The notes beneath the pieces are model-generated. The model was not told the origin of the DNA and made no database searches. It was given only the letters and a program-made list of their open reading frames with translations. 64,000 nt of DNA from Magallana gigas (taxonomy: Eukaryota), in the NCBI RefSeq assembly GCF_963853765.1, contig NC_088857.1, forward strand, positions 34,348,001 through 34,412,000. The letters are read 5' to 3'. Position numbers and translations under genes: made by a program. Positions 1 through 64,000 of the stretch are shown piece after piece (position 1 is the stretch's first letter; every line of letters starts with the position of its first letter).

Positions 1-284
1 TTTTTTTACAAAGTTGAAACAATAAAAGTCCTTTTAGTAACATTTATTTGTTTTCTTGTATTAACGTGGTTTTATCAATATTTGTCAAACAATTTCTGTC
101 ATTTAATTTTGTTGTCAAGCCGTTTCACAAAATAAATGCTAATTGCAGTATAAAAATATCAAATGTAAATGATCTAACTACTGAATTTTACTGTATACGT
201 CAATCAAAATTGATGCCCTCGGATATCAATGAAACCACTGCATGTCGTACTCTCCTTGCCCCAATCACTGGTTCACACACCTAC

Positions 285-356
285 CTTAAGTTTGGTGATT
301 CCCTCTATCGTTGACTCCGTCCCTACAAGTTCTCTGACTAGCGTAGATCCCAGATA
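285..356 (-). CDS. ANKS1: ANKS1 exon 21, PTB domain (YLGSTLVRELVGTESTIEGITKLK)
   Basis: Acceptor tttcag, donor gtaggt, phase 0/0; PTB YLGS motif. Confidence 0.92.
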
Positions 357-790
357 CTGAAAGCATTGAAAATTTCATACAATACCTACAGAGATTAGGA
401 TTAACTTCTGTACTAATATTGTTAAGTCAGTCAAACTTTGTTATGTTATATGAAGCTTTTATTATTTTTTTGCTTCATACAGGAAGACAGTTTCCCCTCT
501 ATTTCTTATGAAAATCAATTGTAATTCATAAAGAAACTGACATGAATAGTAAAATGACCTGTCCAAAAATGAATAAAAACTTTCCTTTAACTTTAAAAAT
601 TGTTTACAAATGCATTGCTTAGCTTAACAAATGTCAACCTTAATTCTGAACCTAAATAATTTTGACATTGTTCAAAGATGTCTTTCTTTGTACTTTTGGT
701 GTTGACTTGGTTTGGATTATTTCTGAATCAATCAAAACTTGAGATGTTTCTACATCTTATCCATGTCATAGCTAGTTTAAACATATAATA

Positions 791-1008
791 CTGTAGATTC
801 CTTATTATACGCGAGTACTTAATTTCGCGATTCAACGATTTTCCATCAAATCGCGAGAACACAAAATCGCGAATGTCAAAATTTTATCATAGTTTCATGT
901 AGATTACATGTGTCCGAAAATTAAAAGTGAGATTTTAGAATTCGCGAAACAGTCTTCTCGCGATTTTACACGGATATTAATTCCTCGCTTTTAATAAGGA
1001 ATTTACAA
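791..1008. mobile_element. MITE family A copy 1 (TA TSD, Tc1/mariner-like non-autonomous)
   Basis: TIR ctgtagattccttatta / taataaggaatttacaa flanked by TA; homologous to 34569-34785. Confidence 0.85.
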
Positions 1009-1051
1009 TAATAAGCCCTACAGACGCCGCAAGTTCACTCTGCTCTGTTAC

Positions 1052-1180
1052 CTGGGCGGTGTAGTTACAGCAGCCTTTGATCAACATCTCGGGCCGGTGC
1101 CTCCACTGTTTGATGGGGGTGGTGGTGTTAGCCTGGTGAGGGGGGCGAATGTGTATAGAGCTGTCCCTCAAAGCTTTACC
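1052..1180 (-). CDS. ANKS1: ANKS1 exon 20, start of PTB (GKALRDSSIHIRPPHQANTTTPIKQWRHRPEMLIKGCCNYTAQ)
   Basis: Acceptor cctttcag, donor gtaaca, phase 0/0. Confidence 0.92.
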
Positions 1181-1593
1181 CTGAAAGGATCATCAAATAA
1201 CCAAACTTTACTTTTCATCAAGGATCATGCAACTAACTACTTCTTATCAGAGTACTGAAAACTCGGTAAATTATATTTACAAGGAAAATATTGAACACTA
1301 TAGAATCATACTGGTAAACGTAAATTTATTATTTGTTTTTTTTCTTTAGTACAATTTTTGAAAAATAAAAGGTAATTTTTAAATAATTTTTTTTTTGCAT
1401 GAGTAATTTTTTCAATGCAAACACAATATTGGGCCTTTTTAAGATACACACAAACCAAAATTTTTTGCAATTTTTACGTTTTCCAAAACTAGCAAATAAT
1501 ATACCATAGAAAATTCCAGATATGTGATTGTAGCTTCAGTATATATTTATGCATTTTTTTACTGTTTACATGTATTGCTGATGAAGGTTTTAC

Positions 1594-1761
1594 CTGTTCT
1601 TTGCGGAAAACTTCCTCATCCTCACTGCTATCTGGGAGGGACTGGGATACCTTGTTGTCCTCCTCGGAGGATGAGGCAAGAGGTTTGACCTTGGTGTAAT
1701 CCTTGTAAAGGTTAAGTTCAGGCTCTGAGGATGATCGATCCTCATCCTTATTGCGCCTCTT
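1594..1761 (-). CDS. ANKS1: ANKS1 exon 19, SAM2-PTB linker
   Basis: Acceptor tttttag, donor gtaaaa, 56 open codons (KRRNKDEDR...FRKEQ). Confidence 0.85.
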
Positions 1762-2219
1762 CTAAAAATAAAAAATAAAAATAATAATTCATAAACAATT
1801 AAATAAAAATAAGAAATCTTTAATTCATATTCCCAGAAGCTCTCTAAATTAAAAACTTTAAAAAGGTGACATATATATATATCAAAGCCTGACTACATGT
1901 GTAATGGTAAAGATAGTGCTTCTGTTTGAAATGCTTGCATTGATTGGCAAATAGGAGATATTTTACAATGGTCATCAAATTATTTGTATGCTATACAAAA
2001 ATCTCAATAGGTTTTAGATATAGCATCTATTCTAACTGAATTTGCAAAGCAATGAAAAATCAAACCGAATGAGTAAATTCACTCAAAATAAGTTAAAAAT
2101 AACACACATGATTTGCATGTTATGACAACACTTCCATGTAAAAAGAATGAAGTATAATTGAATCAATTTAGGATATGACAGAGAAGTGCAGGAGTTATCT
2201 CTCTTTGTCCTTGTCGTAC

Positions 2220-2446
2220 CAAGCTGGTGAACTGTCGGTCAGGCTTCTTCCTGTGTTCTAGCGAGGCCAGGATCCGCTTCCTGTGCCCAACAGCTGTGAT
2301 GTCTAATACACTGATCAGCTCCACTTCCCACAGTTTCATTACTCGGTCCATCGTGTCAAAGTTCTTGTTCATGAATGTTTCCGTCTTGTCCCCCAGATGC
2401 AGCGAATTCAGCCATTCACTGACGGAAGGGGGGAGGTTATCAGGGT
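2220..2446 (-). CDS. ANKS1: ANKS1 exon 18, SAM domain 2
   Basis: DPDNLPPSVSEWLNSLHLG...LWEVELISVLDITAVGHRKRILASL; phase 1/0. Confidence 0.95.
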
Positions 2447-2983
2447 CTGAAATATTTACACAACACTTCTAAACAAACAGTCTATAACAGTTGCACATAA
2501 AGGATATATTGCTACATTTGTCCCAAACATCCAAAATGATTTCCGTACCAACACTATATTGGACTCATGTAATTGTCTGATAACCATGCAATGGTGAATG
2601 AAACAATCTAAGTGAAACATGTATGCATACTTAGTTGATTTGAAAATTTTACTTTGGTATTTAGTCATTCACCATAAATGTGAACAAAAAGCCCTGGCTT
2701 ACCTATGCTCTGCATAGAAATCTAAATACCGGTACATTTAATTATTTAGGGAAGTAAAATATTACTGTCAGATGCACTCTTCTTATCTAATTTTTTGGTT
2801 GTGAATACTATGATCATCATGCCAGTCTTTGATTTAAATTAATGTAGAAAAATTAACTACCATCAAAGCAGCAATGCTCCAACATTGGTGCATGCAGTGA
2901 TGAGGTTGCACTTCTAAATCATCTTGATCTCTAAACAAAAAAGCAACTGCAGTAATTACATGTAGCTTCAGTACTTTGATTAC

Positions 2984-3095
2984 CTATCGGGGTAAGCTGG
3001 GGCAGAGCTCTGGCTGAGTCCAGGATCTTCTTTCTGTGCTCTGCTGAGGTAATTCCAATGGCTTCAAGGTCACTTTCCTCCATTATCTTTCCTCC
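2984..3095 (-). CDS. ANKS1: ANKS1 exon 17, SAM1 C-terminal half
   Basis: GGKIMEESDLEAIGITSAEHRKKILDSARALP; phase 0/1. Confidence 0.95.
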
Positions 3096-3223
3096 CTGCA
3101 AAAAAAAGCATCGTGCAGCTTTTTAATAATACCTGACTGTGTAAATATACACCTGCATCTATGAATATGGATAAAACATCCATGCTATTAACAGATGCCT
3201 CATTTAAATGACTGAGAACTCAC

Positions 3224-3327
3224 CAAGAAGTCTGTGTGATCGAAGCCATTAGCGACCAGAGTGTTCTCGTAATGTCCCAGGCCGTTTTCCTCCAGCCACT
3301 CCCCGACACTCAAAATCCTCCCAGGGT
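3224..3327 (-). CDS. ANKS1: ANKS1 exon 16, SAM1 N-terminal half
   Basis: PGRILSVGEWLEENGLGHYENTLVANGFDHTDFL; donor gtgagt; phase 1/0. Confidence 0.95.
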
Positions 3328-4594
3328 CTATCAAACAGCAACAGATGTAGATGCATACATACAAAAGTATTGGTACATGAAAATGAATAAAAACATATTA
3401 ATTATCCCTATTACTAGTACTGATTTACAATTAAAAAAAAAAATAAAATACATGCATTTTACATACACATGTAAAATATTTTTTTCCTCAATTTTTAACT
3501 CCCAATATAACTTTTGTTAAATTTCTTGTAAAAAATCTACACATAATTCCCACCCCCTCTCCCTTTTTCTTGTACCTATCATTTTATCCTACATGTACCG
3601 GTACATGTACTCATATCAGATGCATGAATATCTTGACTCATATCCCATCTGTTACAAACATGCACCAAGTGATTTTTATCGACCCCACTATCTCTATACA
3701 TATGACTGAATTGGCTACGATACAACATGTTGTACAGAGAAAAATTGAAACATTAATCATATTATAACAGGGAATACTTTCATATAATCAATGATGAAGA
3801 TCTGCACAGGAATGCAAAGAGTCAAACAAGTCAAGATTTATTTTAAAAAAGCATGCAAGATATATTCAGAATAATTTTCAAATCGGAGAGATTATGGAAT
3901 CAGTTTGAAATCTGCAATTGCAGCATGACTTGGCCTTAGCATTGAAAGAATCAAAGCAGAGAGAGAGAGAGGAAATAGCTGGGAACAATGTGGATTCCTT
4001 TACTTTATCAAATCTTTTTTTTTCAAACCTGACCGCATTCTTCAATTTTTCTATCAAAATATCAAAAATAATCAACACAATCATGATATTGTAAAAATTA
4101 CAACAGAAATCTATTAAGAATAAATGGTGGCTGGAATTCCAAAGATTTTTGGCAGCTGGAGTATTACGGTAAGTTTTTTTTATTATTTTTTTTTTTGGGG
4201 GGGGGGGGGGGGGGTTTCAGGATATCCTCTGCTTCTTAATGTCATTTTGGTTATTTTTTTGTTCCTATCTGATTTGGTAATTGGGGGAGTAGGAAGGGAG
4301 GATTAGGTTGGCAGTGGAAGATGGGGGTGGGGGGGGGGGGGTGGGTGGGGGGATTCAATAACCCCAAACATATTTAAAACTTACTTTTTTTCACTCCTTA
4401 GTTATATGTGCTGTAGCTATGTTTTACTAATTTAGAAATCTTAAAAACTTCTAAACATGAGTGAAGCTGTGATGCTACTTAAAGTGCTTTATGTTTTATA
4501 GACTCTAATCTGAGTGTCGTTCTTATGTCTATGTGTGATAGGATATTGATGACATAACAGGATAAACCAGCTATGAGACATTATGAATACATAC

Positions 4595-4703
4595 ACTGTT
4601 GCAAACTGTCGGCTAACTTTTTCAGAAAGGCGGGTTCCATTTCTCGCATGAACACTGACTCCCTCGCAATTCCACCCCCAAAAGATGCCATAATGTCCTC
4701 AAT
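4595..4703 (-). CDS. ANKS1: ANKS1 exon 15b (IEDIMASFGGGIARESVFMREMEPAFLKKLADSLQQ)
   Basis: Acceptor tctttag, donor gtatgt, phase 0/1. EWAK|IEDIMASFG resembles the vertebrate EWDEIEKIMSSIG motif as recalled. Confidence 0.88.
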
Positions 4704-5453
4704 CTAAAGAACATGCAAGACTACAAGTGCAGAAAGGTCATGCAAATACTGTAAGGAAATAGATATCGTTTCACAGGATATCTGGCGCTTTCAATAAGGA
4801 AAAACAAGTCCTGCCGCTTTTAGTAGAATAAATAGGAAGGAAAAAATATAAAAGAAACCTGAAATCCACAAAAAATCTTGTTAATTCAATGGTTAGTCAG
4901 CTGAGAAATTAGAAACCAGTCTGGGTTTAGAGGAGATTGGGACCTCGTCCAGTTTTTTGTCTTTAAAACTAGTGCCCGTTCCTTAGTCTATACTTCTACT
5001 CTGCAACCTTAGTGTTGTTACCAGTATCTGTTCAGTGTATATATATTCCAATTTATTGTTAATTACATGTAATATGTACTAGCATGTTCAATTTCGATAT
5101 ATATATCCATCATAATGGGATTTTGAATTGATTTTGTTTTAAAAGTTTGAGTGATATTTTGGAAAAAACACTCCATTACTGACGATTTCCTCTTCTGTTC
5201 TAGCAAGCCTAAAATTATCTGCCTTTTTAAGCTATATAGTATCTGCAAGCTCAGAATGTTCCATGTAAAGAGGAATGTATTAGTATGAGAATCAGCAATC
5301 ACAAAAAGAAATTGGTACTGAAATTGGTAATAGATTTCATTCTGTTCATGCATGGCCTAGAATATGGGCAGATTATTGTGTGAAGATGTGAATAATTCTG
5401 AAATTGGTATGGACACACAAGACAATGTGTGCCTTCACAGCATGCTGGTGTAC

Positions 5454-5544
5454 CTCGGTTGAGCATCTGTATTTCGGCCTCAAATGACGGCAGGTCAGTG
5501 TACACACCAATGTCTCCTCCAAAACTAGAGACAATATCCGCAAT
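5454..5544 (-). CDS. ANKS1: ANKS1 exon 15a, paralog of 15b (IADIVSSFGGDIGVYTDLPSFEAEIQMLNR)
   Basis: Acceptor tttgacctttag, donor gtacac, same phases (0/1) and same I.DI..SFGG.I start as 15b. Confidence 0.7.
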
Positions 5545-6065
5545 CTAAAGGTCAAAGGTCAAATTAATTCTAATTTCGCGTTTCCAAAATATAAACATCT
5601 CATAAGAATTTACATTTCATAATACATGTCAAAATATCAAAATGAGGATAAAATATTGCCTCTAAGATAGCTTAAGGTTTCATGTAGTTCTGTAAACCAA
5701 CTTTAAAATATAATATTCCCAATGACAAAGTTTTGCCTTTCCTAGCTATCTGACTTCAATCATATTATCATGTATTTTTGCAGTATATTGCAGTAATTCA
5801 TAATGATTTGAACAGGGGCATTGAGAGTATTTCTTGTACCCTATAACAGTTGGTTAACAGTACAATGTGCCATGTTCCTATCAATACAGACCACTTTTTC
5901 TACCATCACCTGAATATGTACCTTAAACTCTGATAATATTTAAATCAAGGCGATAAAAAAGGACTGAGAAAATCCTGGTTCTATTAGAGGAAGTTTTAAA
6001 GCATATTCATAAGTTTTCACTCTAAATTAAAATGAAGCCAGCTCATTTGACATTATGATGCTTAC

Positions 6066-6319
6066 CTTCGCCCATTCCTCATCATCATCTGGTCCATCTT
6101 CTTTACCATGTAACCTTGACATTCTTGGATCATGAGATGACATTGCAATTGTGGCCATTTTCTTTTCAAAGCTTTCTTCCTTCATGGGATCCAAGGTCAT
6201 TGCCAAGGCGCCAGGAAGAGACTTCCTCTTAGAGGACCAGGAATTTCGATGAGCGACATTGTCTGAAATTTGGGTCACTAAGGTCCTTGGTCCACCAATC
6301 ACAGAGCCCCGATACAGAC
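6066..6319 (-). CDS. ANKS1: ANKS1 exon 14 (GLYRGSVIGG...DDDEEWAK)
   Basis: Acceptor cattgtag, donor gtaagc, phase 1/0; completes the PFA-GLYRGS motif across the 18-kb intron. Confidence 0.9.
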
Positions 6320-8747
6320 CTACAATGACCAAAAAAACCATCACTGCTTCACTGTAGTGTACACATCATACAATAAAATATATAGTATGTACATATGGTT
6401 TATTGATCAGTATATATTCATCGGTGTCACCGACACCTCAATTAATGCACCCTGCTGTGTGAGCTGTACCCTGAAGGGAAATACTTACTTATATTTATCT
6501 AACTTTCTCTAATTAGTCATCCACTCAATTTAGGTATTCTTACTGGTAATTAAATTTGTGTATTAAGAGAAACTCTCGCTCAATAACATATTGCATGATA
6601 CATTTTCAAAAACACAAGAAAAATTATAAATGTAAACATTTGATTCTGCCACTATTTTCAGGCCCCTTTATTTTCCACAAAAGCATTTAAATAAGCATGT
6701 ACATATATATCAGAATAAATTTTGTTGACCCCCCCCCCCCCCCCTTGACGCAAGATCTTGCATAACTACTCTTTGCACAGTATCTTAATTTATTTCCTGC
6801 TAATACATGTACAACAAGCTGAGACTTCCTTCTCTTTTACTTTTTATTTTACCTCTTTCTGTGGGTAAATCAGTAATATCAATGTAAACTTATAAATTGT
6901 ATTACTTTAAACATCAAAATGTCTTGATTAACATTTTATTACTGTACTGTGTTCATTCAATATATATTGCAAAAATAAACATCCAAAATCACTCTCCTTA
7001 TAGGCAAAATCTGATCAAAAGTTCTCCCCGAAATACAGGACTAGATGACTCCTGAAGTGATTGCTAGCATATTGGTTTGATATGAAATTTGAAATACCTG
7101 AAATATCAGTTTATCACTGCCAAAATATTTTTTCTAACACTAATGAAAAGCATGTTCAATCTGTAAAAGCCATTATTCTTCCATCCTCAATTAGCACCTA
7201 CAAATTAGCACTGCTTGAGCCATGGCAGCAGTAAAGTCCCAAGTCAACCATATTTCAATGCCAATATCAAATTCCTTGGAGGAAAGATGCATTCAGATAC
7301 AAAACATAGCCAAAGGTGAATCAATGCACAATGCTCTGCTGCTGATGATAATGGTTTGATGATGATGATGAAGATGACTGTTACATCACTAAGGATTTTA
7401 AACTTAAGGAACCCTGCAATGCTGCATTCATTCACGTGTGTGTGAGCATTTTTCTAAAAACCCTTGTTATTGATCATAGTATGCTTGAAGGCAAATGAGT
7501 AACTATATGAAGATGTGTCCTGAGTCTCCATACACGCATCATTTGTACATTATGCAAAGTGCTTTTAAATTTACCAATACATGAAATTTTTTGGTTGGTT
7601 CTACAATTCGTAAACAAGATATCAAAACCATTTTTCCTAAACCTGCAGCAAAAAACAAACAGCAAATCTTCAGGAAACTTAAAAAAAAAAAAGCTGTAAA
7701 AACAGCAGTAAATGAGATGTCAAAGTTCTGATGTTAACAACTGTTTTTTTCTCACAAATTGGCCAAGAATTCATGTTTCCTTCTTCTTTTTCACTTCATT
7801 ACCCAAGTTCATTGCTTGTGGGTGCCCGCAGAACATCTGACTAATGATCTGTATCGAGTATACCTCACTGTAAACAAGACAAGCCAGATGCTGGCCCATC
7901 TTCTGTCTGACTAACTGTACAACAGTCAACAAATTGTGCAACAAGTAAACATTGACAGGAAATGCTGTCATCAATTACCCGGTACATTGAACTATTGCTG
8001 CAATTAAAATTCCCTGTTTCAATGAGCTAGGTTTTAAAAAAGTGCTGTTTATTAAATACCCGGGTAATTAATAATATTATCTGAATTGAATTGCATGAAA
8101 ACATTATGAGTTATGACACTAACTTAAGTTGAGCAAAAATCCCTTTCAATATGACCATGAAACTGCTGCCAACATTATGAATCTTCAAACAAGTTACATG
8201 ATCACAGAAGATCTAAGCTTGACCACTAGTACTAAATATACTCTCATCATGAACAGGTCAGGACCTATACATCTTACATCACTGATAAGATCTACCTGTT
8301 TCTAACTACTTAATGAGCTACACTCTTCATGACTTATTGCAACTTAATCCATGCCTTGAATCAAACCAATGAAAAAAAATCATTTGTACTGGTAATCCAT
8401 GTACTCAGGTAATGGTTGATAACCATAATAAACCAGATTTGAATTTTAGAGTTTCAATTTCATCATGACGTTAATGTACCTGTAATGAAACCTAATGATG
8501 ATGACTTAATAAGATGCCCCTTGATTGAGTTATTAAGATCCAAAGGAAATAAATAGAAGTTCCATTGATGACATAAAATATACTAACTCAATACTACACA
8601 AAATGTGCAATAACTTTTTCAAAAGCGTGCCAATATGTTGAACATTTAATAAAAATTTTAAACCTTCTGATTACAGTGGATTGTTGCAGAAAGAATTCCT
8701 GAACCATGAATGTTCAAGACTCAATCTGAAATATCTAAAAATACAAA

Positions 8748-8753
<6 letters not shown>

Positions 8754-8775
<22 letters not shown>
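8754..8775 (-). CDS. Candidate alternative first coding exon of a short ANKS1 isoform (MRIWYQP-G)
   Basis: ataATG followed by CAG|GTATGT in phase 1, matching exon 14; a locally GC-richer block lies upstream at 8830-8945. Confidence 0.4.
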
Positions 8776-8778
<3 letters not shown>

Positions 8779-8871
8779 TACACAATTTTCAAAAAACAGA
8801 CACAATAAATTTTTTAAAACAATCTAAATCTGAGCGGGATCGCTGTTGTGCAACTCCCGCCAAGCCTCTGC

Positions 8872-8910
<39 letters not shown>

Positions 8911-10958
8911 TGGGGGAGTGTAAGTCCTTGATTCCCGCTCATATGTGAAAAAAACATTTGGCAATGTACAGTTTACATAACTTTACTTGAAGAAGCCCAA
9001 GGAGTGCTGCCATATCAACCTCTATCATTTGTAATACACTTTTCTTAGTGTTGAATTTGGGATAGGTAGTAAAGTTTATTTAGCTCGACTAGATATTACA
9101 TCAAATTTTTAAGTCATGTTGCTAAAAATATATCAATTGCTACTCTCTGTTTTCATGCTGACTTGTCAAAAATTTAAATATATTACAATGATAGAATATA
9201 ACAAAATAATATGTTATGGGGTTACATAATTGTTGATCATTCTACATAAAGTTCAATGTTACTGGTATTTTTTGTAACAAAACAGCAACAATGTTCTCGA
9301 ATGTCAATAACAATTGTTGACATCTTAGCTAGATGTCTGTATCATTGATCCAGAATTCTAACAGTATACCATATGACTAACCATAACAATATAACCTCAT
9401 CCACCTTAAATTTTCAAATTAGATGGATTATAAACGATATCTCATAGAACACCTAAATGTCACTTACTAGTTTTCCATGGATATCATACCAGGTTCATTT
9501 GGAAACTCTATGACTTATTTAGAAACTATGATGGCAAAGAGAACTAAAACTTAAGTCACCTTGACCTCACAATATCATGCTTTTGTGATTTCTAGAATGT
9601 TGGAATTCATCCAAACATATTAGTTATTGAATCATATTCATAGAAAAACCACTTGTTGAAACCTCTGGAATACAATACACTCAAGGTCATTTTCAAAATC
9701 AATTTTAGCTGACGTTGATATATCTTGACCAGCTTAATGGCCACTTGACATTCCTGACAATACTATATCAGGCTAGTTTAGAACGTTCCCAAGATCTCTG
9801 TTTAGTTTTCTAGCTGACTCATAATTCTTATACAGGTGCATTCCAAAGGGCCATAACTCATACTGAACCTGCCTGTGTGGGATATTACCGCTGTCTCCAT
9901 ACATTATCCCGATACTTGCACCTAGTAATGCATCACATAGAACTCTCAGGAAGTGCTTTCCTGCCGTTTGCAATATGTACAATATGGATTATTTCAGACG
10001 TTAAAGATATATCTATAAGTACAAAGCACATGCCCCTAAAATCTCAAGAATTCTTTTATATTGTATTTAAATTGTTTGAAAGCACAGATCATGAATCAAT
10101 CAATTTTACTCCCTATCAGTTTTTGGCAAAGTTTTTTGACTGTGTTCTTTATATTTATTTATGGAGGAATTAAAAAATTTATGCCACATTACAACCAGAA
10201 ATTCTAGAACCTGTAGCGTCTGCAAATGCTCCAGTGCTAGCAGTCTCTCAAGCCAAACACAACCAACCATAACAGAATTGAATGAGAACAAAATTGATAT
10301 CAGACTAAGAATTCTGCATGGTGGAAGACATCTTCTTCTATGAAGATCAAACACTCAAATAACCACCTCACCTTACGCTCACAGAATAAAGCTGCATGTA
10401 AAATAGTCTATGGTTGAAAATTCGGCTAAATGACTTAAAGTGTTCAGAGTATAGAAAGTGTGAGTTTTTGGTTAAAAAACACATTTGAAGTGTTAAACTG
10501 CATATTCTGAAGCCATTACCCTTTGCATCCAAATGCTATACCTCAGTGCCAACACAACATAAAATGTTGATTATGCAATATCTCAAGAAGTTGTACAGCT
10601 TTGCACCACCTTTATCGATAATAAAACTTAAACTTCTTACGTATTACATATATTGGAAAAATGAATACCTTTGGGTTACAAATGCTTACTTTTCAATGAA
10701 AAGACTGACAAAATACTCATTTATAAGAGAAACATTATTTAAAAAATTGCTTTGAGACTGCATTTATCTTTGCCAACAAATGTGTGATGCTACATCCTAA
10801 AGAAATATACTGTAGTTCTTCTTCTCTTCAAATGAGAGATCAAATTTCCAATATAACTCCCTCACTATAACTCCTCTGTGTCAGATAAACTAAACACACC
10901 AACCTCTGAAACAAAGCACTTTTATCAAGTGCAAAATACCTTGCTTTCAATTTATCAC

Positions 10959-10989
<31 letters not shown>

Positions 10990-12842
10990 ATGAAGGCTAT
11001 CAAAGCTGTGTACGGATCTGTTTTTCTCCATGATCATCACTGAAAATTCCTCCGATAAGCTAACTAATTTGACAAAGTTCTCCGAAACAGACAACAGCTG
11101 TGTCAAAATTACTACCACAGCACTGACATCACAGCTTGATCGCAAAAAATACCATATGCAATAGACTGCCAAAAAAAACCTGTGGGAAAATTTGGAAATG
11201 GGTCATTTTCGTTACTCCCTAGCACCACATTATGATCTTGTTTACTATAGGTATGATTGATATGTAAGTGCATCATTGTTTGGCGCCTGGAATAACAGCA
11301 TTTTATGCTTCACTTCTCCCCAGGAACCAAGACATTATTGCCTCCCAAGACACTATCATGTCAGCCAGCATTTGATACATTGCCTATGATCTGCAGGTAA
11401 ATCTGACTTCCCTGGAATTCATGCCAGAATTCTTTTGCTCCTCATTTTTGCTTCCAGCTTGACTCCTAGCTTCTTGTCAAGATAAAGCATGCCCACAGAC
11501 AATAGAAAAAGCATCTGGCGCAACTTTCTGTGTATGGTGATAATGAAGGGTAACCTTTTTTGAAGTGATAGAGAATTAGGTTCATTTATACTTTCAATTA
11601 ATTTATAATGAATAAATATCTAGATGTGACAATGGTGATATATACGTCCAATACCAGAAGTTACTAATATTACCATACTTTAAGAGAATAAATATAAATA
11701 TCTCAATGTATCAAGAATCTATCCAATTTTACCCATTAAAAAGCAGCATGATTCACCTTAAACATAGCGTTCTATATTGAATCAATATAAATATCTGTCT
11801 GTTTTCAAACTACCAGTAAGCTTATGTATCATAATTCATGAAAATGTTGCGGTTTTCCCAAAGGACTTTTACTTTCTACTGTACATTCATTTAACATATA
11901 AACTATAATGGAAGATAATAAGCCTAGTGTAAAAACTTTATAAAAATTCCACTTACCTATAAAGTGTCTTTTATATTAGTTATTATGGTCAGTCGATCAA
12001 ATGTACTTTATGAACCAATAAAAGCACAAAGATGAAATTTACCCATAAACTAGTCGTTTACTGTACATGTACTTCCCATTCAAGAGAAGAGCTTTTTACT
12101 GTTGTACGTAAAACAGTACATAATTTGCAATCTATACATCTGCAAGTGACTTCCTGTAGTGAATAACACAATCTGTATGGAGAAGCAGCTCGCTGATGAT
12201 ATAGCTGTGGTAAGTGACATCTCCGCATATTGTCTACACCCTTGTAAAACATCATGTAATTTTATGCATCACTCCATTTCGCATCCTTTTGTACAGCAAT
12301 TGTTACAAAATTACACCGTTGAACCAGTACTGAAATCATTCAAATATAAATTTGTTTCCTTCCCGACAGGGATATCTTAATTGCCCTTTCCGATAATGAG
12401 GAAGTAAATGAAAAAAAAGGAGTGTAAATACCAGTACTTCATGAAACTCACAAATGCAGCAAAATCACTTGAAACACTAAAAAAACATTCTACATTACAT
12501 ATCTCTTTTTCAGAATTAGTAAAGAATTACCTCCCACTACAAAATTATCCTCAAGTTACTCCACAAAGATAAGGACGGACGTAGAACGTGTACTAGGTTC
12601 GCAAAGTTCCCCTTTTCTGCAAACTTTAAGTGTCCATGCAATCCCTTATTTCAATTTTTATTTTTACATTTGCAAAAATGCTTCCTTATATGAACTTAAA
12701 AAATAGCGAAAACGTTCAATTCTCTGTTAACATTTTCATGACGTCACAATGATTATAGCACATGCTTATCAATTGGATTATTGTAAACAAAAAAACACGG
12801 TAATTTTAACAATTCTGAACGATTTTCCTTTTACAAATGTAA

Positions 12843-13009
12843 ATATAAGTAATAAACAGCAATGTTTAAAAGTTCATCAGGAAATGTACTTGGTTGGTAC
12901 ATGATCAAATCTTCTGAGAAGCCTTTGGGCTTCGCAGGATTTGATCACATGACAAACCAAGTTCATATCCTGGTGAACTTTTTAAATTGCTGTTTATTTT
13001 TTAAATATA
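12843..13009. repeat. Imperfect ~160-bp palindrome (foldback/MITE-like), end of a larger element starting near 12590
   Basis: aataaacagcaat...attgctgtttatt arms around tgatcaaatc..aagcc-tttg-ggctt..gatttgatca. Confidence 0.75.
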
Positions 13010-16000
13010 CAGGCACGATAATATGAAATTGCTTGACCTAAAAAATTTATTAAAGCTGGAAGAATTTATGTCCTAATTTGTTTATATTGGTATTGCATTC
13101 ATTCTGATGGGTTTACTGAATTGAATTACTAAAATATTAAGCTAGCTGCCAAATGTATCATATTTTGAGGAACAGTAAATCTTTTATAAATCATAAATTC
13201 TTTTTTTCTTTCCATGCAGACACATATCAAAATTATCCAGTGAATTTACATAAAACCATTGAAAGATCAAAGAAAAATAAAACAATGAGCAACTCAAGCT
13301 TTCATTGCAACATCAAACTGGAATTATAATAGACTTACGCACCTGATGTTTTAAACAGAGAGAGAAAATCTTCACAAATAATAATAAGAGATTGGATGGC
13401 TCCATGTTCTTCAGACACTTGTACATGCGGAGATAGAAAAAAATGAATTCCGGGAGGTGTGCTTGCTGTCTGGATAATCAAACGCGAATCAGATAACCTA
13501 ATGTGTCTGCCGTTTTCATTAAAGCTCCCTCTGTACATATGTAATCTAAGGAAAAACTAGGGGCCACAGATTTTGATTGCAATAAAACACATCTCCCTCC
13601 TTTTGCATTCCAACACCAGAACCATGGATTCCAATAGGTTGGAGCCTGAAGAAGTCAACCATGTGCCAAAAAGTGGAAAGAGGAATGTCCTTAGCAAGGA
13701 ACCGATGGATTCTGAGTTTTAATTCATACCCCCACACCCCATTATCTTTGGATTTTTTACCTTGAGTGATTAGGTATCAGGTGAAACAAACTCGTACTCG
13801 ATGAAGATAAACACCATTTTCACGCAATTAAAGCTTTCTCTGTTTCAGAGAAAAAAATATTTCTGTAAATCTAGCAGCTGGTGGTTTCGATTAAATTTAT
13901 ATGTCAAGGAACTCATCCATAGCAAGGACATAGAAACAATTAGATGGTCAATTAAATGTCGCCAACTATAATATTTGTTGTGACCTAGCAAGCTTTAACC
14001 ATTTATTGACATGTGCTTCTTCCTTTCACTAAAATTACTTATAAGAGGGACACCTCGATAAACTTAAGCCATTTACACTAATCACATGCACACAGATATG
14101 TACGCAATCCTGTCAAGTAAGTAATAAGACCATTATCAAATTAACACAGATACGTGGATAAACACATAAAAATAAGTTCGGAGCTTTAGAATAATATGTT
14201 GACATGGAAAGAATGTTGATGTATCAGTACGCTACATATATATACTAGGGGACTGAAATAAAGAGATCTTGGTATGAGAGCAGACTACAGGGAAATCTGA
14301 TAGAGATCTTAGCATGCTTATAGAAACATCTCAAAGCCTGAACATCATTCTGTGTGTTGTTTCAAGCACAGGAAAAAGTTTTCCTCCCACCAATGCCTGC
14401 ATTCTATCTGGGTTTTTGTCCATTATAGAGCTATCAAAAATGATAAAAAATGTTCGGTATCTGGCAAAAACTGGCCTGATGCTGACATTAAAAGGCTATC
14501 ATATAGATTTATTGTGCATACATAGGATAGTTTTCTGTATGAATAAAATCAAAACTGACTCTCCCCTTTTTGACGAAAGCCTGAAAAATCAATCTAATCT
14601 TTATAGAGATCACATATAAAATATTTGATGGATTAAATATACAGCATCCCATAATTACCTCTTTACTGTAAATCAATAAATTCCTTCCCAAAATGTTTGA
14701 ATGGTCTGCACACACACACAAAAAAACAGAAAGAAAAGTTCCCAGATAAATCCCAATAGTTAAAATAGGGTCTCTTTCTTGGTTCACAGAGACAAAATGT
14801 TTACTCTGGAACGATTAGGCTCTCCTAATAAATAAAAGGATGCTGACACAGAAACAAACACTGAGACAACCCTGATTAAATCAAGGAAAGTAAACCGTGC
14901 CAATCAGCCTGCAGTCAAAATACTGAATGGGGCAGCTACAGCACAGCGTACATCTCCTATCCTTCTCTCCCCTTCTCTTCCTCTCTCATGTTATTAATGC
15001 TGAAATATCCGGTGGGGGGAAACTCAGGAAAGAAGAGTTGACCTCATCAAACACAAATAGGAAGTCGGAGCCCGTCAATTGAAAGTCACTATCTGTGATT
15101 CAATGCACCAAAAACACAATATTTTCCTTTCATTGTGTGTATAATCCTTGCACAACAATTGACAAATGATTTTGCTTTGTTCAGCCTAACTGGGATGTTT
15201 TGGTGTTTGTGGATGGCTATAACTCCCTGCGTACTGGGACTATTATAATCACTGTCCTTACATCACCCGCTATTACACACTATTCAGGATAAGGCTCATA
15301 TAACCAGGAATCATTACCAGCCATTACTTCCTGTGGCCAAGATACACACTCAGTCCATTGACGTTTATGCATGTGTGTGTAATGATATTGTATAACTTTA
15401 ATGTTTATATCTAAATGTCCCCCCCCACCCCTCCCCATTTAATTACAGCTTAATGCAATGCTCTCTGGTTGTCTACTTTCATCTTTATAACATTTTTATA
15501 AAAATTATGTAACATGCTTGAGGTACTTCATATTTGTAAAACTCTGATGCACAAAACCCTCTTTATATTACCGAGAAAATTTAATAAAATGGTTTCTCCC
15601 ATTTCCATTCGATATCAGAATATACATTTAGTTGCTCAAGTTTAATTTGACTTTCTAGTACATGTATCATATTACTTGTGACTGAGGAGCGAGTCCTGCA
15701 GTGCCTTTTTTATTTTTAACTTGATAAACTGTAATTCCATATAGTCAGCTTAAAAGATTAACACAAAAAACTAAATATATTAAATTTTAAGCTGAACTTT
15801 AAGGGCATTCTGGCCTCCTTTTAGTGCATAATCATACCAAATGTACCAATTAATTACATCAATTACTTTCATTTATAAGATCTAGTAAAATGGCAAAAAT
15901 TAATTGGTTAGTTGACATGTGTGAGCCATCATTCTGCAGCATGCAACATTTAATGATCAACAAATCAGTAATTGTAAAAAAAATATATCATTTATAAATT

Positions 16001-19000
16001 TTTCGTAGAAAAATGAAAGGTCAATCACTTATTATATACAGTAAACAGGCAGACAATTTAATATGGTATAAGCTACAATTGTGTACATATTTTACATGTT
16101 GTATTTTCATTCAATGTTGACAAATTAATTTGTTGCATTAAGAGTGATTTCCCTATATACTTAAAGGATTTAATTCATGATGCTAAAATATATATACATG
16201 TCCTTAAATTGGTCCATATATAACCCCCAAAGTGGAAGTTTTTGTGTATATCACTTGTGTTTAATTTTTTTTAATTTTGTAACTTTAATTTATGTTTGAA
16301 GTGGGGCGTACTTGCCAGGAATGGCACTAATACTTCTATTGTAAGATGAAAATGTAGGTCAAGGTCTCTTCCTCTAAACACTTTCGATAACCTCGCAGTA
16401 ATTATTACATCATGATGGCTTAACATAGTCAACAATATGTTCAATTATCCTATACTTTATCCATATAATTTATTTGCATCCTTAAAATGTGAAAAAAATC
16501 AATAAGTGCAGAGAAAAGTTTAATAAAAAGATGTTAAAGAAAAATGTCAGGAATATCAATGAAAACCATCTTTTCTAAAACAGCAGAAGCAAAATGGACA
16601 AAATTTCAAAACTCAAAACCAACCAAACAATTTGTCCTATCCTGTGTAATGTTTCTGGAGGCCAAACTCCGTCATAATACTACTGATCGTCAGCCAACAT
16701 TCCCTATGTAAACGACAGCCTCTCCCACCTTACCTACAGGCTGCAATCACTAACTTCACACGGATTATAATTCCCTCTATCCCAACTCTTCTAATCCTTC
16801 AAGCTGGCCTGCACATAAATAACAGGGGAGTCTTTCAGCAGTGTTCATTGATATTGCTACAGTTCACACCTGCTCTATAAGATCTGTCAATGCATTCACT
16901 GTCTACCACTCACTGAAGAAAACCATTCCTCTCTTCTCACTTTCAGACAACCACCCCATAATGACTGCAGCATAAACTCATTAAAATTTTATGTCTTTGT
17001 AATTACATCCTTTTGTTCACCACAAATATCATTGACTGCAACCAACTTAGAAAACTTCAACACCTACCCAGGTATGACCAGCACAACTTGATGTCTATTG
17101 AGTAAAATTAAGCCAGCTGTTTTGAAATAAACAAAGGTGTAATTATTTGGTGTACTGGTAATATAAAATCAAAAGTATCTTACATGCGCTCTTTGTTGAT
17201 CAGCGAGGACTTGAAGACTTGCGGCTCCAATTATTTTCCAATTTCACTTTCCAAGTCAAAACATGTATCAATAAACAATTGCAGACTTTTGCTTCTTATA
17301 GTGTTGCTGCATGCTCTTTTGTAGCAATGTACTCAGAACAGCACTGTAATGTCATTATACACACTGTAAGTACCAGGTACTCCAACCACACAAGTCCTGC
17401 AACAACAATCCTCACAAAGACCCCAATCAGCAATACACCACTAGAGGGCACTCCACTGATCTAATCCTCCAAAACAACAATGTAGGACACTTGTTCTATC
17501 TGTCTGGTGACTTATCTCACTATTGACTCCACTCTTTGTTAAAGACCCCCTATAACAAATACAAATCACTACAGACCACTGTTACTACTAACACTTCAGT
17601 CGACTCACAATGGCTCTCCCCCCTCATTAAATGGCCAGGCAATCACAAATCAGTTAATCAGGCTCAAGAACTCCAGGGATTTGTAGGAAGGAAGACTTTT
17701 ACTAATTTTCTACATTCTAATGTCTAGCCACATTTCCTGGGTTTGATCACTTGAAGAAAAGAAGACAGCTTGTACCTTGCACTTGCTCAAAGATTTCACA
17801 GTATATCGCCAATCAAAATATATATACACAAAATCATGCATGCAGCTACCACACGTGTACTCAAAAAGATTTACAAGCTCAGAATGACTTAGCAAAAATC
17901 ACGAACACAAGTATTAGTAATTCAGACATTGTAATGAGTAGCATATTTTGGAATCTGAAATTTTTTTTTTAAATGTTCAATACCCACAGTATTTACACAT
18001 ATGATTCAATTGTCAAATGTTGAAGTTAAGTCACTTTACCAGCAAAGCAAACAGAAATGAATTCATCAACTCAAACAACCATGTCTGGATATTCTCTTGA
18101 TACTTCACAAATTTCATATTATCTTCCCTTGGAAGAATTGGAGTTCTGTTATCAAATATTAATTTCAATAAAGCCAAATTTCTGTGCCTAATCTAAACTG
18201 AAATCAATCTATTGCAGGCACAAACTTCTGCATTAATTCACAAAAGATATAATGCAGTCTATTTGTCTAAACAAATGAAATGGTGCAAAACGAAAACAAA
18301 CCATTACTGGTAAAACACTGAATCATTAATTGCATCAAATATTAAATTTACCATTTTTGTGACTCCATTAAGATCCTGCTCATTTTGCATTGCAAATTCA
18401 AGAGAAACTCTGTTTTAATTTTGATAATAAGACATTCAACATCGGACCAATGCAGTCACACAGCTTTTGTTCAGGTTTAAATTCTGAGTACACTGATATT
18501 ATGTATCAATTGTTCAAAATTCCACTCGGCAAATTGAATGCCTTTGTGAGCTAGAACTCAATTTCACATGTAATTATTCATTCGACCTTACCATGCTTAC
18601 CTCGTACAGTCCCTGCCACAACACAGTAAATGCAATCAATTCCACAATTTTGTAAAACTCGTTTCCCATTTGATACATAGACACACTATTTACTTTCAAT
18701 TCCCCCTTTGAAAGCATTCATTACTTTCGATGATTTTCAATGCAGGGAATTGTGTCAGGGCATCTAAACTTGCTGAATGAGCTTTATTCAGAGCGACTTT
18801 ATACCCTAGTCATAACATTCCCTACACATATCAAGTGCCCTTCTGTTTACATTTACAAGTTCTTTAAAATCTCTTCAAAGGACATTAATACCCTAATTGG
18901 ATTATGCTGGATTATTACTCCGTTTGACACCTGTCTGAAGCTAAATGATTTCGTCTGAATGCTATGCATTATTAAATTAATTAATGCAATGTTTTTTGAA

Positions 19001-20452
19001 TCTATATCTGTTATAATCTGTACACATCCCATGAAATCTTAGGAATCTCAGCAATTTTTTTCCCTCACCCGAGATTGTTTATTCTACATAACCTAGAAGT
19101 GGTACATTTAGTAATAAGAATGAACAGAACCTGTTTAAAAGAAAGTTTAAGTAAATAAATTAATGTGCAACAGGCTCTGTGGGTCTCATAAACTGTCTGT
19201 CTGTCTGATTTTCATGTGTATCCTTACGTAGGCTTCCAACTCGATCAAAATTGCTTCAGGATTTCTTGCATTTTTCAAAAATGCACATGTACAAGTACCC
19301 ACACAAACATATAATTACAGAATTAAGCAGAATTTTCTAAAAAAAATCTCCAAGAATCAAAACTTAAATAAAGTAACAAACCTTAGGTGTGTTTATCTGT
19401 GCAAAATCAAACAAGAGAAATCTTTGGATCAACCACAGTCTAATACCCAACAACTTTGCTGTCAATAAGGCTCAAAGTCTCCTGATTAAAACCAGTGGAC
19501 ACTTGGTATACTGATCCAAACAAGAATGTGTCAATCTATAGTAATAACTTGTCAATATTGGTTGTCAATTGGTCGACGTATCAAGGGCTTCCCAGTAAGA
19601 CCTAACCTACTGAAGGTGTAGGCTGACCTTCTTCCTGTTATGGCCGATTATAAAACTTTATCGCAATAGGTCAATCAATATAAGACCTTAAGAAGGCAGT
19701 GATGATAAAACAAGAAACACAAACTAATGGAAGGTGCTGTGGGTAATCTGGTGCCCTGGGAGGGGGGGGGGGGGGTACCAATACAAAGTGACCTTATTTT
19801 ACCATGGAAGATGGGTGGACTGTAATTGTGTCTGAACTTAATACTGTGAAAAACAACGCTATTATAGACTCAAATGAGGAGAACTGTATGAGCTCAAACA
19901 TGTGTTTATGGCACTTAATATTGTACAATGCTCTAATCTATATATCCCTTTATTACTTTGCTGATCTATTCATAAGAACCTTAGCCTATGACTATACATG
20001 TAGTACATGAACTGCAGTTGAATTTGCATGTATGGATCCTTAAAGGAAGTCTGTTTCTACAGAATCTAGAGAAAAAAGTCTTTATAATTAAGCATACATG
20101 TAACCCTGGAGCTAGATCACCCAAAGCCCAAACTTCCTCGTTGTACACATATGGATAATTGACAACTTTATGTAAGCTCCATGCAAATGCATTCATAAAA
20201 CCTTGACTATAGTATATCTGTAAGTCTTTAAATGTAGAACAATGCCATCTATATTTAATGCAAAAAATTGGGAAAAGTTGAGCTTTAATTGATTTAGACT
20301 AATTGAAGTCTAAATGCTAATCTTTCCTTCACATTTAGAAACATTAATACATTGAGTAATCAGAAATATCAATCTAGGGACCTGGATCAAGTAGAAAGAA
20401 TACATTCAGGATATGACAGAGAAAGAGATTACCCAAAGTGTGCTGTGTGTAA

Positions 20453-20703
20453 AATTTAAAAATTAAACGATACTTACAAAGTAGAAGTTTGATTGTAATT
20501 CTCCGAAGTATGCGTCAGTATTAGAGATCAGGTGAGATTGCAAAGCTATTCCCAGAATTCAATCTTAAAAGGTGCTGAGACCACAAACCGAGACTCTCAA
20601 TACAGGGTGGGTGCGGTGTGGCACCTGATCTCTAATACTGACGCATACTTCGGAGAATTACAATCAAACTTCTACTTTGTAAGTATCGTTTAATTTTTAA
20701 ATT
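20453..20703. repeat. Perfect 82-bp inverted repeat with 87-bp spacer
   Basis: 20453-20534 is the exact reverse complement of 20622-20703 (checked base by base). Confidence 0.95.
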
Positions 20704-23205
20704 CTCCATCAGTATGCGTCAGCATCGAGATCACGTGAGAGATTTAAAGTGTGGTCACAGCACTAAATATGAGAAATGGACTTAGCAATAATGTCCTAAT
20801 TTCTACTGAAAGGCTCCACCCCCTGCACCCCGGCCTAGCTGACTCTCCACAGTGGAGGGTCCAGAGTCAGCATTTTACACCAAGCCTCAAAGAATCTCAG
20901 CTTTCGATTGTTTAGCAGTAAATATGAAGATCAATTAATTAAACATTAAATCCTTATTTTGGGATATCGTAGGTCCTTTAACACACCAGGCCGTGCAGAC
21001 AAATTATCAAACTGCACATTAGCCTAAAGGTAAGTCCAAATTAATGGAAGAGCCACCATAACAGCCACAAGTGTGAGCTTTGATTTTTGCTTGTGACATT
21101 GCACTCAAGCAGCACTCAATGTTTGTGACATCATAATAAAACTCAACATTTTAACCTTTCAGTACCCTGTGTGTGCTATAGTGCTATAACTGCCATAGCT
21201 TTCCACACATTTTACATGCAAAATAAATGTGGAATGTAAGATATTGTAGTTTTTAATTAATCACTTCTTATACACAAAACTGATTGACTTTAAAGCTAAG
21301 TAAATCAGTGGCTCCATGAACGATCTGCTACAGCAAGTGCAACACCGCAGGAGCATCTGCAACGCATCAATTAGATTTACTTTTGTTTCCAAACATAACT
21401 TGTAAAGAACACAAAAAAACCAGCTGATGTTGACAATAAGGCAACTGCATTACACAGCAATATGTGTATCTTGACTACATGCAAGTTTTCTATTTTCTGC
21501 TTAATTTCTCTTGGTTTCTCTTCATTAAAAGGCCTCTCTCTTATCTGCCAAAGCAAATTGTTTAGTTAGCTCTCTACCCCTTTTACAAGCAACATCTGCA
21601 GCCGATTACATAACTGCTGCTTAACTTTAATGATATTCACAATCACATAGGGTCACAACACTGCAACAGCCATTAGTAAAGATCAAAAGATCAAATCTGT
21701 AATAAAAATGGGGGTCAACTCAGCTAGAATTTTTAATTAGCTCAGGCAGACTAATGAGAAAGTTGTTTATTCAGAATCCTTTAAATTCACTACCAAGGTC
21801 ATTGAAGATTTCTAGCAGTTAGGATTTTACAACAATTGATGGATATCCCATAACTGATTAATGACTTCCGATGGCAATAATTCTTTTTCTTCTTAGAATT
21901 AATTCATATAGTCATCATCATTTGTAATTTGCTTGCAGTAAATTAAAACCAAAATTAACAACTTCTGTGAGAATGTTAAAAGGTGCATTACATATATAAT
22001 ATATACATGTATAGTATAAATTTTGGCAAAGTAAATACATATACATGTACATGTACTAAAATGTACACCTATAAGCATATTTACTTCAACATGTATTTCT
22101 TATTCTAACCTGACCAGACAGACAAATACCAAGAAATTATATAGTATGGTAAGGGAGAAAGAGACGCACACACAGGCTACAGTAAAGAAACTCAAGAAAA
22201 AAGAAAGATTACAGTATAAGTTTACACTCCAAGCTTACAGACAACATCATAATAATTATTAATTTTCTGACACAAACTCAGTCATGTAAGAATGGCATTT
22301 GGCTGAGAGAATATTGGCATTGGGATGCAAGAGAGAAAATACCTTGGATATATTGACGCATTATGTAAATTTACTTTACCCCTCCTAAGTAGCAGATAGC
22401 AAATATGGGCAATTCAACAGAAAAACTCAAATTAGCTGCAGGATCTTGGTTCACAGTCCCTATATTGATCAACATTTCAAAGAAAATGAATCATTTAGTC
22501 CGTTTTCACCATATGGTATTGCAGAATCCTCTTCAAAAACAATCAATATTCTTAATAAAGTCATAGCAACTTGGCAATCTCCATGTTCTAGCTATTACCA
22601 TACATCAGTATTAGCGAGTTTCATATGATTCATATGAACGGCGAGGTCAGTGGAAAAGATGATTCAATTTTATTGAGCTACATACAAGTGAAGGCCGGGT
22701 CTCTGCTGCCTAATACTTTTTGAAGAGGTTTCTTTTAGTGTAACTCATATTGCATTGAAAAGTAGAGCCATTACGCTTCTGTGGGTAAGCTTTATAGCTG
22801 GGATTTATATAAAGTCTCTAATGTATTTTCAGAAGCCTGATCCATAATCTTTTTAACACTACAATAACACTCCTTGAAAACTAGCTCTTTATGGGTAAAT
22901 CAACATTCTCATCTTTCACTTTCAGCATCTGTAAATACGGGTAATTCAAAATTAAAAAAAATAAACTTGCACAACACAGAAACTTTCACCATTTGAAAAA
23001 CTATGTTGGTTCAAAGATTACACACCGTACTCATGCATTGCCTCTGATACAGGTATTTATCATACATATCACATATAGCGGACTCACAAACCAAAGTAAT
23101 ATTAAGTTTCAATTATTGAACAGAAATAACAAATGATATACAGAAAATTACAATGCCTAGAAAGAGAGAAGAAAAAAATCCATTCATTGAACAACATTCA
23201 TCTAA

Positions 23206-23293
23206 TCAAAACTGAAGATAACAAAACTGAGAGTTATGGTGGAGACAAGTCAAAACTTAAGATAACAAAACTGAGAGTTATGGTGGAGACAAG
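23206..23293. repeat. 44-bp tandem duplication (2 copies)
   Basis: tcaaaact[g/t]aagataacaaaactgagagttatggtggagacaag occurs twice. Confidence 0.9.
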
Positions 23294-23714
23294 TGCTAAG
23301 GAAGACTTACAGTCAGCATGGTCCTGGGTAAGAGAGCTTGCTAAAGAAGCAAATCAGTTGTCAATGACAACAACCAAATCAAAATGGCTACCCATCTCAA
23401 AGCTGTACATAGTATAACACTTTCTTGAAAACAGTGAAAAAGAGGATGATTTGTAGCATAATAAAAAGAGTGACAAAAAAATAAAGGGTTTGTACATGTA
23501 ATCAACCAAAGAGTTCCTGTATTCAACTATGATTTTCATAGAGATTCAAATTTTTACTTTTCCCGTGTAAAAATCTCTTAAAACTTAAAATTGTTTTTGA
23601 ATGGTGTATATATCATTAGAAATAACAATGTTTGATCAAAATCAACATATTCACTTAAGATTAAACAAGGTTGTATTAACCAATTAGGGAAAAACAATTT
23701 AGCAAATAAGAATA

Positions 23715-23921
23715 CTGTGGTTTCATTAATTTTCGTGGGTATCAATTTTCCTGGATTTTCGGAAAACCACAGTTTCAAGGATACGTAATTTCGTGGCCAA
23801 TGATCCTATCAATACAAAAAGTTAGTTGAAATTGAACTTCAATGAACATTTAAATTCGTGGATCAACTTAACAACGAAATCCACGAAAATTGGTATTCAA
23901 TGAATATTGATGAAACCAAAG
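23715..23921. mobile_element. MITE (TA TSD)
   Basis: TIR ctgtggtttcattaattttcgtgg versus ccacgaaaatt...gatgaaaccaaag, flanked by TA. Confidence 0.75.
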
Positions 23922-24417
23922 TACATGTACATGTAATATATCCTATACCAAAATATATGCAATTTTCTATCCGTGACAGCTTTGTACATCTGTTAATTAA
24001 TAAACCTAATTTCAAGTTTTCATCAAATTTAATTTTAAATTTTAAAATGAATATTGATTTAGAGGAAACAGTAATGATCAACACCTGTTAAAGATTGTTT
24101 AACCATACACTGATTACGCTTCACACATTTTGCTCTCAAAATATTACATCAATTACTATTTATTATTTCAAGTTCCATAAGCTTTCAGCAGCAGAGTTCT
24201 TACATCTTACTGGTAAATATAAATTAAAGAATATTTATCCAAGGTAAGCTGATGATACTTTTTCCTGTTCATACCATGAACAAAATATAATCATATCATC
24301 TTTGCACTTCTCTTGCACTGCATACACTAATGATTCCTTTTAATAGTAAATCAATTAACTAATACATTTACATGTATATATATGCAGATTATACCTTTGA
24401 AAATTCTTAAGACTGAC

Positions 24418-24646
24418 CTGCAAAAGGGCCAAGCTTGTCATCCGTCACAATGTCATCCAGGCTGGTACTGCTCCCCCTCGTGGAAGATCTTCTCAATACA
24501 ACTGGTTCTTCTGGCTCATCCATCACCTTGCCTGCAGGTGCTCTGGAATTCTGGGTATCAGCAGCATGGCCTTGACCTTTACCCTGTGACCCGGTCATCA
24601 TGTTGTCCTCTGTTATAGTTTCCATGTCTTTAGAAGACCTCTTGTT
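24418..24646 (-). CDS. ANKS1: ANKS1 exon 13 (NKRSSKDME...LDDIVTDDKLGPFA)
   Basis: Acceptor gttacag, donor gtcagt, phase 0/1. Confidence 0.88.
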
Positions 24647-27129
24647 CTGTAACAATATGTAAGATCCAGACTATAAATGCATTAATTCACTGTTACTACA
24701 TGTAAAGTCAAGCACTTCCAAAAATCCTAGGTCCTCTTAAAATATCTTACTTCTTAATCAACTGACAGGAAGTATGTCATCACTTCTACACAAAGGCTTT
24801 AGAGAGGACAAATTATCACTGACAGAAAGCTTCACAATATCCGAACAGATAGAATTTCATCAAAATACGGTACATACACCACATACTGGATGGTACATTA
24901 CCTGTAAATTTATATATTCATACCAAGCGCCTGTCTAAAGTCAAAAGTTGTATTCTATCTAAGTTAATACATACATTGTATGCACTCCTTACATTATAAA
25001 TGACCTAGACATCATATCATATGTAGTACATGTAGGTGGTTGTTGTTTAAATGCACGTTCATATAAAGAGTCAAAGGACAAACTTATCTGTGAACAACCA
25101 GGTAGTGGTGCAAACAAGTCTAGTGATATATGTCTCTCCTGAATAACTATTCAAAATAATGACTTCAATTCCAATACCAACTCACATACCTACATGTATT
25201 ATTAACCTATCTCAGAACAAAAATTAACATTTTTAATACTAATTGTCATAATTAACCTTGATTATAAACTAGGAGTGCAAGCAGATTACATCAGGGAGAT
25301 GCAAAGGGAGATTACTCAATAAAACGATAAGTTATTGCCATGTTTGCTTTTCATGCCTAAATCAGAGATAATATGCAGAGTATTGATGTCGTACAATGTA
25401 CGATTAAAAGTAAGCTATGAGCCCTTATTCTAGTTTTGTTTTCATAAATATTTTCTGAAGCTTGTTACAAATTTTATTTTTCATGCAATCAAAGTTATAT
25501 GGGGTGGGGTGGGGGACTTTCACCAAATACACTTATTACACTAGAACACATGGTTATGGTCAGAGGACGGTCTTCAGAACGTTTATATGTACTATAGTTT
25601 GATTATGTGCTCCTCTTTACTGAACAATATTATTATTCTTGAAATACTTTTAAAACAAAAACAACAAAAACAAAAGGTTATTATAGCATAGTTTTCAAGT
25701 ATTAATAAGGATATTACACAGCATATAATTATCATAATTTAATGTAAAACAAATACATGTTAGTGGCCTATACATAAGGTACACCAGCTTACCCATCTTC
25801 TTGGCTATCATAGTGAGCAAAGATGAAACAAATATAATGTCTGATGGATACTGCTAAACAAGAAAGGAATTTCTACATATACCTGCTGGTTGTAAACATA
25901 TTTACAGGTTCTTACATTAAAACTTGCTCACAATTAATGAACAAAGGTTATAAGGAAATCTTGAATTAATCAATGAACCATTGAGTTGAGAGTGCTAGGA
26001 ATCTGGAAGAAGTTTAAAGGTACTTATTCCAGGGCCACAATTTGTGAGATTAAAAGCCCCCTGTTAATTACAGTATTCAAACCAGCACCTACTGATCATT
26101 AACACTAACGAGTAAATTACACAGTCTCCATTAATACACAATATACAACGTCACAAGAATCTACTGCCAAATGTCAAATACATGAAGGATTTTAAAACAT
26201 ACCTAGTAATTTTGAGTTTCAATTAAACCAAAGAAAGTTTGGATGTGCATGGTAACAATAAAGAAGAAAGTTGTATGTGGATTAAAAATTTCCAAGGTTA
26301 CATAAGACTCAAAAAGAAAATATTTTGTGCCAAAAAACATACATTTTAAGCTTTAACAAGCACTTGAAAGTCAAGCTCACATTTAATGATTTTAGATATA
26401 ATTAAACTGCAGGTAAAAACTAACCAAACCAGGCATGTATTTCTACAGGTAGACTATTAATGTGCCAATTATTAGCCATCAAAGAATTCTAAATGATCTA
26501 CATTCCACTGGTCAAAAGGTAAAACATTTTTGAAAACTCTTCAATCTTTTGTTCTGCCTAATAATATTTTTTTTCATTGCAGATGTTGCTGATTCAATAT
26601 AGGCGGAACATTACAGGAAAAAAATCCTTTAAATAATATTTCCTCTCCTTTAAATATCAATGATCTCACTCTGAATTTAATTGGAAGATACATAAAATTG
26701 TCTTTTTACAAGATGTATTTATATTTGTTACAAGTTTGAGTGCAGATACATGCTTGATACCTTCATAAAATTTCACTAATTGTGGTTTCAGATAATTGCC
26801 TACTTCCATAGTCATTTGGTTACAACGATCTTTGTTTTTCTCAGTATTCAAGTTTAACATGATGTTTCAAACATCATTGTTCATGAGCAAAAGTTTTCAA
26901 AATTTGAACGGATCAAGAAAAAATAAAATGTCATTTTCACATCTTTAAGATATACATACTCTAAATTATTAACTTACATCAATAATGCTATTTGTAAAAA
27001 TACCCTGTATCAAAATTTATTCATTATATATAATGTCAACTTATAGATTCCAAGGCTCCCCAACCTCGGCTATAAGAATACTTCTACATGTTCTGGGGTG
27101 ATAAAAACAGTTGTTAAAAAAAAACTTAC

Positions 27130-27158
27130 ATCAATAATGGCCATTCTCTCTTCAATGC
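27130..27158 (-). CDS. ANKS1: ANKS1 exon 12, 29-nt microexon (GIEERMAIID)
   Basis: Acceptor ccattctag, donor gtaagt. It is the only exon found that converts phase 1 (exon 11) to phase 0 (exon 13). Confidence 0.75.
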
Positions 27159-27727
27159 CTAGAATGGCTGTATGCGGTGAGGGGGGAGGGAAATCAGGTG
27201 TGGGGGGCTGGGTATAGCCCGTGGGGGTTAAAGGGATCCCTTCCTTATGTTTAGTCTTATCAAACTGTAAAGACCCAGGTGGCTTGGTAGCTATGAAGGA
27301 AAAAAAAGTTTTTGTACAAATTTTAAATGACCAATTGTATTACAATATAAAAAAAATGTACAGTGTATTTCTTTACATATTTATAAGCTCTTTATGTGAA
27401 CTAAAATTTCATTGGCTGAATGTTTTAATTTTTCAAAACATTTGACATTTTAAAGATTGCAAATCAAATTTCAAGGAATGAACTTAAAAAAAAGCACTTT
27501 AATCTATTCTTGTTACATGTATAAACTGGAATACAAAAATTTACACTTTTCTTAAAACTCTGCAGTTTATGTCAATATAAACTGAACCTAGCATTCATTC
27601 TTTGATTAGATATTCCTATTAGAACTAGGTAATAATTCAATCCATTTCATTGACAATCAAAAATACACAGTACATCAAGTTGCCATATTCTGAACAAATG
27701 CAAAATACCAGCAGAGGGATTAACTAC

Positions 27728-29135
27728 CTTGTTCTTTGGTCCTTGCAGACTCACTAACCCCATTCGACAACCTCTCCAACTTTCCGTCCTTCACACTGCA
27801 CGGGGTGGGGCCTTTGAGAGTCACATACACCCCACCGCCACTGTTATCACAGACAGGTACATCACAGTTATCTCTCTTTGTAGCACTAACCATTTGTTTT
27901 AGAACAGGTTTTGGGACAAGTGGGGGTTTGGGTCTTTTTGGAAGGTCTGGAATTTTCTCACCAGAGGGAGAACTCTTTTCTGCTAGTTTTCTGATAGAGG
28001 GTTTCTTTGGAAGTTCCCCCTTTTTAGAAGGGCTTTTGGGTTCAACATTTATCACATCTTTTTCTTTTGATTCACTTGGAATGTTAGAGTTTTTATCACA
28101 GTTGGTCACACTACCTGCAAGTGAGGTTTTGGTAATTTCTATATTGGTACCTTTGTTCGGTTTAATTTCAGTCTTTGGAATGTCACCTTTTGGTTCGCAT
28201 TGAGCATGTGGAATGTTCTCAGCTTTGGAAACTGGTTTAGACTGCAGAAACAGGGTAGCATCATAAGGGTTTTCTTCCGTCTCATTGGATGCCGCATCCA
28301 TTTTGGTTGTGTCCAATTCTTTTGATTCTCTGACTGGAGAAAATCCTTTGGAATCTCTTGTTGGTATGAATCCTTCAGAACATCTGACAGAAAATTTTCC
28401 CTTAGCAACTGAGGCGTTATTTTCATAGGAAGTCTCTTCCACCTCCTTTTTTTCTTTCTCTCCTCCAAATGCAGAAACTACAGAATTATTGTTTTCATAC
28501 TCTACTGCAGCTTCCTCAGGAATAAGTTCACCATACTTGTTTTTTCCACTTTTCCCAGGAACACTAGACTCTTCCGACTGGTCTTCATCTTCATCTAGTA
28601 TCCCAGGCTGACAGGGGGTCGGTAAGCTTTCCCCCTCCCTGAATTTTGTTATTTCACCAGCCAGTTTATAAGTGTCAATCACATCCTGTCTGTCCAAGGA
28701 GTTCCATCTGTCAGTACGCGAAGAAATTTGGTAAGTGTCTGTAACATCTATTTTGTCAGAAGAATGACTTTTGCTTTGTTGCTTTGAAAAAACTTGGTCT
28801 TCTTCATCTGGGTGTTTTACTTTGGCCATTACTTCATATTCTGTTGGTTCTAAGTCTCCCTCCTCTTTTGAATGGTCTTTGGTTTTAGCACAAGGTGAGG
28901 GATCATTTGGAGCAATAGTGGCATCTTGACCTTTGGTTTTTGTGGGACAGGAAGTGACATCATTTTCTGCTGGTTTTGCACTAACGTGGTCAGTTTGACT
29001 GTTCACTGGTTGGCTGCCATCTCTAGTTTCAGTGCTTTCATTTTTTGTGTCAGTGATTTTGTTTGATAGATTACTTCGTTTTGGTACAGGGCTTAATGCT
29101 TTCTTTTTTCTTTGAGGTTTTACTGGTCTTACAGC
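27728..29135 (-). CDS. ANKS1: ANKS1 exon 11, 1408-nt low-complexity/disordered linker
   Basis: Inside the 484-aa ORF 27720-29174; acceptor cttcacag, donor gtagtt, phase 0/1. Confidence 0.9.
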
Positions 29136-29606
29136 CTGTGAAGGTAAAAGCATTGAGATTATTAATATTTGCATTCTGATTCAGTATCTAAAAACAGAAG
29201 TTTTCTGCATTCATTTATAGCAGCTAGGATCCGCACATCTTTTTTCGGGCAGGTTGTAAAAATAAACAAGATGCAGCACATTAAGATCTATAAACCCATC
29301 CACACCCATGAGACAAAATTCTGTTCTTTGTTTTAAAGTTAAGTATTATTGATCAATTCAATTTTTAAATATCATTCCATCAGTTTCGTTTTACTTTGCA
29401 ACTAAAAAAAAACCAAAAAAAACTCCAATCTTTAGAAAGATAAGTTTCGATTTGGTGGGTGATGTGAAACATAGAATTAACTTTGTACAGCCTTATATGT
29501 TTAAAAAAAACCTGAAACACTCTTTGAGTTGTGTTCCTCTTTGACTGAAATTTGAAATTGCTATGTCCATAAATAAACCTTTCATTATATACCAGTAATC
29601 TCTCAC

Positions 29607-29653
29607 CTTTGGACTTGACACAGGGGAATTTGTTGACATTTCAAAATATTTTC
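29607..29653 (-). CDS. ANKS1: ANKS1 exon 10 (GKYFEMSTNSPVSSPK)
   Basis: Acceptor ttttgtag, donor gtgaga, phase 1/0. Confidence 0.8.
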
Positions 29654-31270
29654 CTACAAAATTTAAACAATGTAAACATCATTAGAATACATTTAAAGTT
29701 ATAGGGGTGGGTATGTGTATATTCATAACATACAGTGTAATATTCTTCACATAATTATCAAAACCTAGGCATTTTGAACTTACTGTGATCAAGATATATT
29801 TATTCAAGGGTTCAAGCTTAAAATTATACATCAGAAATATGATAGGCAGAAAAAGAAAACAGAGGAGATCAAATTTGTCTGGGGATCTGCACTGATCTTA
29901 AGAATGACAATTGAATGACAATGACAAGTTCAGATCCACTGAAATCAACTTTTCCATGGAAAAATCACATTCAATTTGCATAGAAATACTCGTCAAGACC
30001 TCAAATCTCTTTGACATTTTCATGGTAATTATAACATATCAATGTTCTCAATACCAAAGTATGACTATTTTGTTTTTATTAAAATTTATGAGCAAATTCA
30101 AAATTTCATATGCAAACTTTTACTCCATGTCATATCACTAAATCATAAAGTAAGAATTATACAGGAGGTAAGTGGGCCACAACCTTAACCTGTGCAACGG
30201 TATCCGAATCTGACCCTGCACACCTTACTGGTTTTTATAATCCTTTCTGAGCAAGTCAGCATGAAATCATTTGAAGTTATAAAATAATAATTATTTTCAA
30301 TTATACTAAAATGATGCAGTTTAAAAATTCAGCTGATTGCATGATCCAAGGAAGTCAAAGAGGGTCAGTAATAAAGGTTCAAACAAAAAATTGTTCAACA
30401 GACCTTAATGTTCATTGAATATTTAATGGAAACAATGGGGAACAATGACAGATGCTTTTAGAAAATTAGAAATTAAAAGAATGAAGATTTCTCTATCATT
30501 TTGAATTTTTAACAAACTATAAAACATAATCAAATATTTTCTAATACGACTTTAATTCAGTACGAATATAAAGCTTATTCTTTTAAAAGTAATAAGTTGA
30601 CTAGAAGATGGATAAGAGGCTAATTGTCAAGAGTAGTTTATTTTTTGAAATTTGAGAGTACCGGTATTTGATAGAATTTCCAAATGAGAAGAACATTAGG
30701 AAAGGAAGGGTGAGTGAGCTCTTGGTAGGCCGGTGTAATGACTGAGAAGCCTATAGAGCTTTGTTTCCTGTATTGTAGAAGGAAATGTGTCCTCCTTCAA
30801 ACTGTGTACATAGTTAGCGTTTTGTGTTTTGTATTATATCTCTCACATATTTATTGATTGAGATTATTAAAAAAAGATATCAATAACTTCATTTTATTTT
30901 AAGTTTTAGAAAGAGTTCGAATGCTGAGTGATGCTAAAATTATTGATATAATCAATTTTCATTCAATTTCTAAATTGATATATTAATTATAATGAATGCT
31001 TAGTGATTTTCATTCATTCTTTAAATAACCATGGGGTGTTAATCAAGCTTAAAAGCATTATCAGCATAGGTAAAAGCGAGAATACAGAATTAACTACAGG
31101 TAGGACATATACATGTACATGGATAAACTAAGACTATAGGCAGTCTCACTCAGATGCATCTTGCTCTCAAAAGAAACTTTAAAATTAGAAACTGTGAAAT
31201 GTGAATGGAAATATAAACATTTTGATATATATCTTAGCAAATATAAAGATACTTTGGCATCTGAGTATAC

Positions 31271-31542
31271 CCTGCTGCTGTCTTCCAGTCTCACAGGGAG
31301 AGGGGGGCGTGTCCTCCAGACTCAAGTTCTGGGTGCTGGCGGCCCCCCTCCACATCTTCGGGGGCAGCTGCATGGGTGGGTCATACAGGGATTCAGTCTG
31401 TCGACTGTTACCGTTCCGGCGGGTCGGCATGGGTCTGGAGACCGGTGTGTTGGTGGGTGCCTGATGATGGAAGGGGGGCTGGAATGGTTGGATGTTCTGG
31501 AATGCCATCGAGTCTCTCTCCTGCTTGACCTCTTGGATGGTC
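31271..31542 (-). CDS. ANKS1: ANKS1 exon 9, Pro/Gln-rich linker
   Basis: RTIQEVKQERDS...GRQQQ; phase 2/1. Confidence 0.85.
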
Positions 31543-32344
31543 CTGTTACAGATAGATGATAAAATCATAGCATTTGACAGCACAGTAACATTACATGGTT
31601 GAACAACATTGTTTCATTCAATACCTCAATGTATTTTATTCTGTAATTTGCTTATCCAATAAATCTCTTGGATTAAAATAAGATACATAAAACTGTACAC
31701 AATCTTTGAGTTTTGAGGTGGTGTTTTATCAAGGGGGAGGGGGGGTTGGAGTTTGGGTGGGAGGGTTCTCTTCAAACTACATCCTCAAATCAAATGTAAT
31801 TTTCATCAATTTCTACCAGTTCTTTTCCTTCCCATCACTCCACACTCCATAGTTATAATACGCAGTACTGGTAAGTTTATGTAAGTAGGATCATGATTAT
31901 TTCCAGGGAGGATTACTTCATTACACAATGCAAACATGACTATGTTATAATGTGAATGACAACCAGCAACAACACATTGGAAATCATATTAATTAAAATG
32001 GTTCATTCTCATGGGTGTGTCTTTGTAAGAGTGTAATATTGGAAGTTAGTTCCAATATTTTTGCAAAATATGAATTATCCCAGGCTCTCGTGAGCAGCAT
32101 CTCCACTCATATTTTTTCTGTTGTTTATAAAGTATCATAGTGACTGCCTTTCTTTTTAATCATAGAATATCAGAGTCAAGATATTCAATAACTCCAAAGT
32201 GTCCTGGTAAACAAATATGTGATTGTGTATCATATGATATCATGATATCATGTACTGTTCCAAAGTGTCCAGCTCATGAATTAGTAATGGTACATGTATC
32301 TCCTATGATGTCATGTACTGTTCAGTTAAATGAACTAGTGCTAC

Positions 32345-32440
32345 CTGTGGACAGGTGAGATATCCCCGTCATCGAAGGTGGACTGTCGCGGGGGGACAGG
32401 GGGTGGGGTGCTTTCAAATACAGCATCGTCATCTGATCCA
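32345..32440 (-). CDS. ANKS1: ANKS1 exon 8 (SGSDDDAVFESTPPPVPPRQSTFDDGDISPVH)
   Basis: Acceptor ttttttcag, donor gtagca, phase 2/2; PPVPPR SH3-type motif. Confidence 0.85.
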
Positions 32441-32942
32441 CTGAAAAAAGACACCCAGGCATTTTTGTTAAAAAATCTCTAGTACCGGTAATTAAAATTG
32501 CTGTACATGTACCAGTATTTCCCTCAATTTATTGCCTCTGCCCTTGACGTTTCCACTTGGCATTAATGATTCAATCTGGAGAGCGTGTACTGAATGCATT
32601 GATTCAGAAATCAGGAAACATCAGTCAGGACACTGCACAATTTGTTTCATATTCCTGATAATTTTAGCATGATAAATATTGTTTAAAAACCAAACTTACT
32701 ACATTATTTAGCATCACTGTAAGGATTTCAGGATGAATACAATACATTTTTTCATTTCCTGAAAATCTTTAACAGTGCAATACCTTCATGTTTAAAATAT
32801 ATACAACACAATGTATACATTGTAGCAAATTATTTTTTCAAATGCTGTTCAGTTTTAAATAATGCATGTTACAGGTTTTTATTTCACTGCTACATATATC
32901 TAACAAACAAATAAACTTGAGAGAGCTTTTACTGTCAACTAC

Positions 32943-33150
32943 CTTGCTGGAATGCTATCGGTGTTGGATTTATCAATCTTTGCGTAATGAACGGACACAG
33001 TTTCCCCGACACTGGTGTCAGAACCCCTAGCCTCGGGCTCAGGGGAGAGCGACAGTCGGGGGGTGGGGACTGGACGAGTGGGTTGTTCCACCAGCGTGTC
33101 ATAAACGCTGGGCTCCTGGTTCTCCTGCTGTGAAACCCTGTTTAAATGCT
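32943..33150 (-). CDS. ANKS1: ANKS1 exon 7 (EHLNRVSQQ...DSIPA)
   Basis: Acceptor ctctttacag, donor gtagtt, phase 1/2. Confidence 0.85.
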
Positions 33151-33315
33151 CTGTAAAGAGAGTTTGCAAATTAAATATTTAAGTCCTACCATATAAACCA
33201 AAGATGAAGTTCACCCATACTGGCTACATATTTTAACGACCTAGTATGCATAACATCCCTTTCCCAACTTCTGGTCTAATTTTGGATAGAAAAAGTGAGG
33301 TAATATACACAAGAC

Positions 33316-34119
33316 CAGGCTTGGGGTAATGCTAAATGTAATGGTAATGCATTGCAATGCATTACATGTTTTCAAAGTAATGCTAGTAATGTGTAATGCC
33401 ACAAAATTAGCATTACAAGTAATGGTAATGTAATTCATTACTTTTCAAAATCTAGTGTAATGCTGGCATTACATGGCATTACTTTGCATTACATTGCTTA
33501 TTTATGCATGTTCACTTTAAAAAATGTGATGAATACATGAATAGTTGAAATTGAATTTGACTAAATTTATTTTATAAGAAGAAAGAAATAATTCTTGAGA
33601 TAAAAATGTTTTATTTGTATTATTAAAAAAGATTTTTAAAAAAGGGCTCGGACATGATTTTCAAGCACATGTGTAACTTTGATGTAAACATGTGTTTTTT
33701 GCTACTAAATTGGTTAGGAACAATTGTTTTAAAAGTTGTAAAGAGGAATTTTCCCACAAGTTTGTTTTAAACTTGCTACCCGTATCTAAAGTTGCGTAAT
33801 TTTGGTAAGAATATATAGTAAAAATTAATAGTGTTGTGCAACCTGAATATAGTCATTGAATTTGAACCTGATACTGAGCATGAACCTGTAGATATGTTAA
33901 AGAGTGTTTTATATTGAAACATTTGCAAAAACTCTTTATGAGCTTTACTTTTTTAAAACAAAGTAATGGTAATGGTAATGCATTACTTTACTCATGTAAT
34001 GGTAATGTAATGCATTACTTCAAGAAAATCAAGTAATGGTAATGGTAATTTAATGCCAAAATTCATGAAGTAATGGTAATGTAATGCATTACTTTACAAT
34101 GTAATTTGCCCCAAGCCTG
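33316..34119. mobile_element. Non-autonomous hAT-type DNA transposon, 804 bp
   Basis: TIR caggcttgggg / ccccaagcctg; perfect 8-bp TSD cacaagac (33308-33315 and 34120-34127); subterminal GTAATG/CATTAC arrays at both ends. Confidence 0.9.
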
Positions 34120-34568
34120 CACAAGACTTACGGTAAACGGTGTTTTTGTTTTTAATACCTATAGAGTCTGAGACGTCTACACTAAGGAATGTTTATGTTA
34201 GACACTGTCTACCAGTACATATATTCTGTGCATTTCGCATGTTCTCCTGTTACATCTTAAAATGATAGCAAAACAAATCAAAAGAGAAAGCATTCATCAT
34301 GGAAATTTGATTCCATCCAGAGAAAGTCAAAACCTGTCAGACACTGATGATAAGCAGTACATGTACTGTATATGTCTGAGGTAAATAATCTAGTCAGGTG
34401 ATAAGAATGATAGGCATTAGGCCTGGTGGTCTTAATCAGTATATCTGTTCATTGTATATCTTATGTCATATATCTTGAATGAAATACTTGTTGGAGCAGT
34501 ATAAGAATGTAACAATTAACCATGTGTCTGTCAGTCCTGATTTCCCCTTCTAACACTTTGTTCCTATA

Positions 34569-34785
34569 CTGTAAATTCCTTATATTACGCGAGTACTTAA
34601 TTCCGCGATCCTGTTGTTTTGTATCAAATCGTGAGAATATAAAATCGTGAGCGCAGAACTTTTATCCTTATTTCTCATAGTTCTCAACTCTCACAAAATA
34701 ATGGCGAGATTTTAAAATTCGCCAAGGGTGCTCCTCGCGATTTTACGTAGATAATAATTCCTTGCGTTTAATTAGGAATCTACAG
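34569..34785. mobile_element. MITE family A copy 2
   Basis: TIR ctgtaaattcctta / taggaatctacag, TA flanks, collinear with 791-1008. Confidence 0.85.
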
Positions 34786-34941
34786 TATATTCAGCATTTT
34801 CAATTCCTTTGTGAACTTACATGTAAGAAAAATCAAATTTCCTGAACTTGATTTCTCATATGTGCCACATGGTTTTTTTCTCAGAATTGGATAATTTTCA
34901 CAAAGTTTTATTATCAATATCCTTGTCCAAGTTACTTTTAC

Positions 34942-35046
34942 CTGTAATCAATGAAATAACTTCACTATAGGACGACTGGTTCTTTTGTTCTGTCAGAATC
35001 TCCATTACTGTTTTCCCATCTCGGTTTTTGAGAGAACAGTCAATGC
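34942..35046 (-). CDS. ANKS1: ANKS1 exon 6, last ankyrin repeat/cap
   Basis: GIDCSLKNRDGKTVMEIL...; phase 1/1. Confidence 0.92.
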
Positions 35047-35590
35047 CTATTTAGCAACAAAAGAAATTTTATAATCTTCTGAATCTGCTGAATGCAACTA
35101 AATACTAGTCATATTTGTATAATACTTTAAACAAACTTTTAATTATACAATAGTACACCAAAACTATGACATAGCACAACACTGATATAGTGAAATTCAA
35201 GCTGTCAAACTTTTTACAATAGTATAAAGCATTGATATGGTGAATTTCATGCGGTCAGAAGTTTGTACTCTGTTGTGATTTATCTTATATGTATTGATTT
35301 TCAATACAATGAATTTACTGTATTTACTTTTTTATATACACCTGCTGGTAATTAACATCAAATAATTATTTTTTGTCCATTCACATGATTTTTTTAACAG
35401 TTAAAAAATTTCATTAGAAATAGAATGCTAATTTAAGTTTTATTAACCTAGAAAGTAAACATTCAAATATTTTACACAACATCTTTGAAACACAGCGAGT
35501 TTTATATTGTTATGAGAATTTATAGCAATATGATTAATTTTTTTCAAATTCAGTATCATTCTTTAGTTTTGATGTAAAATTAATACCAAC

Positions 35591-35666
35591 CTCTGTCTAA
35601 AAGAATTTTAACAAGTTCTGTTTTACAGTACAAGGCTGCTAGGTGAAGTGCAGTACCCTCGTCCGT
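35591..35666 (-). CDS. ANKS1: ANKS1 exon 5, ankyrin repeat
   Basis: TDEGTALHLAALYCKTELVKILLDR; phase 0/1. Confidence 0.95.
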
Positions 35667-36072
35667 CTACAATCACAAAGAACGCATGCTTTATTTTATT
35701 CCTGACATCACGTTGGGTTTTACATGCCTGAGATTTGATACTGCATGGGCAGGTGTTGCAATGGACAATTTTTTTAATTAATAAATTTTCTTTTCATATT
35801 ATTCAAACATTATCCACAATAAAAATAAAGCCATTGTTTCTTTTAAACAAAATGAAATGAGTAACATTTCAACATAAAACATTCAGGTATCATTTATTCA
35901 ACAGTCTTTTTTTTTAACTTGCAAATGCATAAATAACTTTATCTATATTTCAAATCATCAACTCTATAAAATTTCAACATCATATTTTTGATTTAGGCTC
36001 CTAATTCCCTACCAAAAATTTTCAAGATTTTAAATGCATGCATTTCATAAGCCTCGTGATGTATATCTATAC

Positions 36073-36369
36073 CGTAGTGTTAACATCAAATCCCTTGTCC
36101 AAAAGGATCTCCACAATCTGTCTGTGTCCGCACGCTGCGGCCAGATGGAGTGGAGAGTGGATCAGAATTGGAATCTGCACCAGGTCCGGACATCTGTCCA
36201 TCAGACACTGCACCACATCCACTCGACCGTAGCGGGCGGCCAGGTCAAGCGGCGACTCATCCTTCAGGTTCCGGATAGTGGGATCTGCGTTGAAATCCAG
36301 GAGAATTTTCACGGTGGGAGTAGATCCGTACTGGGCGGCGCTGTGAAGAGGGGTCTCTCCATCACAGTT
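36073..36369 (-). CDS. ANKS1: ANKS1 exon 4, three ankyrin repeats
   Basis: NCDGETPLHSAAQYG...SPLDLAARYG...SPLHLAAACG; 99 codons. Confidence 0.97.
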
Positions 36370-37393
36370 CTACAGTCAGAAAGACATGGAGTATTATACT
36401 TTATGATTAAGTAAAATATTTTACACATGCTATGATTATTTTGCTCGATTTAAAAAAAGAAAGTGTATTTTGAATTATAAACGGCTTTCTTCGATCAACG
36501 TTCTGATTTTGTGCAATAATTATATTAAATCCACAAAAATTGGTTCTCAAAGATTCACGATAAAATCACAGTATGCTGCGTCATGCAAAAATTTAATTAT
36601 GTAAGCTTGCTGGCAAGAAACAATTGCTGTTAAATATGCATATACAAGATGTCTGTCGCCATTTCAACAGATAATCATCTTCATTTGATAATCATAAATT
36701 CAAATATCACACAAAAAATATAACTATAGGTTCTGAGGGCATATCGTAAGAGGAGCCATAATAACATCAAAAATACAGATGCATTGAATGTGTTTGTACA
36801 TTTAGACAGACTAACCACTGTAAGGGGAAGTTTATTTTCATCACAAGGATATCATTACAGCTGGGCAATTTAGATTTAAACAATAGGCAGCTTCAGACCT
36901 ATATATGTATACAAGTATGATTAGACCTTCATAACAATGCATCCGAGGTCAAAATGTTATGGTGTGTTATTTGTTTCCAATAATTATAACACCTGCACAC
37001 AATGTGGTCTTCGGGAAACTTGCTACATATCACAAGAACATGTGGTGGACGGATTAAAATAACTTTGGACTGATCAAGAATAGAAATGAAAAAGCTTTAA
37101 ATCATACTAAAATAAAAATCAAATATAATAATGTTCTTCAATGTTCAAAAACACCACTTTGTCCCATTTTCTATATTACATATTTTGATGATCATAAATC
37201 TCTATATAAATGTTTCACTCAAATTTCTCTTGAAAATTTCAACATAAATTGTTTCAAAACATTTTCAATTTAGTTACATGTACATAAATCTATCAATTTT
37301 GTTGATTGCTGAAAATTGTTTAATTGTAAGAAAGACCTAAAATAAAGCTACATTTCTCAGGTAGATTAATTAATACCCCGGTACATGTATTTT

Positions 37394-37641
37394 ACCTGTA
37401 TGTTGACTTCGATTTGAGAGTGAGGACTTGTGAGGAAAAATAACCTGTATGTTGACCTGGATTTGAGAGTGAGGACTTGTGAGGAGAAATTACCTGTATG
37501 TTGACCTGGAATTGAGAGTGAGGACTTGTGAGGAGAAATTACCTGTATGTTTTTGACCTGGATTTGAGAGTGAGGACTTGTGAGGAGAAATTACCTGTAT
37601 GTTGACCTGGATTTGAGAGTGAGGACTTGTGAGGAGAATCC
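37394..37641. repeat. Minisatellite, 5 copies of a 49-bp unit (one 52 bp), overlapping the 3' end and donor of ANKS1 exon 3
   Basis: Unit acctgtatgttgacctggatttgagagtgaggacttgtgaggagaaatt starts at 37394, 37443, 37492, 37541 and 37593. Confidence 0.95.
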
Positions 37642-37751
37642 TGCAGATCTCCACATTACCCTTCCAGGCCGCTAGATGGAGTGGATTACATCCCCTGCTG
37701 TCCACTACATTAACATTGGCATTCTCTCTCAGTAAAATCTCAACAGCACCT
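37595..37751 (-). CDS. ANKS1: ANKS1 exon 3, ankyrin repeat
   Basis: GAVEILLRENANVNVVDSRGCNPLHLAAWKGNVEICRILL...VNIQ; phase 2/0. Confidence 0.95.
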
Positions 37752-37949
37752 CTAAAACAAAAGCAAAACAGATATAAATAACTACAACAGTCAGTGGATA
37801 TAAAACAAACACCAACAAATCTTTACATGTACCGGTATCTTTTTTTTATCAATACAATGGCCCATATATTATTAACAAATATTTTACCCATTCCTACTTA
37901 TAAGGATGATTTTTCAAAACCGTCATCTAGTAAAGGATATAAAATAGGG

Positions 37950-37970
37950 TCTCTCTCTCTCTCTCTCTCT
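37950..37970. repeat. (TC)n microsatellite
   Basis: Direct reading. Confidence 0.9.
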
Positions 37971-38599
37971 AAAATGTAACCTTTTTTCCCCCAAAAAAAT
38001 ATCCATATCTATAGCACTGCTTTATTTCCTAATTGATTTCCAGCCTATTTTCTTAGTGTCTCAGTTAAGTTTACCCTGCATGGACCTAGATGGAATCACT
38101 AGATGGAACTGAGAATGCAATTCTCTCCTCCACAATTGATTTTTCTTTACATACACCATTCCTAATTGGTTCAGGAGAAAAATATCAATAAGAAGAAAAT
38201 GAAGAGTCCTTGAAGCTCATGGTCAGTTTTAATCAGTACCACCATGGTTCTTTGAGATGTCCAGTATTTTTTATGAATCGCTAAAAGCAAAACCTCAGGT
38301 TAAATTTTGCATTTCGGATAAATGAATTACTGTATTTAATTGGGTTTTTTTTTCATTTTAATGGGGTTAGGACTCTTTTTTGCGTGTTTGTATTAAAATT
38401 CAGAATCAATCATACTGTATGGTTCTATCCCAAACCATATGATTCTGGAATGTAGGCAGCAGCCAGGGTCACAATTCAAGGACACCTAGTATAGATGTAA
38501 TATGTTTACAACATCTGAAACAATATGATGCTTATCTGAAATAATGTGCATAGAGAAAATGGCAAATTTAAGATTTGGTAAATTCTGATGTTTCAAAAT

Positions 38600-38714
38600 T
38601 ATCAATCTTCAATTAAACGCAACTTTGTCTGAGCGAATTGAAGACAGGGCGAAATAGTTTGCAAGTGAAGAAGGGTGAAAATAACACGGGGCGAAAATAA
38701 CTCTGTATACTGTA
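38600..38714. mobile_element. Right-end fragment of the MITE family seen at 56480-56687
   Basis: Shared tttgcaagtgaagaa..gaaaataa..ctgtatac. Confidence 0.6.
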
Positions 38715-39171
38715 TCATGTTTATTGTAGACATTTACCTATGGTAAATGTAGTAATACGGAAAGGACTCTAAATACATTATTTGTGATAAGTATACACAT
38801 TTATGGACTTTTCAAGAAAGCACTCTTCTCAACATTTTTTTTAAAATACAATTCTCGGATGATAATTAGTTTTTTATGACACAAGTGAGATGAAAATTGT
38901 TTATCCTCCTTTAAATCAATTGCACACAGTGTAACTATCTACAGTTTCCATCTGTACTTTTTCAGTGTTCAATAAAACAAACATCATTACAAAATACAAA
39001 TATAAGACGATACATTTTAAAACTATGAATATTGAGTAATTACATGTAAATCAATAAACTTATCTGAGACACTGCACTACTTCAGTTGCCTTTAAATAAT
39101 GATATTGTTGTACCTTTAACATGTTTACAGATTTTGAAATACATTGTGATTACAACAGTATTTTGTATTTT

Positions 39172-39235
<64 letters not shown>
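39172..39235. repeat. (TC)n microsatellite, interrupted
   Basis: Direct reading. Confidence 0.95.
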
Positions 39236-39239
<4 letters not shown>

Positions 39240-62407: not shown

Positions 62408-64000
62408 TTCAGGGAGAACAGTTAGAAGTTATTGATAATTATGACAAAGTTTTGTTTTGATGAACTTTTCCTTCTGTCTGTTTAGGTTTTAGTTGTTATA
62501 TACACATTTTGTGTGAGAATGTAGATGCAATGGAGTGGTGATGGGATTTTGTGAGAAGCTGTGATGAAAGCAGTGCAATAGGTTAATAATTTATCAGCAA
62601 ATTATTCAATGCATTCAAGTACATGTGATGTCTGTGAAGGGAAAATGTTGACGAATGCTACATGCAGTTGTGTGAATTCTGTAGATGTTTAATGCCAATA
62701 TGAATTATCATGATGATATCAAAGTTGTTTATATTTTGTGTTACAGACTAGTTTGTATATTAATTAGGTTTGTAACTGTAGATCTCTTATTTCATACAAG
62801 AAATGTTTTTTTTATTGTGAAGATTAATGAAGAGGCAAAAAAACAATATTTGCCTTATTTGTTATTTTTGATCTAAGACCTGCAACTCACACTATCTTGC
62901 AGCAACTTGTGATATAAGGGGTCTACAGTAAAAAAAAAAGTAGAATTTTTTATACAGAGTTTGAATCAAACATACCACCACGTCTGTGCATCAAAGATGT
63001 TGAAAGAACTTCCTTATTTGATGAATGATTTATAAGTGAATTCTGGTTTATATGTATGAAAATGAAAAAGAATTGGTCAATGGAGCATGTGCCAGCTAAA
63101 TATTGTAAGTGTGTTTGTTTGTGTATATAAGTAATGATTTTTTTTTCAATAATATGTAATCAGTGTTCGATTGAGCCCACCAGTTTTAAGTTTAAACATT
63201 TCAGCTAATTGTTTAAATAAATTTTCTCAATGAATTCATAGAACAAACTACACACAAAATAGATGATGGGTAAACCTTTTGTTTTTATAAAGACATCATT
63301 TATTGATTGTTCAATGCACCCATTGTTGTTTGTTTTCAAACCTGTAAAACGGTGCTTATTTGACGCATGTCTTTTATGCTTTTCTTTATGTTTGAGAACT
63401 TTTTTTTTTACCAGATATATAAAAATTGAACAATAATTACTGTTACCATAGATCTGAGAGTTTGAAAGCAATTGATTTATCTTTTATATTTATGAGTTGA
63501 GCACTATGCATACATTGCTAGAAATAGTGCACTTTGCTCTAGCAGCCATATTGGTATGCAGCATTAACTATGCAAAGCTTTAATTTAATGATATAATATT
63601 TTGAGTTTATAACTCTAGAATTTTTTTTTTTTTTTTGCTGTACATTTTTTTACACACATTTGAGCATTTCCTTCTTGCCATGCATTGAAAGATCATAACA
63701 TTCCAAGGATTTTAACATTACATTAAGTGCTTTAGAACAATACTGTGCCATGCAAAATCATGACAAGCTACATGTACAACATGTATGGTGGTGCCTGCTG
63801 ATTTTTATTATTGACATATTTGAATAATCATTTTATGTGCTCCATTTTGTTCATACATGTATGCAGTGTATAATGGAAGATTTCTTGAGGTTCAGATTTC
63901 TTTGGGTAAGGGGTTTGAGGGGTTGGGATAATTATTGGTACTAAAGATTCCTAATTTAATATGAGGAATTAATGTCTGTGTAAATTGCAAGAAGCACATC

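What the first reader, a model, noticed from the sequence alone, without database searches (positions are those of the whole stretch)
4595..5544. Duplicated, probably mutually exclusive exon pair in ANKS1 immediately before SAM1
Seen: two exons with the same entry and exit phases (0/1) and homologous starts, 5454-5544 IADIVSSFGGDIGVYTDLPSFEAEIQMLNR and 4595-4703 IEDIMASFGGGIARESVFMREMEPAFLKKLADSLQQ. Each joins exon 14 (..EEWAK) to exon 16 in frame, and joining both directly shifts the frame. The start of both exons continues the EEWAK motif, which resembles vertebrate EWDEIEKIMSSIG. Inference: exon duplication created a switchable module next to the SAM tandem. I know of no such arrangement described for ANKS1. 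Alternative model: a weak 65-nt phase 1/0 exon at 4917-4981 (GTGTSFKDKKLDEVPISSKPRL) could link 15a to 15b in tandem.
Basis: partly seen in the sequence, partly recalled or inferred. Interest (0 to 1): 0.7.

Follow-up and report, generated by a model that had tools for sequence, protein, structure and literature searches.

The report
Ancient mutually exclusive ANKS1 exon pair
Two related exons just before the first SAM domain of an oyster ANKS1 scaffold gene are spliced in one at a time, and the same pair, with a conserved Rbfox-type splicing motif beside it, is present in molluscs, a brachiopod and nemerteans, so it is an old regulated switch and not a recent oyster duplication.

Summary
On the minus strand, exon A (5544-5454, 91 nt) and exon B (4703-4595, 109 nt) both enter in phase 0 and leave in phase 1. 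RNA-seq junction reads from four runs of two studies join exon 14 to A (47 reads), A to exon 16 (54), exon 14 to B (36) and B to exon 16 (28). No A-B joint, linker-exon joint or 14-16 skip is among the 15 best-supported joints.

Including both exons gives an immediate stop codon.

The pair is not oyster-specific. Alternative RefSeq isoforms of one gene carry A or B in 14 species: bivalves, gastropods, a chiton, a nemertean and a brachiopod. Eight genomic loci keep the order 14-A-B-16, with every exon 1 mod 3 in length. B is the ancestral bilaterian form; A forms a single clade (100/100 support).

Both exons are under strong purifying selection (dN/dS at most 0.10).

UGCAUG lies within 100 nt upstream of B in 5 of 6 independent lineages and is the top-ranked hexamer there. 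I infer Rbfox-type control that favours A and represses B.

The kind of system is known and relatives' annotations already hold both forms. I found no paper describing it. The scan's only other note on this feature is this same stretch.

The parts
6066..6325 (-). Exon 14 (3' end ..DDDEEWAK, leaves in phase 0). The upper boundary is 6319 or 6325, because six bases fit either side of the joint.
   Evidence: Joints 4703->6066 and 5544->6066 and the loose end at 6325. Sequence and translation. 82-85% identical to the exon in O. edulis and C. virginica.
5454..5544 (-). This is the lophotrochozoan-specific variant.
   Evidence: Joints 5544->6066 (47 reads) and 3327->5454 (54 reads). dN/dS 0-0.04 among three oyster genera. 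Orthologous exons in 7 other loci.
5245..5453 (-). Conserved intron block downstream of exon A. It holds GCAUG at 5445-5441 (+9) and UGCAUG at 5352-5347 (+102).
   Evidence: Aligns at about 82% with C. virginica and O. edulis, while the rest of the intron does not align. Motif positions are conserved in all three oysters.
4917..4981 (-). It is not an exon.
   Evidence: No joint among the listed ones and depth equal to the surrounding intron. Purine-rich acceptor and weak donor. Poorly conserved, with indels, in the three-oyster alignment.
4704..4928 (-). Conserved intron block upstream of exon B. 44 consecutive invariant bases (4751-4708) carry two UGCAUG motifs, at 4744-4739 (-41) and 4717-4712 (-14).
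   Evidence: Alignment A1. 56% of four-fold degenerate sites vary in the same three species, so 44 invariant neutral bases would be about 1e-16 likely (my calculation from that rate). UGCAUG is the top-ranked hexamer upstream of B across lineages.
4595..4703 (-). This is the ancestral bilaterian variant with the invariant R-E-S motif.
   Evidence: Joints 4703->6066 (36 reads) and 3327->4595 (28 reads). dN/dS 0.015-0.10. B-type segment found in echinoderms, hemichordates, chelicerates and an annelid.
3223..3327 (-). Exon 16, the first half of SAM1, entered in phase 1 from either A or B.
   Evidence: Joints at 3327 and 3223. Pfam SAM_1 hit. Solved ANKS1 SAM structures begin here.
2985..3094 (-). 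Exon 17, the second half of SAM1.
   Evidence: Joint 3094->3223 (95 reads). The loose end at 2984 continues into the SAM2 exon.

Best explanation
**What it is.** This is a true pair of mutually exclusive exons in the single ANKS1 orthologue of an oyster (ankyrin repeats, two SAM domains, PTB domain).

**What is shown.**
- Each mRNA takes exon A or exon B between exon 14 and the SAM1 exon.
- Both exons are 1 mod 3 in length, so taking both gives an immediate stop and taking neither shifts the frame.
- The two exons are homologous over their whole length.
- B is the ancestral bilaterian exon. A arose once by tandem duplication before molluscs, brachiopods and nemerteans diverged. Order, phases and length class have been kept since.
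- Both exons and about 200 nt of flanking intron on the inner side of each are under strong purifying selection.

**What is inferred, probability about 0.55.** The choice is regulated by an Rbfox-family protein.
- UGCAUG sits within 100 nt upstream of B in five of six independent lineages and downstream of A in the A-B intron.
- By the known position rule this represses B and favours A. The geometry is the same as FGFR2 IIIb/IIIc.
- Frame incompatibility plus nonsense-mediated decay would remove transcripts that take both exons or neither.

**What is inferred, weaker.** At protein level the switch replaces the second helix of a helix-loop-helix that directly precedes SAM1. That helix is 12 residues in A and 18 in B, and B carries the invariant RES-hydrophobic-aromatic motif. 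I infer that this changes a partner contact or an intramolecular contact of the SAM tandem and leaves the rest of the scaffold unchanged.
For: **RNA.**
- Junction reads, X20/X21/X22/X23: 14-A 16/23/5/3, A-16 16/28/7/3, 14-B 8/12/2/14, B-16 14/12/2/0.
- All have GT..AG ends on the gene strand, with up to 75 nt on the shorter side of the joint.

**Frames.** A+B gives a stop; skipping both shifts the frame.

**Homology.** Local score is far above shuffles. Profile-profile comparison of 18 A exons with 23 B exons gives probability 95% and E 2e-8 over 34 columns.

**Conservation of the pair.**
- A and B occur as alternative isoforms of one gene in 14 species.
- Seven other loci besides the window (O. 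edulis, C. virginica, Pinctada, Liolophura, Lineus, Lingula, Pomacea) have the order 14-A-B-16 and exon lengths 1 mod 3.
- A and B are separated by a 100/100 branch in the tree.
- Only B-type is seen in the echinoderm, hemichordate, chelicerate and annelid models.

**Selection.**
- dN/dS is 0-0.04 for A and 0.015-0.10 for B.
- Conserved intron blocks flank the exons, including 44 invariant bases.

**Rbfox motif.**
- TGCATG is the single most shared of all hexamers in the 100 nt upstream of B, present in 4 of 5 and then 5 of 6 lineages.
- A-B introns hold 14 copies against 3.4 expected in five lineages, Poisson P 1.4e-5.
- The 14-A introns of those same five lineages hold none.
- The position rule and the FGFR2, egl-15 and alpha-actinin precedents are in PMC2777236.

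**Protein.**
- AlphaFold2 models show helix 10-23, then helix 34-45 in A or 35-52 in B, before a confident SAM tandem.
- No solved ANKS1 structure covers this segment.
Against: - No direct evidence that any Rbfox protein binds or regulates here. Lineus has no (U)GCAUG within 120 nt of B.
- The motif downstream of A lies within 150 nt only in oysters.
- I could not confirm an Rbfox gene in this genome with the tool tried. PF12414 matched nothing anywhere, controls included.
- Tissues of the runs are unknown.
- X23 gives contradictory ratios at the two junctions: 14-B 14 reads but B-16 0 reads.
- 18 weaker joints were not displayed, so low-level A-B inclusion, roughly at most 10 reads in total, is not excluded.
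- The alternative segment is modelled at pLDDT 50-68 only, so nothing about docking on SAM1 is shown.
- Annelid status of exon A is untested. Only the B form is seen in Owenia, and no genomic DNA was obtainable for it.
Confidence: 0.8

Rival explanations
1. The pair is mutually exclusive only because of frame incompatibility and nonsense-mediated decay. The choice is stochastic or set by splice-site strength, with no dedicated regulator. On this view the UGCAUG motifs are conserved for another reason.
For: - Both exons are 1 mod 3 in all eight loci, which alone enforces exclusivity at the level of stable mRNA.
- Both forms coexist at comparable levels in the three poly(A) runs.
Against: - About 200 nt of intron beside each exon, including 44 invariant bases, is conserved among oyster genera whose four-fold sites are 56% variable. 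That is typical of regulated exons.
- UGCAUG is the top-ranked hexamer upstream of B across phyla.
- The A:B ratio at the upstream junction differs between libraries: 44:22 against 3:14, Fisher P 6e-4.
Confidence: 0.25
2. Choice is made by competing RNA secondary structures, a docking site and selector sequences as in Dscam1 or 14-3-3 xi. The conserved intron blocks downstream of A and upstream of B would pair with each other.
For: RNAalifold on three oysters proposes long-range helices between the start of exon A or the block downstream of A and the block upstream of B: columns 3-14/851-863, 171-177/823-829 and 183-188/813-818.
Against: - These helices are short and rich in G-U pairs. They have no compensatory changes, and 4 of 13 pairs are broken in O. 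edulis.
- The covariation term is +0.25 kcal/mol, so it adds no support.
- Inverted repeats in the interval are at chance level.
Confidence: 0.1
3. A and B are included in tandem through a short linker exon at 4917-4981, or by reading past the donor of A as in the Pinctada gene model.
For: - A + linker + B is in frame.
- One deposited Pinctada imbricata model contains A, four extra residues and B in series.
Against: - No joint touches 4917 or 4981, and there is no A-B joint among the listed ones. Depth over the linker equals the intron background.
- Its splice sites are weak and it is not conserved.
- The Pinctada model simply reads 12 nt past a canonical GAG|gtaac donor.
- None of the RefSeq isoforms examined in 14 species holds both exons.
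Confidence: 0.02
4. One of the two exons is a decaying duplicate that is spliced in only as noise.
For: Only the first 12 residues are obviously alike within the oyster.
Against: - Both exons have tens of junction reads on both sides.
- dN/dS is at most 0.10 for both.
- Both are conserved across phyla.
Confidence: 0.01

Closest known systems
FGFR2 exons IIIb/IIIc (vertebrates), egl-15 exons 5A/5B (C. elegans) and alpha-actinin NM/SM exons, all Fox-1/Rbfox-regulated mutually exclusive pairs
   Same: Two adjacent homologous exons are used one at a time. UGCAUG lies in the intron flank upstream of the exon to be repressed. In FGFR2 the upstream exon is favoured and the downstream exon repressed through UGCAUG upstream of the latter, which is the geometry seen here (PMC2777236).
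   Different: Regulation by Rbfox is experimentally shown for those genes and only inferred from motif position and conservation here. The gene, the protein region (a helix before a SAM domain, not a ligand-binding Ig half-domain) and the taxa differ.
Vertebrate ANKS1B (AIDA-1) and ANKS1A (Odin) alternative splicing
   Same: Same gene family and domain order. Vertebrate proteins have a single related pre-SAM1 segment, EW-E-I-[DE]-K-I-M-S-S-I-G. ANKS1B is known to be alternatively spliced, for example cassette exon 5 in mouse (PMC10834251).
   Different: The described vertebrate events are cassette exons elsewhere in the gene. I found no report of a mutually exclusive pair before SAM1. Vertebrate, echinoderm, hemichordate and arthropod models seen here show one form only.
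Other mutually exclusive pairs conserved in molluscs and other lophotrochozoans, such as COQ-2 exons 6a/6e and muscle myosin heavy chain clusters
   Same: These are mutually exclusive homologous exons conserved over large phylogenetic distances that include molluscs (titles and abstracts of PMC7434440 and PMC3912159).
   Different: They are different genes with different functions. I read only the listing of these papers, not their text.
Dscam1 / 14-3-3 xi type clusters controlled by docking site and selector RNA pairing
   Same: Tandem homologous exons chosen one at a time, with conserved intronic sequence.
   Different: No covariation-supported pairing between conserved intron blocks was found here. 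The cluster has only two members; Lingula has a third short alternative exon at the same position.

Membership tests
Mutually exclusive exon pair | Adjacent exons, each spliced to the same upstream and downstream exons | tested here: met
   Joints 14-A, A-16, 14-B and B-16 are seen in RNA-seq raw reads, except that B-16 had no reads in X23.
Mutually exclusive exon pair | The two exons are not found together, nor both absent, in mature mRNA | tested here: met
   No A-B joint and no 14-16 joint is among the 15 best-supported joints, whose weakest rows have about 10 reads. No RefSeq isoform with both exons was seen in 14 species. Low-level events are not excluded, because 18 weaker joints were not displayed.
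Mutually exclusive exon pair | Same entry and exit phase, with frame lost on double inclusion or double skipping | tested here: met
   91 and 109 nt, both phase 0/1. A+B gives an immediate stop and skipping both shifts the frame. All A and B exons are 1 mod 3 in eight loci.
Mutually exclusive exon pair | Exons homologous, having arisen by tandem duplication | tested here: met
   Shuffle test, top direct repeat in the interval, hhalign probability 95% and E 2e-8.
ANKS1 (ankyrin repeat and SAM domain-containing protein 1) | N-terminal ankyrin repeats, tandem SAM domains, C-terminal PTB/PID domain | tested here: met
   Window exons hit SAM_1 and SAM_2. The O. edulis orthologue, which differs from the window's exon A at 1 of 30 residues and from exon B at 1 of 36, has Ank, SAM_1, SAM_2 and PID. 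Best PDB match is the AIDA-1 SAM tandem 2KIV, E 2e-37. The ankyrin and PTB exons of the window itself were not modelled one by one.
Rbfox/Fox-1-regulated alternative exon | Conserved (U)GCAUG in the proximal intron flank of the regulated exon | tested here: met
   UGCAUG lies within 100 nt upstream of B in 5 of 6 independent lineages and is the top-ranked of all hexamers. Two copies lie inside 44 invariant bases in oysters.
Rbfox/Fox-1-regulated alternative exon | Binding by an Rbfox protein and a change of exon choice when the protein or the motif is removed | not testable with these tools
   This needs CLIP, a minigene or a knockdown. The Pfam Fox-1_C search of the genome was uninformative, because nothing matched in the controls either.
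RNA-structure (docking/selector) controlled cluster | Conserved complementary intronic elements with covariation | tested here: inconclusive
   Predicted long-range helices have no compensatory changes, several pairs are broken in O. edulis, and only three sequences were available.
Steric-hindrance or U2/U12-incompatibility type of exclusivity | Intron between the exons too short for a spliceosome, or one U12-type and one U2-type intron | tested here: not met
   The A-B intron is 750 nt here and 623-2597 nt elsewhere. All four introns have GT-AG ends and none has a U12-like donor.

The most novel reading that the evidence does not exclude
The A/B pair is a switch more than 500 million years old, specific to lophotrochozoans and driven by Rbfox. 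It gives the single ANKS1 gene of these animals two tissue-specific versions (for example neuron or muscle against other tissues) of a short helix that controls what the first SAM domain can bind. If so, the never-studied pre-SAM1 segment, conserved from echinoderms to arthropods as the RES-hydrophobic-aromatic helix and present in vertebrate AIDA-1 and Odin, would be a functional regulatory element of the whole family.
Probability: 0.35. Interest if true: 0.6.

Novelty: new member of a known kind. Interest (0 to 1): 0.45.

Why it matters
- ANKS1 proteins (AIDA-1, Odin) are synaptic and receptor-tyrosine-kinase scaffolds. Their SAM tandem has been solved, but none of the solved structures includes the segment just before SAM1.
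- An exon pair kept mutually exclusive across at least three phyla, with dN/dS at most 0.1 and intron flanks more conserved than synonymous sites, says that this segment matters. It also says that two versions of it are needed in the same animal.
- It gives a clean, testable case of deep conservation of a splicing switch and its likely regulator motif outside vertebrates, insects and nematodes.
- Practically, it flags gene models that fuse both exons, such as the Pinctada model, as artefacts.

Tried and rejected
- **Linker exon 4917-4981.** Rejected: no joints, background depth, weak sites, not conserved.
- **Third copy of the exon.** None found between exons 14 and 16.
- **RNA pairing between conserved intron blocks.** Inverted-repeat scan and RNAalifold gave only weak helices without covariation.
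- **Rbfox gene in this genome.** The Pfam PF12414 search found nothing, and nothing in the control genomes either, so it is uninformative.
- **Annelids.**
  - The Owenia locus was too long to fetch.
  - A protein search seeded with the Owenia segment returned only 5 hits and no further annelid, so whether annelids have exon A is open.
- **Other loci.** Haliotis, Pecten and Mya were also too long to fetch. P0162 was not on record because only the longest isoform is indexed.
- **AlphaFold2 of A+SAM tandem and B+SAM tandem.** The alternative segment came out helical but at pLDDT 50-68, so no claim about docking is made.
- **Literature.**
  - Searches for ANKS1 with mutually exclusive exons or with Rbfox found only unrelated mentions.
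  - The one hit I opened (PMC10834251) describes a cassette exon in mouse Anks1b.
- **Putative alternative 3' exon at about 3801.** The acceptor is not conserved in C. virginica and no joint was shown, so it is left unexplained.

Full report
**1. The observation**

The gene runs on the minus strand.
- Exon A is 5544-5454 (91 nt). Exon B is 4703-4595 (109 nt). Both follow an AG and precede a GT.
- Exon 14 ends at 6066 with ..EEWAK in phase 0 and a strong donor.
- Exon 16, the start of SAM1, begins at 3327 in phase 1.
- Joining 14-A-16 or 14-B-16 keeps the frame. A+B gives a stop directly after A. Skipping both shifts the frame.

The two peptides share I-x-D-I-x-x-S-F-G-G-x-I.
- The local score is 40 against 17.1 +/- 3.6 for shuffles, and 0 of 5000 shuffles reach it.
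- The best direct repeat in the whole 3-kb interval is the 43 nt spanning the acceptor and exon start of A and B.
- There is no third copy in the interval.

**2. RNA evidence**

The run search identified the organism as an oyster. I laid raw reads of three poly(A) RNA-seq runs and one random-primed single-cell run, from two studies, on 2900-6400.

| Joint | X20 | X21 | X22 | X23 |
|---|---|---|---|---|
| 14-A | 16 | 23 | 5 | 3 |
| A-16 | 16 | 28 | 7 | 3 |
| 14-B | 8 | 12 | 2 | 14 |
| B-16 | 14 | 12 | 2 | 0 |
| 16-17 (control) | 18 | 49 | 15 | 13 |

- All joints have GT..AG ends on the gene strand and fall exactly on the predicted boundaries.
- No A-B joint, no joint at 4917 or 4981 and no 14-16 joint is among the 15 joints shown.
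- 18 weaker joints were not displayed. The weakest displayed rows have about 10 reads.
- Depth over the proposed linker exon equals that of the surrounding intron.
- The upstream-junction ratio differs between the poly(A) runs (44 A: 22 B) and the single-cell run (3: 14), Fisher P 6e-4. In that run the B-16 junction has no reads, so I treat this only as a hint of regulated use.

**3. Gene identity**

- The SAM exons hit Pfam SAM_1 and SAM_2.
- The Ostrea edulis orthologue, which differs from the window's exon A at 1 of 30 residues and from exon B at 1 of 36, has Ank repeats, two SAM domains and PID.
- The closest solved structure is the AIDA-1 (ANKS1B) SAM tandem, E 2e-37.

**4. The pair is old**

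A profile-free search with the SAM2 exon, followed by cluster look-ups, gave full-length relatives.

Two kinds of pre-SAM1 segment exist.
- A-type: I-A-D-I-V-S-S-[YF]-G-G...
- B-type: ...S-F-G-x-G-I-A-R-E-S-V-F...

They occur as alternative RefSeq isoforms of one gene in 14 species:
- Bivalves: Ostrea edulis, Crassostrea virginica, Pecten maximus, Argopecten irradians, Mizuhopecten yessoensis, Mytilus trossulus, Mya arenaria, Dreissena polymorpha.
- Gastropods: Pomacea canaliculata, Physella acuta, Haliotis rubra.
- Chiton: Liolophura sinensis.
- Nemertean: Lineus longissimus.
- Brachiopod: Lingula anatina.

No isoform examined holds both exons.

The echinoderm, hemichordate, chelicerate and Owenia (annelid) models show B-type only. 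Vertebrates have one diverged form.

I fetched seven orthologous loci. In all of them, as in the window, the order is exon 14, A, B, exon 16, and every A and B exon is 1 mod 3.

| Species | A (nt) | B (nt) |
|---|---|---|
| Window oyster, C. virginica and O. edulis | 91 | 109 |
| Pinctada | 91 | 97 |
| Liolophura | 100 | 94 |
| Lineus | 103 | 94 |
| Lingula | 109 | 94 |
| Pomacea | 97 | 94 |

- Lingula has a further 34-nt alternative exon upstream of A.
- Profiles of 18 A exons and 23 B exons align over 34 columns, probability 95%, E 2e-8.
- In a maximum-likelihood tree all A exons lie on one side of a 100/100 branch. All B exons, including those of deuterostomes and arthropods, lie on the other side.
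- So there was one duplication, before molluscs, brachiopods and nemerteans diverged, and B kept the ancestral sequence.

**5. Selection**

- Among the three oyster genera, dN/dS is 0-0.04 for A and 0.015-0.10 for B.
- dS in A (0.36-0.44) is well below that of exon 16 (1.5 and above).
- Only parts of the introns align between genera:
  - About 200 nt downstream of A (5453-5245) aligns.
  - About 200 nt upstream of B (4928-4704) aligns.
  - Intron 14-A (apart from about 25-33 nt at the acceptor of A) and intron B-16 in O. edulis do not align.
  - C. virginica shares only a few short blocks at 3602-3891 in intron B-16.
- The 44 bases at 4751-4708 are invariant in all three genera. Four-fold degenerate sites in the same species are 56% variable.

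**6. How the exclusivity and the choice are probably achieved**

- Steric hindrance and U2/U12 incompatibility are excluded. The A-B intron is 623-2597 nt and all ends are GT-AG.
- Frame incompatibility is universal, so nonsense-mediated decay of double-inclusion and double-skipping products is the likely safety net. This is inferred, not shown.
- RNA pairing between the conserved blocks is not supported by covariation.

The conserved blocks carry Rbfox-type motifs.
- In oysters, UGCAUG lies at -41 and -14 from exon B, inside the invariant stretch. GCAUG lies at +9 and UGCAUG at about +102 from exon A.
- Across six independent lineages, UGCAUG lies within 100 nt upstream of B in five: oysters, Pinctada -71 and -22, chiton -98, Lingula -50, Pomacea -58. 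Lineus is the exception.
- An unbiased count of all hexamers in that 100-nt window ranks TGCATG first and alone.
- A-B introns of five lineages hold 14 copies against 3.4 expected from dinucleotide shuffles, P 1.4e-5. Their 14-A introns hold none.

By the established position rule, Fox-1/Rbfox bound in the upstream flank represses an exon and bound downstream activates it. The FGFR2 IIIb/IIIc switch uses exactly this arrangement (PMC2777236). I therefore infer that Rbfox favours A and represses B, with probability about 0.55. Binding and effect are untested.

**7. Protein consequence**

- AlphaFold2 models of the O. edulis A and B forms, built with orthologue alignments, give a confident SAM tandem (pLDDT above 90).
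- Before it they place a helix spanning the exon 14/15 junction, a loop and a second helix. The second helix is 12 residues in A and 18 in B. All of this is at pLDDT 50-68.
- The hits to solved ANKS1A and ANKS1B SAM structures begin at query residue 55 or later, which is the first residues of exon 16, so the segment has never been seen experimentally.
- B carries invariant R-E-S and a downstream F across bilaterians. A keeps only the N-terminal motif and an acidic, hydrophobic C-terminal helix.
- That the switch changes a contact of the SAM tandem is inference.

**8. Novelty**

- Mutually exclusive exons, and Rbfox control of them, are a known kind of system.
- Both isoforms are already modelled in RefSeq for two other oysters and twelve further species.
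- Full-text searches found no description of such a pair in ANKS1.
- New here:
  - direct junction evidence in this oyster;
  - a single origin of exon A and retention across three phyla;
  - the cross-phylum UGCAUG signal.
- The scan's only other note on this feature is this same stretch.

**9. Limits**

- Tissues of the runs are coded and unknown.
- Weak joints were not displayed.
- Annelids and other spiralian phyla could not be tested at the genome level.
- The run X23 discrepancy and the transcribed single-copy segment at 3485-3835 remain unexplained.

Noticed in passing
window 3485-3835 (minus strand), in the intron between exon B and exon 16: This single-copy segment has same-strand RNA depth of up to 36 in the single-cell run X23, above exon 16, and 5-22 in the poly(A) runs. 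It is partly conserved in C. virginica, including another UGCAUG near 3855. A possible acceptor cag|A at 3801 would give a stop after four codons, producing a truncated isoform without the SAM and PTB domains. That acceptor is not conserved and no joint was displayed.
   Followed up: partly
window 4595-4703 and 3327, run X23: In the single-cell library, 14 reads join exon 14 to B but none joins B to exon 16, while exon 14 depth is three to four times that of exons 16-17. This suggests that many transcripts in that library end or go elsewhere after exon 15.
   Followed up: no
window 4319-4356: A C-rich homopolymer-like tract on the gene strand collects reads on both strands, many 'goes back' joints and poly-G loose ends in all four runs. 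These look like low-complexity mapping artefacts, not biology.
   Followed up: no
window 3368-3484: Opposite-strand reads in X23 (depth 17.7) end at 3448-3450 with loose poly(A) next to a genomic A-rich run at 3433-3448. This is probably internal priming, or a short antisense transcript.
   Followed up: no
L004 (Pinctada imbricata) 37112-37214: The deposited model KAK3101537.1 reads 12 nt past the canonical donor of exon A, adding G-N-F-L, so as to keep frame and include exon B as well. This is an annotation artefact that fuses two mutually exclusive exons.
   Followed up: yes
L002 (Lingula) 35307-35340; Liolophura isoform X4; Tubulanus isoform X7: Further alternative exons occupy the same slot in some lineages. 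Lingula isoform X5 uses a 34-nt exon upstream of A, also 1 mod 3. The chiton and a palaeonemertean each have a divergent third variant.
   Followed up: partly
L001, L003, L006, L007 position 1-124, and the unfetched Pecten and Mya loci: A YhhN-family gene lies head-to-head just upstream of ANKS1 in O. edulis, C. virginica, Pecten, Mya, the chiton Liolophura and the snail Pomacea. This is microsynteny conserved across mollusc classes.
   Followed up: no
window 5454-5544: Synonymous divergence in exon A among oyster genera (dS 0.36-0.44) is several times lower than in exon 16 (1.5 and above). This suggests constraint on the RNA sequence of the alternative exon itself.
   Followed up: partly
window 37394-37641: Another first-stage note on this window reports a minisatellite that repeats an ANKS1 exon end and its 5' splice site. 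I did not examine it.
   Followed up: no
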